Assembly (NCBI GenBank): GCA_963849325.1
Contig: CAWKHF010000002.1
Span: forward strand, 416,001-480,000
DNA length: 64,000 bases
From: an uncultured Planctomycetota bacterium
GTDB taxonomy: Bacteria > Planctomycetota > Planctomycetia > Gemmatales > Gemmataceae
Reading direction: 5' to 3'
Positions 1 through 64,000 of this stretch are shown here, one piece after another. The position numbers and the translations under genes were made by a program. The first letter of the stretch is position 1. Each line of letters opens with the position of its first letter. The notes beneath the pieces were generated by a model. The model saw nothing but the letters and a program-made list of their open reading frames with translations, did no database searches and had not been told where the DNA came from.

Positions 1-174
1 TTCCGCGATGGCGGTTCGCCCGGCTTGAAGGGCTGGCTCAACGAGAAGGTCCACCGCGCTGGCCAGCGCTATCGAGCCGGCGAACTGTGCCGGCGCATCA
101 CCGGCCGACCGCTTAGCCATCAACCGCTGATGACTTATCTGCACGGCAAGTACGCGCCGCTGTATCGTCTGTGA
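1..174 (+). CDS. C-terminal end of carboxypeptidase M32 (Taq-like), partial
   Basis: Frame 1 reads GWLNEKVHRAGQRYRAGELCRRITGRPLSHQPLMTYLHGKYAPLYRL*, matching the M32 C-terminal pattern WLxEKIHxxG..ELxxxxTGEPL..YLxxKY. Confidence 0.8.
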   Translation, partial: FRDGGSPGLKGWLNEKVHRAGQRYRAGELCRRITGRPLSHQPLMTYLHGKYAPLYRL

Positions 175-204
175 ATCGCCGCGTCCAATCGGCCTCAGTG
201 ACCA

Positions 205-3200
205 TCACTTCGCGTAATCGATCCACATCGGCGAGCCCACGCCAGTTGCCCGTCCTTCTGCCGCACGCGGACGTAATAGTAATGCACGCCGGCCTCCGGC
301 TTGGGGTCCGTCCCACTCGCCCTTGTACTCCGAACTCCCCGCGTCCTCCGGTCGCAGAACCTCGACCACTTCGCTGTCCTTGAGAACGTCGATGCCGGCG
401 AGGGGCGCGGTGCCGACGACGTGGACGTTCAGCGACCGGCGCCGCCTTCGTCTGGAACTCGTCGCCCATCAGGTGACTCGCCGCTGCGGACGTCGAGGAT
501 GATGTTGTCGGTCGCCGCGTAGCAGTGCCGCTGCTTGAGGGCGTCGAGGATGCCGGCGCGGTCGTGCTTCTCGGCCAGGGCCACGCAGTAGGAAATGTGC
601 GTGGACCAGTGATCGCTGGACGACTGGAAGCCGAGACGATAGCCCTTGGCCAGGGCGAGGTTGACGTAGCCCTTGGGATACCAGCCGGCGATGTTGGCCG
701 GCTTCTTGCCGCTCTTGGGATCGTAGCCGGCGCGCGGCGCTTCCTCCTTCTCGTAGGAATTGCGATCGCCCTGGTAGATCTCGACGATCGGCTCGACCTT
801 CGGATCGTTGTCGCGCCAGTCGGTGCCCATGCCGGTGGCGCTGGTGTGCGAGGCGCAGATGCCGTCGAATTCTTTCAGGTAGCGATAGAGCATCTTGGTA
901 TCGTCGGCGTGGATGCCGGCCACGCGCTTGTCCGGCTCCGGCTCGGCCAGGCGCGGCAGCGTGCGGACGCCGCGCTGCGCGAACAGGCAATTGCGATGGC
1001 CGTGCGGATAGGAGACGCTGCGCTCGTAGCAGAACAGCGGCGTGAAGTGGTCCTGGACGTGGTAGGCGTCGGTGAGCTTCTGCGTCAGCCACCAGGTGTA
1101 TTCGCGGCCGGCGCCGTTGTCGTGATCGCCGTTGCCGATCCAGTCCAGCGCCGCCGCGTCGATGGCGTAGCGGAACATGTCCTCCAGCGAGCCGTCGGGC
1201 CCGCCGTCCCAGGAAATCTCCGTGTGCCGATGGAACTCGCCGCGCAGCAGCTGATACTTCTTGCCGCCCGCCTCGAGGCGATAGGCGCGGATGCGCTTCA
1301 CGTCCTCGCGCTCTTTCTGGCCGGCCTTGGCGTCCTTCCTGCCCGCGTTCGTGCGGCACCAGTTTCGGCTCGACCGGCTCGCCGGGCAGATCGAGGTAGC
1401 TGGTGTAGAGGCGATTCTGGATGTCGTTCCGGCGTGGTATAGCGGCCGTCGGTATTGTGGACGATGAGCAGTCCGCCGCTCGCGTGCGGCAGCAGCACCG
1501 GCCGCGAATCGAGCAGGCCGTCGGAGTGATGCACCTCGATCGGTTCGGTCCAGTGGTCGCCGTCGAGCCGGCGGGCGAAGGTCAGCCAGTACGAGCCGGG
1601 ATGGCTGCTGTAGCGGCTGCCGAACTTCTCGCGGTAGGTCAGCCAGAGCCGGCCCTTGCCGTCGAGGCCGAGGCGCGGATAGGCGTAGCGCTGGCCTTCT
1701 CGAAGCCTTGTGTCGTCTGCGTCGCCGGCGATGGGCGCTTTCACCTTCGAGGTCGGCAACTCGGCGACCGGCTTCATCAGCTTGCCGTCCTGCAAGACAG
1801 ACGACGCGGACCGAGCGGCTGCTGTACAAGCGGGTCGCCGCCCTTGGCGAGAGCGCCGTAGTCCTGGCCCCATTTCTCCGGACCTTCCTCGTAGGCGATC
1901 CACAGGCGGCCCTTGGCGTCGTAGCAGATGGAGGGACGGGCCTCGAAGCGAGCAGAAGCAGCAATGCTCGTATTCGGGACAGACTGACCCTTCTCCGGAT
2001 CTCAGCTTTGCTCGTCAACACTTTGATATCGTAATCGCCGCTATCATAAACGTCACTGCTATAGCGACGCGGCCATCTGGTCCAGCTGCGATGCGCCGGA
2101 TGCCACGATTTCCGCTCCTTTTCCGTGGGGAACAATCGAAACTTCCCTGTTCGTCGAAACAGAGGACAACCGATTCCGGAAAAGAACCGATTCCCACGAC
2201 CGTTCTCGATCGAGAGGCTTTCTTCCGGCGTAATCGTCTTGGCAAGCGAGATAGACGCTCCCCTTTTGGTCCGTACTCCATCACCGGGTTGAGCTGAGAC
2301 CCTTCTTCGAATAGGGCGGTCTCCGGCCCAACACGATATTCGGCGTTCTCACGATGGAATCGAAGCGTTCGGGACATTATTTTGTGTCCCTTGCGATTAG
2401 CGGAATAGGCCACTCGTACCACCCCATTGCCTTCGACCGCGATGGCACAGCGCACCAGATCCTCTGTTCGGCCCCGTGATCGCCAGCGGCTCGCTCCATT
2501 TGCCGTCCTTGTAATACTTGACGAACAGCTGATCGGCGAATTCGGGAGTATACAGACGCCTTGAAATCGCGTCGGCTGCTCCGTCAACTGCTTCTGCTCG
2601 ACGCGCGCGGCCCTCGTCGCGGACCTTGTAGCTGATGTACGCCACCCAGAGCGTGCCGTCGGGACCGTAGGCGGCGGCGGGGAAATCGTCCTCCGTCTTG
2701 CCCGTCGGTCAGCGGCGTCGCCGTCGTCACCAGCCGCACCCGCGCCTTGCCTTCCCACAGCTCGCGCGTCCGTCCCGCCAGCACGTCCTTGAGGGAGACG
2801 GCGGCTTTCTCGACGCCTTCCTTCGCCGGTTCGATGCTCAGGCTGGCGTCGTCCTGGATGTCGCTCAGATGCAGGACGACGCCGACGGTGGCGATGCCCT
2901 CCATGCGCGCGACGGCGGGATTGCGCGGCGGCACGCGCAGGCCGCGATGCGAGGACGCCTCCCAGCGATCCTTCTCGATGCAGCTTGTCGTCGGGACGAA
3001 AGCGATAGCCCTCCCGATGCACGACCTTCGCTCCGGTGACGACCGCTCGCCCGGACCATTTCTCCGGCGTCTTGTCCTTCAGGCCGAATTCGATGAGTAT
3101 GGCGGCTGGCGGACGCTCCTTCGAGCCGCGATTGGCCCAGTCGAGCAAGAAAAGGTTGGACTTCTTCGGTTCCGACAGGGCGGCGACCGCGATCATCGCC

Positions 3201-3241
3201 GCCACGGCCGAGAGGACGAGCAGAAGGTTCCTGGCACGCAT
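205..3241 (-). CDS. Large secreted protein: propeller-like repeats plus C-terminal PHP-type metallohydrolase domain (DUF3604-like); several frameshifts
   Basis: Signal peptide MRARNLLLVLSAVAAMIAVAA; motifs GEFHRHT, GNGDHD, GHRN, SSSDH; C-terminus YYYVRVRQKDGQLAWxSPMWIDYAK*; stitched from ORFs 2015..3295, 1298..1903 and 429..2135. Confidence 0.75.
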
Positions 3242-3446
3242 GACTGACTCCCGCAGCAAAGAGAGGCGAACGGCCGACCGCATGGCCGGACGCATCCGAA
3301 GGTGAACGCCGATTAGCGCCCGGTACGTCCCCGCCTGTCAAGCGAATTCCCCAGAAAAAACTCGCCGCCAACTCAGCCGCGGTGGATGGCCGTGATCGGC
3401 TGTCGAGTTTCTCTCGCCGTGGACTCCTTCAGCGGATAAGATCCTC

Positions 3447-3475
3447 TGAATAGAAGAGACTTGTGGGCCGTCTAC
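3447..3475 (+). promoter_or_regulatory. Putative ECF-type promoter (TGAATAG-N16-GTCTAC) upstream of the ECF sigma gene
   Basis: Same 16-nt spacing and GTCtA -10 as the motifs at 56789-56817 and 58867-58895; -35 match is weak. Confidence 0.35.
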
Positions 3476-3499
3476 GAATTCGGGAGACATCGCCACACC

Positions 3500-4093
3500 A
3501 TGGCCACCCTCACCGCACCTTGCCCGCACGGCGCCAGCGACGAGCAGCTGCTCGCCTGCCACGCCGCCGGACATCGGGAGGCGCTGGACGAGCTGTTCCG
3601 CCGTTATCGGCAGCCGGCTTATCGGGTGGCGTATCGCTTGCTGGGCCACGAAGCGGACGCCTTGGATGCGGTCCAGGAAGGCTTCATCAAGGCCCTGACC
3701 CATCTGCACGGCTTTCAAGGACGCAGCTCGTTCAAGACCTGGCTGTTGCGGGTGGTCAGCAACGCCGCCCTCGACCTCGGCCGTCAGCGCGGCCGCCGTG
3801 AGTCGGTCAGCCTCGACGTCCCGCAAAACGGCGACGTGGTGCATCCGCACCTGCTCACCGAGGACGAGTCCGGCCGAGGACTGGAACGAGCCGACCTGCG
3901 CCGCCAACTCGATCAAGCCCTGGCGACGCTGTCGGAGGTGCAGCGGCAGACGTTTGTGCTTTACGCCGACGGCGAACTCAGTTATCGAGAGGTCGCCGAG
4001 GCGACGGGCACGTCGATCGGCACAGTGATGAGTCGATTGTTTTACGCCCGACAGAAATTGCGAACGTATTGGAACGAACGGAACCCGTTATGA
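3500..4093 (+). CDS. ECF-family RNA polymerase sigma factor
   Basis: Region 2 DALDAVQEGFIKA..SSFKTWLLRV; region 4 LSYREVAEATGTSIGTVMSRLFYARQKLR. Confidence 0.95.
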   Translation: MATLTAPCPHGASDEQLLACHAAGHREALDELFRRYRQPAYRVAYRLLGHEADALDAVQEGFIKALTHLHGFQGRSSFKTWLLRVVSNAALDLGRQRGRRESVSLDVPQNGDVVHPHLLTEDESGRGLERADLRRQLDQALATLSEVQRQTFVLYADGELSYREVAEATGTSIGTVMSRLFYARQKLRTYWNERNPL

Positions 4094-4705
4094 GTCGTGA
4101 CCGGAACAGCCCGGATCGCCGGCGAAGCGCGGCGACGTCCCCGAGCAACCATCCGAGGACCAGGACATCGAGGAGTGGTTGGCCGCGCACCCCGAGACGA
4201 AAGACGAGTTGGCCGACCTCCCCCGCTTGCGGGATCTGTATCAGTCGGCGGCCCCACTCGACCCGGACGAGGCAGCCTGGACGGCCGCGCTGACGCGCAT
4301 TCGTGACGGCATCCCCACGGAGCGCCTCCGCGACAAAGGTCCGTCCCGCTCGCGGTGGTCGGTCGTGAGTTTGGGTGCGGCGGCGGCCGTGTTGGCGGCG
4401 GTCCTGCTGGCGCGATCGTGGCGAACGCCTCAACCTCTCCCGCAACCGGGACCGGCCGAAGAACCGTTCCCCGTTGTCGAGGCGGACGACGTCACCATCA
4501 TCCGCATGGATGGCGCGACGTTGCCGCCCTGGTAGTGGGCGAACCGCCTGTCCTGGGCGACCTGGAATTCGCCCGATCCGAAGACGTTCGCGTCATCCAG
4601 TGTACGCGCTGCCCTCACAGCGGCAACGTTCCACGACTGGAGCAGGGGGAAGTGCCGATGTTCGTGACATCGGTCGCTCGCGCCGGCGAGAATGGCGACG
4701 AGTGA
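4090..4705 (+). CDS. Putative single-TM anti-sigma factor (frameshifted)
   Basis: ATGA overlap with the sigma stop; N-terminal EEWLAAHPETKDELADL; TM segment VVSLGAAAAVLAAVLLA. Confidence 0.7.
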
Positions 4706-4732
4706 ACCGGGACATCTTCGCGGAGGGTTTTC

Positions 4733-5212
4733 ATGTCGCCTGGCGCGGTTCGGTCTTGTGGCACGGGTTTGATGGTCCTGACGCTCTTGGGTGCCGCGCC
4801 CTTGAGGGACAAGGGCGGAGACAAGGAAACCGTGCAGGTGTCCGTCATCGTCATTCTCGCCACCGAACGCAACAACCAGGTCGATCCCAAGCTCGCCAAC
4901 GTCGCGCGCGAGGTCCACAAGACACACGAGAAACTGACCGGCTTCCGGATTGTCACCCTGGCGAGCAAGTCGCTGACCATCGGCGCCAAGGACACCTTTG
5001 AACTGGTTGAAGATCAGAAGGCGGCCGTCACGGTTGAGCGCGCCGCCGACGCCAAGAACCGCGTCCAGGTTCGCGTTGCGCCGCCGCGCATGGGCGAAAT
5101 TACTTACGACACCTGCTGCGGCAAGTTCCTGCCCATCGTCACCCCCTTCCGCACGGCCAACAACGAACTGCTCATCCTCGCCGTGCGCGTGCAGCCCTGT
5201 CACGAGAAGTAA
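4733..5212 (+). CDS. Hypothetical secreted protein
   Basis: Intact 159-aa ORF with a hydrophobic N-terminus, co-oriented in the sigma operon. Confidence 0.7.
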   Translation: MSPGAVRSCGTGLMVLTLLGAAPLRDKGGDKETVQVSVIVILATERNNQVDPKLANVAREVHKTHEKLTGFRIVTLASKSLTIGAKDTFELVEDQKAAVTVERAADAKNRVQVRVAPPRMGEITYDTCCGKFLPIVTPFRTANNELLILAVRVQPCHEK

Positions 5213-5338
5213 TCGGGGTTACGTACCCGAAGCGGCCCACTCGGCAGCCCGCGTTTCCGGCTTTCGTCATTGCTCTGACTTCCCCTTCGGTGGTATCCTG
5301 AGAGATGGGGAAGCTCCCATGTTTCAAAGGGGAACGTC

Positions 5339-6631
5339 ATGTCTTCCAGAACCCTTCTCGCCGCCCTGTGCCTGCTCTGCCTGGCGCTGCCACTCCGCGC
5401 CGAAAACCGCAAGGACAATCCGTCCAGCCGCTCCAGCGACAGCCAATATGACCCCCAGACCGGCGACCCCACGATGTCGTCGATCCCTCGTGAAATCGGC
5501 GGCAAGACCTACGAGCAGTGGGTGAAGGACTTGTCCCATCCCGACCCCAGCGTCCGCGCCAATGCCATCACCGTCATCCCCGGCTTCCGCGAGAAGGCCA
5601 TGGATGCGATTCCGCGGTTGGTCGAACTGACCCACGATCGAGATGCCAGCCCGCGCGTCAAGGCGGTGCTCGCCTTCAAAATCATGGGCTTTCACGGCAC
5701 CGACATCCCGCGGGTGGTGAAGGCGCTCGGCGAGCGCATCTCCACGGATACGCAGGCCATCGTACGTTACGAGGCGGTGCAGGCCCTGGGTCGCTTCCAG
5801 CCGGCCGACGTCCGGGAAGTCGTGGCCGACCTGGTTCGCGGCGTCGGCGACAGCAGCACCTGGGAGCTTCGCCAGGCCTGTATCAGCGCCATCCGCCTGG
5901 CGGGGCCGGACCCGAAGAAGGGACCGGACGAGCGCGTCACCGACGCTTTGCTGGGGCGCCTCAATTCGTTCTACGAACCCGTTCGACTGGTGCGCCTGGA
6001 GGCCATCATCACCCTGGGAGGCCTGGGCCGGCCGCAGAACCCGAACAAGCTGGCCCAGGTGGTCCGGGCCCTCAAGACGAACCAGCAGAGTCACGACAAG
6101 GTCATCAAAATTTGGTCGCACGTCAGCCTCATGGCCCTGGAAGACAAGGTTGATGAGAAGTACATGCCGGTCATCGTCGCCTACCTCAACGATCACGAAC
6201 GCGATATCCGCATTCAGGCCCTGGCGGCCCTCGGGGCGCTACAGGAGCGGGCCCATCCCTACCTAGCCGATATCATCAAGTTAATGCGACGAGAGAAGGA
6301 CCCGATCGTCCTGACCAGCGCCTGCACGTCGCTGGGCCGAATGGGCGACAAAAGCGACCAGGCCATCGGCGTCTTGCTCGAGGTGATGGAAAGGGATGAT
6401 GCCGAGTCCACCAATGCGGTCCTGGCGGCGTGTAACGCCCTCGCTCAGATCGGCGTCGCCAGCCCGGAAGTCCTGAAGGCCATGAACAAGCTCCTCGACC
6501 GCAAGGACTTCAAGGAACAGACGAAGGACATCGTGCGCAAGGCCATCAAAGAGGTTCAAACGCCCCGCAAGGACGCGATCAAAGCGAAACGCGAGTCCCC
6601 CAAGGGCGAAATCATCCGAAAACCTCGATAA
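5339..6631 (+). CDS. Secreted HEAT-repeat protein
   Basis: Signal peptide; repeated VRxxAxxALG helices. Confidence 0.85.
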   Translation: MSSRTLLAALCLLCLALPLRAENRKDNPSSRSSDSQYDPQTGDPTMSSIPREIGGKTYEQWVKDLSHPDPSVRANAITVIPGFREKAMDAIPRLVELTHDRDASPRVKAVLAFKIMGFHGTDIPRVVKALGERISTDTQAIVRYEAVQALGRFQPADVREVVADLVRGVGDSSTWELRQACISAIRLAGPDPKKGPDERVTDALLGRLNSFYEPVRLVRLEAIITLGGLGRPQNPNKLAQVVRALKTNQQSHDKVIKIWSHVSLMALEDKVDEKYMPVIVAYLNDHERDIRIQALAALGALQERAHPYLADIIKLMRREKDPIVLTSACTSLGRMGDKSDQAIGVLLEVMERDDAESTNAVLAACNALAQIGVASPEVLKAMNKLLDRKDFKEQTKDIVRKAIKEVQTPRKDAIKAKRESPKGEIIRKPR

Positions 6632-6643
6632 CCTTCTCAATCC

Positions 6644-6675
6644 GCGGAGCGCTCCGTTCGGGCGCTCCGCCTTTT
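6644..6675 (+). terminator. Hairpin with short T-tract between the HEAT genes
   Basis: gcggagcgctc..gggcgctccgc followed by ctttt. Confidence 0.4.
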
Positions 6676-6705
6676 CCACTCGCACTTCCAACCTTGGACC
6701 GCACC

Positions 6706-8363
6706 ATGAGCCGTCTTCCTCTCGCCTTCGCGGCGTGTCTGCTCGGCTTGACCCTCACGAGCACGGTGTACGCTCGAACGCCGTTCTTTCTGGGCAAATC
6801 GGTGGACCAGTGGCGGCGCGGGCTGAACGATTCGGATGCCAAGACTGCGCCGCAGTGCCGCCTTCGCGCTGGGCCGCATCGGCGACGACGCCCTCCCCGC
6901 GGTGCCGGCGTTGATACGGCGATTGCGCGACGACAGCGACGCCGGAGTGCGCGACATGGCGGCGTCGGCGATCGGCGACATCGCCCGAGCTTCCAAAGGC
7001 GGCGCGCGCGAGATGTGGACCGAGGTTGTCCGCCCGCTCCTCCACGCACTGAAAACCGATACGGACGCTCATGTCCGTCGTAGTGCGGCGTATGCCCTGG
7101 GCGCATTCGGTTCGCTGGCCGCCGGCGCCGTGGATGTGCTCAGCGCGGCGCTGCGCGATGAAGCTCCGTCGGTGCGGCAGAATGCCGCCTGGGCGCTGGG
7201 CCAGATCGGTCGAACAGGCCGGTGAATCGGTGACGGCCCTGTGTACATGCCTGAACGACAAGGACGTCCTAGTGCGCCGGGATGCCGCCGGGGCGCTCGG
7301 CTCGCTGGGGAAGGCCGGAGCGGCGGGGGCGGAGGCGTTATTGCAGCTGGTCAAGGTGGAAACGGACGACGTGGTGAAAAAAACGGCCATCGATGCGTTG
7401 GGCCACCTGGCCGGTCCCGAACATCGTCCCTACGCCCAGGCACTGCAGCCGCTTCTGGAGAATAAAGACCCCGAATTGGCGATGAGCGCGGCGCTCGTCC
7501 TGGCCCGCATCGGCGGAGAGGAAGGGGCCAGCGCTCTGCCCGTGTTGCGGAAGGGGCTGAAGGATCCCGATGCCCACGTGCAAGAGATGGCCGCGGCGGC
7601 GCTGAGCAATCTCGGCCCGAAGGCCGAACCCGCCATGTACGACCTGGCCGAGGTGCTGACCAACGGTCGCAATTCCACCTTCGTGCGCCGCTACGCCGCC
7701 CTGGCCCTGTCCCACATCGGCCCGGCGGCGAAACCCGTCGTGCCGTCGATCGTGCAAGCTCTGCGGCCGGCTGAACCAGTGAAAGTACGACAATACGCCG
7801 CCGAGGTCCTGGCCCAGATGAAATATCCGGCCAACGAGAAGGCCGTGCCCGCCATCCTGGAAACCATCGAAAAGGACACCGATCCCGTGGTCCGCCAGAA
7901 ATGCGTCTGGTCGCTGTTCCGCATGAATAACGTCGAGGAGTTCAAACGGAGCGGCGCCGAGAAGACCCTGACCAAGGTGCTCGACGACCAGTCCGAAAAG
8001 ATGACCCTGGTGCGCTACGATGCCGCCCGCAAGCTGGCTTATATGCTGGGTGCCGATGCCCCGGACAAGACGGTGGACGTTCTACTTAACATGCTCAACA
8101 ACAAGAGGTTGAATGTCTACAACCGCACGGACGCCAAGGTCGAAGGGACCGGCAACGAAGCGACGGCCGGGCGGGCCAACGTGAAGGAGAATCTCGGCGG
8201 CGACGCGCGTTACATGGCCGTCGAAGCGCTCGGCTGGCTCGGTCCCACCAAGGTGAAAGCACGGGACGATGTTGTCAAGGCGCTCAAGCAAGCCGCCCGC
8301 GACGAGGATGCGACCCTCCGCGCCGCCGCCAAGAAAGCCCTGACCGAACTAGGCATCGAGTGA
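6706..8363 (+). CDS. Secreted HEAT-repeat protein (frameshifted)
   Basis: Signal peptide; RRSAAFALGRIG, VRRSAAYALG, VRQNAAWALG, VRRDAAGALG repeats across ORFs 6694, 6836 and 7071. Confidence 0.85.
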
Positions 8364-8435
8364 CGGCCGTCTCCTGGCGAAGAACACACGGATTTTTGCT
8401 TGCTCCGCTCGGCAGACATCGCTACCCTGCCGAGT

Positions 8436-9533
8436 ATGAAAATCTCTCAGCTTCACGCCCTGCGCGTGCGCATCCCGCAGAAACCGCCGATCGCTCCCTA
8501 TCAGTCGCGCTACCGGGCCACCTCCGCCAAGGAGGCGCTGCTCGGTGCGCCTGGAGACCGATACCGGCCTCGTCGGTTGGGGCGAGACGCCGGAAGACTG
8601 GCTCAACCATTCGTTCCAGGGCGCGCCCGAGGAACGACTGCGCCAGCAGGTACTCGGCCGCGATCCGTTCGACCTCGAAGCCTGGTACGCCGAGAACACG
8701 CTGGGCAGCTATCTCGCCAGCGGCTGTCGAGATGGCGATGTGGGACCTCCTCGGCCAGGCGACGCGCCAACCGCTGTACAAGCTCCTCGGCGGTGCGGTG
8801 CGGAAGAAAATCGAGTTGGCCGCCTGCATGGGCATCCGTCCGTATGAGGAGGCCAAGGCCATTGCCCGCCAATATCTCGACCGTGGCTTCCGCACCCTGA
8901 AGACGAAAGCCGGCCGCGATCCGCAAGAAGACCTCGAACATGGTGCGCGGCATCCGCGATGGAGTCGGGCGATCGACTGAAGCTGCGCATCGACCCCAAC
9001 ATGGGCTATGCTCCCGACGTCGCCCTGCGCCCTGGCGCGCGACCTGGAGTCCTATCACCTGGAATACTTCGAGCAGCCGATGCCGTTCAGCTGCATCGGC
9101 GAGTCGGCCCGGCACCGGCATCTCACGCGGACGCCGCTCGCCCTGAACGAATCGGTGACGACCACCGAGATCGTGATGCAAATCCTTCAGCTGCGCGCGG
9201 CGGACGTGCTGCTGCCGGACACGTATCAGTGCGGCGGCATCCTGGCGGTGAAAAAAGTGGCGGCGCTGTGCGAGGCGGCGCGGCGTGCCGTGCGTCTTCC
9301 ATTGCGCCCACGACCTCGGCCTGAAGACGGCGGCGATGCTGCACGTCGTCGCCAGCACGCCCGCTTTCACGCTCGCCAACGACTGCACCTACTACGGTCT
9401 GGAAGATGACATCATCACGCCGTTGCACCGGATCGAGGGCGGGTGCATGGACGTGCCCGAGGGGCCGGGCCTGGGCGTTTATGTCGATGAAAACAAGTTG
9501 GCGAAATATCGTTTGTCCGAGCCTGAAGCGTAA
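8436..9533 (+). CDS. Mandelate racemase/muconate lactonizing enzyme family protein (frameshifted)
   Basis: LETDTGLVGWGE, AMWDLLG..PLYKLLGG, KTK, RIDPN, YFEQP, LNES, VPEGPGLG. Confidence 0.9.
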
Positions 9534-9588
9534 GCGAAGAGACGACAACCGACGGTTGTCGTCTCTTCGCTTACGCTTCAGGCTCGGA
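9516..9588. repeat. Perfect 35-bp inverted repeat (REP/REPIN-like) between convergent genes
   Basis: tccgagcctgaagcgtaagcgaagagacgacaacc-gac-ggttgtcgtctcttcgcttacgcttcaggctcgga. Confidence 0.95.
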
Positions 9589-11527
9589 TGACGATAACTT
9601 GGCGTTGATGCGTTCGCGGACGAGGCGAACGAGCAAGTCTTCCGCCTGGCCGCGCGTCAGGTGATCGGCGAGGCGCAGGGGCAACAGGTCGAGTGCCTGC
9701 TCGGCTTGCGGGTCGGTGCAGCCGCGCTGGGTGCGGAGCAGGCCGGTCAGCCAGGCGCGGGCCGGCAGGGGGAAGCTGAGTACGTCCACGGCGAAGGCGG
9801 CCGAACATGGTTGGCGTCGCAGCAAGCGCTCCAAATCATTCAGGGCGATGATGCCGACCAGCCGGTCGCCGGCGGATAGACGCCCGGCCAGAAGCGGACG
9901 CGGCGGCGGTCCCTCCGCCGGCAGCAGGGCCACGGCCTGCAAGTGGTAATCGACCGACATCGCCCGCACGGAATGGCTCACGAACGGATCGTTCGCCTGG
10001 ATGAGCAAATCGATCACGGCGAACAGGCGTTCGCGCACCTGGAAGACGCTCAGAACGCGATCGCCGAACAAGCTGGCCAGGAAGGCCGGAGCGGCCAGCA
10101 TGGGCACCGACAGGGCGTAGCGGACGTCGGCCGCCTCGCGCAGCATCTTGGCCAACTCCGGATCGGCCAGGAGCAGGACGACGCGATGGCGCGGCGTGCA
10201 ATTCGCGGACGAGCAGGGCGATGGCCAGGTTGGTCAGGTCGTCGTCGGTGGCGGCGATGACCGCCCGCGACGTGGCGGCGTGGGCCTCGCGCAGCACCTC
10301 GCGGACGCCGGCGTCGCCGATGATGACCGGCGCCCCCAGACGCCGCACCGCTCGCACGAAGCGATTGCCCGGGTCGCGCTCGATGACCACCACCTGTTCG
10401 CCGTAGCGCAGCAATTCCTCGACGACGCGGAAGCCGATGGCGCCCAGGCCGCAGATGATGACGTGTCCGCTATCGGGGATGCGCCGCACTTCAAGCGCGC
10501 CGCCCAGGCGGGCGCGCAGCAAATAATTCGTGACGATGGCCGTGAACGCCGCCGTCAGCGCCGCGCCCAGGATGCGCAGCGTGGCCACGAACACCTTCAT
10601 GGCCGGCGAATACTCCAGATGTTCTTCCTGCATGCTGGCGCCGGTGGCCATGACGCTGACGGTGCGGAAGAGGGCGTCGATGACCTTGTACTTCTCCACG
10701 CCCAGGCACAACACCAGCGTGCTGGTGAGGATCACGGCGAACAGGACCACGGTGCAAATCAGGACGGCCCGATCGATCTCAGCCAGCGTGCGGTGGATAA
10801 CGCGGCCCATGCGGCGCGGCCAACGCCGCCCACAACAGATGCGGCGCGTCGGCGTCGTCCATCTCGGACAACAGCGAGGCCAGGGAGCGCGGCGGCGCAC
10901 ACAGGACGAGGCGGTCGCCGGCCTGGAGACGAGTTTCCAGATCGACGTCGAGCAGGAATCGCTCCGGTCCCTCCTGCGGCAAGTGGGCAAGCGGCACCGC
11001 TTCGCGGTACGTCGTCACTTCGCCAATGGTACGGCCGCGCATCGACGAGCCGGCACTGACTTGCAGCTCGACGACCTGGCGCTGGTCCTGGCCGTCCAGC
11101 TCGAAAGCGGCGAGTCCCTGACCGCCCACGGCCGTCATCGCCAGCACCGGCGCCGTCAGCAGCGAGGTGCTCAGGGCGAAGACGTTGTGCAGCGTTCGAC
11201 TCGAGCCGAATGAGCAAGTTCTGGTTGAACATGCGCAGGACCACGCGAACCTCGAGGGTTGATGGCCCGGACCATCAAGGTGGTGGAGATGTTGACGAGA
11301 TCGTCGTTGGTGAGGATGAGCACGCCGCGAGCGTTGGCCACGTCCGCGGCTTCCAGCACGGCACGCTGCCGGCAGTCGCCGCAAACCAGACGCGTGCCTT
11401 GCAGGCGCGGATCGTCGGCCTGGCAACGATTATCGACGACGACCACCGGAAGGCCGGCGGCATGCAGGTATTCCAGGATGCGCGTGCCCATGCGGCCCAG
11501 GCCGCACAGGACGATGGGGCGCTCCAC
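9571..11527 (-). CDS. TrkA/RCK-domain potassium-channel-like protein with two RCK modules (frameshifted)
   Basis: Two Rossmann motifs IVLCGLGRMG and VIICGLGAIG flanking a TM-pore-TM segment (DALFRTVSVMATG). Confidence 0.85.
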
Positions 11528-11628
11528 GCGGAGGTCTCCTTGGCTGGAGGTGCTTGCAGTCCTGAAAACAGGGTAATCGGCGGGAGGGAGGAAAGCAATC
11601 CGCGCTCGCGGTCGCCCGGTTGACTCGA

Positions 11629-13014
11629 TCAGAAAAAGTTCGAGTAGTCTTCCTCGACGCGCTTGTGCGAGAGGGAAGTGAAGAAATGGGCGTAGCAGAG
11701 CCAGGCAGCCAGGGCGTGCAGGTTGGCGAAGGGAGGCGGGACGTAGCGCGGCGGCACGAGCAACCCCTCGTCGGCGAGCAGCGCCAGCGTCTTGATGTCG
11801 TCGAGGTTCGTCTTGCCGCAGAACAGCAGCGGCACGCGCCGCGCCATGCCGTGCGTCACCGCCTGCCGCATGAAGTTGTACAGCAGGACGAAGCCCTTAC
11901 TGTAGCAAAGGTCTTTGGTGAAGGGACCGCAGCCCGCCGGCAGACTGCCGCGGAACAGACGCATCGTGTGCTGATAACTCTCGCGCGGATGGTAGCCTTC
12001 TTCGAGGAAGAAGCGATACACGTCGAGGAAATCGGCGCCCGACTCGGCCAGGGCGACGCCTTCGATGCGATGCGTCAAGCGGCGGACACGGGCGGGGTAC
12101 GAGGCGAACGACAGCACTTCGGTCAACACCGCCAGCCCTTCCTGCGTGGTCGTCGCGGACGGCGGACCTTTGCTGAGGAACGTGCAGATCGGTTGGCGTT
12201 GTCCGTTGAGCGTCGTGCCCAGGTGGACCCAGCCTTCATGGACTTCCAGCAAGCGGACCTCGCGCAGCGTGAATGAGGCGTCGTCGCGCAGCTTGATGTA
12301 GTCGCTGCCGGCCGCCGCGTCGGCGACGATGCCGTCGGACAGGCGCACGCGCACCGCCGACGGCATCTGGAAGAAGCCGGTGAGCCGTTCGGACAGCACG
12401 CACACCGCCTCGGCCGAGTCCAGGATCGGCTCGACCGGGGCGAGCGCCTTGTCGTGAGAGAGATTATCCAGCGTCCCAGCCAGCATCCGTCCGAGGTCGG
12501 CGAGGCTGGGGTCGCCGGCGTGGAAGCTATCGCGGGAGCTGCCGTACAGGCGCTCCGACAGCGCGGCGAAGGCGGGCGTACCGCGATGGACGAGCAGATC
12601 GAGGACTTGCCGATACTCCTCGCAGATGCGCGACATGATCTGGCCGGCGGCGTTGTATTTACCCAGCCGTTGCCGGATGTCGCGCTCGATGCCCAGGAAA
12701 TCTTGCCGTTTTTGCTCGGCGTCGAAGGGCAGGGGGCGCGAGAGGTAATAGTCTCGGCGAACCGGCGGCAGTTCGCGGCAGCCGGCGGCGAAGAAGGCGC
12801 GTTCGACGTCGTCGTCCCATTTGATGGCGTCGAGAATGCGGATGGGCCGCTGCGCCTCGACGAGACGGTCGCTCAGCGAGCGGATCAGCGCCTCATAAGT
12901 CGAGAGCGGACGGCCGGCTAAACCAGGCGGCTCGCCGTTGTCCTCCGCACAGATCGTCAAGGAGGGCGGGGCGCCCTCTCGTGTTCCGTTGGCCAGGTTG
13001 GGTTTGCCCATCAT
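11629..13014 (-). CDS. DUF1704 / QEGLA-motif metallopeptidase-like protein
   Basis: VHEGWVH, TQEGLA and FTKDLCY motifs. Confidence 0.9.
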   Translation of the reverse strand: MMGKPNLANGTREGAPPSLTICAEDNGEPPGLAGRPLSTYEALIRSLSDRLVEAQRPIRILDAIKWDDDVERAFFAAGCRELPPVRRDYYLSRPLPFDAEQKRQDFLGIERDIRQRLGKYNAAGQIMSRICEEYRQVLDLLVHRGTPAFAALSERLYGSSRDSFHAGDPSLADLGRMLAGTLDNLSHDKALAPVEPILDSAEAVCVLSERLTGFFQMPSAVRVRLSDGIVADAAAGSDYIKLRDDASFTLREVRLLEVHEGWVHLGTTLNGQRQPICTFLSKGPPSATTTQEGLAVLTEVLSFASYPARVRRLTHRIEGVALAESGADFLDVYRFFLEEGYHPRESYQHTMRLFRGSLPAGCGPFTKDLCYSKGFVLLYNFMRQAVTHGMARRVPLLFCGKTNLDDIKTLALLADEGLLVPPRYVPPPFANLHALAAWLCYAHFFTSLSHKRVEEDYSNFF

Positions 13015-13237
13015 CTCGCGTATCGACCGACGCACCGTCCGTTTCCTGCCACGAGGTGAGGCGCCTCCACTCACCTGGGCGCACGCGCACGGCCGTCCTC
13101 TTCGGGTTCCGTCCGCCATCCATCGCAAGCGTCCCTTCGCTCGCGTCCTGGAGTGTCCCTCGGCGAGCCGGGGCCACGTTGCCCCTTGTAGCCTGCCGAG
13201 TCGGATACGTCCAGAGCAGCCCTTGCCCAATTGTATC

Positions 13238-14047
13238 CTATTCGACCAGCAAGCGCCGCAGAGATTCCAGACCGAGTTCCGCCATCTGCGACGTTTTCAC
13301 CTGCCACAGCGTCGGGTTGAACAATTCCAGCGACACCCAACCCTCGTAGCCGATGGCGCGCAGTTGCTCGAGGATCGGCCGAAGGCGGAAGTCGCCCTCG
13401 CCCGGCAGAATGCGGTCGGCGTCGGTGGCCAACTGCGCGGCACACCGAGGACGTCGGACAGTTGCACGAAGGCGAGGTTGGCCGGCGACAGCAGACCGAG
13501 ATCGTCGAATTTACTTGGGCCGGTGTAGTAATGGAAAACGTCGAGGTTGACGCCGACGTTCGGCTCGCCGCACTGATCGACCAGGGCCACGGCCGTATCG
13601 AGGCTGGCGCAGAACGAGGCGGAACCGCGAAACTCCAGGGCGAGCCGAACGTCGAAGGCGGAGGCCCAGCTGCGCCGCCTGTGTCAGCGACACGACGGCC
13701 CGCTCCAGGCCCATCGCATCGACCTGGTCCACGAAATCGGCGGCGATCAAGAGGATCGGGATGCCGAAGCTCTGACACAGATCGAGCCGACGTTTGAAGT
13801 GATCGTAATGGGCCTGGCGCTGCTCTCCCTGCGACAGCAGCAGTCCGCCCTGGTAGGCGGCGGCGGCCAGCGTCATCTGGCGGTCTTCGAGCAGCTTGCG
13901 GGTATCGGCGACGGAGTGCTTTTCCAGGTGCGACTCCAGCTTGGTCAGCCACACCTCCAGGGCGTGACAGCCGCCGTCGGCGTAGCCGTTGACGTCCTCG
14001 GCGAAGGTGCTCGATAGCGTGGTGGCCTCGCTGATGCACGGTCTCAT
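13238..14047 (-). CDS. Sugar phosphate isomerase/epimerase (AP endonuclease 2 TIM barrel), frameshifted
   Basis: NVGVNLDVFHY, DRILPGEG, GYEGWVSLELFN. Confidence 0.85.
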
Positions 14048-14420
14048 GTTCCCATGCTAACGCCACGGGGCGCGAAGTCCAACGGCTTGTCGCGGGAAAC
14101 TTTTCGAGGAAAAACGCGATTACCCTCTTGCAATCGGGCCGCTCGCCTGGCACACTCACGGCTTGAAGGCAATTGCTCGGGAACAAGGGGAGGTTCGGAT
14201 CGCTGCGTGCGAAGCCGGAAACGGTTTTCGAGAGGAGAGTCCTCACGAAACCATCCGCGCCGCTGGCCCCCTTGCGGGCGCGGCCCTGGAGTGGAGTTTT
14301 CTTCCTCTCCTTCCGCTCTCGATCTATAGTTTGTAAGATGGACGAAGGACCGTTCGGTCCATGCGCGTCTTGCAGGTCCTTCGCGGCGCCAGGCGGATTC
14401 GCGGCAACAGAAGGGAACCG

Positions 14421-16808
14421 ATGCCGTCGCCAGCCACTATCGACGAATTCCTGGAGTCTGGTGCGCAAAAGCGGGGTCGTCGATGACACCCGACTCGCAG
14501 CGTATCTGGACAAGGTGCGCGCCGCCGGGGTACTTCCCGCCGATCCGCCGCGGTTGGCCGGCCTGCTGGTGCGCGACGGTTGGCTGACGCACTTCCAGGC
14601 GGAGCAGTTCCTGCAAGGCAAATGGCGTCGCTTCACCATCGGCAAATACAAGGTGCTCGAACGCCTCGGTGCCGGCGGCATGGGGCAACGTTTACTTGTG
14701 CGAACACAAGTTGATGCGTCGCCGCGTGGCCGTCAAGGTGCTGCCGACGGCCAAGGCCGACGATGCCTCGTCGCTGGAACGATTCTATCGCGAGGCCCGC
14801 GCCGTCGCCGCCCTGGATCACCCCAACATCGTCCGCGCCTACGACATCGACCAGGACGACAAATTGCACTTCCTGGTCATGGAGCACGTGGACGGCGCCA
14901 GCCTGCAGGAGATCGTCAAGAAGACCGGCCCGATGGACGTGCTACGGGCCTGTCACTACATTCGTCAAGCCGCCCTGGGCTTGCAGCACGCGCATGAGAC
15001 TGCCGGGATCGTCCACCGCGACATCAAACCAGGCAACATCCTGGTGGACCGCAACGGTATCGTCAAAGTCCTCGACATGGGACTGGCGCTTCTTCCATGA
15101 CGAGGACGACGTCCTGACGAAGAAATACGAGGAAAATGTCCTGGGGACGGCCGATTACCTGGCCCCGGAGCAAGCGCTGGACAGTCATTCGGTAGACATT
15201 CGGGCGGACATTTACAGTCTCGGAGCGACGTTTTATTTCTGTCTGACGGGGCGGACGCCGTTCGCGGAAGGGACGGTGGCGCAGAAACTCATCTGGCACC
15301 AGACGCGGCAGCCCAAGCCCTTGCGGCAGCTGCGGCCGGAAGTGCCGGAAGAGGTGGCGGCCCTGCTCGACAAGATGATGGCGAAGGACGCGGCGGCGGC
15401 GTTTCCCGACGCCGGCGGCGGTGGCCGACGCGCTGGCGGCGTGGACGCAGACGCCGATCCCTCCGCCTCCCGAGAACGAGATGCCGCAGTTCAGCCTGGC
15501 CGCGATGGGTAGTAGCGCGGCCGAAACCACCCTCGCCGCGGGGCCGCGGACGCCCGGAAGCAGCGGCGAGTTGTCGCCGACGCCGCGAAAGCTGTGGCAG
15601 GTTTCTTCGCGGACCACGCCTCCGCCATCCAGTCCTCCTCCCCAATCGAATCCGCCCGCGTCAGCCCCGCCGCAAGACGAATCCACCTCCGTCGCTCGAC
15701 CTTGCCGCCGCGGACACCCAGTCCGGCCGTGACGCCGGCATCGGGTACACGTGCTCCGGTCCCTGCTCCCGTGACACCGCCGATCCGCGCCGCCGTCTCC
15801 GCTCCGGTGCCGGTGAGCCGTGCGCTCGCCGCCAATGGCGCCCCGCAAGCGGCTTCGGCCCCGGTGATGCCTGCGCCGGTGACGGAGACGGCGCAGCCCG
15901 AGGAAGCGATTTCCTGGGGAGCGCTGGTTGCGGAGAATGGGGCGACTTCGCTCCCGAGCGATCCACCCCATCGAGCCGCGCGCAAAGGGCCGGTTTCCTC
16001 GACCCTCCGTGTCGGAGGTCTGCCGCCGGCACCCGCTCAGAATTACGGATTGGCCTGGATCGTCGGCATCGCCTCCGGCATCGTCCTGGTTCTTGTCGTC
16101 CTCGGCGGCATCCTCGCCTGGGCCTTGGGCAAAAAAACGGAGACAGGGGAAGCGGACAGGACCGGACCCCTCGTCCTGTTCGTCAACCGCCTCGGTACCA
16201 ACGATTCCTTCTCTTCCATCGCTGCCGCCGTGGCGAAGGTCCGTGGCCGGGGCAAACACCCGGCACACATCGTCGTCCAGGAGGATCTGGCCGAAAGCGG
16301 CGTCCTGGTTGACCTTCCCAACCTGAGTATCGAAGCGGAAGCCGGTAAGGCCATTCACTGGAAGCCGTCGTCGAAGTCGGGAGCCTCGAGCCTGCTGACG
16401 GTTTACAAGGCGGAAGGGTTCCACCTGAAAGGCTTCACGCTCGACGGCGACAACCGCATCGATAAGCTGGTCTACCTCGGACATCACTGTCCCGGCGTCA
16501 GACTGGAAGACCTTACCTTGCAGGGGTTCAAGAAGTACGGCATCCAGATCAGCAGTTGCGAGGGGGGTCCCAGTCCCGAAAAGCACGTCGTACTCCAGCG
16601 ATTGACGTTCGTAACAGATCGCCAAGCCCAGACCGATCTTTTTTTCAGCATTGAGGATTTCCACAAAGACGCCATCCCCACGAACAAATATTTCATCGTC
16701 CGGGACTGCACGTTTGAGGGTCCTGGGACGAAAGTGAAAACACCCGATCGCACCACTCTCGATCACATCGAGTTCCCTCCCGGCATTCAGCCGGTGCAAG
16801 GGCCGTGA
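14421..16808 (+). CDS. Membrane Ser/Thr kinase with Pro-rich linker, TM helix and extracytoplasmic beta-helix-like domain (frameshifted)
   Basis: LGAGGMG, VAVKVL, HRDIKPGN, DMGLA, GTADYLAPEQ; TM WIVGIASGIVLVLVVLGGILAWAL. Confidence 0.9.
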
Positions 16809-16855
16809 ACTCCGCCTCGACGGCTCGCCACCTCGCCCTCGACAGGACTGCACTC

Positions 16856-17833
16856 ATGCCGTACCCGCTGTTCGATCGTTCCCGCTTGCGCCTTCAACCG
16901 CTTTCCCAGCGACAGCACGACCTCGACCTTTCGGTCCTACTGCCGTTGGATGCGCCGTTGCCGATCTTCGAGCACCCGGCGCTCCCGCTCTTCGGCCGGC
17001 GCCTGACCGATGCCCGCCACAACGGCCGCGCCCGCATCCTGGTCATGGGTGCCCACGTGATCCGCGCCGGCGTATCGCGCTATCTCATCGACCTGATGGA
17101 GCGCGGCCTGATCGACCACCTCGCCATGAACGGGGCTGGCCCCATCCACGACTGGGAATTGGCCCTCATCGGCGCCACGACCGAGAGCGTGGCCCGCTAC
17201 ATCCGCAGCGGCGAATTCGGCCTGTGGAATGAGACGGGACGGATGAACGACGTCATCCGCGACGGCGCCCGGCGCGGCCTGGGTCTGGGCGAAGCGCTGG
17301 GCCTGACTATCCGCGACGAGAAGTTTCCCCACGCCGACATCAGCGTCCTCGCCGCCGGCGTCCGCCTCGGCGTGCCGGTGACGGTCCACCCCGGCATCGG
17401 TTACGACATCCTCCACGAACATCCCAACTGCGACGGCGCCGCCCTCGGCGAGACGAGTTATCGTGATTTCCTGGCCTTCGCCCAGACCGTGACGCGCCTG
17501 GAAGGCGGCGTGATGCTGAACTTCGGCTCGGCCGTCATGGGGCCGGAAGTGTACCTCAAGGCGTTGGCGATGGCGCGGAACGTCGCCCATCAGGAAGGCC
17601 GTGTCATCCGCCATTTCACGACCGGCGTGTTCGATCTGGCCCCTCTGGAGGGCGACACGCGGCAACAAGCTCCCAAGAGCGATCCGCGCTATTACTATCG
17701 GCCGTGGAAGACCATCCTCGTGCGCACCGTGGCCGACGGCGGCGAGAGCTTCTACGTCCAGGGCGATCATCGTGTCACCGTGCCGCATCTCCATCATGCC
17801 GCCGTGCAGGCCATGCGGCACACGCAGGGGTAG
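16856..17833 (+). CDS. Deoxyhypusine-synthase-like fold hypothetical protein
   Basis: MGAHVIRAG, LAMNGAGPIHDWE, PVTVHPGIGYDI, NFGSAVMGPEVYLKAL. Confidence 0.65.
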   Translation: MPYPLFDRSRLRLQPLSQRQHDLDLSVLLPLDAPLPIFEHPALPLFGRRLTDARHNGRARILVMGAHVIRAGVSRYLIDLMERGLIDHLAMNGAGPIHDWELALIGATTESVARYIRSGEFGLWNETGRMNDVIRDGARRGLGLGEALGLTIRDEKFPHADISVLAAGVRLGVPVTVHPGIGYDILHEHPNCDGAALGETSYRDFLAFAQTVTRLEGGVMLNFGSAVMGPEVYLKALAMARNVAHQEGRVIRHFTTGVFDLAPLEGDTRQQAPKSDPRYYYRPWKTILVRTVADGGESFYVQGDHRVTVPHLHHAAVQAMRHTQG

Positions 17834-17845
17834 GAGGGTCGCATC

Positions 17846-18890
17846 ATGGCCGGTCCTCGTCCGCTGGATACGGAGAGCCTGGAAGCGATTTTGCAGCGCC
17901 TCCCCCATCTGACGATCGGGGTCGTGGGCGATCTATTTCTCGATCGCTATCTCGATCTGGATGCTGCCTTGACCGAGCCGTCCCTGGAGACGGGACGGGA
18001 CGCCTATCAGGTCGTGAGCGTTCGCTCCCGTCCCGGCGCCGCCGGGACGGTGATCAACAACCTCGTCGCCCTGGGCGTCGGCCGAATTTGTCCGATCGCG
18101 GTCCTCGGCGACGACGGCGAGGGCTACGAGCTACGGCAAGCGCTCGACCGGCAAGCGGCCATCGATCCGAACGGTCTCATCCTGGCCCCGGATCGCCGCA
18201 CGCCGACTTACACCAAGCCGATGCTGCACGAGAAGGGATCGCCGCCTTGCGAACTGAACCGGCTCGACATCAAGAACCGCCGGCCGATGTCGTCGTCCCT
18301 CGAAGCGCAAATCGAGAAGAAACTGGCGGACGCCTGGCCGCAACTGGATGGCCTGGTAGCGCTCGATCAGGTGAGCGAGGCGGACTGCGGCGTCATCACG
18401 GCGCGCGTGCGCGGACGGCTCGCGGACCTGGCCGCGCGGGAGCCGGACAAGTTCGTCCTGGCGGACAGTCGAGAACGGATCGGCTTGTTTCGTGGCTTGT
18501 GTCTGAAACCGAATCGTCCGGAAGCCCTACGCGCGGCGGGTTGCCCGGCCGAGGGAGGAGACGCGATCCTGGATCGCGCCGCCTCCCAGCTGGCGCGGCA
18601 GTCGGGTCGGGACGTATTCTGCACGGATGGAGCGCGTGGCATCTTGATCGCCTCGCCGGATGGCATCTCGAACGCGCATCCCCGCCTATCCCGTCCGCGG
18701 CCCCATCGACATTGTTGGCGCCGGCGACAGCACGAGCGCCGCCCTCGTCGCCGCCAGGGCGAGCGGGGCCATCGCCGAGATGGCCACCGCCTTCGGCAAC
18801 TTGGTGGCGTCGATCACTATCCGGCAGCTGGGCACGACGGGCACGGCCACGCCAGCGCAGGTTCGGGAACGCTGGCGGGAAGTGCATTGA
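17846..18890 (+). CDS. PfkB-family kinase, RfaE/HldE domain I-like (frameshift near 3' end)
   Basis: VVGDLFLDRY, PGAAGTV, KPNRPE, DIVGAGDS. Confidence 0.85.
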
Positions 18891-18899
18891 CACGCTAGC

Positions 18900-18945
18900 A
18901 GCCCGCAGCGCGAGCAAGGCTCGCCCACTGGCGGCGCTGCGGGCT
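18900..18945. repeat. Short imperfect palindrome (REP-like) between convergent genes
   Basis: agcccgcagcgc..gcgctgcgggct. Confidence 0.6.
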
Positions 18946-18956
18946 GGATCGTCGCC

Positions 18957-19670
18957 TCACGCGGCGGAGCAGGCGGCCGCCGCCTTCTTCGCCCAGCGCT
19001 CGCTACAGGCATTGACCAAACCGCGGAACAATTGAATGTCCAGGCCGGAGGCGGTGGCGGAAGCGGGGTGCCACTGTACGCCGAGAGCGAACCAGTCGCC
19101 GTCCGCCTCGATGGCCTCGACCACGCCGTCCAGGGCTTGCGCACACATGCGGAAGCCGCGGGACACGCGCTGCACGGCGCGGCGGTGTTCACTGTTGACC
19201 ACCACTTCGCCCTCGCCATACAGGCCGGCCAGCATCGTATCGGGCAGGACGTTGATGGCGTGGCGCAGACCGCGCTCGGGCGGATGGCGATGCTGCAACG
19301 CCTCGGGCTGATCGCGTGGCAAATCGAGATAGACGGTGCCGCCGTGAGCCGTGTTGAGGACGTGCAGACCGTGATCGATCCCCAGCAGCGGGAAGCGCCG
19401 GTTGTTGCACCACAGGCACAACTCTTCGGATTCCGCCGTGGGACGCCGCCCGTCGACGTCGTGGCCGGAAAGGACGACGCCGTGCAGGCCGTCGAAGACC
19501 TCGTCCCAGGAACGGTCGCCGACTTCCGTCACCAGGACCGGCTCGGCTTCCGCAGCCGTGAGGCAGGCGGCGATGCCGGCCGGCCATAGTCCGCAGCCGT
19601 GCCGCTCGTTGCCGATGACGTTGTCCTGGCCGTAGATCCCGATGCGAATAGAGGGAGCGCGACTCGACAT
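18957..19670 (-). CDS. Peptidase C26 / PuuD-like class I glutamine amidotransferase homolog with degenerate catalytic triad
   Basis: VVLSGHDVD, PLLGIDHGLHVLN, VNSEHRRAV, DGVVEAIE, GVQWHPA. Confidence 0.85.
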   Translation of the reverse strand: MSSRAPSIRIGIYGQDNVIGNERHGCGLWPAGIAACLTAAEAEPVLVTEVGDRSWDEVFDGLHGVVLSGHDVDGRRPTAESEELCLWCNNRRFPLLGIDHGLHVLNTAHGGTVYLDLPRDQPEALQHRHPPERGLRHAINVLPDTMLAGLYGEGEVVVNSEHRRAVQRVSRGFRMCAQALDGVVEAIEADGDWFALGVQWHPASATASGLDIQLFRGLVNACSERWAKKAAAACSAA

Positions 19671-19902
19671 GGAGGACTCCTTTCCTCGATACGGAGTGAA
19701 TGCGGTGAAGCCGTTGTTCCTCGGCTCTGTCGAGAAGAGATTGTAACCGAAATGGCGGCGATGACCAGCGGAAAATGGAAAAAAAAGACACGGGAGTGCC
19801 GTAGCGGTTTTGGACAGAAATAGACACAATTCATCTCGGCAACTGCTTTTTCTTTTCGCGTAGCCGTTGATCGAGACGGCGTTCCCGGAAGGAGACAAGA
19901 TC

Positions 19903-20169
19903 ATGAACCGAATGGTGGTGAAAGCGCGGGTGAGCAGTGACGGCAGTCTGCGCCTGGATCTTCCCTTGGGGATGGAAGAGGCGGACAAGGAGGTGCAGGT
20001 GACGGTGGAGCCGGTGCCGCCTGCCGGAAAACAGCGAACGATGAGCGCATCCGATCTTCTTCATTCCGGCTTGGTCGGAATGTGGGCCGACCGCGCGGAC
20101 ATCGGCGACAGCAAGGAATTCGCCCGCCGTCTGCGGGTGCAGGCGCAGAACCGGAGACGTGACCCATGA
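19903..20169 (+). CDS. Small putative antitoxin-like protein
   Basis: AGGAG Shine-Dalgarno; KARVSSDGSLRLDLP..EVQVTV; GLVGMWADRADIGDS..FARRLR; ATGA overlap with a PIN-like start. Confidence 0.65.
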   Translation: MNRMVVKARVSSDGSLRLDLPLGMEEADKEVQVTVEPVPPAGKQRTMSASDLLHSGLVGMWADRADIGDSKEFARRLRVQAQNRRRDP

Positions 20170-20200
20170 TCCTGCTCGACACGAACGTTGCCGATCTCAC
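20166..20200 (+). pseudogene. Truncated PIN/VapC toxin stub
   Basis: MILLDTNV is the canonical VapC start; similarity ends after ~8 codons. Confidence 0.55.
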
Positions 20201-20285
20201 GAAGACCCTGGAAAGAGACGGGCCGCGTCTCGAAAGGAGAAACGCGGCCCGAAAGAGGTTTCGCAGGCGTTCGGAAAGCAGTGTC

Positions 20286-21295
20286 TCAGCCGAGCAGCAA
20301 GCTCGGCTCCCAGCCGACGCGCTCGGCGGAGGCCCGCAGCTTTTCGAGGGCGCGGTTCTGGATCTGCCGCACGCGCTCCTTGCTGATGCGCAGCAGGTGG
20401 CCGATCTGCCGCAGGCTGTGCGTGCCGTTGCCGGTCAGCCCGAAGCGCAGATCGAGGACCTTCCGCTCGCGCGGCCGCAGGTTTTCCATGAGGAAGTGCA
20501 GGGCTTCCTGGCGCTCGGAGTTCTGCCGCAGCGTGGTGCTCTCGTTGTCCGGCATCGCCTCGGTGAGCTTGAAATCGCTGTCGTCGTCGAGGACGGCATT
20601 GAGCGAGACCGGCGTGCGCGTGGCGGTTTGCAGATGGGTCAGATGTTCGAGGCTGCTGCCGGTGCGCGAGGCCAACTCCTGCGGGCTGGGCAGGTGCTTG
20701 CCGCCGTGGGCCAGCGCCTCGGACTCCTGCTGGAGCAGGCCGAGTTCCTGCAAGTGGTGCGGCGACAGGCTGACCAGGTGGCTCTGGCGGGCGACGGCGA
20801 TTTGCAGCGTCTGGCGAATCCACCAGGTCGCGTAGGTCGCCAGGCGGGTGCCGTGGCTGACGTCGAAGCGGTCGATGGCCTGCATCAGGCCGCAGACGGC
20901 TTCCTGCAGCAGGTCGGCGTAGCTGAGGGCGTGGTGGCGGAAGCGCTTGGCGACGTGGGCGGCCAGGCGGATGTTGGCCGAGGCCAGGCGATGCTTGAAG
21001 TGGATGTAGCGGTCGTGCAGGCGGCGAACCGCGACGACGGCTGCGGGCGTCGTTGTCGCAGTGGTCGCGGATGAACTGAGCCATGGGCCACGGCTCCAGG
21101 GCGGGGCGGTGCTGGCGGAGGCGGGAGAAATTGCGGATCAGCACCCGAACCAACTCGCTCTTGGTTTCCCAGAAGTCGGCGAGCAACTCGCGCTCTTCCT
21201 CGGGAGTCAGGAGGTCGGAAGAGAAAATCGTGGTCGGCGCCACAGGAGCGCTTCTCTTCGGTAACCGGCTGGCGCTTCCGACGTCGCGTCTTCAT
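20286..21295 (-). CDS. Sigma-70 family (RpoD-like, non-primary) sigma factor (frameshifted)
   Basis: LLTPEEERELL, ANIRLAAHVAKR, DLLQEAVCGLMQAIDRFD..YATWWIRQ, LRFGL..ISKERVRQIQNRALEKLR. Confidence 0.9.
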
Positions 21296-21783
21296 GGCCG
21301 TCTTTCCCTACATCTAGAGGCTATTCAACTCTCGTCCCAACAACAATTTGCCGCCGTTCGGCCTTGAGCGACGACAACAAACAACCCGCGTGCCCCGACA
21401 CGGATTAGCCAGCAACGGTTGCCCGCGCTGGCAACAGGTGACGGGGCCGGCTTGCGGTGGCACGGTCTTCTCTGTCAGTGCGGCGAGACAAAAACACGCC
21501 GCTCGACCGAACCGCGTCGATCCCTGGACTTCAGCAACTCATCCGTGAGAGATCGCGGCTCAGCTCGGGTCGGCGTCCGGGGCATACGGTCGCGGACTCT
21601 GCTGCCAGGGAGGAAAGGCCACCTTACCAGGTTCGCAATCCTTTGGAACCGTATGCGGACGAAAGGGTTCTCCCTGTTCTTCCTAACGTGCGGGCTTATT
21701 GTAAAGTGCCGCCGCGCCCATATCAAGATTTATTATCGAAAAGTCATCAAGGTCTTTTCGGAAGGCATTGCCCGATGCTATCG

Positions 21784-21833
21784 GAGCCGCGACCGTAAGG
21801 GAGTGGATCCCCGCTCCCTCGCGGTCGCGGCTC
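21784..21833. repeat. REP-like palindrome
   Basis: gagccgcgaccgtaagggagtgg..ccgctccctcgcggtcgcggctc. Confidence 0.8.
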
Positions 21834-22022
21834 GGTTCTTTCTCCCGTACTCTCCACTCGCAACTTTCGTACCCCTCGCGGAAACGGAGTCTTTGGACTT
21901 CCCGACGGCGTGAGCTAAAATAGCTCGTCCGATCGTTCGTCCTCTCGCTGCCGACGCTTGAGTAGCTGTCCGATCGGGGTTCGGTGGGCCGAGCGGCGAG
22001 AGTAGGCGCCGGGAGTGCGCGG

Positions 22023-23051
22023 GTGAAGGCACCGAAATGTTCGCTGTTGCTGGTCGATGACGAGCCGTACATCCTTCCGAGCCTGGCTGCCTTGCTGGAG
22101 CCGGAATTCGAGGTGGTCACGGCGGACGGCGTCGAGTCCGCCCGCGACGTCCTCGCCCGGCAAGCATTCGATGTCATCCTGACTGACCAGAAGATGCCGC
22201 GGCAGACCGGCATTCAACTGCTCGAATGGGTCCGCGAACATCATCCGCGCACCGTCCGGCTGCTGATGACCGGCTACGCCGACCTGGAAGACGCCGTCGA
22301 TGCGATCAACCGTGGCCAGGTTTACCACTACTTGCTCAAACCCTGGCGGACGGAGGAGCTTCTGCAAGTCCTCCGCAACGCGGCCGAGAAGTGCATGCTC
22401 GAACGCAGCCGCGACGAACTTCTCGAACAATTGCGGCAGCTCAACAGCGAGTTGGAACGGCGCGTGGCCGAACGGACGCGGGCGCTGGAAGAAGCCAATC
22501 ATCTGCTCGAACAGCGGGCCCAGGAGTTGGAACGGCTGGCCTTGACCGACCCGCTGACGGGCCTGTTCAACCGCCGGGCGATGGAGGAGCTGGCTCGCTT
22601 CGAGCTGAAGCGACACGCGCGCTATCCCAGTCCGCTGACGATCGGACTGATCGACATCGATCGCTTCAAGGAGATCAATACACGCTTTTTGTTGCCGGGC
22701 GGCGACGAGGCCTTGAGGGGTCTGGTGCGCATCCTGACGAGTTCGCTCCGCGAGGTTGACTCGGTCGGCCGCATCGGCGGCGACGAGTTTCTGATCATCG
22801 CACCGGCGACGAATGAGGAAGGGGCTACCCGACTGGCCGAGCGTATTCGAGCCACGGTGGCCGCGACAACCATCCCTTACCAGGACCAATCGATCCGGAT
22901 CTCGGTCAGTGTCAGTTTCGCCGTGGCCGAGGTTGGCGCGGCGAGCGATTTCGATTTGATGTACCGGCAGGCGGCCAGCGCCATCAAGGACGCCAAGGAC
23001 AAAGGCCGGAATTGCTTCGCCGTCTGCCGCATTCCCGCGCCGCCCTCCTGA
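22023..23051 (+). CDS. Response-regulator diguanylate cyclase (REC, coiled coil, GGDEF)
   Basis: LLVDDE, ILTDQKMP, LLKPW; TDPLTGLFNRR, DIDRFK, I-site REVD, GGDEF. Confidence 0.95.
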   Translation: MKAPKCSLLLVDDEPYILPSLAALLEPEFEVVTADGVESARDVLARQAFDVILTDQKMPRQTGIQLLEWVREHHPRTVRLLMTGYADLEDAVDAINRGQVYHYLLKPWRTEELLQVLRNAAEKCMLERSRDELLEQLRQLNSELERRVAERTRALEEANHLLEQRAQELERLALTDPLTGLFNRRAMEELARFELKRHARYPSPLTIGLIDIDRFKEINTRFLLPGGDEALRGLVRILTSSLREVDSVGRIGGDEFLIIAPATNEEGATRLAERIRATVAATTIPYQDQSIRISVSVSFAVAEVGAASDFDLMYRQAASAIKDAKDKGRNCFAVCRIPAPPS

Positions 23052-23068
23052 CCGGCCGTTTACTTCGG

Positions 23069-23824
23069 CTATCTGTCCAGAAGGGAGAGGACCGAGCTGA
23101 GGGCCAGCAGTTGCTTGGCCGCCCCGCGCGTCTGTCCGGCCAAACGCCACAACTCCGCCAGGAGCGCGGGATGCCGGAACACGGCCCCCGCCAATCGCAC
23201 GGGCGAAACGCGGCCCCGGCGCAGCAGGTCCACCAGATGAGGTGACAATGACGTGTTCAGGTCATCCGAGATGACGCGCACGCAGGCGAAGGGAATGCCG
23301 TGTTCGTGGCACAGGTGGGCGACGACGGCGGTTTCCATGTCCACGGCGAGCGCCTGATACTCCCATCCGAGCCGCTGCTTCCACTGTGGATCGCCGATCA
23401 ATTCTGACGCGGTCAACAAGCGGCCGCTGCTGAACGAGGGGCCGTCAGCGAAAGCCGCTGCCGGAGCAACAGGCCAGCAATTCCCGCGTTGATCGAGGAT
23501 TTCCGTCGCCAGGATGAGGTCGCCGACACGCTGTTCCGGCCGTAACGCTCCCGAGAAGCCAGCAGACAAAACCAGGCGAGGACGATACGGAACGTCGCCG
23601 AAGCGTGGCGTCGCGAGACACCAGCGCAGGGCGTTCTCCATCGCCCGTGCCCCGAGTCCGGTCTCCAGCATCAACACCGTCTGGGATGGGGGACCGCGAA
23701 ACTCGGCGCGGCAGGGCGCGCCGGAGAAAGATTGCTGATAGGGGTAGGCGCGCCGGAAGTACATCGACTCCCGGCGCAAGGCGAAGACGAGACAAGGATC
23801 GGTAATCGCGCTGTCCGCGGTCAT
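23069..23824 (-). CDS. hpnG: Hopanoid-associated nucleosidase/phosphorylase (HpnG-like)
   Basis: SAGFSGAL, AVDMET, VRVISDD; TGATG coupling to the hpnH stop. Confidence 0.75.
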   Translation of the reverse strand: MTADSAITDPCLVFALRRESMYFRRAYPYQQSFSGAPCRAEFRGPPSQTVLMLETGLGARAMENALRWCLATPRFGDVPYRPRLVLSAGFSGALRPEQRVGDLILATEILDQRGNCWPVAPAAAFADGPSFSSGRLLTASELIGDPQWKQRLGWEYQALAVDMETAVVAHLCHEHGIPFACVRVISDDLNTSLSPHLVDLLRRGRVSPVRLAGAVFRHPALLAELWRLAGQTRGAAKQLLALSSVLSLLDR

Positions 23825-24846
23825 CAGGTCAGTTGCCACATCAGCATTTTGAGGCTGTCGGCCAACTTCGCGTTGACGCCGAGAGCGGCGGAGGTCTCGA
23901 AGCCGCAGTGCATCATGCAGTGCTCGCAGCGCGGATCCTTGCCGTGGCCGTACTTCTCCCAGTTGGTGTTCTCCATCAGGTCGGCGAAGCTGTCGTGGTG
24001 CTCGTCGGTGATGAGATAGCACGGCCCCTTCCAGCCCTTGACGTTCCGCGTCGGATTGCCCCAGGCCGTGCAGCTCAGCTCGCGTTTGCCGCTGAGAAAC
24101 TCCAGGTAGATCGGCGAAGACATCATGCGGTACTTGACGAGCAGCTTTTCGGCCTCCTGGAACTTGGCGCGGATGTCGTCGCGCGTCAGGAAAATCTCGG
24201 CCGCGCCCTTGGGGTTGGTCTTCTGGACCGCCGTGTAGCCGTAGGCCGGCGACAGCATGAAGCCATCGACGCTTCAGCGACTTCAGGTAGGCGAACAGCT
24301 GGTCGATCTCGTCGAGGTTGGTTTCCTTGTAGATGGTCGTGTTGGTGCAGACCAGGAAGCCGGCCTTCTTGGCGGCGACGATGCCCTCGACGGCGGCCTG
24401 GAAAACGCCCGGACGCTCGACGGCCAGGTCGTGCGTCTGCTCCAGGCCGTCGAGGTGGACGTTGAAGAAGAAGCGGCTGGTCGGCCGAAACTCGTGCAGC
24501 CGCTTGCGGATGAACATGCCGTTGGTGCAGAGGTAAATGTGCTTGCGCCGGCGGAGGATGCCGCGCACCAGGGCGCCGATCTCCGGGTAGATCATCGGCT
24601 CGCCGCCGCAGATGCTGACGATGGGCGCGCCGGCCTCATCGACCGCTGCAAGGCACTCGCGCGACGGTCAGTTTTTCCTTGATCGTCTGCGAGTATTCGC
24701 GGATGCGGCCGCAGCCGGTGCAGGTCAGGTTGCAGGCGTGCAGCGGCTCGAGCATCAGCACCAGGGGATAGCGCTTCGCGCCGCGACAGCTTCTTGCGGG
24801 CCATGTAGCCCACCATGGTCGTCGTCAGACTCAGCGGGAAACGCAT
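23824..24846 (-). CDS. hpnH: Adenosyl-hopene transferase, radical SAM (frameshifted)
   Basis: LEPLHACNLTCTGCGRIREY, HIYLCTNG, CTAWGNPTRNVKGWKGPCYL, DPRCEHCMMHCGFE. Confidence 0.92.
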
Positions 24847-24871
24847 GGACAAAACCTCCGAACGGATCGCA

Positions 24872-24977
24872 ACCGTCAAGACGCCAAGCAAAGACGGAGG
24901 ATCAAGTGTAGTACGAGGGGGATGAGAGATTCCGTAGCTCTCTTTCTTCTCTTGGCGTCCTTGGCGTCTTGGCGGTT
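24872..24977. repeat. Inverted pair of (CCAAGACG/CCAAGGACG)-type repeats overlapping the shc 3' end
   Basis: accgtcaagacgccaag near 24872 versus cttggcgtccttggcgtcttggcggt near 24951-24976. Confidence 0.6.
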
Positions 24978-26927
24978 CGATCATAGCGAGCCAGGGCCAT
25001 GAGCGGGAAGTACAGGCGGTAAAGGTGATATTTCAGGTAGAAGACCTTGGGGAAGCCGGTGCCGGTGAACGGTCTTCGCGCCAGTTGCCGTCCTCGTCCT
25101 GCGTGGTCAGTAGGTAATCGATGCCACCGCGGACCGCGTCGCTGTCGTGCCTCGCCGGCGGCCATCAGGGCGAGCAGCGCCCAGGCGGTCTGCGACGCCG
25201 TCGGCGTCCCCTGTGCCGGCCAGCGTGGGGTCGTCGTAGCTGCGGCAGGTTTCGCCCCAGCCGCCGCCGGCTGCTGCACTTGCTCGCAGCCAGGCCACGG
25301 CGCGGCGCACCATCGGGTCTTGCATGTCGAAGCCGATGCTGCGCAGGCCGCACAGCACCTGCCAGGTGCCGTAGATGTAATTGACGCCCCAGCGGCCGAT
25401 CCAGCAGCCGGACTCCTCCTGCGTTTTCCGCAGAAAGACGAGGGCGCGGCGCACCTGCGGATGATCGCATGCCGAAGCCGTAATGGCCCAGCGCTTCCAG
25501 GACGCGGGCGGTGATGTCGGGACAGCTCGGGTCGAGCATGGCGTTGTGGTCGGCGAACGGCACGTGCGTCAGGACTTCGCGGTTGATGTCGCGGTCGAAG
25601 GCCGCCCAGCCGCCGTCGCGGTTCTGCATGCCCAACAGCCAGCGCAGGCCGCGCTCGGCGGCCGGGCCGGCCGTCGGTCGTGTTCGCCTGCCCCGTCTTC
25701 GCCAGCGCCATCAGCACCATCGCCGTGTCGTCGGTGTCGGGGTAGAAGGCGTTGCGGTACTCGAAGAACCAGCCGCCCGGCTCCAGTGCCGGGTTGGTCA
25801 GGCTCCAGTCGCCCTGCTGACGCACTTCGCTTGGCAAGCAGCCAGCGGGCGGCCTGCTGGATGGCGGGGTGCTCGCGCGGACAGCCCAGCATCGGCCAGG
25901 GCGTTGAGGCTCAGGGCCGTGTCCCACACCGGCGAGAAGCACGGCTGCAAGCGCAGCGTGTCGTCTTCCTCGATCATCAGGTCTTCGAGCTGCTTCAGGG
26001 CCCAGCGCATCTCGGGAGCATCGTCGGGGACGCCCAGGCAGCGCAGGGCGACGACGGTGTAGATCATCGGCGGGAAGATGGCGCCGAGGCCGTCGCTGTC
26101 GTCGAGGTGCTCGCGCATCCAGGCGGCGGCTCGGCGGAGGGCGAGGCGACGAATCGGCCCCAGCCACGGCTCGACCTTCTTGTAGAGGCCGTCGACGCCG
26201 AGGAAGAAGTTGGTCCAGCTCAGCCAGCGCCGCGCGGGCTGCGCCGGCCAGAGCGAGCGTCTGCGGCGGCCGCAGGAACAGTTCGCGATGCCTTTTTCGG
26301 CGGGCAGTTGCCGCACCGGCTTGCACGCCGAGAAGATGCTGAGCGGCACGACGATGGTGCGCGTCCAGCTCGACATGGCGTAGAGGTTGACGTAGACCCA
26401 GCGCGGCAGCAGCACCATCTCCGGCGGCACCGAGGCGCAGTTGCCGTAGGGGAACTGGCCCAGCAGGGCGAGGTAGAACTTCGTGAAGCTGTTGCAGCCG
26501 GCGGCGCCGCCGAGGGCGCGGATGACCTGCGCGGGCCCGACGCATGTACGGCGCGTCGGGGTCGTGGCCGGTCAGCTTGAGGGCGAAGTAGGCCTTGACC
26601 GAGACGCTCAGGTCGGCCGGGCCGCCGGGGTAGTTGCTCCAGCCGCCCTCCGCCATCTGCTGCCGTAGGACGTAGCGGGCGGCCTTGCGGCAGACCTCCG
26701 CTGTCCTCGCGGCCGAGGAAGGCCATGAGCAGGACGTATTCGGATTCGAGGATGGTGTCGCCCTGCAGCTCGCCGACCCAGTGGCCGTCGTCCTGCTGCT
26801 GGTCCAGCAGGCAGCGGCGAGCGGCGTCGATGCCGCGACGCAGAGGAGAGGAGGGGGCGGAATCGTGGCGGCGTCCGGCATCCGGCCGTCGCGGCATCGG
26901 CCGCGTCTGCGACTGTGAGCCTTTCAC
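24902..26927 (-). CDS. shc: Squalene-hopene cyclase (multiple frameshifts)
   Basis: QQQDDGHWVGELQGD, YPDTDDTA (DXDD), QNRDGGWAAFD, WIGRWGVNYIYGTW, FTGTGFPKVFYLKYHLY. Confidence 0.95.
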
Positions 26928-27092
26928 GGGAATCCTTTCCGCTTCCTTCGACTATTCTCCCTCGACCCGGAGGGTCCGCGTAATGTACCCGCTCGCCGCG
27001 AAACGCCGCAAGATGAACTCGCCGCTCTTGCCGATGCCTGTTCTGGTCCCCACGACGCGCCGGCTGATACAATCGGGGACGGGAGGTCCATC

Positions 27093-27436
27093 GTGAACGC
27101 ATCCGCATCCGCAAGCACATTGACTCGGACACGCCGTATCTGCCGGAACTCCGGCCACTGATCGGCAAGACCGTTGAGATCATCGTTCTCGATGAAACGG
27201 TCGGCCCAGAAGGCAAGCAGTTGGAGACGGAAGAAACCTTCTTTGGTCTGGCCCCGCCGCCGCCGACGCCGGAAGAGCAAACGGCGTACTTGGCGAAGTT
27301 CCGCGCCATGCGCGACAATCCGGCCTATACGAAACTATGGCCTTACCTTGATCTGCTCCTGACGGGGCAACTCGATATCGACGTAGACGAGGTAGTTCAA
27401 GCCCGTGGAATGACCGCCCATGATTCTGACCGATAG
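27093..27436 (+). CDS. Putative antitoxin-like small protein (frameshift near start)
   Basis: GGAGG SD; IRIRKHIDSDTPYLPELRPLIGKTVEIIVLDE..; 3' end overlaps a PIN-like start. Confidence 0.55.
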
Positions 27437-27450
27437 TTCCATCCTGATCC

Positions 27451-27539
27451 GTCAGATTGGACGACCAGGACCGGGAAGGGTTTCGTCGTTTCCAAGTTGG
27501 AATTGGGGGACAATGCCAGGAGAACTTCTCCGCGTTCAT
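27451..27539 (-). pseudogene. Truncated PemK/MazF-family toxin fragment
   Basis: After a 1-nt shift reads M.RGEVLLALSPNSNLETTKPFPVLVVQSD, like the MazF start MKRGDVV..KxRPxLVVQ; ATGA overlap with the upstream antitoxin. Confidence 0.6.
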
Positions 27540-27766
27540 ACGTCATTGTAAACATCCATTTCCGGTCGATCCCAGTCCTCCGCAGCCGCTCCCCAGCGCG
27601 ACCGTAGTTCCGCAGTCTCCGCCTCGTCGATGCCGTGCGCCCGCAAGTCGATGCTTCCTTCGATGGGAAGGAACGTCACCACGACACGCGCCTCTTTCAC
27701 GTCCGGCGGCGTTTCCAACAGTTCGATTTTGCCGTGCCGATAAATGCCCTCAACCGCTTTCAGCAT
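27536..27766 (-). CDS. Antitoxin-like protein (DUF104/AF2212-like N-terminus)
   Basis: GGAGG SD; MLKAVEGIYRHGKIELLETP..VVVTFL..EDWDRPEMDVYN. Confidence 0.7.
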   Translation of the reverse strand: MLKAVEGIYRHGKIELLETPPDVKEARVVVTFLPIEGSIDLRAHGIDEAETAELRSRWGAAAEDWDRPEMDVYNDV

Positions 27767-28079
27767 GTACGTTTCCTCCAGCAAAGTTTGAGACCCCTTG
27801 TGCGGGATCGTTTGCGTTCTACTGATCGGTGCGCAAAGGACGCTGGGCTGGAATTGTGGACCTAAGATGCGCATTTCGCCGCGATGGCCGCCCTATTGTC
27901 CGGCTTGAGGCTGTTTCACGAGCCGCCGTGAGGAAGGCTTCGAGATACGAGGGCAAGGGAAGGCGCTAAGAACCTTTTTGCATAGCAAAAGTATTAAAAT
28001 GGTTCCTGATATCTTTTTTCCCCCAAATGCCGCGATCTCTGCCAGTCACAACCGCGATTGGTCATCGGACATGCATCGC

Positions 28080-31000
28080 TTACCCCTTCTTTCTCCCCTT
28101 CTTCGAGCCGATCTCGTTGCCGAAGAGGTCCGTGGGGATGGCGTTGCCGAACAGGTCTGCAGGCCGATCCTTCACCGACTTCTCTGGGGGCGACAGCGCT
28201 TCCGCCTTCTCCTCGTCGGTCAGCTTCTGGGATTCTGGAGCCGGTTTCATCGGCCGACCAAGCACCTGATAGGCCCGCGCCGTCGCCATCCGGCCACGCC
28301 GCGTCCGCACGATGAATTGCTCCCGCAGCAGGTACGGCTCGATCTCGTCGCTGAGGGTATCAACCGGCAGGCTCATGCTGGCCGCCAGGGATTCGACACC
28401 GACCGGCCCGCCGCCGTGTACGCCGACCAGTATTTCCAGATAACGGCGGTCCTGTTTATCCAGTCCATCGCGATCGACCTCGGCCATGTCCAGGGCGGCG
28501 CGGGCGATGTCGAAGGTGATGCGGCCATCGTCCTCGCTGGCGGCAAAGCTCCGCGCCCACCACAGCCGGGCGTTGGCGAGGCGCGGCGTGCCGCGACTGC
28601 GCCGCGCCAGCTCAAGGGCCGCATCGTCGGTGATCGAGGTTTGCAGCTTGCAGGCATTGATGCGCACGATCTCGGCCAACTCCTCAACGGTGTAATACTC
28701 AAGGTGCTCGTGCATCTTGAAGCGATCGCGCAGCGGTCCAGACATCATTCCGCTGCGGGTGGTCGCCCCGATCAGCGTGAACGGTTTCAGACGCAGGTTG
28801 ATTGTCCGCGCATTCATGCCTTCGCCGAGTACAATATCGAAGCGGAAATCCTTCATTGCTGGATAGATCAACTCCTCGACAAGACGCGGCATCCGGTGGA
28901 TTTCGTCGATGAACAGCACCGAGCCTTCCTCGACGTTGGTGAGAAAGGTCAACAGATCGGCCGGCTTAGTTAGCGCCGAGCCGCTGGTCATTTGGATCGA
29001 CGTGCCCAGTTCGTTGGCCAGTGCGTTAGCGAAGGTGGTCTTGCCCATTCCCGGCGGGCCGTCGAACAAGATGTGCGATAGCGGCTCCTTGAGTTTTTTA
29101 CAGGCGTTCAGGACGATGCTCAGGCGCTGGACGATCGCTTGTTGGCCGATGATTTCGCGCAGCCATCGCGGCCGCAGCGACGCATCGCGCCGCCGCGATT
29201 CCTCGTCGCCGCCAGATTGCACGATGGCTTGAGGTGCCGTGTAGGAGCCTCGCACGTCTTCCACCTGTTTGAGAGATTCAACCCAGGAAGGGATAGTGCC
29301 GATCGAGTACTTCCGAATTATCGACTGAGCTTCCTGTTTAAGAGATTCAACCACGGAAGGGATGGGGGCGGCAGGGGCCGGTAGCACTGCTGGGGCGGGG
29401 CTGGGAGCCGCAGCGGGGAACAAGCCCTTGACGGAGTTGGCCGGCACCCATTCCAACATGCCGTACTGCCAGACAAAATCGGTCGGTTTCAACTGTCCGG
29501 AAGCCGCCAGTTGCTTGAGTTGAGTGGCCGTGATGGGCGCGATGGCTTGCTGGCCGTTGAGCGTGTAATGCCATTCATTCGCCGCCTTGGCGGAGACGGG
29601 GGGAAGGACGGCCGAATCGCCGAGGCTCTTGCCGGAAGGACTTCTATAAGGGGTTGCTAGATAATGCCAAGGGGGCACGACGGCCGAATCGCCGAGAGTC
29701 TTGCCGGCGGGGGGGAACAATCCTTTGATGGCGCCAGCGGGTACCCATTCGACCATGCCTTCCTGCCAAACGAGGTCGGTCGGCTTCAGCTGCCCGGAGG
29801 CCGCCAATTGCTTGAGTTGGGTGGCGCTGATGGGCGAAGCGGCGGGTTGGCCGTGGATCGTATAATGCCATTCATTCCGCATCAGGTCGGGCAGTGCAAG
29901 GCCGGAGGGAATGGCCTGATCGACCTGGAGGCCGGGTGCTGCTTGTATTTCGCTAATCCGCCGTGCCAACTCAGCCGCGTCTGTCGGGCGTTTTTCCGCT
30001 CGTGATGCCAGGCAGGATGCCAGTAAAGCGAGAAAGTCTTCACTCACTCCGCGTGAACGTACTTCATCCTGCCAATCAGCCGGCAAAGACACACTATTCA
30101 TGTCGCCGGTGAGGAGTTGATACCAGATGACACCGAGGGCGTGGACATCGTCGCGCGGGTCTGGCGGCTCCCCGTCCTTTTGTTGCGGTGAGGCGTAAAA
30201 GGGCGTGTGGGCACCTCGCAACACCGTCGGAAGCAAGTTACAGCCCACACGACTACGTTTCGCCGCCGCCAGCGCCTGACCAGCTACGACACCGCCGATG
30301 CCGAAGTCAGCTACGCGGGGAGCGTACCCTCCCTTATCGGTTCGGTTCAGGAGGATGTTCGCTGGCTTGAGATCACGATGCACGATGGGCGGATTAAGCT
30401 TGTGTGCATACGCTACAATCTCCGCTAGTCTGTATACCAATTTTGTAGCTTTTTCGACCGTGCATGCTGAAGGCGAGCGGTGCCATTGGGCGATCACTTT
30501 AGTCAAATCACCCCCAGCCACGTACTCGTACTCCAGACAGGGCGTCTCGGCGTTGAGATAGGTGTGCAAGAGTTTCACGATGCCCAGATGTTTCCCTTCG
30601 CACATGACACGGCCCAGCAAGGCTGCCTCGTTGCGGAGCACTTTGGCCGCCGTCGCATCGGTGCAGAACTTGAGAGCTGCTACCGTGTGGGGAAGGTGGG
30701 GGTTGCATGCCATCCAGACTTCCCCGAAGCCACCTACGCCGAGCAGTTCCTGTAACTCCCAATCTCCGATACCGGGCGGACGGTCTCCGGGCCGAAACCG
30801 GGGCATCTTACTGGGAAGGAGGAGGAGTAGGTCTTCGGCGCGTTGCAAGGAAAGTTCAGAAGAGAGCGATCGTCCACTCGAATCTCCGCGGCAGCGCTGG
30901 GACTGACGGATGGCGTTCGGTACGAGAGCTACATAGTCCGCTACCGCTTGGCAGACAGTCTCCAGATGTCCAGCGCCTTCCACCTGCGCAGCCAATTTGG

Positions 31001-31217
31001 CGTAGCCCTTTGTTTCGGCGACCGACAGTCGGGCTACCGCTTGCAGCTCCGCTCGCAATTGATCTTCTGGCCGGCCTCTGTTCCACCACTTCCAAACGTC
31101 TTTCGCCATGTCTGGCAAGACATCGACAGCAAAATCCCCTAATACGCCGCCTCCGGCGATGTTCAAGGCGGCTCTGGCAATGAACCGCAAGAGGGCGGGC
31201 GGCGTGTGCATGGCCAT
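28080..31217 (-). CDS. Fusion protein: N-terminal helical domain, Ser/Thr kinase, 2x GYF_2 (DUF4339), RuvB Holliday-junction ATPase
   Basis: Single open 1045-aa frame. Kinase GVGGFGEVW, AALK, HRDLKPAN, ADFG. Two WHY..GQ..PI...LKQLAASGQLKPTD.VW..GM.EWVPA. RuvB LRP..IGQ, GPPGMGKT, FIDEIHR, GATTRSG, LRDRF, SRGTPRLAN, IEPYLL..RTRRGR. Confidence 0.93.
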   Translation of the reverse strand: MAMHTPPALLRFIARAALNIAGGGVLGDFAVDVLPDMAKDVWKWWNRGRPEDQLRAELQAVARLSVAETKGYAKLAAQVEGAGHLETVCQAVADYVALVPNAIRQSQRCRGDSSGRSLSSELSLQRAEDLLLLLPSKMPRFRPGDRPPGIGDWELQELLGVGGFGEVWMACNPHLPHTVAALKFCTDATAAKVLRNEAALLGRVMCEGKHLGIVKLLHTYLNAETPCLEYEYVAGGDLTKVIAQWHRSPSACTVEKATKLVYRLAEIVAYAHKLNPPIVHRDLKPANILLNRTDKGGYAPRVADFGIGGVVAGQALAAAKRSRVGCNLLPTVLRGAHTPFYASPQQKDGEPPDPRDDVHALGVIWYQLLTGDMNSVSLPADWQDEVRSRGVSEDFLALLASCLASRAEKRPTDAAELARRISEIQAAPGLQVDQAIPSGLALPDLMRNEWHYTIHGQPAASPISATQLKQLAASGQLKPTDLVWQEGMVEWVPAGAIKGLFPPAGKTLGDSAVVPPWHYLATPYRSPSGKSLGDSAVLPPVSAKAANEWHYTLNGQQAIAPITATQLKQLAASGQLKPTDFVWQYGMLEWVPANSVKGLFPAAAPSPAPAVLPAPAAPIPSVVESLKQEAQSIIRKYSIGTIPSWVESLKQVEDVRGSYTAPQAIVQSGGDEESRRRDASLRPRWLREIIGQQAIVQRLSIVLNACKKLKEPLSHILFDGPPGMGKTTFANALANELGTSIQMTSGSALTKPADLLTFLTNVEEGSVLFIDEIHRMPRLVEELIYPAMKDFRFDIVLGEGMNARTINLRLKPFTLIGATTRSGMMSGPLRDRFKMHEHLEYYTVEELAEIVRINACKLQTSITDDAALELARRSRGTPRLANARLWWARSFAASEDDGRITFDIARAALDMAEVDRDGLDKQDRRYLEILVGVHGGGPVGVESLAASMSLPVDTLSDEIEPYLLREQFIVRTRRGRMATARAYQVLGRPMKPAPESQKLTDEEKAEALSPPEKSVKDRPADLFGNAIPTDLFGNEIGSKKGRKKG

Positions 31218-31368
31218 TCCACTCCGGCGAATTCAGGCGAATCGAGGTGTGGGTTATTGTCTGCCGAGCGGAGGTCCGTTTCAACCAAAAATATCTCGCC
31301 AAGGTTTTGGGTGCCACGCCTCCATTCCTCCATTTGGCTTGCTCTTCGATTGTGTCAGCAAAGACAAC

Positions 31369-32390
31369 TCAATCCTTGTTGGCGCCGCGGGTTGGTGAAT
31401 CGAGCCATCCCATCGTGCGAAACCACGCCACGGTCTCGGCGAGCGTCTCGGCCACCGGACGCGGCCGCAGTCCGAGTTCGGCGAGGCTGCGCCGCGCGTC
31501 GAAGTGCATGAGGCGGCGCGTCAGCTTGACTCCGGTGACGGTCGCGGCCGGCGCCCTATGGGTAATGACATCAGCGACGAATTCGCTGGCATACGCTGCC
31601 GCCAGGGCGACAGGGTAGGGCACGCGCCAGCGTGGCTCCGGCAGGCCGGTCAAGCGAGCGAGCATCTGAAACACGGTGAGGATCGACAGGTTTTCGTGTC
31701 CCAACAAATAGCGCCGGCCGGGGCGACCGCGCTCCATGGTGCGGACCATGCCCTCGGCCACATCGCGGACGTTGATGAGGTTGAGGTTGGCGTCGAGGTA
31801 TTCGCGGCGTTTGCCCTGGCAGAAATCGAGCATCATCTGCGTCGGCGGCGTCCGGCCGAAGTCGCCGGGACCGACCGGCAACGTCGGGTTGACCACGACC
31901 ACCGGAGCGCCGGCGCGGCCCAGGCGCAAGGCGTGCCGTTCGGCCAGGTATTTCGACCGACAGTAAGGTCCGATGACATCCTCGTAAGTGATGGGCTGCT
32001 CTTCGGTGATGGCGGCGGACTGCCGGGAGCGCGTCAGTATGCTCTCGGTGCTGGCGTGCAGCACTCGCTGGACTCCGGAAGCCAGCGCCGCCTCGATCAC
32101 ATTGACCGTCCCGACGTAATTCACCTGCCGGAATAGTCCGCGTTGCTGCACCCACAAGTGCGGGTTGCCGGCCAGGTGATACACCTCCCGACAGTCGCGC
32201 ACCGCGCCCGGACGGCTGATTTGTCGCGGATGTCCCCTGGCACCACTTCGATGCGGTCACAAGGAAGGTGGGCGATGGGCGCCTGCGGCAGATCGAGGAC
32301 GCGCACCTTCTCGCCGCGCTCGACCAGGAGACGCACCAGATGACTACCGATGAAGCCGGCCCCGCCGGTGACAAGAATGGTGGACTTCAT
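31369..32390 (-). CDS. hpnA: Hopanoid-associated NAD-dependent epimerase/dehydratase (HpnA-like), frameshifted
   Basis: LVTGGAGFIG, YHLAG, YCRSKYLAE, VVVVNPTLPVGPGD..TPP, GRPGRRYLLG. Confidence 0.75.
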
Positions 32391-32414
32391 GAATCTGTAA
32401 TAGAAGGGTACGCC

Positions 32415-33656
32415 TTACTTCTTGCGAAATTCAGGATTGAGCTTACCGGCGAGGAGGGTGAATACGTCACGGACCTGCTCGAAGCCGGCTCGAAGGAGAA
32501 AGTTCGAGTTGCGCCCGTAGCTTTTGGCACCGAGAATGTAGAAGTTCGGCTCCGGGTTGCGCAGCGTCGCCGCACCCGGCGATGCACCGGCCGGATTCTC
32601 CCCGGCGGGTTGCTTGAGCAGGGCGGTCGCCAGGTTCATCGGCCCCAGCGTGGCGTAACATTCGTGGATTTGCAGCTCCCGATATAAGTCAGTGTTGGGC
32701 GTGTAACCCACGTTGGCAATCAGGCGATCGGCGTCCCACGTCATGGCCCGACCGGCGCACAGGGCGCGGACCTTGAAGCCGCGATCGGCGCCGGCGCACT
32801 CGACGGAGGTCACGACGGTCTGCGGATGAAATTCCACATTGCCGTCGCCGCGTGTGGCGAGTCGGTTAGCGCGGACGGCCAGCTGGTCGCGTTCCTTGAA
32901 AGTGTCGTTGACGAAACGCTTGATCGGCTGCGTCCCACTGCCGCGTGCCAGCCAGATGACCCACGAGCCGGGATGCTTCTCCGCCAGCGTCGTCAGGTTG
33001 CAGACCGTGGTGGCCGCGGAGTAGCCGGCGCCGACAACTAGGGTCGTCTTGTCGGCGTAAGTGTTGCGCTTCTCGCCGAGAACGTCTTCCAGCCCCCAGG
33101 CGATGTGCGTCCGAGACGCCATTTCCCCGAAGGCAGGGATACCGCCCTCACCGAGAAAACGCGGTTGGCCGTAGGTGCCCGTGCAGTCGAGCACCACGTC
33201 GGCCTCCTCCATCGTTTCCCGGTTGCCGTGGCGCAGCAGCAACAAGAACGGTTGCTGACCGCGCCGCGCATCGCCAGGAAGGTCTTCCTTAAAGAAGCCG
33301 CGTCGCCCGATGTGCAACACCGTCGTCTCCGCTCGAATGTGCTCGCGCAAGAGCGGCGACTGGGCCAACGGTTCGAGGTAGGCGGCAAGATGTTCGCGGC
33401 CGGTGAGGAGGTCGCCGTCGGCCGGCATCTCGTGACCGGGTTGATCGGCGCGGAGTCGTGCTCGACCCAGGGCCGTGCTGTTCATACCGAAAGGACTGAA
33501 CAAACGGACGTGCCCCCAGAGCTGCAGGTGTTCTCCGACTCGGCCGCGTTCGTAGATGGTGAAGGGGAGTTTCAGCGTGGCCGCCTGAAGAGCGGCTTCC
33601 AGGCCGATCGGACCGGCACCGAGTATGGCGAGGCGAGGTTGATCGCCGCGAGACAT
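32415..33656 (-). CDS. FAD-dependent oxidoreductase / flavoprotein monooxygenase
   Basis: ILGAGPIGL, VLDCTGT, VVGAGYSA, EPNFYILGAKSYGR..GFEQVR. Confidence 0.9.
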   Translation of the reverse strand: MSRGDQPRLAILGAGPIGLEAALQAATLKLPFTIYERGRVGEHLQLWGHVRLFSPFGMNSTALGRARLRADQPGHEMPADGDLLTGREHLAAYLEPLAQSPLLREHIRAETTVLHIGRRGFFKEDLPGDARRGQQPFLLLLRHGNRETMEEADVVLDCTGTYGQPRFLGEGGIPAFGEMASRTHIAWGLEDVLGEKRNTYADKTTLVVGAGYSAATTVCNLTTLAEKHPGSWVIWLARGSGTQPIKRFVNDTFKERDQLAVRANRLATRGDGNVEFHPQTVVTSVECAGADRGFKVRALCAGRAMTWDADRLIANVGYTPNTDLYRELQIHECYATLGPMNLATALLKQPAGENPAGASPGAATLRNPEPNFYILGAKSYGRNSNFLLRAGFEQVRDVFTLLAGKLNPEFRKK

Positions 33657-33673
33657 GTTGTCCTCCCTGCACG

Positions 33674-33759
33674 AAAAAAGGGACTAGGGACTAGGGACAA
33701 GGGACTGGAGAAGAAGCCTCTTCTTCAGTCCCTTGTCCCTAGTCCCTAGTCCCTTTTTT
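33674..33759. repeat. Inverted repeat of GGGACTA heptamers with A/T tails (terminator-like)
   Basis: aaaaaagggactagggactagggacaagggactg .. cagtcccttgtccctagtccctagtccctttttt (34-bp arms). Confidence 0.9.
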
Positions 33760-35082
33760 TCAGACAAATTTCGTCACGCCCGGACGAGCCACTGGCGGGA
33801 CCGGCAGCGACCCGAACTCGTAGGTCGGCGGCGACAGGTCTTCCTTGGAATTCAGCGCCATGTCCCAGGTGATGACCTGGCCGGTATACGTGGCCATGCG
33901 GCCCATGATCGCCATGAGCGTGCTCTTGGCCATCCATTCGCCGTTGTTGATCGGCTTGCCGGCGCGGATGCTGGCGAACAGATCGTCGTGTTCGTTTTGA
34001 TACATGTTCTCGGCATTCCGCCGGCCGCCGCGCGAACGCCAGAGAACATTGCGGCCGGGAACCGAAACGATCGAGCCTTGGGCCGCCAAAGCGTCGATGT
34101 GGCAGGTGCCTATGGTGCCCATAATGTGATCGGACACATCATTGGCACAGCCCTTTTGCTGACGGCAGGCGCTGAACAGCTTGACGCCGTTGGCGTATTC
34201 GTAAGTGACCGTGTGATGGTCGAAGATGTGACCATACTCAGGCTCGGTCCGCACCTGCCGGCCTCCGCTGCCGACGGCGCTGACGGGATATTCGTTTTTC
34301 ATCGCCCAGGCCATCTTGTCGAGGCTGTGGACATGCTGCTCGACATTGAAATCGCCAGACAGCCAGGTGAAGTACAGCCAGTTGCGCAGCTGCCATTCCA
34401 TGTCGCTCCAGCCAGGTTGCCTTTCGCGCTTCCACAAGGGTCCGATGTTGTAGGTACATTGAAGGGCGGTTATGTCGCCGATCGTGCCTTCGTGAACGCG
34501 CTTCATCGTCTCCTGCATGCCGTGGTGATAGCGCCAGCACAGGCCGGCTACGACCGCGAGGTTCTTCGCCTTGGCTTCCGCGCAGGCTTTCAGTACGGCG
34601 CGGACGCCGGGTCCATCAACGGCGCACGGCTTCTCGGCGAAGATGTGCTTGCCCGCCTCAACCGCCGCCTGGAGATGGATCGGCCGGAAGTGCGGAGGCG
34701 TTGTCAGCAGTACCACGTCCACCAGCGGAATGACCTGCTTGTAAGCGTTGAAGCCGGTGAAACAGCATTCCGGCTCGACCTCGACGCGGCTGCCGACGGT
34801 CTTACTTTTCTGGAGGCGTGTCAGGCTGTCTTGCAGACGGTCGGAAAACATGTCGCCCATGGCGACGAGCTTCGTGTTCTTGTCGGCGGTCAGCGCCTGC
34901 TCGGCGGCGCCGGTGCCTCGGCTGCCGCAGCCGATCAGGCCGATGCGGAGGACGTCGCTGCCGCCGGCGTGGACGTTAGGGGCCAGCGAGGTAAACGTGG
35001 CGGCGGCGGCCGCCGCCGCGGCGCCGGCCAGGAAATCGCGCCGCGTGGCCGCGGCTTTCGTCGAGGAGGTTTCGTGCGTCAA
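33760..35082 (-). CDS. Tat-exported Gfo/Idh/MocA oxidoreductase
   Basis: TRRDFL Tat motif, IGLIGCGSRG, HIFAEKP, VEQHVHSLD; TTG start after AGGAG. Confidence 0.92.
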   Translation of the reverse strand: MTHETSSTKAAATRRDFLAGAAAAAAAATFTSLAPNVHAGGSDVLRIGLIGCGSRGTGAAEQALTADKNTKLVAMGDMFSDRLQDSLTRLQKSKTVGSRVEVEPECCFTGFNAYKQVIPLVDVVLLTTPPHFRPIHLQAAVEAGKHIFAEKPCAVDGPGVRAVLKACAEAKAKNLAVVAGLCWRYHHGMQETMKRVHEGTIGDITALQCTYNIGPLWKRERQPGWSDMEWQLRNWLYFTWLSGDFNVEQHVHSLDKMAWAMKNEYPVSAVGSGGRQVRTEPEYGHIFDHHTVTYEYANGVKLFSACRQQKGCANDVSDHIMGTIGTCHIDALAAQGSIVSVPGRNVLWRSRGGRRNAENMYQNEHDDLFASIRAGKPINNGEWMAKSTLMAIMGRMATYTGQVITWDMALNSKEDLSPPTYEFGSLPVPPVARPGVTKFV

Positions 35083-35162
35083 GGTCGGATCTCCTATTGC
35101 GGAGGGAGGAAGGCGAGGCAAGCCATCGTAGATTGTATTAGGCGCATCCGGGCCTGTCCCTG

Positions 35163-36710
35163 TCAAGGATTGGCCTCTGCTTCGCCGCGCGGAAAGATCT
35201 CCCCAGCGAGGCGAGCGGCCTCCCTCGCCGTGGCGAGGAGCTGGTGAAAGACTTTACGGACCTTGCTCTCATCGATCTCGGCGCGGAGGCAGCGCAGCAG
35301 GGCGACCCCGTGGGCCTCGGCCAGCTGCCCGGCCACGGCGGGCAACAGCCACTCCTCGATACCATATACCTTCCCGGCCATCGTACAGATGGGAACCACT
35401 CCCGTCGCGTAGGCGCCGACTTGCTCCCACACCGCCGCCAGCGCTTGCTGGATGTTCTCTTCTTTGCGGCGAGACGGCTGCCGCCAGTCGTAGGGGGGCG
35501 ACCACTCCAGGGCCGGCGAAAGCAGATCAATGTGTGTCACCACGACGAGCAGAGGCGGTTGCTTCAACTCCGGGTGGGAGGCGAACCATTCTCGCAGCTC
35601 GTGCAGCACTTGCACGTCGGCTTGCCGGGCCGGGTTGCGCGCGTGCAGTACCAACAGCATCAAGTCCGACTGCCGGGCGCTGTCGCAGGTCACGGCGAGT
35701 TGATCGGCCTTGGCCCCCTCGTGTCCGTAACCGACCGTATCGAGAAGGACCAAATCGGCAGGGACGCCCTGGGGGTGCAAGTGATACCGCGTCACTCCCG
35801 CAGTCGCCGGCAGCACGTCCGTCAGAGCCTGTTGCTCACCGAGCAAGGCGTTGATGAGGCTGGATTTCCCCGCCTTCACCTGCCCGAGTACCGTCACCGT
35901 TACCTGGCGGGCGGACGGCGCCGGTTGAGTTGTCGTAGGCTGTGCGGCGCTCGGGAGCAACTCGCGGAAGCGGTCGGCGCCGATTCGGAGCCGGCCGCTG
36001 TTCAGCTCCACCAGATACGTTCCGAGGCGATGGACGTAGGCGGTGTAAAACCACAGGATCAAGTTCTGTTGCAGCATTTGCCAGGGCTGCGACAGACCCA
36101 GCTTCGACGCGGTAAAACGCGCTCCCGTTTCCAGGGGCGAGAACAGGGCCGTGATCGCCCAGTACACGTTGCTTGCCGGCTGATACCAGTCGAGGGCCTT
36201 CTTGGCGCGGCGCCAGTCCTTGATGGTCAGCAGATGGCCGCCGGGTACGTAGCGATCCACCAACTCCGCGAGATCGTGCGCGGCCAACTCAATGACGGCC
36301 AGGATTTCCGGCACGGTCAAGTTGGAGATGGGATCGCTTGTCCCCGGATGATAGAAGACGGCCAACTCGGCAGCCATTTCCTCCGCCGTGGTCAGATAAT
36401 GGCCCAGATTGCTCATTTTCTCCGTCGGCAGGGAATTGGCCGCCTCCGCCCGCGCCTCGACCAAGCGCCAGGCTTGCTGGTCGCGCTCGGTCCAGTGGCG
36501 GGGGGCACTGAAATCGGGGGGATGCAGCAGCACGCGCTTGCGCTGCCAGTACCAGCCAAGGGTGTAGCCGAGTCCCACGCACAGGGCCAGAGGCCACCAG
36601 GCGAAGAATCCCCAGCGCAGCGTCCATAGATAGTAGGAACCGGCGCCTGCCAGGAACAGGAAAGGTACGACCGTTAGGCCAATTACCAGCAGGATACGCC
36701 AGCGGCTCAT
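35163..36710 (-). CDS. Membrane-anchored Era/MMR_HSR1-like GTPase
   Basis: Two N-terminal TM helices; G1 GQVKAGKSS, G3 DTVG, G4 THID. Confidence 0.85.
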   Translation of the reverse strand: MSRWRILLVIGLTVVPFLFLAGAGSYYLWTLRWGFFAWWPLALCVGLGYTLGWYWQRKRVLLHPPDFSAPRHWTERDQQAWRLVEARAEAANSLPTEKMSNLGHYLTTAEEMAAELAVFYHPGTSDPISNLTVPEILAVIELAAHDLAELVDRYVPGGHLLTIKDWRRAKKALDWYQPASNVYWAITALFSPLETGARFTASKLGLSQPWQMLQQNLILWFYTAYVHRLGTYLVELNSGRLRIGADRFRELLPSAAQPTTTQPAPSARQVTVTVLGQVKAGKSSLINALLGEQQALTDVLPATAGVTRYHLHPQGVPADLVLLDTVGYGHEGAKADQLAVTCDSARQSDLMLLVLHARNPARQADVQVLHELREWFASHPELKQPPLLVVVTHIDLLSPALEWSPPYDWRQPSRRKEENIQQALAAVWEQVGAYATGVVPICTMAGKVYGIEEWLLPAVAGQLAEAHGVALLRCLRAEIDESKVRKVFHQLLATAREAARLAGEIFPRGEAEANP

Positions 36711-36730
36711 GGGGCGAGCCTCCCTCGGTG

Positions 36731-37917
36731 TCAGGACTTGTTCGTCTTCCAGGCTTGCTCGGCGCGGGTGAGTTGGCCGCGGTAATAGCGACGCAACTCC
36801 TCCGGTTGCGGTACGTGGCCCTGGTGGACGGCCTGGTAGTAAAAACAGAACGCCTTGCCCAGCGCGAAGGTGGATGCACTGGCCAGGGCGCTGCTGGCCA
36901 TCGTACCCAGCACCGGCCCGACATAAGGGACGTACTTGAGCAGCAGCCGCGAACCCTGCCGCAACAACATGCCCAGGCCGAGCGTGCTGGCGATCTCCAG
37001 GAAACGCGGTGCGGTCAGAGGTTGGCCGTACAGCTGCGCCAGGTGATATACCATCCGCGACTGAATGCCGGACAGCAGGACCAGATCGACGATAGGCACC
37101 GGCATGGCGCCGGCGCTGCCGGCGAGGGTGCTGTAACCGACGATGTACGGCAGCGCCTGCCGGGCGTAGAAGTCTTGCAAGTCGCGGCTGGCCTCTCCCA
37201 GCGAGAGCAAGGTCTGGCGGTAGGCTGCGGGCAGTAATTCGAGCAGTGCATCGCGCAGCGGCGCTCCGCCGTAGTCGGGATCGTTAAAGCCTTCCTCGGC
37301 CGTCGTCAGGTCCACCGCGACGACGCGATCGATCAGACCCTCGAAACGCCGGCGCTGTTCCGCGAGGCTGCGCAACAGATCAGACGGCAGGGCAGGGGAG
37401 TCGGTCCTCGGTTCGGCGTTTGGCCCGAAAGGGTAGGGGAGGGGGTGCTGCTGTTGCGGATACGCTTCGTGCAGGCACGTCAGCACCAGCAGCACCGGCC
37501 GAGCGACCTTCGCCGCGCGGATGGTGCGCAGGTGCGTCAGGACGTTCGCCTGAGCATGATCCAACGCCTTGACGGTGACGATCAACACCTGCGCCTGGTC
37601 GTTGAACGCGCGAGATCCTCGGCCGGATCGTAGCCCGGCTCATCGAGTCCGCGCGTGTCGAGAAAGGTGAGCAGCGGCGCCTCCCGCAGCGGAAACTGGT
37701 ACTGACGCGAGAAGCGCGTGCAGGGTTGAAAACCCTTACCGATCTCGGCGGATTCGGCGCCGGTCAGCGATCGGATCAGCGACGTTTTGCCGCTTTGGGT
37801 CTTGCCCAGCAGCCAGAAGACCGGCACGGGCATCTGTTGCCGCAGTCGTTCGAGGTACTCCTGCAAGCGCGACTCCCGCGCCGAGGCCGAAAATAGGTGC
37901 TTGATGCGCTCGAACAT
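36731..37917 (-). CDS. GTPase with C-terminal DUF697/YcjF-like domain (frameshifted)
   Basis: G1 GKTQSGKTS, G3 DTRG; AGAMPVPIVDL..IQSRMVYHLAQLYG; KYVPYVG. Confidence 0.85.
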
Positions 37918-38177
37918 CACGCGATCTCGGCGACCAAGCGGGACCGCATCGGCCTGATGGGAGGGCGAAACGGCGCCGCTTGAGGGGACTGGGGCCTTCA
38001 CGGACTTTATTGTAAGCACCCTCCGCCGCCCAGTGTCCAGAAGCGCGGCGAATCTCGAATTGAAGGCGACAGATCGTCTTGACGCGCCTGGGGGAATGGG
38101 CTATGTCCGCAGGTGTTTGGGGGGACGACCGCCGGCACCGAGCGGCGGAGGGACCGATTCGGAACGAGGGCAGAGGC

Positions 38178-39065
38178 ATGGCGGAATCCTATTCCCGTAA
38201 GCTGCAACTCTGGGAAGGCTGGATGCCGGCGCTCGTCAAGGGGCCGTCGCCGCCCGTACTCGGCGAGCGCGTTTTGGCCGGACCGCAGCACGTCCCCGAG
38301 TTCGCCGACCGCCTCTACGCCGGCGAGACGCTGCACGCCAATGGCCGTCTCCCGGAAGGGGCGGCGCCGTTCACCTTGCAATGGTTCCTCGACATCGAGA
38401 ACGCCCGCCACAGCCGGCAGGGCCGCTGGATTCCGCGTCTCCTGGAGTTCGCCAAGCACGGCGGAGAGACACTCCTGGGCCTGGGCAATGGTCTGGGCAC
38501 CGACTGGATTCAATACGCCCGCCACGGTGCCGATGTCATCGCTTGCTCTCCTTCCGCCGAACAACTCACCCTGATTCAGCGCAATTTCGAGCTGCGTGGT
38601 CTCCGCGGCGTCTTCCTGCACGCCAATCCGCGGGCCATCCCCCTCGAATCGGCCTCGATCGACGTGGTGTGTGTGACCAATCTCTTGCAGGACATTCCCG
38701 ATCCGCCGAGTGTCATTGAGGAGATTTATCGCCTGCTCAAACCCGGCGGCAAGGTGCTGGCCGTTACGCCGGCTCGTTACGACATCGATTTCTGGCGCCG
38801 CCGCTTTCTGCCCTGGCACGCCTGGTTGCGCTCGCGGCGCAGGCCAACCCTGCCGGCGGCTGCCTGCAGCGGTCGAGGTCTCCGTCAGCAGTTCAGCCGG
38901 TTTGTCGAAGCGCGTGTCTACAAGCGTCACCTGCGCCGCTCCGAGGTGCCCCATCTGTGGCGGTGGATGCCGCATCCGCTCCTGGAACGGCTGTTCGGAC
39001 GAGTCCTGGTCATCAAGGCTTTCAAACCCCTGAGTGCCGCGACCGCGGTGCAGATGGCCGCATAA
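38178..39065 (+). CDS. Class I SAM-dependent methyltransferase-like protein
   Basis: LLGLGNGLGTD, IPLESASIDVV, EIYRLLKPGG. Confidence 0.85.
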   Translation: MAESYSRKLQLWEGWMPALVKGPSPPVLGERVLAGPQHVPEFADRLYAGETLHANGRLPEGAAPFTLQWFLDIENARHSRQGRWIPRLLEFAKHGGETLLGLGNGLGTDWIQYARHGADVIACSPSAEQLTLIQRNFELRGLRGVFLHANPRAIPLESASIDVVCVTNLLQDIPDPPSVIEEIYRLLKPGGKVLAVTPARYDIDFWRRRFLPWHAWLRSRRRPTLPAAACSGRGLRQQFSRFVEARVYKRHLRRSEVPHLWRWMPHPLLERLFGRVLVIKAFKPLSAATAVQMAA

Positions 39066-39069
39066 ACCT

Positions 39070-39152
39070 GAATAGGGAATAGGGAATAGGGAATAGGGAA
39101 TAGAGGCGAGAAATGACGGTCCCTATTCCCTATTCCCTATTCCCTATTCCCT
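39070..39152. repeat. Inverted tandem heptamer arrays (GAATAGG)x4 and (CCTATTC)x4
   Basis: Seen directly at 39070-39104 and 39122-39152. Confidence 0.95.
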
Positions 39153-39168
39153 CTCTTGGAAAACACAG

Positions 39169-39198
39169 CAGGCCCACGAACCGAAGTTCGTGGGCCTG
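39169..39198 (-). terminator. Hairpin with C(UUCG)G tetraloop on the minus strand
   Basis: Minus strand caggcccacgaac-TTCG-gttcgtgggcctg followed by ctgtgtttt. Confidence 0.65.
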
Positions 39199-39199
39199 T

Positions 39200-39440
39200 G
39201 CGTTGGGATAAACTCGAGGTAGTGGCTCCCAGCGCGAGGTGGCGACTCAACGCGAGCGCCACCCAGCCACTACCTCGATGGCTCAGAGTCGGAGCGCCTG
39301 TCTGACTGAACCCTAGCCGACACCGGAGGGACCAGCAAGGCGATAGATCGAGTTGGAGTCTCTTTTCCGGCATCTAGAGTTCCGAAGGTGACGGTTGCGT
39401 CAGCTGGCCCGATTGCAGGGATCGCAACGGCCACCTGCTA
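39200..39440 (-). ncRNA. Candidate structured small RNA, family not recognised
   Basis: 14-bp stem tcgaggtagtggct/agccactacctcga with an inner ggtggcg/cgccacc stem; no credible ORF; ends at the minus-strand hairpin. Confidence 0.35.
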
Positions 39441-39459
39441 GCACGGAGTATTCCGCATC

Positions 39460-39819
39460 ATGCCGCGTTTCGTCATTTTGGAACACGATCATCCGTTGCT
39501 GCACTGGGACTTCATGCTGGACTCGGGAGCGGCCTTGAGGACGTGGCGGTTGGCGACGTCACCCCGCACCGGCGAGGCAATCGACGCCCTCGCCATTTTC
39601 GATCATCGCTTGATGTACCTGGATTACGAAGGCCCCATCCACGGAGATCGCGGCCGGGTCGTCCGCTGGGAGCACGGCACATTTGACTGGGAGATTCAGG
39701 AAGCGGACCGGATTGTGGTGCGTCTGCACGGTGAACAGCTGCGGGGTGTTCTGCGGTTGGAACAGGTGACGGAGGACAACTGGCGCGGCGCGTTTCTGGC
39801 TGACACGCCCGACTCGTGA
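39460..39819 (+). CDS. Stand-alone LigD 3'-phosphoesterase domain protein
   Basis: RFVILEH..LHWDFML..LRTW..DHRLMYLDYEG..GRVVRWEHG. Confidence 0.9.
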   Translation: MPRFVILEHDHPLLHWDFMLDSGAALRTWRLATSPRTGEAIDALAIFDHRLMYLDYEGPIHGDRGRVVRWEHGTFDWEIQEADRIVVRLHGEQLRGVLRLEQVTEDNWRGAFLADTPDS

Positions 39820-39855
39820 ACAGGGCAGGGGAGAGGGGAGCGGAGCCTTCTGGAA

Positions 39856-40590
39856 TCAATCGGTCTGGAACTTGAAACCGAGAAGGGGGTTGGCCAGGAA
39901 CGCCCGCAGCGATGCCGGATCCTTGGTGCGGCCCTGGATGTGGATGGCCCCCTGGTCCAGTTTGATCAGCTCCAGTTCCAGGGTCGGGTGAGGCTGTTCG
40001 GCCTGGAAGCGGAGCAGAGCGACGGGGAAACCCTCATCTCGATACCAATCCACGCCGATGCCGTTGTCCTGGCAGGTCTTGGTGATGTTCTCCAACAGCG
40101 ATTGCGCCGAGATCGGCAGGGCGCCGGCGTGAAAGCCCACCAGTTTCAGGGCGACGACATTCGGCTCGCCTTTGACCAGCCACAGGCGCAGGTCGATGGA
40201 GATGACGGTACTCCATAGACCACTGCCGTAGCGGAAGGCCACGCGAACCTTGTCCGGTTCAATGACGAGGCGCGGTTGGCTGATGCCCTCGGGCAGCAGT
40301 TGTTTGTCGAGTCGGGTCTGCACGAAATGCTCGGCCAGGTAACTGTTGATCTCGCCGTCACTGAAACAATGTCCCCATTCTTGATCGTCATGGTCGGTGA
40401 CGGAGTTGAGCAGCTTCATCAATTCGCGTTGGCACTTCTCCGAGAGTTGGTGCCGCGTTTCGCCGGGAGGCACGGCCGCCCGCAGATACAGACGCGGTTC
40501 GTAGCGGACCAGCATCCACAAAGTCGTGCCCACCCCGCAGGTCAGGCAGAAGAAAATGCCGATTGCCAGGAAAAACGATCGACGACTCAT
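39856..40590 (-). CDS. Hypothetical protein with N-terminal membrane anchor
   Basis: Intact 244-aa ORF, GGAGG SD, hydrophobic N-terminus. Confidence 0.75.
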   Translation of the reverse strand: MSRRSFFLAIGIFFCLTCGVGTTLWMLVRYEPRLYLRAAVPPGETRHQLSEKCQRELMKLLNSVTDHDDQEWGHCFSDGEINSYLAEHFVQTRLDKQLLPEGISQPRLVIEPDKVRVAFRYGSGLWSTVISIDLRLWLVKGEPNVVALKLVGFHAGALPISAQSLLENITKTCQDNGIGVDWYRDEGFPVALLRFQAEQPHPTLELELIKLDQGAIHIQGRTKDPASLRAFLANPLLGFKFQTD

Positions 40591-40689
40591 CCGTGGGCCT
40601 CCTGCCGAACGAAGCGGCCGCGCTCCGTCGATTGCGGAGCGACCCGCGGACGGGATAATCTATCTTCGGAAAAAGATCAACGGCGACCT

Positions 40690-40868
40690 CGCTGCCTTCC
40701 GGCGACTGCGGATGACAAGGTGACAAGGTGACAAGGTGACAAGGTGACAAGGTGACAAGGTGACAAGGTGAAGAGAGGAAAACGAGGAGGGGTGGCAGAC
40801 TGCGAAGACTGTCACCCCTCATCCTGTCACCTTGTCACCTTGTCATCCGCAGTCGCCGGAAGGCAGCG
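40690..40868. repeat. 44-bp inverted repeat enclosing a (TGACAAGG)x7 tandem array
   Basis: Arms 40690-40733 and 40825-40868; seven octamer units at 40713-40768. Confidence 0.92.
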
Positions 40869-42249
40869 CACTCAACAATCGTCCCATCAAGCCGACGGAC
40901 TCGTCCGCTTGCGCTTCCGTGAGGACCAGCGGCGGGGCGATGCGGACGACCTTTCGCGCCAGCGGTCCCAGAAGGTGGATGCCGTCGCCTCCCGGAGTCT
41001 CGCCGAGGTAACAGGCCAGCACGGCGGCGTTGGCCCATTCGCCGGCCGTGCGGCCGGCGTGGTCGCGGAACTCGAGGCCCCAGACCATGCCGCCCTTCTC
41101 GCCGCGGACGCGGGCGACGAAAGGCAATTCCTTCAAACGCAGCAGTCCTCGCTCGAGGATGGCGGAGCTGCGGCGGGCGCGGGCGAGCACGTCGCCGGCG
41201 GCGAACTCTTCCAGCGTGGCCAGGACGGCCGCACAGCACAACGGATTGGCGCTCCAGGTGTCGGAGCCTTCGCCATAATCGAGACTGGCCAGCACATCGG
41301 AACGGCCCACGGCCGCGGCAACCGGCACACCGTTGCCGAGTCCCTTGCCCAGGACCACAATGTCCGGCTCCAGTCCGTAGGTCTCGTAAGCGAACAGATC
41401 GCCGGTACGGCCGAAGTTGGCCTGGACCTCGTCGAGAATAAAGATCAGGTCGTGTTCGCGGCAAAACGCCTGCAACATCCGCAAATAGGAAGCAGGGGGG
41501 TGGTAGGAGCCACCGCCGCCGAGGTAAGGTTCCGTGACGAGTATGCTCAATCGCCGTCCGAATTGATGCACCAGCGCATCCAGCTCTCGACGGTAAGGGG
41601 CTGGGTCGAACGGTTGCCCGCGCTGGCTGACGTCGGCGCACTCGGTCATCGGGAAGCTGAGGAAGCGCACACGGGGGTCGCGGTCGTGATCCGTCTCGCA
41701 GCCCGTGACGGCGCCGGCCAATCCTTTTTTGCCGTGAAAGCCGTAGCGCGTGGCCACGATCATGTCGCGGGTTCGGTCGCGGGCCAGGGCGGCCCACAGA
41801 GCTTTCTGGATGGCCTCGGAGCCGGACGCGGCCCACAATACTTGTTGCAGACGGCTTCCGCCGGGCCGGCCTTGCAGCACCTCGAGCAAGCGCTGGCTGG
41901 CGTCGATCTCCACGGGGGTCACGGCGTTGTACGCGGTCAAGGGCAGGGCGGTGAAATACTCGCCGCCCGCGTCCGCTGCCGAGAGCGACCCGGCAGCCGG
42001 CCATTTCATGTACTGGATGAAGCGCCGCATCCACGACTGCGGATTGTGCCCCAGGTTGGCGACGAGCACTCCCGACGTGAAGTCGTACAGCCGGCGTCCC
42101 TCGGGAGTCCAGTGGAAGACGCCGGCACTTTTGGCGAGGACGGCCAACGTCGGCGTATAAGTCCGCAAGGCGCGCGGCTCGCAGCCCAGGAGACCGTCGC
42201 GGATCGTGTTGGAAGACGCCTCCTGGGGGTGATGGAGCGGGTCAGTCAT
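40843..42249 (-). CDS. Class III PLP-dependent aminotransferase
   Basis: YDFTSG..NLGH, SGSEA, FHG, ILDEVQANFGRTG, PDIVVLGKGLGNG, VRIAPPL. Confidence 0.95.
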   Translation of the reverse strand: MTDPLHHPQEASSNTIRDGLLGCEPRALRTYTPTLAVLAKSAGVFHWTPEGRRLYDFTSGVLVANLGHNPQSWMRRFIQYMKWPAAGSLSAADAGGEYFTALPLTAYNAVTPVEIDASQRLLEVLQGRPGGSRLQQVLWAASGSEAIQKALWAALARDRTRDMIVATRYGFHGKKGLAGAVTGCETDHDRDPRVRFLSFPMTECADVSQRGQPFDPAPYRRELDALVHQFGRRLSILVTEPYLGGGGSYHPPASYLRMLQAFCREHDLIFILDEVQANFGRTGDLFAYETYGLEPDIVVLGKGLGNGVPVAAAVGRSDVLASLDYGEGSDTWSANPLCCAAVLATLEEFAAGDVLARARRSSAILERGLLRLKELPFVARVRGEKGGMVWGLEFRDHAGRTAGEWANAAVLACYLGETPGGDGIHLLGPLARKVVRIAPPLVLTEAQADESVGLMGRLLSALPSGDCG

Positions 42250-42269
42250 GGCAACTCCCGGAATAGAGA

Positions 42270-43574
42270 TCAAACCGGATCCGCATAGAGTACGACAGGC
42301 TCGGGCTGTGCCGGAGTTTTGAGGACCAATCCCCCGCGGGGATCGTTCACCATCACGATACAACCCGGTTGGCCGGCGGCGTGACGCTGTAAGATCGCTT
42401 CGAGGGCTTGGATCGTAGCCACCGTCGCCCGGTCGGCCGATAGCTCGTTGTAAGCCAGACCGCGCATCCGCTGCACGCGCTGCTCGCGTTCGCCCGTTGG
42501 TCCGCCGAATTCAACATGGGCCACTTCCTCGAAGAAATGCCTCAATACCTCGACTCCGTAGCCGCGCTGGCTCCGCTCGTCCCACGGCTCCAGGAACGCC
42601 GCGTTGTAATGATGGTTGGGCGTGTATTTCATATCGATTGGCGTCTTCCCTTCCACGGTCACCTCGACGCCGCGCTTGCGCTGATGCGCCAGCCAGATGC
42701 CGTTGTCGAACCGGAACTGCACTTCCTGTTCGACGTAACCGGGGAAGTTGTCGGGCGTGACCCAGCTCGTATGGATGTCGAAGGCCGCTTCGCGGCCGTC
42801 GGGGTAGACATAGACCATTTGCAGCTGCACCGAGTCCCAGGTGGGGCCGTTGGCTGGCCCAACGAGGCCGCGTTGTCCGGTGGCGCTGACGCGGCCCAGA
42901 CGCGGCCCTCCGGCCAGGGAAGCGGCGAACGTGAAATCGATCAGCTTGACGTAATGCACGGCCACGTACGTCCCCGGATTGCGTCCGCTGATCCATTCGG
43001 CGAACTGCTGGCCGCTAATCTGCTTCGGTTCCAGCAGGGAACAGTATCCGTTGTTGACGTGACAAAGGACGCCATCGACGACGTGGGTACGCAGTTTTTT
43101 GTGATCGGGGTCGGCGAGCTTGTGATAGACGACCTTGGCGAGCACCCCCTGCCGGCGTGCGAGGGCGTTCAGCTCATCTAGTTCCTGAAGACGCAGTACT
43201 GAGGGTTTCTCGATGAGGACGTGTTTGCCCGCCTGAAGGACGCGGTGCGCGGCATCGAAGTGTCGATCGTCCGGCGTGGCGACGCAGACGGCATCAACGC
43301 CCCGGGCGAGAAGTTGCTCGATCGCATCGGGACCGCTGCAATTGGCGAACGGCCCCAGTCTCGCACCGGCGCTTTGCCGCAAACGCTCGCCGCGCTGACC
43401 CGTCCGACTGGCGACAGCAGTCAACGCCACGTCCACGAAACCGAAGTCCCGCCGATACAGTCCCTCGGCGTGCAGCTGCTCGAAGAGCGGCCGATAGGTC
43501 TCCTCAAAGATCATGCCCAGGCCGACCATTCCCGCGCGGAGCTGATTACGGCCGAGGTTCGCGGTTATTTGCAT
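42270..43574 (-). CDS. Gfo/Idh/MocA oxidoreductase
   Basis: GMVGLGMI, VCVATPDDRH, HVLIEKP; an alternative start at 43652 is possible. Confidence 0.9.
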   Translation of the reverse strand: MQITANLGRNQLRAGMVGLGMIFEETYRPLFEQLHAEGLYRRDFGFVDVALTAVASRTGQRGERLRQSAGARLGPFANCSGPDAIEQLLARGVDAVCVATPDDRHFDAAHRVLQAGKHVLIEKPSVLRLQELDELNALARRQGVLAKVVYHKLADPDHKKLRTHVVDGVLCHVNNGYCSLLEPKQISGQQFAEWISGRNPGTYVAVHYVKLIDFTFAASLAGGPRLGRVSATGQRGLVGPANGPTWDSVQLQMVYVYPDGREAAFDIHTSWVTPDNFPGYVEQEVQFRFDNGIWLAHQRKRGVEVTVEGKTPIDMKYTPNHHYNAAFLEPWDERSQRGYGVEVLRHFFEEVAHVEFGGPTGEREQRVQRMRGLAYNELSADRATVATIQALEAILQRHAAGQPGCIVMVNDPRGGLVLKTPAQPEPVVLYADPV

Positions 43575-43772
43575 GTGGGCATCATAGGCCGCTTCGTGGG
43601 GAAGAAAAGTCCGGGAGAGGTTCACTTGCGGGTGCCCCGCTTTCGCGTCCATTGCAAGCTATAGTTGAAACACAACCCCGCGGGGAGACAAGGGCCATCG
43701 GCCACGAGGGCACCGTCCGCTCTTCGCACCCCGAGAGGGAATGACAACGCCTTGACAGAGAAGGCAGGTATC

Positions 43773-44810
43773 ATGAGCGGCCCTCCATCCCCGGCAGCGC
43801 CGGTGCTGAGCATCGTCATTCCGCTGCTTAATGAGGAGGCGGTGCTCGACGAGACCTATCGCCGACTCAAGGAACAGCTCGACCGCCTGGGCGAGAGCTA
43901 CGAAATCATCTTCGTCGATGACGGCAGCACGGATCGTTCGCGCGCCCTTCTGGCCGCGAAAGCCCTGATCGATCCCGCCGTCCGCGTCGTCGGCCTGTCG
44001 CGCAACTTCGGCCACGAGATGGCGACGACGGCCGGCTTGCAGTATGCCCGCGGCCAAGCCGCGGTCGTCATGGACGCTGACCTGCAAGACCCACCCGAAC
44101 TCATCGAGCAGTTCCTCGCCCGCTGGCGCGAAGGCTATCAAGTCGTTTATGGGGTGCGTCAGGAGCGCAGAGGAGAAAGCCTTCTAAAAAAAGTTACCTC
44201 CTATCTTTTTTATCGCCTTATGGGTCGCATCGCTGACGTACCCATCCCGGCGGACACCGGCGACTTTCGCTTGATGGACCGCCGTGTCCTGGAGGTGTAT
44301 CGCCAGTTTCACGAGGAACCCCGTTTCTTCCGTGGTCTGATTGGCTGGGTCGGGTTCCGACAGGTCGGCGTCCCGTTTGTGCGATGTCACAGGGCAGGGG
44401 GCCATACCAAGTATCGCTATGGCCGTCTGATCAAGCTCGCCTTCGACACCATCACGGCATTCTCAACGCTGCCGGCCCTGTGTATTACCTTGTTGGCCGG
44501 AAGTTTGGCGGGGCTGAGCATGCTTTTCTTGGGCGTGGTCGTCCTGCTCTGGGCGGTGGGATGGCTCGCCCTGGAAGGCTGGATGGGAGCTGCCCTTGGT
44601 TTCTTGTTGCTGTGGAACGTGCAATTCCTGAGTCTGGCGATCCTTGGCGAGTACGTGGTGCGGACTCATCGTCACACGCAGCGCCGGCCTCTGTTCGTCG
44701 TGGACACCGTCATCGAAAACCTAGCCCCGGTTGACGATGGCCGAGCGGCAAAGCCGGAGCGGGATGAGGTGACACTCATCTGTCACCCTTCCTCCCTTTG
44801 CGCTCGGTGA
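43773..44810 (+). CDS. GT2 polyprenyl-phosphate glycosyltransferase (GtrB/ArnC-like)
   Basis: SIVIPLLNE, FVDDGSTD, LSRNFGHE, MDADLQDPP, TGDFRLMDR; two C-terminal TMs. Confidence 0.93.
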   Translation: MSGPPSPAAPVLSIVIPLLNEEAVLDETYRRLKEQLDRLGESYEIIFVDDGSTDRSRALLAAKALIDPAVRVVGLSRNFGHEMATTAGLQYARGQAAVVMDADLQDPPELIEQFLARWREGYQVVYGVRQERRGESLLKKVTSYLFYRLMGRIADVPIPADTGDFRLMDRRVLEVYRQFHEEPRFFRGLIGWVGFRQVGVPFVRCHRAGGHTKYRYGRLIKLAFDTITAFSTLPALCITLLAGSLAGLSMLFLGVVVLLWAVGWLALEGWMGAALGFLLLWNVQFLSLAILGEYVVRTHRHTQRRPLFVVDTVIENLAPVDDGRAAKPERDEVTLICHPSSLCAR

Positions 44811-44843
44811 CACATCGAACTCGAGTCTCGAAGGATTGTTCCC

Positions 44844-46526
44844 ATGCAGACCTCGGCCTGCTCGCCTGCGGAACCCGTTCGCGTTCTCCGTGATCCTCCC
44901 GACAGCATCTCGCCGCGTGCTGACAATTCGTCGTCCGTTCCTCTCCGTTGGTATCGGCTCAGCGGGGCCGACGTGGTTTTTTTCGTGCTGGCGTTTATTG
45001 TCTTCCTGACAGCGCGGCAGGGATTGTTGGATGATCCCGGCCTGGGTTGGCACCTGCGGAATATCGATGCGATGTTGGCGGAGGGCGGTTGGCTGACGGT
45101 GGATTCGTTCTCGGAGCCGCGCGAAGGCCAACCGCGTCCGTGGCGCAGTAATCAATGGCTCGGCGAAATACCATTCTGGCTGGGCGAGCGTTGGGCGGGT
45201 TTGGAAGGCATCGCGGCCGTCGCCGCGGTCGTCATCGCTTTCACCATGCGCTGTCTGTACCGCATGTCTCTCCGCGACGGTTCACCCTGGCCGGTAGCCG
45301 TCTTCTGGACCTCGCAAGCAGCGATGGGCGTTTCTTGCTCGTGGGTTGCCCGACCGAATTTATTCACCATGCTCTTCGTGCTGGTGACGGCCCGGATCTG
45401 CGTTCGCTTCCACGAGGGCCGCTGCTCTCGTCGCAAGACCCTCTGGCTGGTCCCCTTGTTTGGCCTCTGGGCCAACATCCACGGTGGGTTCGTGGCCGGC
45501 TTCACTCTCCTCGCCGCCACCACGTTGATCGAGATGGCCCTGACCCTCTTCGCGGGAAATGCGGAAGCCAGACTGGCAGCGCGAGGCCGTGCCGTCCATC
45601 TTCTTCTGCTGCTGTCCGGCGCGTTTCTCGCCACGCTCGTCAATCCTTACGGTCTGTCGCTTTATCCGTGGATCTTCCAACTTCTCGGCGATCCATTCTT
45701 CATGGATCTGCATCTCGAATGGAAGTCGCCGGACTTCCACGGCAAGGGGGCGATCCGCTTCGAGTTGCTGATGCTCCTCTTTCCGATGTTGCTGGCACTG
45801 AGCAAGCGCCGGCCGAACCTCGTGGAGTTGGGACTCGCCCTGTTGTGGTTCCACTTCGCGTTGACTGGGTTCCGCTACGTGCCGTTGTGGGTGGTTATCG
45901 TCGTCCCTCTGCTGGCGCGTTCCAGTCTCGAAGTGCCCTGGTGCCGAAACCTGGCCCAGCGCCTTGTCTCTTCGGGGAAGGAGGGAAGAGGGTCGTTGTT
46001 CTCCTTCGCGCCGACTGGGGTGCCGTGGATGGGGACGTTGCTCGGCGTCGTGGTCCTCTTTGGAATGGCCCGCTGCGCCGAGGGACGCCTGGCCCGTCAT
46101 CAACCTGAGATCATTGCGGCAGATGCCCTCGACCGCTTCTTGCAGATTCATGCCGAGTGGAGGCAAACGCATGGCCGGCGACCTGTCGTCTTCCATTCCT
46201 ACGACTGGGGCGGCTACCTCACCTGGCATGGCGGCCCCGACTTCCGCAACTGGATCGACGACCGCAACGAGGTCCAGGGCAAGGAACACGTCCAGGAGTA
46301 TTTCTCCATCCTTGAAACGGACCCCGGCTGGAACGACAAGCTCGATCGCGCCGGCGTTCAGCTCATCTGCATCCAGGCGAATGCACCGTTGACCTTCCGC
46401 CTTGCCGAGAGCCGGTCGTGGCGCGAACGGTATCGGGACTCGTGGGCGGTCATCTTTGAACGGCGAAGCCATATCGAGGAATGCTCAAGACCCACCGACC
46501 TCGCCGTTCCTAAGTTCCTGCCCTGA
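44844..46526 (+). CDS. Multi-pass membrane protein, probable GT-C glycosyltransferase
   Basis: DDPGLGWHL, DSFS, WVARPNLF, LWANIHGGF, LVNPYG, YDWGGYL, IDDRNE. Confidence 0.75.
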   Translation: MQTSACSPAEPVRVLRDPPDSISPRADNSSSVPLRWYRLSGADVVFFVLAFIVFLTARQGLLDDPGLGWHLRNIDAMLAEGGWLTVDSFSEPREGQPRPWRSNQWLGEIPFWLGERWAGLEGIAAVAAVVIAFTMRCLYRMSLRDGSPWPVAVFWTSQAAMGVSCSWVARPNLFTMLFVLVTARICVRFHEGRCSRRKTLWLVPLFGLWANIHGGFVAGFTLLAATTLIEMALTLFAGNAEARLAARGRAVHLLLLLSGAFLATLVNPYGLSLYPWIFQLLGDPFFMDLHLEWKSPDFHGKGAIRFELLMLLFPMLLALSKRRPNLVELGLALLWFHFALTGFRYVPLWVVIVVPLLARSSLEVPWCRNLAQRLVSSGKEGRGSLFSFAPTGVPWMGTLLGVVVLFGMARCAEGRLARHQPEIIAADALDRFLQIHAEWRQTHGRRPVVFHSYDWGGYLTWHGGPDFRNWIDDRNEVQGKEHVQEYFSILETDPGWNDKLDRAGVQLICIQANAPLTFRLAESRSWRERYRDSWAVIFERRSHIEECSRPTDLAVPKFLP

Positions 46527-46567
46527 CTCACGTTCTGTCCGTTCGGGCGTCCCAAAACGCTATCCAT

Positions 46568-46679
46568 TTAATTAAACATAAGATCTCTTATCGGACGTTA
46601 CCCTTTCGACCGCGTTTCTATCTTTGAAATCGAAGGGCCAACGAGTAACGTCCGATAAGAGTTCATTATGTTTAATTAA
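46568..46679. mobile_element. AT-rich miniature inverted-repeat element (MITE-like)
   Basis: ttaattaaacataa-gat-ctcttatcggacgttac .. gtaacgtccgataagag-ttca-ttatgtttaattaa. Confidence 0.5.
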
Positions 46680-46836
46680 TGCTTGGTTCGCCGCTCGTCA
46701 CAACTTCCGAAAGCACAAGGGTTTATCTATGTTCTCCAGAAGACCGGCAACGCCTGAGAACTGACCTTGACCGAGATGTCGCTAAACGCGATACAGCCCA
46801 GAGCCGAACCGAGTTCGCGCCGCATGGAGGAGAGGC

Positions 46837-48573
46837 ATGGCTGGTTGGAGCAAGAGCCGACTGCTGGAGGGAACGTGGCTGCTGTTCTGGATCGTGGCCA
46901 GTTCCGCCTGGTGCGTCTCGGCATCGGCACGCCTTGGGGCCACCTTCGACGAACCGACATATCTCAACCTGGGACTGGAGAACTGGCGTTCGGGTAGCTC
47001 GAAGCGCTTGCTCGATCTGGGAACCATGCCCCTACCCGCCCATGTTCAGACGCTCCCCCTTCATCTCTGGGAGCGCTGGTGCGGAGAGCCGTTGGATACG
47101 AGTCGGAACCTGGACCCGTTGTTGCCGGTGGCCCGGCTGGGTACCCTGCCGTTCTGGTGGCTTCTGCTTGTCTATGGCTGGCTGGCGGGTCGCCAGATGG
47201 CCGGTCCCTGGGGCGGAAGGTTGTCGGTGGCCCTTCTGGCCTGCGAGCCAAACTTGCTGGCTCATGCAAGCCTGGCGACCACCGATGTCGCGGTGTCGGC
47301 GTGTTTGCTGGCCTTGCTGTACCACTTCAAAATCGGCAGGGATTGTTCGTGGTGGCGTCGCGTCCTGGTGCCCGCTGGGTGGTTCACCCTGGCCGTGTTG
47401 ACCAAGGCGTCCGGCCTCGTGTTCGGAGTGATCGGCCTGGCCATGGTCGAACTGGAGCATTACCTCACCACGTTCGGGGAGAAGGAAAGTCTGACCTCAC
47501 GAGTGCGAATTGCCATCGCCTCCTTATTTCGGCCTCCGTTTCGGCGCGATTTGTTCCACATCGTTACCCTGGCTCTGATAGCGGTGTTCTGGTATTGCGG
47601 CTCGGACTGGATCGTGTCCCCCTCCTTCGTCGCCTGGGCGAAACAGCTGCCCGAGGGGCCGGCCCGATCCGGGCTGCTGTGGTTCGCGGAGCATCTGCGA
47701 ATTTTTAGCAACGCCGGAGTGGCCCTCGTTCGTCAAGTCCGCCACAACGTCCAGGGCCACGGCGTCTTTCTGCTGGAACAAGTGGAAAGACGGGCCATCT
47801 GGTACTATTTCCCGCTGGCGCTGACCATCAAATCGCCCCTGCCTCTACTGGTGCTGCCGCTGTTGCTTGCCGCGACGTGTCGCCAAGCCCTGCGGAACTG
47901 GGCCTGCCTCGCGGCCGGCGCTCTTTTCCTGTTCAGTTTCGTGTGTCGCGTCCAGACGGGCATCCGCCTGGTGTTACCTCTCGTCAGCCTCGCCGTGGTC
48001 GGACTCTCGGCCGCCCTGATCGTGGCCCGGCACAACCTCACGTCGAGCCGCTTGCGCCCTGTCCTGACGGCGACCGCGGTCCTGAGCGGGGGCTGGCTCA
48101 TCTGGGCCGCCGTGTCGGTCTGGCCGCATGGTTTGTGTTACACGAACGAGCTGTGGGGTGGAACGGCGAACGGTTATCGCCGCCTCAGCGATTCCAATTA
48201 CGATTGGGGCCAGGGATTGAAGGAGCTGGCGCGCTGGCAGCAGACGCATCAGGTGCGCGATCTGGATGTGTTATATTACGGCACGGACACGACCCTTAGG
48301 CAACTGCCCATGCGTCCGATCGCCATAGCGAAACTGGAACTGGGACCGGATCAGCTGCCCCTCGCCTTTCAAGGTCGCACGGTCGCCGTGGGCACCTCGA
48401 TCGTCTACGGCAGCGTGAGCGACACTCAAGACAAGCTGCGGGCGCTGGCTCACTCGTTGCGGCGCCATACGCCCGTGGACCGAACTACGACGTTCCTTAT
48501 CTACCGCTTCCCTGCCAGCGACGAAATGGCCACGGCCCAGGCCCAAGAGCGGCTGAACCAAGAAACTCCCTGA
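46837..48573 (+). CDS. GT-C glycosyltransferase (ArnT/PMT-like)
   Basis: ATFDEPTY, EPNLLAHASLATTD, LTK, WYYFP, LSDSNYDWGQGL. Confidence 0.85.
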   Translation: MAGWSKSRLLEGTWLLFWIVASSAWCVSASARLGATFDEPTYLNLGLENWRSGSSKRLLDLGTMPLPAHVQTLPLHLWERWCGEPLDTSRNLDPLLPVARLGTLPFWWLLLVYGWLAGRQMAGPWGGRLSVALLACEPNLLAHASLATTDVAVSACLLALLYHFKIGRDCSWWRRVLVPAGWFTLAVLTKASGLVFGVIGLAMVELEHYLTTFGEKESLTSRVRIAIASLFRPPFRRDLFHIVTLALIAVFWYCGSDWIVSPSFVAWAKQLPEGPARSGLLWFAEHLRIFSNAGVALVRQVRHNVQGHGVFLLEQVERRAIWYYFPLALTIKSPLPLLVLPLLLAATCRQALRNWACLAAGALFLFSFVCRVQTGIRLVLPLVSLAVVGLSAALIVARHNLTSSRLRPVLTATAVLSGGWLIWAAVSVWPHGLCYTNELWGGTANGYRRLSDSNYDWGQGLKELARWQQTHQVRDLDVLYYGTDTTLRQLPMRPIAIAKLELGPDQLPLAFQGRTVAVGTSIVYGSVSDTQDKLRALAHSLRRHTPVDRTTTFLIYRFPASDEMATAQAQERLNQETP

Positions 48574-48578
48574 GCCGG

Positions 48579-49577
48579 TCAAGAGGCTCCGCCGGCGATA
48601 CCCTGAGAGTCGTTCCCGGAGAGGAAGAAGCCCATCTTGCGGAACTTCTGGTAACGACCTTCCAGCAGCTCCTCCACCGGCAGCGGTCGAAGCTCGCGGA
48701 GATAGCGGAGAAGGTACGACTTCAAGGTCGTCGCCATTTCCCGTTGATCGCGGTGAGCGCCGCCGAGTGGTTCCGGGATGATGTCATCGATGACGCCCAG
48801 GCGCAGCAGGTCGCGCGCGGTCAGGCGCAACGCCTCGGCGGCGAGCGGCTTGGTCGTCTCGGTAGCGACCTTCCACAGAATGCCAGCGCAGCCCTCGGGA
48901 CTGATGACGGAATAGTAGGCGTGCTCCAGCAGACTAACGCGATCGCCGATGCCGATGCCCAGGGCACCGCCCGATCCTCCTTCACCGATGACCACGCAGA
49001 TGATGGGCGTCTCCAGGCGCGACATCTCCAGAAGGTTCGTGGCGATCAGCTGGGCCTGGCCGCGCTCCTCGGCGCCGATGCCGGGGAAGGCGCCGGGCGT
49101 GTCGATCAGGCACACGATGGGCAAGCGAAACTTGGCGGCCAGACGCATGTTCTTGAGCGCCTTGCGATAGCCCTCGGGATGGGCACAGCCATAGAAACAG
49201 TCAGTGCGTTCCTGCAGGGTGTGGCCCTTCTGATGGCCCAGGAGCACGACGCGGAAATCGCCCAGGCGCGCGAAGCCGCACCGCAGCGCGCGGTCGTCGC
49301 CGATGGCTCGGTCGCCGTGCAGCTCCACGAATTCCTCAAAGATGAGATCGACGTAATCCATCGTCTGCGGCCGATCGGCGTGCCGCGAGACCAGCACCGT
49401 TTGCCAGGGGTTCAGGCTGCTGTAGATCTTGCGCTTGAGGTTGACCAGTTCGCGGCGAATACGGCGGATTTCCTCGCTGCTGCCGAGTTGGCCGTTGGAC
49501 CCCGCTTCCAGACGCTCCAGCAGGTCTTCCAACTCGTAAATGTCGGACTCAAAAGGCAAACGATTGCGCGGAGGCAT
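48579..49577 (-). CDS. accA: Acetyl-CoA carboxylase carboxyltransferase alpha subunit
   Basis: ELHGDR, GHQKG, PEGYRKA, IDTPGAFPGIGAEERGQ, GEGGSGGAL, YSVISPEGCA. Confidence 0.97.
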   Translation of the reverse strand: MPPRNRLPFESDIYELEDLLERLEAGSNGQLGSSEEIRRIRRELVNLKRKIYSSLNPWQTVLVSRHADRPQTMDYVDLIFEEFVELHGDRAIGDDRALRCGFARLGDFRVVLLGHQKGHTLQERTDCFYGCAHPEGYRKALKNMRLAAKFRLPIVCLIDTPGAFPGIGAEERGQAQLIATNLLEMSRLETPIICVVIGEGGSGGALGIGIGDRVSLLEHAYYSVISPEGCAGILWKVATETTKPLAAEALRLTARDLLRLGVIDDIIPEPLGGAHRDQREMATTLKSYLLRYLRELRPLPVEELLEGRYQKFRKMGFFLSGNDSQGIAGGAS

Positions 49578-49725
49578 GATTCGCTCCTCGACCCTCGGCC
49601 CGGCAACCGACTCCAGGCTGCGGAGTACAGGATACCGAAGAGACCCGATTGGGTCCAACTGCTCTTGCCCGTTCGACGAAGGCCGTGTTATCGACTATCC
49701 GCCGGCGGTGCAGGATCGAACGCCG

Positions 49726-51084
49726 ATGCGGAGTCTCGAAATGAACTCGTCCTCCTGGCAGGGTCCGGTCGGACACTGGCTCAAGGGCCACCCGTACACC
49801 GCGGGCGCGGTCCTTGTGCTGAGCGTCGTCGCTCTCTCCTTTGGCCGGCGTCAACAGTCGGAATGGCGCGAAGTGTACGTCCCCGCCGCGGCCCGTCTGT
49901 GGCTGGGGGAGGACGTCTATCGTCCGGACGGCGGCTACCTCTATCCCCCGTTCATGGCCTGGACCGTCCTGCCCTTTCTGACCTTGCCCGATGCCCTCGG
50001 GCGCGGAGCCTGGTTCCTCGTCAACCTGATCTGCCTGCTTGGCTTGCTCCGTTGGAGTTGGCGTCTGGCCGGAGGCGGCCGACTCGAAGGTGTCGGGGCA
50101 GCGAAACTCGCCGAACACGTGGCCGCTGTGCTCGGCGGTCTTTGTGGGGGATTCTACATTCAGAATTGCCTGGCCCACCAGCAGACGGATGTCGTCATTG
50201 GAGCGGCCCTGGCGGGTGGTTGCTTGTTGTTAATGCGCGGGCGCGTCCTTCTGGCCGCCACCTCGTTCGGATTGGCGGCGGCTTGCAAATGCACGGGGCT
50301 GCTCTGGGCGCCGTATCTCCTCTGGCGCGGCCGGCCCTTCGCGGCGGCGTGGCTGCTCGCCGTCGCCCTCGGCGTCAACCTGTTGCCGGACTTCGTCAGC
50401 ACGTCGCCGTCGGGACAGCCGTGGTTGGAAGTCTACACGTCGCGCTTTCTGAAACCTCTCACCGATTCCGAGTACCTCGTCGGCGCCTGGCGCAGCGAGC
50501 CGGTTTACAATCAGTCGCTCGCCGGACTCGGGCGGCGCTGGTTCACGACTTCCTGGACGTGGGCACCGGACGATTGCACGGTCGAACTGTGTACGCCGCG
50601 CGTTTCCCCGCTCGCCCTCCGAAGCGGCGTCTATGGATTGCAGATGGTGCTGCTGCTGGCCGTGCTCTGGAATTGTGGCCGGCCCTTTCAGCGGCTCTCC
50701 CAGGGCGCGGATGGGTGCCGTCAAGGTCTGGAGTGCGGCGTCGTCTTGCTTCTCATGGTGCTGTTGTCGCCCATGTCCAGCAAGGCCCACTTCGGGACTC
50801 TTGTCTTGCCTGGTTTCTGCCTGGCCCGCGCCGCAATCGCCTCGCGCAGCCGTCTGCTGGCGTCGGTGTTGGTGGGGGCCGTACTGCTCGCTGTTCTGTC
50901 GAACAAGGATCCTCTCGGCGAGAAACTATACACGCTCAGTCTGTGGTACGGCGTCGTCACCTGGCAATCGCTCCTTCTGCTGGCGGGATGCCTGATCGCG
51001 CTGCCGTCCAACTCTCCAAAGACAACCACGGATTACACGGATAAAGACGAAAAGAGTCTTTCTTTATCCGTGCTATCCGTGTAA
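49726..51084 (+). CDS. GT87 / DUF2029-like membrane glycosyltransferase
   Basis: GEDVY..YLYPPF, HQQTD, AAACK, NQSL, LLSPMSSKAH. Confidence 0.85.
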   Translation: MRSLEMNSSSWQGPVGHWLKGHPYTAGAVLVLSVVALSFGRRQQSEWREVYVPAAARLWLGEDVYRPDGGYLYPPFMAWTVLPFLTLPDALGRGAWFLVNLICLLGLLRWSWRLAGGGRLEGVGAAKLAEHVAAVLGGLCGGFYIQNCLAHQQTDVVIGAALAGGCLLLMRGRVLLAATSFGLAAACKCTGLLWAPYLLWRGRPFAAAWLLAVALGVNLLPDFVSTSPSGQPWLEVYTSRFLKPLTDSEYLVGAWRSEPVYNQSLAGLGRRWFTTSWTWAPDDCTVELCTPRVSPLALRSGVYGLQMVLLLAVLWNCGRPFQRLSQGADGCRQGLECGVVLLLMVLLSPMSSKAHFGTLVLPGFCLARAAIASRSRLLASVLVGAVLLAVLSNKDPLGEKLYTLSLWYGVVTWQSLLLLAGCLIALPSNSPKTTTDYTDKDEKSLSLSVLSV

Positions 51085-51092
51085 TCCGTAGT
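51025..51092. repeat. Inverted (CACGGATTA)-type nonamer repeats between convergent genes
   Basis: accacggattacacggataaag .. ctttatccgtgctatccgtgtaatccgtagt. Confidence 0.85.
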
Positions 51093-51103
51093 CCTCTTTC
51101 TGG

Positions 51104-51946
51104 TCACTCCTTTTTCGGCCCGAACAGGCGCATTGCGCGCATCTTCATGAGGACCTGGTGGAAATCGCGCGGTCGGTCCTCTTTCTTCTTGGCCAGCATA
51201 CGCAGAACCAGGTCGGCGAACTGCTCGGTCACTTCCGGGTTCAATTGCCGCGGCGTGACTGGTTTCTCGACGATGTGCTTGGTCAGCAGTTCCTGAAAGC
51301 TGGCAGCGCGGAAAGGCGGCCGGCCGGTCACCATTTCGTAGCACATGGCGCCAAAACTGTAAATGTCGGATCGGCCGTCCAGCGGCTGACTGCGGATCTG
51401 TTCGGGCGACATGTAACTGTGCGTGCCCTGCGGCTTGCTCTTGCGCCAGAAGAACTTGGCCCAACCCGTCGGCATCTTCTGAGCGATGGCGAAGTCAATG
51501 ATGCGAACATCGCCGCTGCTGGCGACCAGGATGTTATCCGGTTTCACGTCGCGGTGGACCCAGCCCTTGGCGTTCATGAAGGCCAGTCCGGTGGCCACCT
51601 GCTTGAGGATGTCTTGCCCCTTCTCCCGCAGAAAATCGTACTCCTTGCGCATGAGGCGCACCTTCATGCTTCCGGCCGGGAAATACTCCATGGCGAAATA
51701 AGGATTGCTGGCGCTGCGATCCACCTTGACGATGCGGATGATATTGGGATGGGCGAGCTGCTGGCCAACCTCCGCTTCATGAAAAAGAAACTGGCGGTGG
51801 GCCGAATCCTGGGCCTTCTCCGGCAACAGCAGCTTCATGGCGAAATGCCGCCCGCTGTGGACCTCGACGACCTCCCAGACCTGGCTGGCCTGGCCCGTCA
51901 CAATATGGCGGAGTAGGCGGTATCCGCCGATCGTTTCTTCTGACAC
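51104..51946 (-). CDS. Stand-alone Ser/Thr protein kinase
   Basis: FAMKLL, HRDVKPDN, IIDFAIA, GTHSYMSPEQ, SDIYSFG. Confidence 0.93.
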   Translation of the reverse strand: MSEETIGGYRLLRHIVTGQASQVWEVVEVHSGRHFAMKLLLPEKAQDSAHRQFLFHEAEVGQQLAHPNIIRIVKVDRSASNPYFAMEYFPAGSMKVRLMRKEYDFLREKGQDILKQVATGLAFMNAKGWVHRDVKPDNILVASSGDVRIIDFAIAQKMPTGWAKFFWRKSKPQGTHSYMSPEQIRSQPLDGRSDIYSFGAMCYEMVTGRPPFRAASFQELLTKHIVEKPVTPRQLNPEVTEQFADLVLRMLAKKKEDRPRDFHQVLMKMRAMRLFGPKKE

Positions 51947-51961
51947 GTCCGCCTCCCCACT

Positions 51962-52012
51962 TCAGTTCTGAGTTCTGAGTTCTGAGTTCTGAGTGAAGAC
52001 AGAACTCAGGAC
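51962..52012. repeat. (GTTCTGA) tandem heptamers with a partial inverted copy
   Basis: cagttctgagttctgagttctgagttctgagt..cagaactcaggac. Confidence 0.8.
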
Positions 52013-52025
52013 TTTGACAGAACCG

Positions 52026-52957
52026 CTACCAGTATTCTTCGTAATGCAGGTTGCCTTTGATCTTTAAGCTCGGCTGGTCCGTCTCGAAGCCGCGTTTTTC
52101 CAGGATCTCGATGACGCCCGGCGGCTGCGGGAAGATGCGTTCGCCGGTTTCGCGATTTTTTTCGGGCACGCCGATCATCTTGGGATTGCCGCACAAAAAG
52201 ACGTGCGTCCGCTTCGGGTCGAGCGGTTCGCCAAGGCGTTCCTCCAGTTGTCCGCTCGTCAAGAGATCCTGAATGTAAACTTTATGGCCCTTGCTCTCGG
52301 CCTCGCGCGTGGTCAGCGACAGGTAGATGTAATTCGGATAGCGCCGCATCAGCTCGTCGTGAATGGAGTGATAACCGAGGTCTCGGCGATAACGCACGCA
52401 GCAGGCCGAGAGAATGCGGCCGCGATGCCCGCGTCGCAGCAACTCCCACAACATATAGTTGTGCGGCGCCTCGCCCGTGCCGGTGGCCAGGAAGACACGG
52501 CATCCTCGGGCCGTACCGGATCGAGGGTGAAGTTGCCGCTGATCTTCTCGCCCAGGAAGAGACGCTCGCCCTCGCGCAGCAGGAACAGGCGCGGCGTCAG
52601 GGCCGGAGGCAGGGTCTTTTCGGTCTCGCGCACCAGGACGATGTAAAACTCCAGCCAGTCGGCTTTGTCGCGGTCGAGGAGACGCCCCTCGTCGTCGAGC
52701 ACCGAGCAGCTGATGGAATAGGAACGGCGGGCCAGTTTCGTCAGGTCCGCTTCCATCAGATCCTCCTCCGCGCTGCCCGGAAAGCGCGGCTCCCAGTAGC
52801 CCAGCCCGAGCGCGGCGTACTGGCCCGGTTTGTGGAGATGAAGCGTGTAGTCGGGACGTACCCGCATGATGAGCAGGTCGCTGTGGATCTTGACCAACCG
52901 GGCCACGGTGGCGTTGTACTTCTGACGACGCAGGTCCGCGATCTGTTCGGGTGTCAT
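52026..52957 (-). CDS. fpr: Ferredoxin--NADP reductase (frameshifted)
   Basis: KPGQY, RRSYSI, LTPRL, LATGTGEAP, FLCGNPKMI, C-terminal EEYW. Confidence 0.9.
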
Positions 52958-53124
52958 GCTTCTCTCGATCCCACCGACGCAAACAAGCGGCCCCGGCACC
53001 CCCCGCCCCGCCGCAGTGCCGCTGGGAAATGGCGTCCGAGGTGGAGAGGGAATGGACCACTCCTCCAATGTATTATAGGGAACAGCGCCGAAAGCACTGA
53101 AGGGCTTTTCGGCCGGTGCATCGG

Positions 53125-53193
53125 TCTCACGTTTAGCCGCGACGCGCGGCGGAGCGCGATGCGCTCTGCCGCGCGTCGCGGCTAAACGTGAGA
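53125..53193. repeat. REP-like palindrome
   Basis: tctcacgtttagccgcgacgcgcggcggagcgc-gat-gcgctctgccgcgcgtcgcggctaaacgtgaga. Confidence 0.9.
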
Positions 53194-53250
53194 GAATGGT
53201 TGGACGAGTGCTTTCGAGACGCCGAGATAAACGGGCAGGCCGGTTCGCCC

Positions 53251-54129
53251 TCAACTTCGTTTCTTGACCGCTTCCTTGACGACGTGCCACACATGCCTTC
53301 ACGTCCGCCGAGGGATCTTCGGGATGGGCCTCATACTCGATACTGATCATCCCCTTGAATCGGACCTCCCGCAGCGCCTGGAGGACGCCGCTCACGTCGA
53401 GGACGCCCTTGCCGAAGATGACATCCTCGTGCTTCGCATTGTCGTGGTCCTTCAAGTGAATGCCGAAATTGCGTGTCGCCCATGAGGCGGATTTGCTCGG
53501 CCGGATCAAGCTTGTCGCCGAGCTGGGCGGCGCGAATGAGATGGCCGGTGTCCAGGCAAGTCCCGATGAGCGGATTATGGTCCTTGACCGCCTTGAGGAT
53601 GACTTGCGCCGAATACCAGCGATGCTCCTTCTTTCCTTGCGGCCCGTGCGGATGAATGCCGATGGCGATCTGGTATTCCTCACACAGCTTATCGAGGCTG
53701 TCGAAGCTGTCCGGGTCGGGATCGGCGCTGAACATCTTCACTCCCAGCGCCTTGCCGAACTCGAAGACCTTGCGGTTGGCGTCGGTATTCTTCGAGAAGT
53801 GCTGTACTCCCCAGGCCAACGGCGTGACCTGATATTCCCTGCACAGTTTCAACAGGGCCTCGATCTGCTTGGGAGAACTCCCCAGCAGGGGCGTGTTTCT
53901 GGAAGAACTCGACGTAGTGCAGGCCGAGATCCTGCATCCTCTTGAGGGCTTGCTCCGTATCGAACTCACGGAAGGTGTAGCTCTGGGCCCCGAACTTGAA
54001 ACCCCCGAAGGCGTCGTCCTTTTTCTCCTCGGCGTGGAGGAGATTCGGCGCGATGGCCAGGCCGAGAGCGGAGGCGCTCCCGGCCTGGAGGAAACGACGG
54101 CGATCCAATGTGTGACGGTCCCCGATCAT
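53251..54129 (-). CDS. Tat-exported sugar phosphate isomerase/epimerase (frameshifted)
   Basis: DRRRFLQ Tat motif, GAQSYTFR, GIHPHG, CLDTGH, IHLKD, ISIEYE. Confidence 0.88.
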
Positions 54130-54237
54130 GGCGGTCTTCTCCTGCGAAGAGGAACGTGGCGAGCGTGCATCGAGCTATTGGGTTATCACGACGCGCGGGG
54201 AGTGTCAAGGAGTGGCCCGTTTTTGCGGAGAGAGAAG

Positions 54238-54273
54238 AAAAACCCCACGCCGGTTGGGCGTGCCGGCGTGGGG
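54238..54273 (-). terminator. Intrinsic terminator after the VIT-vWA gene
   Basis: ccccacgccgg..ccggcgtgggg stem with a T-run on the minus strand. Confidence 0.65.
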
Positions 54274-54305
54274 GAACGGATCGCGTCATCCCTGGCGAGG
54301 GCGGC

Positions 54306-56744
54306 TCACTTGCGGGCGACGAAGAGATTGCGAACTTCCTCGTCGCTCAGTTTCTCCTTGCCATTGCTCGTATCGATCACGAGGGCGGTCCCGCTTGGGG
54401 CGACCCAGACGAGATGATTGCCGAGCTTGAAGACCTCCTTGAGTTTCGGCTGGCGTTCGAGCAGCTTGAAGTAGGCGTCGCTCTGCGCCTTGACGACGAG
54501 CGGTCTTCATCTTGGCGTCAAAGCCTTCGTCGATCCAGACGCCGCCGACCTCCAGGCAGTTGCGGCCATAGACGTTGCGCAAGGCCGTCTGTTCCAGCCG
54601 CGTCTGATTGCGGAGGTTTTGCATCTGCACGGATAGATCGACGCCGAGTTTGCCGGCCTGCACGCCGTCAATGGCCCGCCGACGAGAGCAACTCCCGAGC
54701 GCGATCGTAGGCTCGCCTTCTTGTCGCGGGCTTCGGCGAGGGCCTTGCCTTCGGCGCCCTTGTCGCCGCTTCGGCGACAGATCCTTCTCGGCTCGATGGC
54801 CACGGTTGATCGGCCAGGTCGCCGGGCTTGGACTGGTTCTGCTTGGCGAATTCGAGTACCGGGACGGGCGCAGCTCGTCGGTGCCGCCGGAGCCAGTCCT
54901 GCCGGGACTCCGCCCCTGCCCGTGCCGCCCATCATACCGCCGAAGCCGACAGCCGGACGACCGCGGCTGTGGTCGCATTCTCGGATCGCGCACGACCGGC
55001 ATGGGTCCGTCGGGCACGACGAGATAGCTGGTATACGGCGTGGTGATGCCGTACTTCTTGGCCAGGGACACCACTTCCTCCACCAACTCCTTCTTCTCGC
55101 CGTTGGCGCGAATCTGATCGAGCAAGAAACCGACCTTGCGCCGTGCCCACAGTTGCTCCACAAACTCACGCTCCTCGCCCGTCTTGTCCGGGAACGTCAA
55201 CTCGTAGACAAACTCCTTCGACTCCTTGCCCACTTGACCCGACAGCTTGATCGCCGCCGCACCCTGGCCCGAGTAGCGGCCCAGAACCACCAGCTGACTG
55301 CCATGGAACAAGTCCGGCAACTCCGGCGGATACACCTCGCTGAACTTGACGCCGTTGGTCGCCGACAGCTTCAGGTTCGTCAAGCACCGGATTGCTGATC
55401 TTGCCGTACAAACCACTCACCTTGTTCTCGATGTCCTCCGCCGGACGAACGTAGGTGGACAGGGCGCGCGTCTTCTCCGCCAACTGATCCAGCATGGTGG
55501 CGTTGACGTCGTCGCCCACGCCGAAGGTGAAAATACGCGTGTTCGGCGGTGTTCCGGGCCGACGGTGTTCTTGAGGATCTTGTCGGCGTCGGTCTCGCCG
55601 ATGGTCGGCTGACCATCGGTGAAGAATACCACCGTGAACGAACGCCCCTCATCCTTGCCGCTACGCAACTCCAAGGCCGAGGCCAGGGCGTCGTTGATGG
55701 CCGTGCCGCCGGTCGCCTCCAGCTCCTCCACCCACTTCTTGGCCCGGCCGACCTGCTCCGCGTTGGCCTCCAGCAGCTTGTCCTCGTAGCGATTGACCGT
55801 CGTGGCGAAGTTGATCAGGCCGAAGCGGTCCTTGGGTCCGAGGTTGTCCAGGCAGTATTTGAGCGCCTTGCGGGCCTGCTCCATCTTCGGACCACGCATG
55901 GAGCCGGAAGTATCCAGCACCAGCACCATATCGCGCGGCACCTGATATTCCTTGGAGATTTCGACCCGCGGCGTGATCAGCAGCGTGAAGTAGCCGTTCT
56001 CGCTGCTGAGGGGCCGATGCGTCAGGGCGGTCAGTCCCACGTCCTTGTCGCCGGTGGCGTAGAACAGTTGGAAGTCCTTGTCGAGCAGTCCCTGGTTCTT
56101 GTCGAAGGTGACGGTGACTTCCTTGTCATTGTTTCGTCTTGAGGGAGATGGCGTGAGTGGGACTGTAGACGTTGGTGACGTGGTGCTCCGACTTGATGGT
56201 CGCCGTGATGGAGAACTCTTCGAGGGTGCGGGTGGCCTTGCCGTCGGTCTTGAGCGGATAGACGTACTCGACGAGCTTGCCTTCTTTGCTGGCGACGGCG
56301 GTGAAGCTCAGGGCGACTTGCTGATCGCCTTTGGGTGGGATGGGGAAGACGCGCAGTCGCAGCAGGTTGTTGCCCATGTATTCGAGCAGTCCGGGGTCTT
56401 GGGTGCGTCGGACGATGGAGGTGTAGATGTCGCGTGGCTTTTTTGGCTTCGACGAGTTCGCCCTTGGTTTCCTTGCCGTCGACCCACATGGCGAAGCGGT
56501 TGACGGAGGCGCCTTTGGGTACGGGGAAGACGTAGGTGGCTTCGAGCTGTCGGTCGGTGTGATTGCGGAAGGTCTGCTCGACGCGGGTGACGGCAGACTT
56601 GATCGTCGATGGTGATGGTGACTTTGTGGTTGAGCATGGCCAGGGGCGGCAGGCTCTTGTCTTCGGGGATCAGCAGGCCGTGAGCGTGGACTGTTCCCTG
56701 CCGGCCAGTACGAAAACGGCCATAACCAGTACAGAGCGGCGCAT
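54306..56744 (-). CDS. Secreted VIT + vWA domain protein (multiple frameshifts)
   Basis: VIT: QTFRN..LEATYVFPVP..MWVDG..GELVE; MIDAS LVLDTSGSM, GGTAI, FFTDGQPT; LWARRKV..KYGITTPYTSYLV. Confidence 0.9.
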
Positions 56745-56788
56745 GGCGAACCCTTTCTTGGAATGGATCGCAGGTTCCCCTCACTCCA

Positions 56789-56817
56789 TTAGACGAATGG
56801 AAGGGCCGTTGGATTGC
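56789..56817 (-). promoter_or_regulatory. Putative ECF promoter GCAATCC-N16-GTCTAA upstream of the VIT-vWA gene
   Basis: Minus strand gcaatcc aacggcccttccattc gtctaa. Confidence 0.5.
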
Positions 56818-56889
56818 CTGAACCGCGAGCGGCCGACGACAGAGCTGGATGTTACCGGGCCGTTACATGGCGGATTGAGGCGAGACGAC

Positions 56890-58251
56890 TCAGCTACGCA
56901 AGACGAGCAGAACGCGGATCGTGCCGGGTTTGGTCGGCTTGCGGCTGTCCAGGAACCGCTTGATCTCGGCGAGATCCGGGAGAGGGCCGAACTGGATTGT
57001 AAGCCAGGACAAGGGCGAGATGTTCGGGCAGCTTGGCGGCGGCTTACCCGCTCCGGGCCGCGGCGTCCCCCCCTGCCCTGCCAGGGTCTGGGCGACCTGC
57101 AGCGCGGTCAGGTCCGAGAGCGGCTTGCGCGGATCGGTGCCGAGCGGTCCCTTCGCGGCTGGTTCCGATGTCGTGGGATCGACGCCCAGGAGGGTGGACA
57201 ATTCCTTGTGGTGTTCGGGTGTCATGCGCGTCAGCACCAGGCGATCGAACTGAGCATCCGTCCGGCTTGCGGGCCGCGATCTTCTTGTCCTCCGCGCCGA
57301 TCCGCTGGACGAACTGAGCCAGTTCTTCCGGCGTGAGATTCTCCATATAGACGACATAATTCGTCTTCCATGGTCGGCATCTTGAGCCGATCCTGCGCTC
57401 GTTTCTCGATCAGCAGGCCGAGGTTCAGGGTCCGGGCGGCGGTCTGAACGTGCTCGAAGGCCTTCGTGCCATTTTGACACGGCAGCTCCAGCCGGAAGTT
57501 GGTGTCCTTTCTCAGTTCGGCGACAGAGTCTTCGCGAACGGCTTCCTGGTCGAGATCGTGCACCTTGAGCACGACGGGCAGGATAGCCTCGACCTCGCGG
57601 AACCGAAACATCTCCATGCGATCGGTGAGGATCGTTTCATCCTTCGGAGGAGGCGGAGGCACTTCCGGCGCGGCTTTGTCGGATTGCCGGTCGGCCCTTG
57701 GACGACTTCGGGGGCCTCGGCCACCGAGGGCTTATCAAGTTCGGGCGAGACGGCCGATGGATCTCGGTGACGAGGGAGTCCGCTCCTTGGCGACCGACCT
57801 TCGAGGGCGTCTTCTCCGGCACGTTCGGCGAGGACAGCGTGTCGGGTTCGTTGCTGGGCGAGGTCGGGCTTGAGCGAACGGCGTCAGGGAAGCGGCGAAG
57901 TAGAGATAAGAGGCGAGGCCCAGCAAGGCGAGTACGGCGGCGGCGGCTGCCCAGGCGGCCAGGGGGCCGATCCCAGAACGTGGACGACGCGAAGCCTGGC
58001 GGACCCGGCGCTGCGCCGGGCGTCAAGCGGCGCTCGACGATGGTGCGGAGGACTTCTCCCGTCAGATCGACCGGCAAATGGGGCGAAAGGCAGATGGCGA
58101 AGTGTAGCGAGCATCTTCGCTGGAGTTGCTGGAGCAGTTGACGGGCCTCCGGCGAGCGGCGCAGCAGCCGCGCGACGTGACGGCGCTGACGGGCGGTCAG
58201 TTCGCCATCGACGTAGGCGGTCAACAACTCGCGGTAACGATCGAGAAGCAT
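56890..58251 (-). CDS. Putative anti-sigma factor with TM and large C-terminal domain (frameshifted)
   Basis: ELLTAYVDGELT..VARLLRRSPEARQLL; TM AAAVLALLGLASYLYF; directly follows the ECF sigma gene. Confidence 0.8.
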
Positions 58252-58278
58252 GGACGCCGGTCCTTTCGCTCAGGACAT

Positions 58279-58851
58279 CTACTCGGCCCGTTCACTCTTC
58301 TCCAGCAACTCGCGCAACTCCAGCCGAGCGCGGTGCAATCGGCTGCGGATGGTGCCGATGGGCACTTGCAAAATCTCGGCCATCGTCTCGTACTTCTGCC
58401 CTTCCATGTCCTTCATGACCAGCACCGCCCGGTGTTCCGGCGACAAGCCGGCTGAGCGCTTCGTGGATCCGGCGCCCCTGCTCGGCCTGCTCCAGGGCGT
58501 GGCCCGGCCGGCTCTCGTCGGAGGGGTCGAGCGGCTCGATGGCCGTGCTCGCCGTCTCGGCCCAGTCTCCATGCGGACCATGACCCGCTGTTTCCGCTTC
58601 AGGCTGATGGCCGTGTTGACGGCGATGCGGTACAGCCAGGTGAAAAACAGCGAGTCACCCTTGAAACCGTCGAGCGACTGATAGGCGTTGAGGAACGCCT
58701 CCTGCACCACGTCCTGAGCATCCTCGGCGTTATCGACCAGGCGATAAACGCTGTTGTACAGACGCTCCTGGTAGCGGCGTACCAACACCCCAAAGGCGGC
58801 CGTGTTGCCTTGCAGACAATCAGCGATGAGGCGTTGGTCGTCGGCGCTGAC
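58279..58851 (-). CDS. ECF-family RNA polymerase sigma factor
   Basis: DAQDVVQEAFLNAY..FFTWLYRIAVN; YETMAEILQVPIGTIRSRLHRAR; start codon uncertain (GTC at 58851). Confidence 0.93.
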   Translation of the reverse strand, partial: VSADDQRLIADCLQGNTAAFGVLVRRYQERLYNSVYRLVDNAEDAQDVVQEAFLNAYQSLDGFKGDSLFFTWLYRIAVNTAISLKRKQRVMVRMETGPRRRARPSSRSTPPTRAGRATPWSRPSRGAGSTKRSAGLSPEHRAVLVMKDMEGQKYETMAEILQVPIGTIRSRLHRARLELRELLEKSERAE

Positions 58852-58866
58852 GGTTCCCTACCGCTC

Positions 58867-58895
58867 TTGGACGATGGCGGCGCCGCGGAAGTTCC
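58867..58895 (-). promoter_or_regulatory. Sigma-E-type promoter GGAACTT-N16-GTCCAA, likely autoregulatory
   Basis: Minus strand ggaactt ccgcggcgccgccatc gtccaa immediately upstream of the ECF gene. Confidence 0.7.
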
Positions 58896-59143
58896 CGAAA
58901 GGCGGATTCGCCGAGCCGACAGCCCCCTGTGCGGCCGACGGCGTATCCGGAGCGGGTCGCGCGCTATGGAAGAGATCGATACCCGAAGCCGAAGGCGAAG
59001 CGCTAGTCATGATGCCACATCTCGCTTGATCCTGTCAAAAGGAACTGGTGAAGTCCCAGCTTCTTGTCTTCCCAGGGACCGCCTGCGGAGTTATAGACGG
59101 GTAATCCGTGTCCTGTCGGCCACGATCGGTCAGGGAGGATGCG

Positions 59144-60695
59144 ATGACGAGATGGACAAACGGTTCGCCGGAAAGGATGGGATCGACTTGTCGAGGCTCT
59201 CCTCGCTCGCCGTCGCCGCTCGCCATCGCCGTTTGCAGTGCCCGCCCCTACGCCGGCGGCTGGAACGACGGCAGCCGACTGGCCACCGTCGAATCCCTGG
59301 TCGATCAGCATACTTGGATCATCGATCGTTCTATCTTCGTCCAGGTGCCGCCAGCCTACGATGGCACTACCCCCCTGCCCTACGATCCCGCCGAGCCAGG
59401 CTTCTGCAGCACGGCACCCTCGACAAATTATTCATCGAGGGACACTATTACTCCGACAAATCGCCGGTTCCCGCCCTGCTGATGGCCGGCTGCTATCGAG
59501 TCTGTGCAAGTGGATGACCGGCTGGACCGCACGCACTCACCCGGATCAGTTCTGCCGGGCGATGACGCTGGCCTCTTCGGGACTGGCTTACGTCGTGGCC
59601 GTGCTGTGCATCTACCGTCTGGGCCGACCTCTGCGTTTGTCCCTGTCCGTGCGACTAGGTCCTGACCGCCAGTTTCGCCTTGGCCACGGTGGCCCTGCCC
59701 TACGTCCAGCACGTCAACAATCACATCCTCCTCCTCGGCGTGACGGCCGCGCTGGTTCTGGGCGTCGCGCGGTTAGTGGAAGACAAGAACGAGGGCCGGG
59801 TGTCGGGCTGGCGCTTCGCCGTCCTGGGCACGCTGGCGGGACTTGGGATACACGATCGATCTGGGCGTCGGTCCAGTGGTCCTGGTTTCGTACGTCGCTC
59901 TTCTGTCCTGAGTCTCTGCCGCCTCCCGTGGCCTGCGGAGCGGCGTCGGCTTCACCTGGTCCCCCTGTCATGTCTCTCTTCGTGCTGGGTGCCCTGCCCT
60001 GGCTGGTGCTGCATCATGCCCTCAACTACGCGATCGGCGGAACGTTCCAGCCGGCGAACGCGAACCCCGAGTATTTCTGCTGGCCAGGTTCGCCCTTCAG
60101 CGCTCGCAATCTTACCGGGAAGCTGGGTCCACGACGAGCCCGGGGTCGTTCCTCCTCTACGCCGCCAGCATGATGGCAGGCAAACGCGGCTTTCTGGGCC
60201 ACAACCTGCCTCTGTTCCTGGCCCTGCCGGCGCTGGTCGTTCTCTTGCGGCGTCACCGCGAATGTCGGCGCGAAGTGCTCTGGGCCGTGGGATGCTGTGC
60301 GGGCACCTGGCTGCTGTACGCCGCTACGTCGAATAATTCTTCGGGACAGTGCTGCTCCATCCGCTGGTTCGTGCCGCTGCTGGCTCCGGCCTATTACGTC
60401 CTGGCCCTGTTCTTGCAGCGCTATCCGCGATACCGCATGGATTTCCTCGTTCTCAGTGCCTGGGGAGTGCTTCTCGTCCTGTTGATGCGAGATGGACCTT
60501 GGCTGACGCACATGGTTCCCTTCTTCTGGCCGATCCAGGCCGCCGCCCTGGGCAGTTGGGCGTTGTGTTCTTACCTGCGCCGCCGAGTTGCGCGGACAGG
60601 CTCGCCTTGGCCTCATCCTCTTGCGGCCTCTACGCGACATCCGTATACTAATGAGTATGCCAAGAATCTCTCTCCAGGAGCGGCGGCCTCTCGTT

Positions 60696-60703
<8 letters not shown>
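59144..60703 (+). CDS. Multi-pass membrane protein, possible GT-C fold (multiple frameshifts)
   Basis: WNDGSRLATVESLVD..IID, DKLFIEGHYYSDKSP, NNH, IRWFVP. Confidence 0.65.

Positions 60704-64000
<3,297 letters not shown>

Follow-up and report, generated by a model that had tools for sequence, protein, structure and literature searches.

What happens when RuvB, the stand-alone AAA+ motor of Holliday junction branch migration that is encoded in ruvAB or ruvCAB, is found at the end of a signalling kinase? The question is raised by the 64-kb stretch of DNA analysed here (the window), whose host is described as a soil-type planctomycete. Positions 28080–31217 of its minus strand form a single unbroken ORF of 1045 codons plus stop. 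As the original prediction had read from the DNA, the encoded protein carries a helical N-terminal domain, a Hanks kinase, two GYF_2 domains and a full RuvB, in this order, an architecture that Pfam, NCBIfam and the positions of the motifs all uphold; the coordinates proposed for GYF_2 (about 29415–29880) and RuvB (about 28080–29190) were correct to a few bases. The features are as follows.

28080..31217, minus strand: whole fused ORF, 1045 codons plus stop, with a second in-frame ATG at 31211.
30888..31217, minus strand: N-terminal helical domain, residues 1–110, six to seven helices in the AF2 model; family-specific.
29976..30758, minus strand: Hanks-type Ser/Thr kinase, residues 154–414 (K183, E197, D282, N287, D304), by Pfam, family alignment and fold match.
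29877..29942, minus strand: kinase-to-GYF junction, residues 426–447; the in-frame ATG of M446 (29880–29882) overlaps an off-frame TGA (cTGATGc).
29706..29876, minus strand: GYF_2 domain 1, residues 448–504, by Pfam; 47/55 identical to the GYF_2 of protein P0371; DNA repeat D1.
29580..29705, minus strand: inter-GYF spacer with a duplicated GK(T/S)LGDSAV..PP unit (repeat D3), matching the P0371 segment after GYF_2.
29409..29579, minus strand: GYF_2 domain 2, residues 547–603, by Pfam; 48/55 identical to P0371 and 45/57 to the single GYF_2 of fragment P0240.
29229..29408, minus strand: Pro/Ala-rich linker with the IPSxVESLKQ motif twice (repeat D4), ending at T660 (ACG, 29238–29240).
28260..29228, minus strand: complete RuvB module (RuvB_N, AAA_lid_4, RuvB_C), by Pfam and NCBIfam; K789 replaces the trans-acting Glu.
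28083..28259, minus strand: C-terminal tail with two DLFGN repeats and KKGRKKG (repeat D2), shared only with protein P0122.

The kinase domain (Pfam Pkinase, residues 154–414) scored 90.1 bits against a cutoff of 31.7, and the two GYF_2 stretches (PF14237) 93.9 bits against a gathering cutoff of 25.8. The RuvB module was covered by RuvB_N (681–839, 209.5 bits), AAA_lid_4 (842–915) and RuvB_C (918–986), and passed the NCBIfam RuvB equivalog models NF000868 (418.9 versus 282) and TIGR00635 (377.5 versus 299.05). All the kinase catalytic motifs announced for the protein are present (GVGGFGEV at 160–167, K183, E197, HRDLKPAN at 280–287 and DFG at 304–306), as are, in RuvB, Walker A (720–728), Walker B (769–774), GATTR (817–821), the Arg finger (R832) and sensor 2 (874–879). 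The database copy (P0002, 1043 aa) starts two codons downstream, at the ATG at 31211, and is a singleton cluster in the protein collection.

The N-terminal domain (AF2 pLDDT 86.8), a novel helical domain that in the predicted structure packs on the kinase (pTM 0.84), had no match in Pfam and none in the PDB by Foldseek at E≤0.001 (best E 0.6). For the kinase domain, Foldseek gave PknB, PknA and PknI as fold matches (E about 1e-12, TM to target 0.67–0.80). PknB-type Hanks kinases, which are activated by dimerisation, share this fold and all of its catalytic residues; the window kinase, however, has the helical N-domain and no transmembrane or PASTA sensor, and any oligomerisation would come from the AAA+ ring. 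The N-domain and kinase belong to a family that has more than 1000 members and exchangeable C-termini. In an alignment of 53 of them, 43–78% identical to the window module, K183, E197, D282, N287 and D304 are invariant. Of the 120 family matches listed, 118 have FGE-sulfatase, TPR, WD40, beta-helix or Sel1 domains in the C-terminal slot, and paralogues with such domains there number in the hundreds; P0003, for example, is colinear over the N-domain and kinase (81% identical over 41% of the query) and carries beta-helix and TPR domains in place of GYF_2/RuvB. The slot is presumably a partner- or ligand-binding part. The same N-domain and kinase (50–81% identity), with an exchangeable module following the conserved kinase, occur in the expanded Gemmataceae Ser/Thr kinases with variable C-termini, as covered by the available parts of PMC8567305 (which cites Mahajan 2020b) and PMC11032199. 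What sets the window gene apart is that its swapped module is a DNA-recombination enzyme plus GYF_2, not a repeat- or lectin-type domain; RuvB, GYF and AAA are mentioned 0 times in the available main text of PMC11032199. Given such a slot, RuvB may fairly be regarded as a captured module serving targeting or assembly, the original prediction having taken it for a captured sensor or decoy; the decoy role is not supported (see below).

The middle of the protein has an equally recognizable source. Among the 120 matches listed for its GYF_2 domains are many GYF_2+DUF4234 proteins of ~256 aa, with 72–86% identity in GYF_2; the domains are 85–87% identical to that of P0371, a protein of this kind which also shares the spacer following GYF_2. 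The window protein, by comparison, lacks DUF4234, and its GYF_2 units lie between a kinase and an AAA+ motor. The third part, RuvB, is 84–90% identical to stand-alone Gemmataceae RuvB. Along the ORF, GC3 is 0.62–0.63 in the N-domain and kinase, 0.73–0.77 in GYF_2, 0.58 in the linker and 0.79–0.82 in RuvB and the tail, the kinase value of 0.62 comparing with 0.72–0.83 in 12 unbroken genes. The GYF_2 unit and a 23-residue piece of the linker have recently been duplicated within the window copy. These comparisons largely establish, at the level of sequence, that the gene was put together from three Gemmataceae families (the kinase module, GYF_2 from a GYF_2+DUF4234 gene, and ruvB). The whole gene is a young mosaic, a point that the original prediction had missed.

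Could the fusion have arisen in the assembly? The contig is indeed very rich in indels, as had been remarked: uvrA (about 60.8–63.6 kb, plus strand) is split over at least seven frame pieces, and squalene-hopene cyclase, an epimerase and an AP-endonuclease-type gene are also frame-split. At the kinase/GYF junction, the M446 codon and the off-frame TGA overlap (TGATG), and the +1 frame stays open upstream to about residue 392, so a 1-base error in this assembly could have merged two coupled genes. A kinase gene and a GYF_2–RuvB gene, or DNA of two organisms, might thus have been merged, whether through an indel error or in a chimeric join, which would also fit the GC3 steps at the module borders and the singleton status of the full-length protein. 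This origin is, however, highly improbable in the light of P0240, a separate 467-aa fragment from another contig. Only 85% identical to the window protein, P0240 spans both junctions in a single frame that holds the kinase (Pfam 7–236), GYF_2 (297–347) and RuvB_N (406–450), with 227/246, 45/57 and (for the RuvB N-terminus) 56/62 identical residues. Both linkers differ between the two proteins by 23-residue in-frame gaps; at the kinase/GYF junction, the P0240 linker is 23 residues longer, contains no Met and has Arg-Arg where the window has Leu-Met at the would-be start. A further protein, P0004 (621 aa), with another N-domain, two GYF_2 domains and RuvB, crosses the GYF–RuvB junction independently, and the linker motif VESLKQVED is common to all three. 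Finally, a chimera would have to contain two joins, because native-looking GC3 values are found in the upstream epimerase (0.82) as well as in the RuvB part (0.79). The P0240 frame breaks at Walker A, and its final 18 residues are those encoded in the +1 frame of the window DNA after GPPGM, which means that the unusual FANALANELG stretch of the window protein is common to P0240. The fusion is thus probably a genuine gene.

It is also an extremely rare one. Among the best 120–150 matches listed per search of two protein collections (about 5.8 billion clusters and 1.84 billion representatives), kinase and RuvB were combined, besides the window protein, only in P0240, consistent with the earlier remark that no described fusion of this type was known. 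The combination was not found in 80 related genomes, nor on plasmid/phage records, where 0 of 258 and 0 of 72 matching records covered at least 80%.

The RuvB module aligns end to end with the solved structures 9dx3 and 7pbl (315 bits). The residues of the cis nucleotide site are kept (L681-R682, GPPGMGKTT, FIDEIH, GATTR of sensor 1 and SRGTPR), as are D790 and R832, and the presensor-1 hairpin is conserved except for Ile to Phe. The claim that RuvB is complete therefore held for its three domains, Walker A/B, sensors 1 and 2 and Arg finger, all of which it shares with canonical RuvB, but the module is not fully canonical. About 660 residues precede it, and its own start codon is missing: the window reads ACG-GCA-CCT-CAA (TAPQ) where stand-alone relatives begin with ATG (MARQAIVQ), and the Thr at the lost start is also found in P0240. 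It ends in the extra tail with DLFGN repeats, seen only in the window and P0122, where canonical relatives end QPGLFD. K789 aligns with Glu128 of Streptococcus thermophilus RuvB, a position that is Glu in 197 of 197 related stand-alone RuvB. According to the available part of PMC9477746, Glu128 acts in trans, senses cis-Arg21 and engages the Arg finger, and its mutation causes a growth defect; P757T falls in the helix that aligns with alpha3, an interface named in the same text. The retention of nucleotide-binding and fold residues, together with drift at interface and trans positions (E789K, P757T), points to a ring-forming or RuvA/DNA-binding targeting module. Judged by its residues, the RuvB part is most likely an ATP-dependent module of this kind and not a free branch-migration motor.

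Alternatively, the protein might be the organism's only RuvB, with a long N-terminal extension, performing normal RuvA-dependent branch migration under regulation by the kinase in cis. The equivalog scores, the retained motifs and the identity to stand-alone RuvB all agree with this, and the RuvAB structures in the available part of PMC9477746 were obtained with S. thermophilus RuvB minus its first 15 residues, so the extreme N-terminus is dispensable for assembly. The locus bears on it from both sides. All 80 related loci carry an unfused ruvB, usually in the order ispF-cysS-ruvC-ruvA-ruvB, with ruvA directly upstream in 69 and ruvC in 65; nevertheless, among the 77 of these loci in which 1 kb or more upstream of ruvB is covered, 7 have no ruvA there. 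In the 64-kb window, tblastn with the RuvA, RuvC, CysS and IspF of a relative gave nothing better than E=0.003 (29.6 bits), in line with the earlier observation that ruvA and ruvC are missing there, and no flanking genes are shared with related ruvB loci. Compared within the 64-kb window, the module thus looks like an extra copy outside the ruvCAB locus and is a candidate paralogue.

The sequence evolution of this copy is atypical. It departs from the stand-alone RuvB at 11 of the 161 columns that are at least 97% conserved among 197 of them (their own median 0, maximum 7). In the RuvB tree it is the sister of P0122 (support 97/92), and the two share a long branch, their end branches measuring 0.13 and 0.12 against a median of 0.018; the tree does not by itself join P0004 to them, although such a clade is not rejected (AU test, p=0.404). 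Relative-rate tests counted 22–32 changes unique to the window against 3–12 in the relative (p<0.05 in 16 of 18), corresponding to protein evolution about 3–5 times faster than in relatives. The dS to relatives (0.56–0.88) is not above that among the relatives themselves and so resembles dS between species, as a sole RuvB would show. Taken with E789K and with changes in P0004 and P0240 that a sole RuvB should not tolerate, however, the deviations make a housekeeping role rather improbable. The module is under purifying selection despite its acceleration: pairwise dN/dS to relatives L001–L006 is 0.083–0.150 (about 0.1), against 0.039–0.105 for stand-alone pairs. A fast-evolving copy with a lost start codon and a charge reversal at the trans-acting site had gone unnoticed in the original prediction.

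Acceleration of 3–5 times would also be expected if the gene were a by-product of Gemmataceae duplication and shuffling, a young chimera of no settled function that is decaying and whose window copy is intact by chance. Paralogization and domain shuffling are common in the family (available parts of PMC8567305 and PMC11032199), only 2–3 instances of the gene appear among the matches listed, the window copy carries its internal duplications, the P0240 frame is broken, and in P0004 the Arg finger is replaced by His and the Asp129 equivalent by Ala. Such an origin is conceivable but unlikely, given that a 3.1-kb frame stays intact on a contig where uvrA is broken at least six times, that dN/dS of the RuvB part is about 0.1, that every kinase catalytic residue is kept, and that the domains of the window protein and P0240 are 79–92% conserved while the linkers are free to change.

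The original prediction had also offered a role in defence, in which RuvB would sense phage proteins or junction DNA, or serve as their decoy, with the kinase as the effector of an anti-phage or abortive response. PADLOC, applied to the fused protein only, indeed gave defence-associated kinases as best matches (mad6, 131.8 bits; PD-T4-6, 118 bits), the GC3 of the kinase module looks foreign, and paired GYF domains occur in proteins of the planctomycete GTPase-centred conflict systems (GAP1-N2 systems; available part of PMC7159879), as paired GYF_2 domains do here. The PADLOC matches are, however, confined to the generic kinase domain, which the window protein shares with MADS Mad6, PD-T4-6 and BREX PglW, and it falls below the cutoffs of the curated full-length models (MAD6, 74.9 versus 460; PglW, 52.1 versus 990). 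The neighbours have metabolic functions (a hopanoid cyclase, an epimerase and oxidoreductases). In the flanks, no genes for defence, integrases, transposases or mobile elements were seen, nor any tRNA, and a Pfam scan of 77 window ORFs found no methyltransferase/BREX/MADS set near the gene; unlike Mad6 and PglW, the kinase thus stands outside a defence island, with no partner genes seen. With no plasmid/phage record and a kinase family that resembles ordinary signalling paralogues, a defence role is very unlikely, and the present evidence opens no new class of defence system.

We therefore favour, with a probability of roughly one half, a lineage-restricted chimeric Gemmataceae gene in which RuvB serves the kinase as an assembly or targeting module. 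In this history, which the sequence comparisons largely bear out, a ruvB copy outside the ispF-cysS-ruvC-ruvA-ruvB locus lost its own ATG and had one or two GYF_2 domains, copied from a conserved GYF_2+DUF4234 gene, fused to its N-terminal end; in the window lineage, the GYF_2–RuvB unit became the C-terminal module of an N-domain and Hanks kinase. The RuvB part could form rings alone or mixed with housekeeping RuvB, and ring assembly would bring several kinase domains side by side for trans-autophosphorylation. The kinase would signal from, or act on, recombination intermediates, and the GYF_2 domains would supply a docking site for proline-rich peptides. We infer such clustering-activated signalling from the architecture alone. 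A more specific version is a long shot: the fusion, with its Lys at the Glu128 position, would enter RuvB rings at Holliday junctions carrying RuvA, or at reversed forks, brake the sequential ATPase cycle there, and deliver a clustered and thereby activated kinase that phosphorylates recombination or cell-cycle proteins. If true, this recombination checkpoint would be a bacterial analogue of junction-triggered damage signalling.

The capture of RuvB behind a signalling kinase indicates that, in a lineage noted for domain shuffling, even core machinery of recombination may be duplicated and put to new use as a module. The gene is an example of the birth of a new multi-domain protein rather than a proven new defence system. 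That birth can be dated by a lost start codon, nameable donor families for three parts, and accelerated but constrained evolution, and includes relatives with inactivating changes (the broken frame of P0240 and the lost catalytic residues of P0004). If functional, the fusion would offer a way to study a Hanks kinase under the control of AAA+ ring assembly, and could show whether planctomycetes couple recombination intermediates to phospho-signalling.

We found that the fused gene (28080-31217, minus strand) is read in one uninterrupted frame of 1045 codons, as the original prediction had it; the database copy of the same protein, P0002, begins at the second ATG of this frame and thus has 1043 residues. 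The following Pfam domains were recognized.

Residues 154-414 of the fused protein: Pkinase
Two stretches of the fused protein: GYF_2
Residues 681-839 of the fused protein: RuvB_N
Residues 842-915 of the fused protein: AAA_lid_4
Residues 918-986 of the fused protein: RuvB_C

Both NCBI RuvB equivalog models passed their cutoffs (418.9 versus 282, and 377.5 versus 299.05), and the kinase motifs, as well as Walker A/B, sensor 1, the Arg finger and sensor 2 of RuvB, all lie where they had been placed from the sequence. The catalytic Lys, Glu, Asp and Asn and the Asp of DFG were invariant in 53 of 53 aligned sequences of the kinase family. AlphaFold2, given residues 1-445 and 53 members of the family, predicted a PknB-like kinase with the helical N-domain packed on it (pLDDT 86.3, pTM 0.84); modelled alone, the N-domain reached a pLDDT of 86.8. 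No Pfam family and no usable Atlas match was found for the N-domain, and a death-like or other known fold was rejected after a Foldseek search against the PDB gave no match at E≤0.001 (best E 0.6, TM 0.36).

The contig is indeed rich in frame breaks. The uvrA gene (60800-63620, plus strand) lies in at least seven frame pieces over ~2.8 kb, matching segments 38-214, 243-391, 344-413, 466-535, 534-608, 662-804 and 801-931 of the NF001503 profile; indels here fall about 470 bases apart, a density much above that of the fused gene. Three further genes were split.

24902-26927, minus strand: squalene-hopene cyclase, split over two frames
31369-32390, minus strand: NAD-dependent epimerase, split over two frames, just upstream of the fusion
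52349-53969, minus strand: AP_endonuc_2/xylose-isomerase-like gene, split over two frames

Elsewhere in the window, 11629-13230 (minus strand) gave a strong match (409 bits) to the MATCAP family (PF08014), found here in a bacterium, although the family name derives from a microtubule-associated tyrosine carboxypeptidase. At 35163-37588 (minus strand) a GTPase gene (MMR_HSR1/Dynamin_N) adjoins a DUF697 gene, the two possibly forming a paired GTPase system.

With the whole protein as query, a word-indexed search of ~5.8 billion protein clusters returned, among the best 120 matches listed, the window's own protein, P0004 (621 residues; two GYF_2 domains and RuvB, without a kinase) and 118 kinases without RuvB. 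The GYF-plus-RuvB part as query returned, among the matches listed, the own protein, P0004, P0122 (a RuvB with the same C-terminal tail) and 117 stand-alone RuvB proteins of 339-353 residues. In a HMMER scan of 1.84 billion cluster representatives the top match was P0240 (467 aa, 784.8 bits, 85% identical, in four stretches), and a word-indexed search of shorter proteins over the junction region again gave P0240 alone among the matches listed. Besides the own protein, P0240 is the only one among the matches listed from these searches to join kinase and RuvB. In a single frame it runs from the kinase through a 45-residue linker, one GYF_2 and the linker VPCWVESLKQVEDVRDSHTARQ into the RuvB N-terminus. 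Its identities to the window are 227/246 in the kinase, 45/57 in GYF_2 and 56/62 in the RuvB N-terminus, and both linkers differ between the two proteins by in-frame gaps of 23 residues. The frame of P0240 slips past GPPGM, and its final 18 residues are the exact +1 frame translation of the window DNA there; P0240 is therefore an orthologue carrying the window's unusual FANALANELG stretch and broken at Walker A.

These matches bear on whether the fusion is an artefact, either of a 1-base error that merged two coupled genes or of assembly in some other way. Coupled genes could be read at the kinase/GYF junction, where an in-frame ATG (M446) is overlapped by an off-frame TGA and no stop interrupts the +1 frame back to about residue 392. 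However, P0240 has Arg-Arg and a longer linker at the would-be start, yet stays in frame. P0004, in which the motif VESLKQVED also occurs, independently spans the GYF-RuvB junction. An artefact is highly improbable.

The names borne by the closest proteins and loci mark the organism as a Gemmataceae planctomycete. The parts of the fusion have separate relatives. The N-domain and kinase share 81% identity with P0003, in which beta-helix and TPR repeats follow. The kinase family has more than 1000 relatives (1101 at E≤0.001 among 8000 candidates scored), and their C-terminal slot holds, in the matches listed, FGE-sulfatase, TPR, WD40, beta-helix or Sel1 domains. Among the matches listed, many Gemmataceae proteins of ~256 aa that contain DUF4234 have an N-terminal GYF_2 with 72-86% identity to the GYF_2 domains of the fusion; the post-GYF_2 spacer of one such GYF_2-DUF4234 protein, P0371, occurs in duplicate between the two GYF_2 units of the fusion. 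The RuvB part is 84-90% identical to the stand-alone 345-aa RuvB of Gemmataceae. Along the ORF, GC3 is 0.62-0.63 in the N-domain and kinase, 0.73-0.77 in GYF_2, 0.58 in the linker and 0.79-0.82 in RuvB and its tail; it is 0.72-0.83 in twelve unbroken comparison genes, among them the epimerase just upstream (0.82). The comparisons show the gene to be a young mosaic, limited to a narrow Gemmataceae lineage. Its sources were one kinase paralogue, a copied GYF_2 and a copied ruvB, the last of which no longer has its start codon or its operon. The linker motif SLKQVEDV (29264-29370, minus strand) is similar to the RuvA C-terminal SFKSVEEV of relatives, and, as a lead only, the linker may preserve remains of the 3' end of ruvA brought along in ruvB copying; in shuffle tests the signal was weak, with 50 to 2583 of 5000 shuffles scoring as high as observed and, in the case of the window, 398-581 of 5000.

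The loss of the start codon can be read directly. Stand-alone RuvB relatives start MARQAIVQSGG, the window has TAPQAIVQSGG with ACG in place of ATG, and P0240 has TARQ. Scanning one genome per species gave 80 related ruvB loci, in all of which a stop at most 212 codons upstream of Walker A closes the ruvB frame; in the window Walker A begins at residue 720. The usual order is ispF-cysS-ruvC-ruvA-ruvB, with ruvA directly upstream in 69 of the 80 loci and ruvC too in 65. The 11 loci without ruvA have <300 bases of upstream sequence in three cases, ~1.06 kb in one and at least 1.8 kb in seven; since some have ample sequence, ruvB apart from ruvA is uncommon, yet known. The window has neither ruvA nor ruvC, as predicted, and cysS and ispF were likewise not found in it (tblastn, best E-value 0.003); no flanking gene common to the window and any of the 80 loci was found. 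That the fused gene is the organism's only RuvB, with an extension added, we regard as improbable.

The matches of two of these loci (L013 and L023) begin at query residue 108-109, which was the cue for the idea of a GYF_2 gene upstream of the relatives' ruvB. The idea was rejected: tblastn with the GYF-plus-linker segment found one in 0 of 80 loci at E≤1e-3, and a regex scan of the loci for GYF_2 upstream of ruvB gave no matches. Six records (L025, L033, L040, L062, L063, L038) are titled 'uncultured Alcaligenaceae' or 'Candidatus Kuenenia stuttgartiensis'. The titles look wrong, because all six have a Gemmataceae-type RuvB that falls inside the Gemmataceae tree and ruvC-ruvA upstream; L038 and L040 also have ispF-cysS. 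In two RuvB proteins of other bacteria, P0246 (476 aa) and P0258 (514 aa), the N-terminal ATPase half is duplicated internally in tandem; these may be assembly duplications.

The RuvB copy has evolved fast. IQ-TREE placed the window and P0122 as sisters (support 97/92) with terminal branches of 0.13 and 0.12, where the median is 0.018; close by lies P0004, on a branch of 0.33. A clade of all three was not upheld by the RuvB tree: FastTree joins them (support 94), IQ-TREE does not, and the AU test did not reject it (p=0.404). At 161 columns at least 97% conserved among 197 stand-alone RuvB sequences, the window deviates 11 times, P0004 16 and P0122 9 (stand-alone median 0, maximum 7), and the 50-residue RuvB piece of P0240 has 5 deviations at near-invariant columns. 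Relative-rate tests counted 22-32 window-unique changes versus 3-12 in relatives (p<0.05 in 16 of 18). Pairwise dN/dS of the RuvB part was 0.083-0.150 versus 0.039-0.105 among stand-alone genes, with similar dS. Judged from these substitutions, the RuvB module is under constraint, but of a different sort.

All 11 deviations of the window fall within the large ATPase domain. One of them, E789K, is by alignment at the position of Glu128 of S. thermophilus RuvB. Glu128 is described as trans-acting: it first senses cis-Arg21, engagement of the Arg finger follows, and mutating it gave a growth defect (Wald et al. 2022, PMC9477746). In P0004, Ala takes the place of Asp129 and His that of the Arg finger. 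P757T sits in the helix aligned with alpha3, which together with the presensor-1 hairpin is given in the same paper as the binding site of RuvA domain III (PMC9477746). The Glu128-to-Lys change, together with the trans residues lost in P0004, suggests that the RuvB part is no longer under selection for motor activity.

The C-terminal tail of RuvB (28083-28259, minus strand), with two DLFGN repeats and a KKGRKKG end, is common only to the window and P0122, unlike the QPGLFD terminus of canonical relatives; its LF-type ending is, we presume, reminiscent of clamp-binding motifs. Directly downstream of the fusion, beyond an AT-rich gap, lies a small ORF (27536-27874, minus strand) with a lower GC3 of 0.66 and without a Pfam match, whose start MLKAVEGIYRHGKIELLE we take to be reminiscent of small antitoxin-like proteins. 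Scanning for promoters and terminators was uninformative, with 2 promoter-like sites versus 1.1 expected and 1 terminator-like site versus 3.8 expected.

The original prediction had also named abortive defence as one possible role of the gene. This found no support: defence-kinase models stayed below cutoffs, PADLOC matches were confined to the kinase domain, the flanks are metabolic and without tRNA, and 80% of the protein was covered by none of the 258 matching plasmid records and none of the 72 matching phage records. An anti-phage device is very unlikely.

According to two studies, Gemmataceae carry 98-140 Ser/Thr kinases per genome, 307 kinase architectures occur over the sampled Planctomycetota and outgroup species, and paralogization and domain shuffling, replication-repair enzymes included, are typical of Gemmataceae (PMC8567305, PMC11032199). 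The main text of PMC11032199 has zero mentions of RuvB, GYF or AAA, and among the papers listed in the literature searches we found no published description of a kinase-RuvB fusion or of a bacterial RuvB paralogue. We rate the gene under kinds already known, being both a RuvB duplicate and a Hanks kinase whose C-terminal module is swappable, and not as a new category. A by-product of domain shuffling without function is a somewhat unlikely explanation. In the reading we propose as the most likely, the RuvB part would be an ATP-dependent ring-forming or RuvA/DNA-binding module, in the slot that holds binding domains in paralogues, and would gather kinase domains for trans-activation at recombination intermediates.

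Follow-up and report, generated by a model that had tools for sequence, protein, structure and literature searches.

The closest described relative of the gene analyzed here is the RuvB of the RuvAB-RuvC resolvasome (TIGR00635; PDB 7PBL). The sections of Wald et al. (2022, PMC9477746) drawn on here describe Glu128 as acting in trans in hydrolysis and gating and report a growth defect when it is mutated. Inactive copies of host enzymes are known from VMAP and other ternary conflict systems, where they were read as likely decoys or dominant-negative binders (Kaur et al. 2020, PMC7159879). On the kinase side, Ser/Thr kinases of Planctomycetes and Gemmataceae are expanded and carry varied partner domains, as stated in the part of PMC8567305 used here (citing Arcas 2013 and Mahajan 2020).

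The gene described here, from a soil planctomycete of the Gemmataceae, fuses a protein kinase with an additional RuvB copy that is partly disarmed; it lies in a 64,000-nt stretch of DNA (the window, meaning the whole stretch analyzed). Like the resolvasome protein, its RuvB part has three domains and keeps the key residues and hairpin; unlike it, it is the C-terminal module of a kinase, a second copy outside ruvCAB, with a lost start codon, Lys in place of Glu128, and a new tail. With the systems of Kaur et al. it shares a constant part and highly variable modules, including FGS domains, repeats, and GYF pairs. Inactive copies of cell proteins appear to be represented here by RuvB and, in relatives, by Hsp70, sigma, and PilM. 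Unlike those systems, it is a single polypeptide, and its constant part is an intact kinase, whereas their kinases are mostly inactive; MoxR-vWA is absent among its immediate neighbors hpnA and shc, and RuvB is absent from the main text of PMC7159879. It resembles the kinases of PMC8567305 in combining a Hanks kinase with varied domains through duplication and shuffling; the N-domain cassette and a RuvB or GYF partner are not mentioned in the part of that paper used. The defense kinases PD-T4-6, MAD6, and PglW are alike in the kinase domain alone (PADLOC/NCBIfam profiles mad6, 9e-39, and PD-T4-6, 1.5e-34; PADLOC matches at about residues 136-437); the whole-protein MAD6 profile scores 74.9 against a cutoff of 460, and the fusion is flanked by hopanoid genes. 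Our literature search found no paper on a kinase-RuvB fusion. The features of the fusion gene, in window positions, are as follows.

27020..31400, no strand: accessory interval between hpnA and shc, from comparison with congeners
28080..31217, minus strand: whole fusion gene, 1045 aa, a single open frame
31256..31284, minus strand: sigma-70-type promoter-like site TTGAAA-17-GACAAT, just inside 31291
30804..31217, minus strand: N-terminal helical domain, residues 1-138, seven helices in a predicted model (pLDDT 89.5)
29940..30758, minus strand: Hanks-type Ser/Thr kinase domain, about residues 154-426, catalytic motifs intact
29670..29882, minus strand: GYF_2 copy 1 plus linker, a copy of the N terminus of a native GYF_2-DUF4234 membrane protein
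29418..29582, minus strand: GYF_2 copy 2, a tandem duplicate at 297-nt spacing, 78% identical to copy 1
29253..29417, minus strand: Pro/Ala linker in which a 38-nt motif, PSxVESLKQ, occurs twice at 69-nt spacing
28242..29252, minus strand: captured ruvB plus 12 nt of upstream leader, from blastn to the genome's own ruvB and leader comparison
28851..28853, minus strand: codon of K789, the site of S. thermophilus RuvB Glu128 in the alignment to 7pbl
28080..28241, minus strand: 53-aa tail specific to the lineage, containing two DLFGN motifs and replacing the canonical QPGLFD end

Consistent with the original prediction, the 1045-codon frame runs uninterrupted from 31217 to 28080 through a helical N-domain, a Hanks kinase, two GYF_2 domains, and a whole RuvB. 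Pfam places Pkinase at residues 154-414, RuvB_N at 681-839, AAA_lid_4 at 842-915, and RuvB_C at 918-986, and it finds the two expected stretches of GYF_2. All of the predicted catalytic motifs of the kinase are present (GxGGFG at 160, K183, HRDLKPAN at 280, and DFG at 304), as is E197. A model of residues 1-429 gives a bilobed kinase fold (pLDDT 91.2; pTM 0.90), with PknB/PknI/PknA as the closest solved structures; judged from its motifs, the kinase is catalytically active-looking. The N-domain, predicted as helical and about 150 aa long, is helical, but its folded part is about 138 aa. It is a constant partner within its kinase family, although it gave no match in Pfam (none in 71 members), PADLOC, or Atlas searches, no Foldseek match at E ≤ 0.001, and no clear match in VIA (best Z, 4.4). 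Upstream, the match of the X1 and X2 run contigs to the fusion locus stops at 31291. The promoter-like site is weak on its own, since two such sites are seen in the region versus 1.3 expected by chance.

The RuvB part scores above both curated cutoffs (TIGR00635, 377.5 versus 299.05; NF000868, 418.9 versus 282), and 14 of the 15 key residues examined are kept. These include the cis ATP pocket (R682, corresponding to R21; K726, T727, D771, and E772; R879, sensor II R218), the arginine finger R171 as R832, and the DNA-binding arginines R971, R974, and R976 of the head domain. The RuvA-binding presensor-1 hairpin (795-813) is identical to that of all three genus RuvBs compared. A complete RuvB had been predicted; its length, Walker A/B, arginine finger, and sensor II are as foreseen, while the change of the trans-acting Glu128 to Lys was not. 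Glu128-Asp129 is K789-D790 in the fusion; of 225 aligned RuvB rows, 219 show Glu at the first of these sites. Codon 789 is AAG, with GAG or GAA in 10/10 canonical rows. Having lost this signature residue, the copy probably does not work as a cooperative motor any more. Across 152 otherwise invariant columns, 10 are altered, compared to a mean of 0.66 for 85 canonical rows. The native start codon now reads ACG (29240-29238), so the copy probably lacks an independent start; P0001 and P0240 have both lost the captured start codon. A single G-to-A substitution, which arises easily, turns Glu into Lys, and K789 is seen in one assembly.

The contig had been described as full of indels, and we counted 18 frameshifts in 26.5 kb over 21 test genes, 10 of them broken. 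At that rate, 3138 nt would escape a break with a probability of about 12%, and thus the intact frame alone is weak evidence. Related proteins and contigs also bear on the junctions. P0240 has the kinase, one GYF, the same linker, and the start of RuvB in the same order and one frame, with a frameshift in Walker A; P0004 has another N-domain (matched to unnamed clusters only), two GYF domains, the same linker, and RuvB. The PSxVESLKQ motif is single in both linkers. Contigs of four runs (X1 to X4), from four studies, cover the kinase, the linker-RuvB junction, and the tail between them. X1 and X3 contigs, like P0004, bridge linker and RuvB, and in one X2 contig the kinase end runs into the linker (net length change, -642 nt). 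The frame is kept in five of the six joints listed, one X3 joint breaking it. The 53-aa tail, with a 21-nt repeat, is common to P0353, and pieces of it occur in X2, X3, and X4. The lineage recurs, in three database proteins and four runs, at 79-88% amino acid identity in the RuvB part. Every run contains fewer than half of the sampled words, and the whole gene is spanned by no single contig. Quick trees group P0004 with the fusion in one case and apart from it in two. A check of the junctions had been proposed with the original prediction, and the crossing of linker and RuvB in related contigs and proteins shows that the fusion is not a chimera.

By sequence comparison, the RuvB and GYF parts both derive from native genes, as captured copies. 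GYF_2 copy 1 shares 86% identity with residues 1-71 of P0241, and the native GYF_2-DUF4234 gene of the same genome lies at C6:385631-384882. The captured ruvB matches the genome's own ruvB at 83.5% over 29252-28243 (blastn), with a dS of 0.67, and so is not a mis-joined repeat. Its protein is 86% identical to the own copy and 87-90% identical to four other genus-type RuvBs; a recent duplication of the own ruvB was rejected, given this dS and a copy no nearer to it than to those of other species. The host's ruvC-ruvA-ruvB operon is on contig C5, with the only ruvA and ruvC of the genome, outside the window. The absence of both genes from the window agrees with the original prediction, a separate canonical ruvCAB exists, and the term "captured" is apt for a second copy beside it. 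The hpnA-shc interval is about 140 nt in the congener G108 and is filled by different cargo in G107 and in G104; here it carries the fusion, as accessory cargo. The neighbors of the fusion are hopanoid genes, not defense genes. Two ORFs with GTPase-like motifs lie 4-7 kb away.

The N-domain and kinase form a widespread Gemmataceae cassette with an exchangeable C terminus. Repeats or a lectin-like domain usually fill this slot; copies of host proteins are rare in it and often damaged in their motifs. Among 124 cassette relatives scanned, a part of all representatives, we found 22 FGE-sulfatase-like domains, 9 TPR, 6 WD40, 6 Sel1, and 3 LRR. Hsp70, sigma r3-r4 with an alpha-CTD-like domain, PilM, an ABC domain, a Top1 zinc ribbon, DUF3427, DUF4268, DUF4357, and FHA occurred once each, and every architecture with a captured host protein is a singleton. 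Compared with native genes of genome G000, identity is 57% for the Hsp70 (paralogue) part, 54% for the sigma part, and 47% for the PilM part. These parts deviate at motif positions whose roles we take to be the usual ones, and these slot copies of cell proteins may well be inactive.

Loss of trans-acting residues is not confined to this copy. Over five RuvB copies regarded as extra, a small set gathered after E789K had been seen, three trans sites changed 7 times versus 1.46 expected (P = 2e-4); cis sites changed 3 times versus 5.84 expected and are not significantly protected (P = 0.15). P0004, P0240, P0353, and P0362 were compared as protein records, and P0353 retains all three trans residues. 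A single clade of the three E128K carriers was rejected (p-AU 0.017, quick tree). The carrier in G215, a RuvB-AAA protein, is cargo adjoining an integrase and a Toprim primase; in a sample of 401 class genomes that leaves out G215, the E128K DNA pattern occurs in this genome alone. The branch of the captured RuvB has a dN/dS of ~0.14, compared to 0.035-0.11 for canonical copies, and also covers the time before capture.

In our best reading, to which we give slightly less than an even chance, the kinase uses the disarmed RuvB as bait or as a docking module. That it may be such a piece instead of a motor is suggested by related kinases, which have damaged copies of other cell proteins in the same slot. 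We propose that the cassette captured the GYF_2 N terminus of a native gene and a whole ruvB of a congeneric lineage, and that the copy, which retains the ATP pocket, the DNA-gripping arginines, and the hairpin that binds RuvA but has lost the trans-acting Glu, could still be bound by a usual RuvB partner, either an inhibitor from an invader or host RuvA or RuvB. Binding would cluster or relieve the kinase, which would then phosphorylate host targets; the fusion would move as accessory cargo while ruvCAB does repair. The predicted decoy or sensor role fits the slot pattern of the kinase family, while its activation by ring assembly on DNA junctions is weakened by the charge reversal of the inter-subunit Glu and the preferential loss at the trans face.

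More speculatively, and with clearly less confidence, Gemmataceae may have single-chain integrated-decoy kinases, in which captured and disarmed host proteins bait proteins of phages or mobile elements and binding switches the kinase on; this gene would be the RuvB-baited member, with trans-site loss as a repeated route of disarming. The host proteins in this wider reading are RuvB, sigma region 3-4 with the alpha-CTD-like domain, the Hsp70 paralogue, PilM, and GYF. Plant integrated-decoy immune receptors carry a copy of a host target beside a signaling domain, as bait. The likeness is by analogy alone; the fusion has no NLR domain. If the bait reading is true, the slot would list host proteins attacked by planctomycete invaders, RuvB included, and the gene would be a one-gene bacterial parallel to the plant decoys, testable by domain swaps. 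Repeated loss of trans-acting residues in separate RuvB captures would point to a simple route from ring motor to passive binder.

The main rival, which we consider possible though doubtful, is that the gene is a short-lived product of Gemmataceae kinase shuffling, its ruvB and GYF pieces idle and drifting and its kinase working or not. Its rarity (1 of 252 family genomes), the 10 altered invariant columns, the Walker A frameshift of P0240 and the frame-breaking X3 joint (error or decay), and a broken toxin-antitoxin-like remnant downstream are consistent with this, as are the paralogue formation and shuffling documented for the family in the part of PMC8567305 used. Set against it are the recurrence of the lineage, the listed length variants that stay in frame, the clustering of changes at trans sites instead of an even spread, and the start codon lost in both P0001 and P0240. 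Even as shuffling debris, the locus would be a dissectable birth of a three-donor gene in a domain-combining lineage.

An unlikely alternative is a junction sensor that RuvA would load onto Holliday junctions or stalled forks and whose rings, or mixed rings with host RuvB, would cluster the kinase and signal damage; here, E128K would give a long-lived, non-moving ring. The identical hairpin, the host ruvA, and the retained Walker A/B, arginine finger, sensor II, and three head arginines suit it, but the repeated trans-face changes may equally weaken ring contacts, and a crude word search found no upstream motif in common with recA, lexA, and ssb. Conservation would be expected of a damage sensor, yet none of 10 congeners has a second close RuvB, and the other captured proteins in the slot are left unexplained. 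It is very improbable that the copy is a working spare motor that carries the kinase as a passenger, or a motor regulated by the kinase: its full length, profile scores, and 14 kept residues would allow this, but Glu128 acts in trans and its mutation is harmful to growth (Wald et al. 2022, in the sections noted above), and canonical ruvCAB is present. That the frame is a chimera of the assembly, or that a stop codon between kinase and RuvB was overlooked, is hardly credible and was rejected, since, for all the indels and the want of a whole-gene contig or well-covered run, P0240 keeps the order in one frame and P0004 and the X1 to X3 contigs keep the joints.

A scan of genome collections with the junction returned 30 loci, at none of which a long frame precedes RuvB, and a metagenome scan returned three, all GYF matches; viral contigs gave no match to the fusion, and no RNA run was listed as containing its sequence. 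Among the 120 RuvB matches listed, most of the other long ones carry LAGLIDADG/intein-type domains or domains of neighboring genes. The reverse-order RuvB-TPR-kinase protein P0129 was set aside as unrelated; it looks like a normal ruvB read through into the next gene.

The fusion gene of the window, P0001, reads as a single open frame, with domains placed by Pfam, as follows:

31217-28080, minus strand: fusion gene, open frame of 1045 residues
Fusion residues 154-414: Pkinase domain (Pfam)
Fusion, two stretches: GYF_2 domains (Pfam)
Fusion residues 681-986: RuvB_N, AAA_lid_4 and RuvB_C (Pfam)
31284-31256: promoter-like site just inside 31291, where relatives cease matching (1.3 such sites expected by chance)

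The protein also exceeded both RuvB equivalog cut-offs in a profile search and has the full set of kinase motifs, bearing out the original prediction of a kinase, two GYF_2 domains and a complete RuvB in one frame. Residues 1-429 were modeled with high confidence (pLDDT 91.2, pTM 0.90), the best structural matches being PknB-type kinases; the N-domain (residues 1-138) has a confident model, and sequence-family and structure searches matched no known family or fold to it. The source assembly (14 contigs, 8.16 Mb, 84.7% complete; the relatives that carry names belong to Gemmataceae) is rich in indels, with 18 frameshifts per 26.5 kb across 21 test genes, and thus any 3.1 kb had about a 12% chance of staying unbroken.

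Relatives have parts in common with the fusion. P0240 (JGI, 467 aa) has the fusion's kinase, one GYF, the fusion's Pro/Ala linker and the start of RuvB, all in one frame, which then shifts within Walker A. Read in its +1 frame, the window gene gives the final 18 residues of P0240, and therefore P0240 shares the fusion's derived codons. P0004 (NCBI, 621 aa) has a different N-domain and two GYF, with the fusion's linker leading into a full RuvB (79%), and P0353 (NCBI) has the fusion's unusual 53-residue tail. In a run-level word search, no sequencing run held half of the fusion gene's words. Contigs of the four best runs (X1 to X4, from four studies) cover the kinase, linker, RuvB and tail. Those of X1 and X3 bridge the linker-RuvB junction, an X2 contig (depth 2.9) passes from the kinase end directly to the linker without GYF, and in X4 contigs either a GYF copy or the linker's repeated motif is absent. 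The length change is a multiple of three at five of the six joints (those listed with inserted letters) and not at the sixth. No run contig spans the entire gene, and no second full-length kinase-RuvB of this family was found among the best 120 of 1101 long-protein matches and the best 150 representatives. The possibility of a chimeric assembly is countered by the single-frame order in P0240, by P0004 and by the X1, X2 and X3 contigs that cross joints; we reject an artefact as extremely improbable. The fusion is real and rare.

N-domain and kinase together make up a cassette: the part of the fusion outside RuvB is matched at 1e-60 in 150 of 252 family genomes, and a paralogue on contig C12 of the source genome has an FGE-sulfatase-like end. 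The GYF units share 84 to 86% identity with the N-terminal part of a native membrane protein, GYF_2-DUF4234. The RuvB part falls within the genus RuvB clade (SH-aLRT 99-100, three quick trees). It has 83.5% DNA identity to the genome's own ruvB, with a dS of 0.67, and is no nearer to that gene than to those of other species; therefore, it derives either from a different lineage of the genus or from a duplication long ago. The capture included 12 nt of ruvB leader. The native start codon is ACG in the fusion and Thr in P0240, with Met kept in P0004.

What follows the cassette is swappable. Among 124 relatives from a representative search, counted from the resulting tables, this slot holds FGE-sulfatase-like domains (22), TPR (9), WD40 (6), Sel1 (6) or LRR (3), and singles including HEAT, beta-helix, FHA, DUF3427, DUF4268, DUF4357, a Top1 zinc ribbon, an ABC domain, Hsp70, PilM and sigma regions 3-4 with an alpha-CTD-like domain. 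In many relatives the C-terminal part has no named domain; RuvB occurs in none of the 124. Kinase motifs are kept in 227 to 236 of 237 cassette members. Each of the Hsp70, sigma and PilM parts corresponds to one native gene of the source genome (57%, 54% and 47%), from which it differs at positions of ATP-binding motifs (Hsp70, PilM) or at promoter-contacting arginines (sigma region 4). Relaxed selection would also produce such changes at this divergence, and the ABC domain is uninformative because its homologue among the native genes is degenerate as well. Few members of the family carry a captured host protein, and every such capture is a singleton. Cassette ends copied from native genes were seen in P0467, P0436, P0447, P0444 and P0080 (sigma regions 3-4 with an alpha-CTD-like domain, an Hsp70 paralogue, PilM and two unnamed conserved proteins).

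The RuvB part keeps 14 of 15 key residues and an unchanged RuvA-binding hairpin; the trans-signature Glu is not present, K789 aligning with Glu128 of S. thermophilus RuvB (PDB 7PBL). The portion of Wald et al. (2022, PMC9477746) consulted describes Glu128, Asp129 and Arg171 as trans-acting in hydrolysis and nucleotide gating and cites a growth defect of a Glu128 mutant from Iwasaki (2000). Glu occupies this position in 219 of 225 aligned RuvB rows; the six with Lys are the fusion gene itself (three rows), a copy in another family genome (G215), the extra copy P0362 and the unrelated P0221. Expecting changes at each copy's own rate over 152 invariant columns, five extra copies (fusion, P0353, P0004, G215 and P0362; a small set gathered after E789K was noticed, two without genome context) have 7 changes at the three trans sites versus 1.46 expected (P=2e-4), compared to 3 versus 5.84 at twelve cis and DNA sites (P=0.15). 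Placing the three E128K carriers in one clade was rejected (p-AU 0.017, from a quick tree with long branches), and thus E128K arose at least twice. Pairwise dN/dS against canonical RuvBs is 0.09-0.14, and branch dN/dS is about 0.14 for the fusion, whose branch also spans pre-capture time, versus 0.035-0.11 for canonical RuvBs.

In the reading that we favor, tentatively, over the others, the RuvB part acts as a passive module for interaction: a RuvB-directed protein, either an invader's inhibitor or host RuvA/RuvB, would bind it, and this binding would activate the kinase. The fusion is most naturally regarded as belonging to a kinase family that captures host proteins. A decaying product of shuffling is somewhat less probable; in its favor, the fusion is rare, a frameshift breaks one relative and changes fall in 10 invariant RuvB columns. 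The original prediction, RuvB as sensor or decoy, is partly upheld: the RuvB is a captured copy beside a separate ruvCAB, and such a role fits the family pattern. Its ring assembly on DNA junctions is unlikely, since changes strike the trans face, none of the congeners has the fusion and no motif shared with the recA, lexA and ssb upstream regions was seen upstream of it, although hairpin and DNA arginines are intact. We very much doubt that a RuvB changed at Glu128 works here as a motor.

By eye, a TATACTA-like word precedes recA, lexA and ssb (C6:93685, C10:247697 and C12:311111 of the source genome, ssb on the other strand) and is absent upstream of the fusion.

A separate canonical operon exists: ruvC, ruvA and ruvB lie together on contig C5, with one ruvA and one ruvC in the genome. 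The fusion sits between the hopanoid genes hpnA and shc, which in congener G108 are about 140 nt apart at matching edges. The site holds one zinc-ribbon protein in G107 and a sigma factor, unrelated kinase, LRR protein and PIN gene in G104; the neighborhood differs in four further congeners, and one contig ends there. With such varied contents, the site is a cargo slot. RuvB was matched in 232 of 252 family genomes, twice in 17. Among the other 16 of these, a second close copy occurs in G215 alone; two have split genes and the rest a distant RuvB-like gene.

The fusion resembles MAD6 and PD-T4-6 in its kinase domain only; from RuvB, of which it is built, it differs in lacking the trans signature and in not being a stand-alone gene. 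Closest in concept are the systems of Kaur et al. (2020, PMC7159879), where, in the text consulted, variable inactive modules taken from cell systems are interpreted as decoys and GYF pairs are noted in planctomycetes; RuvB is absent from the main text. The consulted parts of Kaur (2021, PMC8195603) mention neither RuvB nor GYF, those of PMC8567305 document kinase expansion and shuffling in Gemmataceae, and those of PMC7824862 hold nothing relevant. The literature searched, which lies mostly outside subscription journals and whose supplements may list the architecture, contained no kinase-RuvB fusion in the parts consulted, and the fusion is apparently undescribed.

In several cassette members (P0449, P0378, P0395, P0101, P0105 and others), positions ~405-590 of the NCBIfam MAD6 profile match across the N-domain and the N-lobe of the kinase, possibly as a spurious extension. 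Long RuvB matches included P0142 (HEAT repeats with RuvB, 17 member sequences) and P0129, where the order is reversed (RuvB-TPR-kinase). In G215, which has a separate canonical ruvB, the second RuvB (L098:8451-10571, contig C11) has E128K and has lost both sensor II and the arginine finger. It is fused with an AAA domain of SpoVK/EccA type, has a CxxC end and runs against the grain within an element with an integrase and Toprim primase. The distant RuvB-like gene, which matches over its whole length at 29-36% identity in 13 of the 17 two-match genomes (L099:3714-8672, also L100, L102 and L103), precedes an HTH gene and tyrosine recombinase in the loci read; L099 and L102 also have an ArdC-type gene upstream of it. 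Within the window, 27400-27766 (minus strand) has a 76-aa ORF with no Pfam match and then a broken frame, a pair resembling an antitoxin and a PemK/MazF remnant. At 35163-38019 (minus strand), two adjoining ORFs, one frameshifted, have GTPase-like P-loop motifs.
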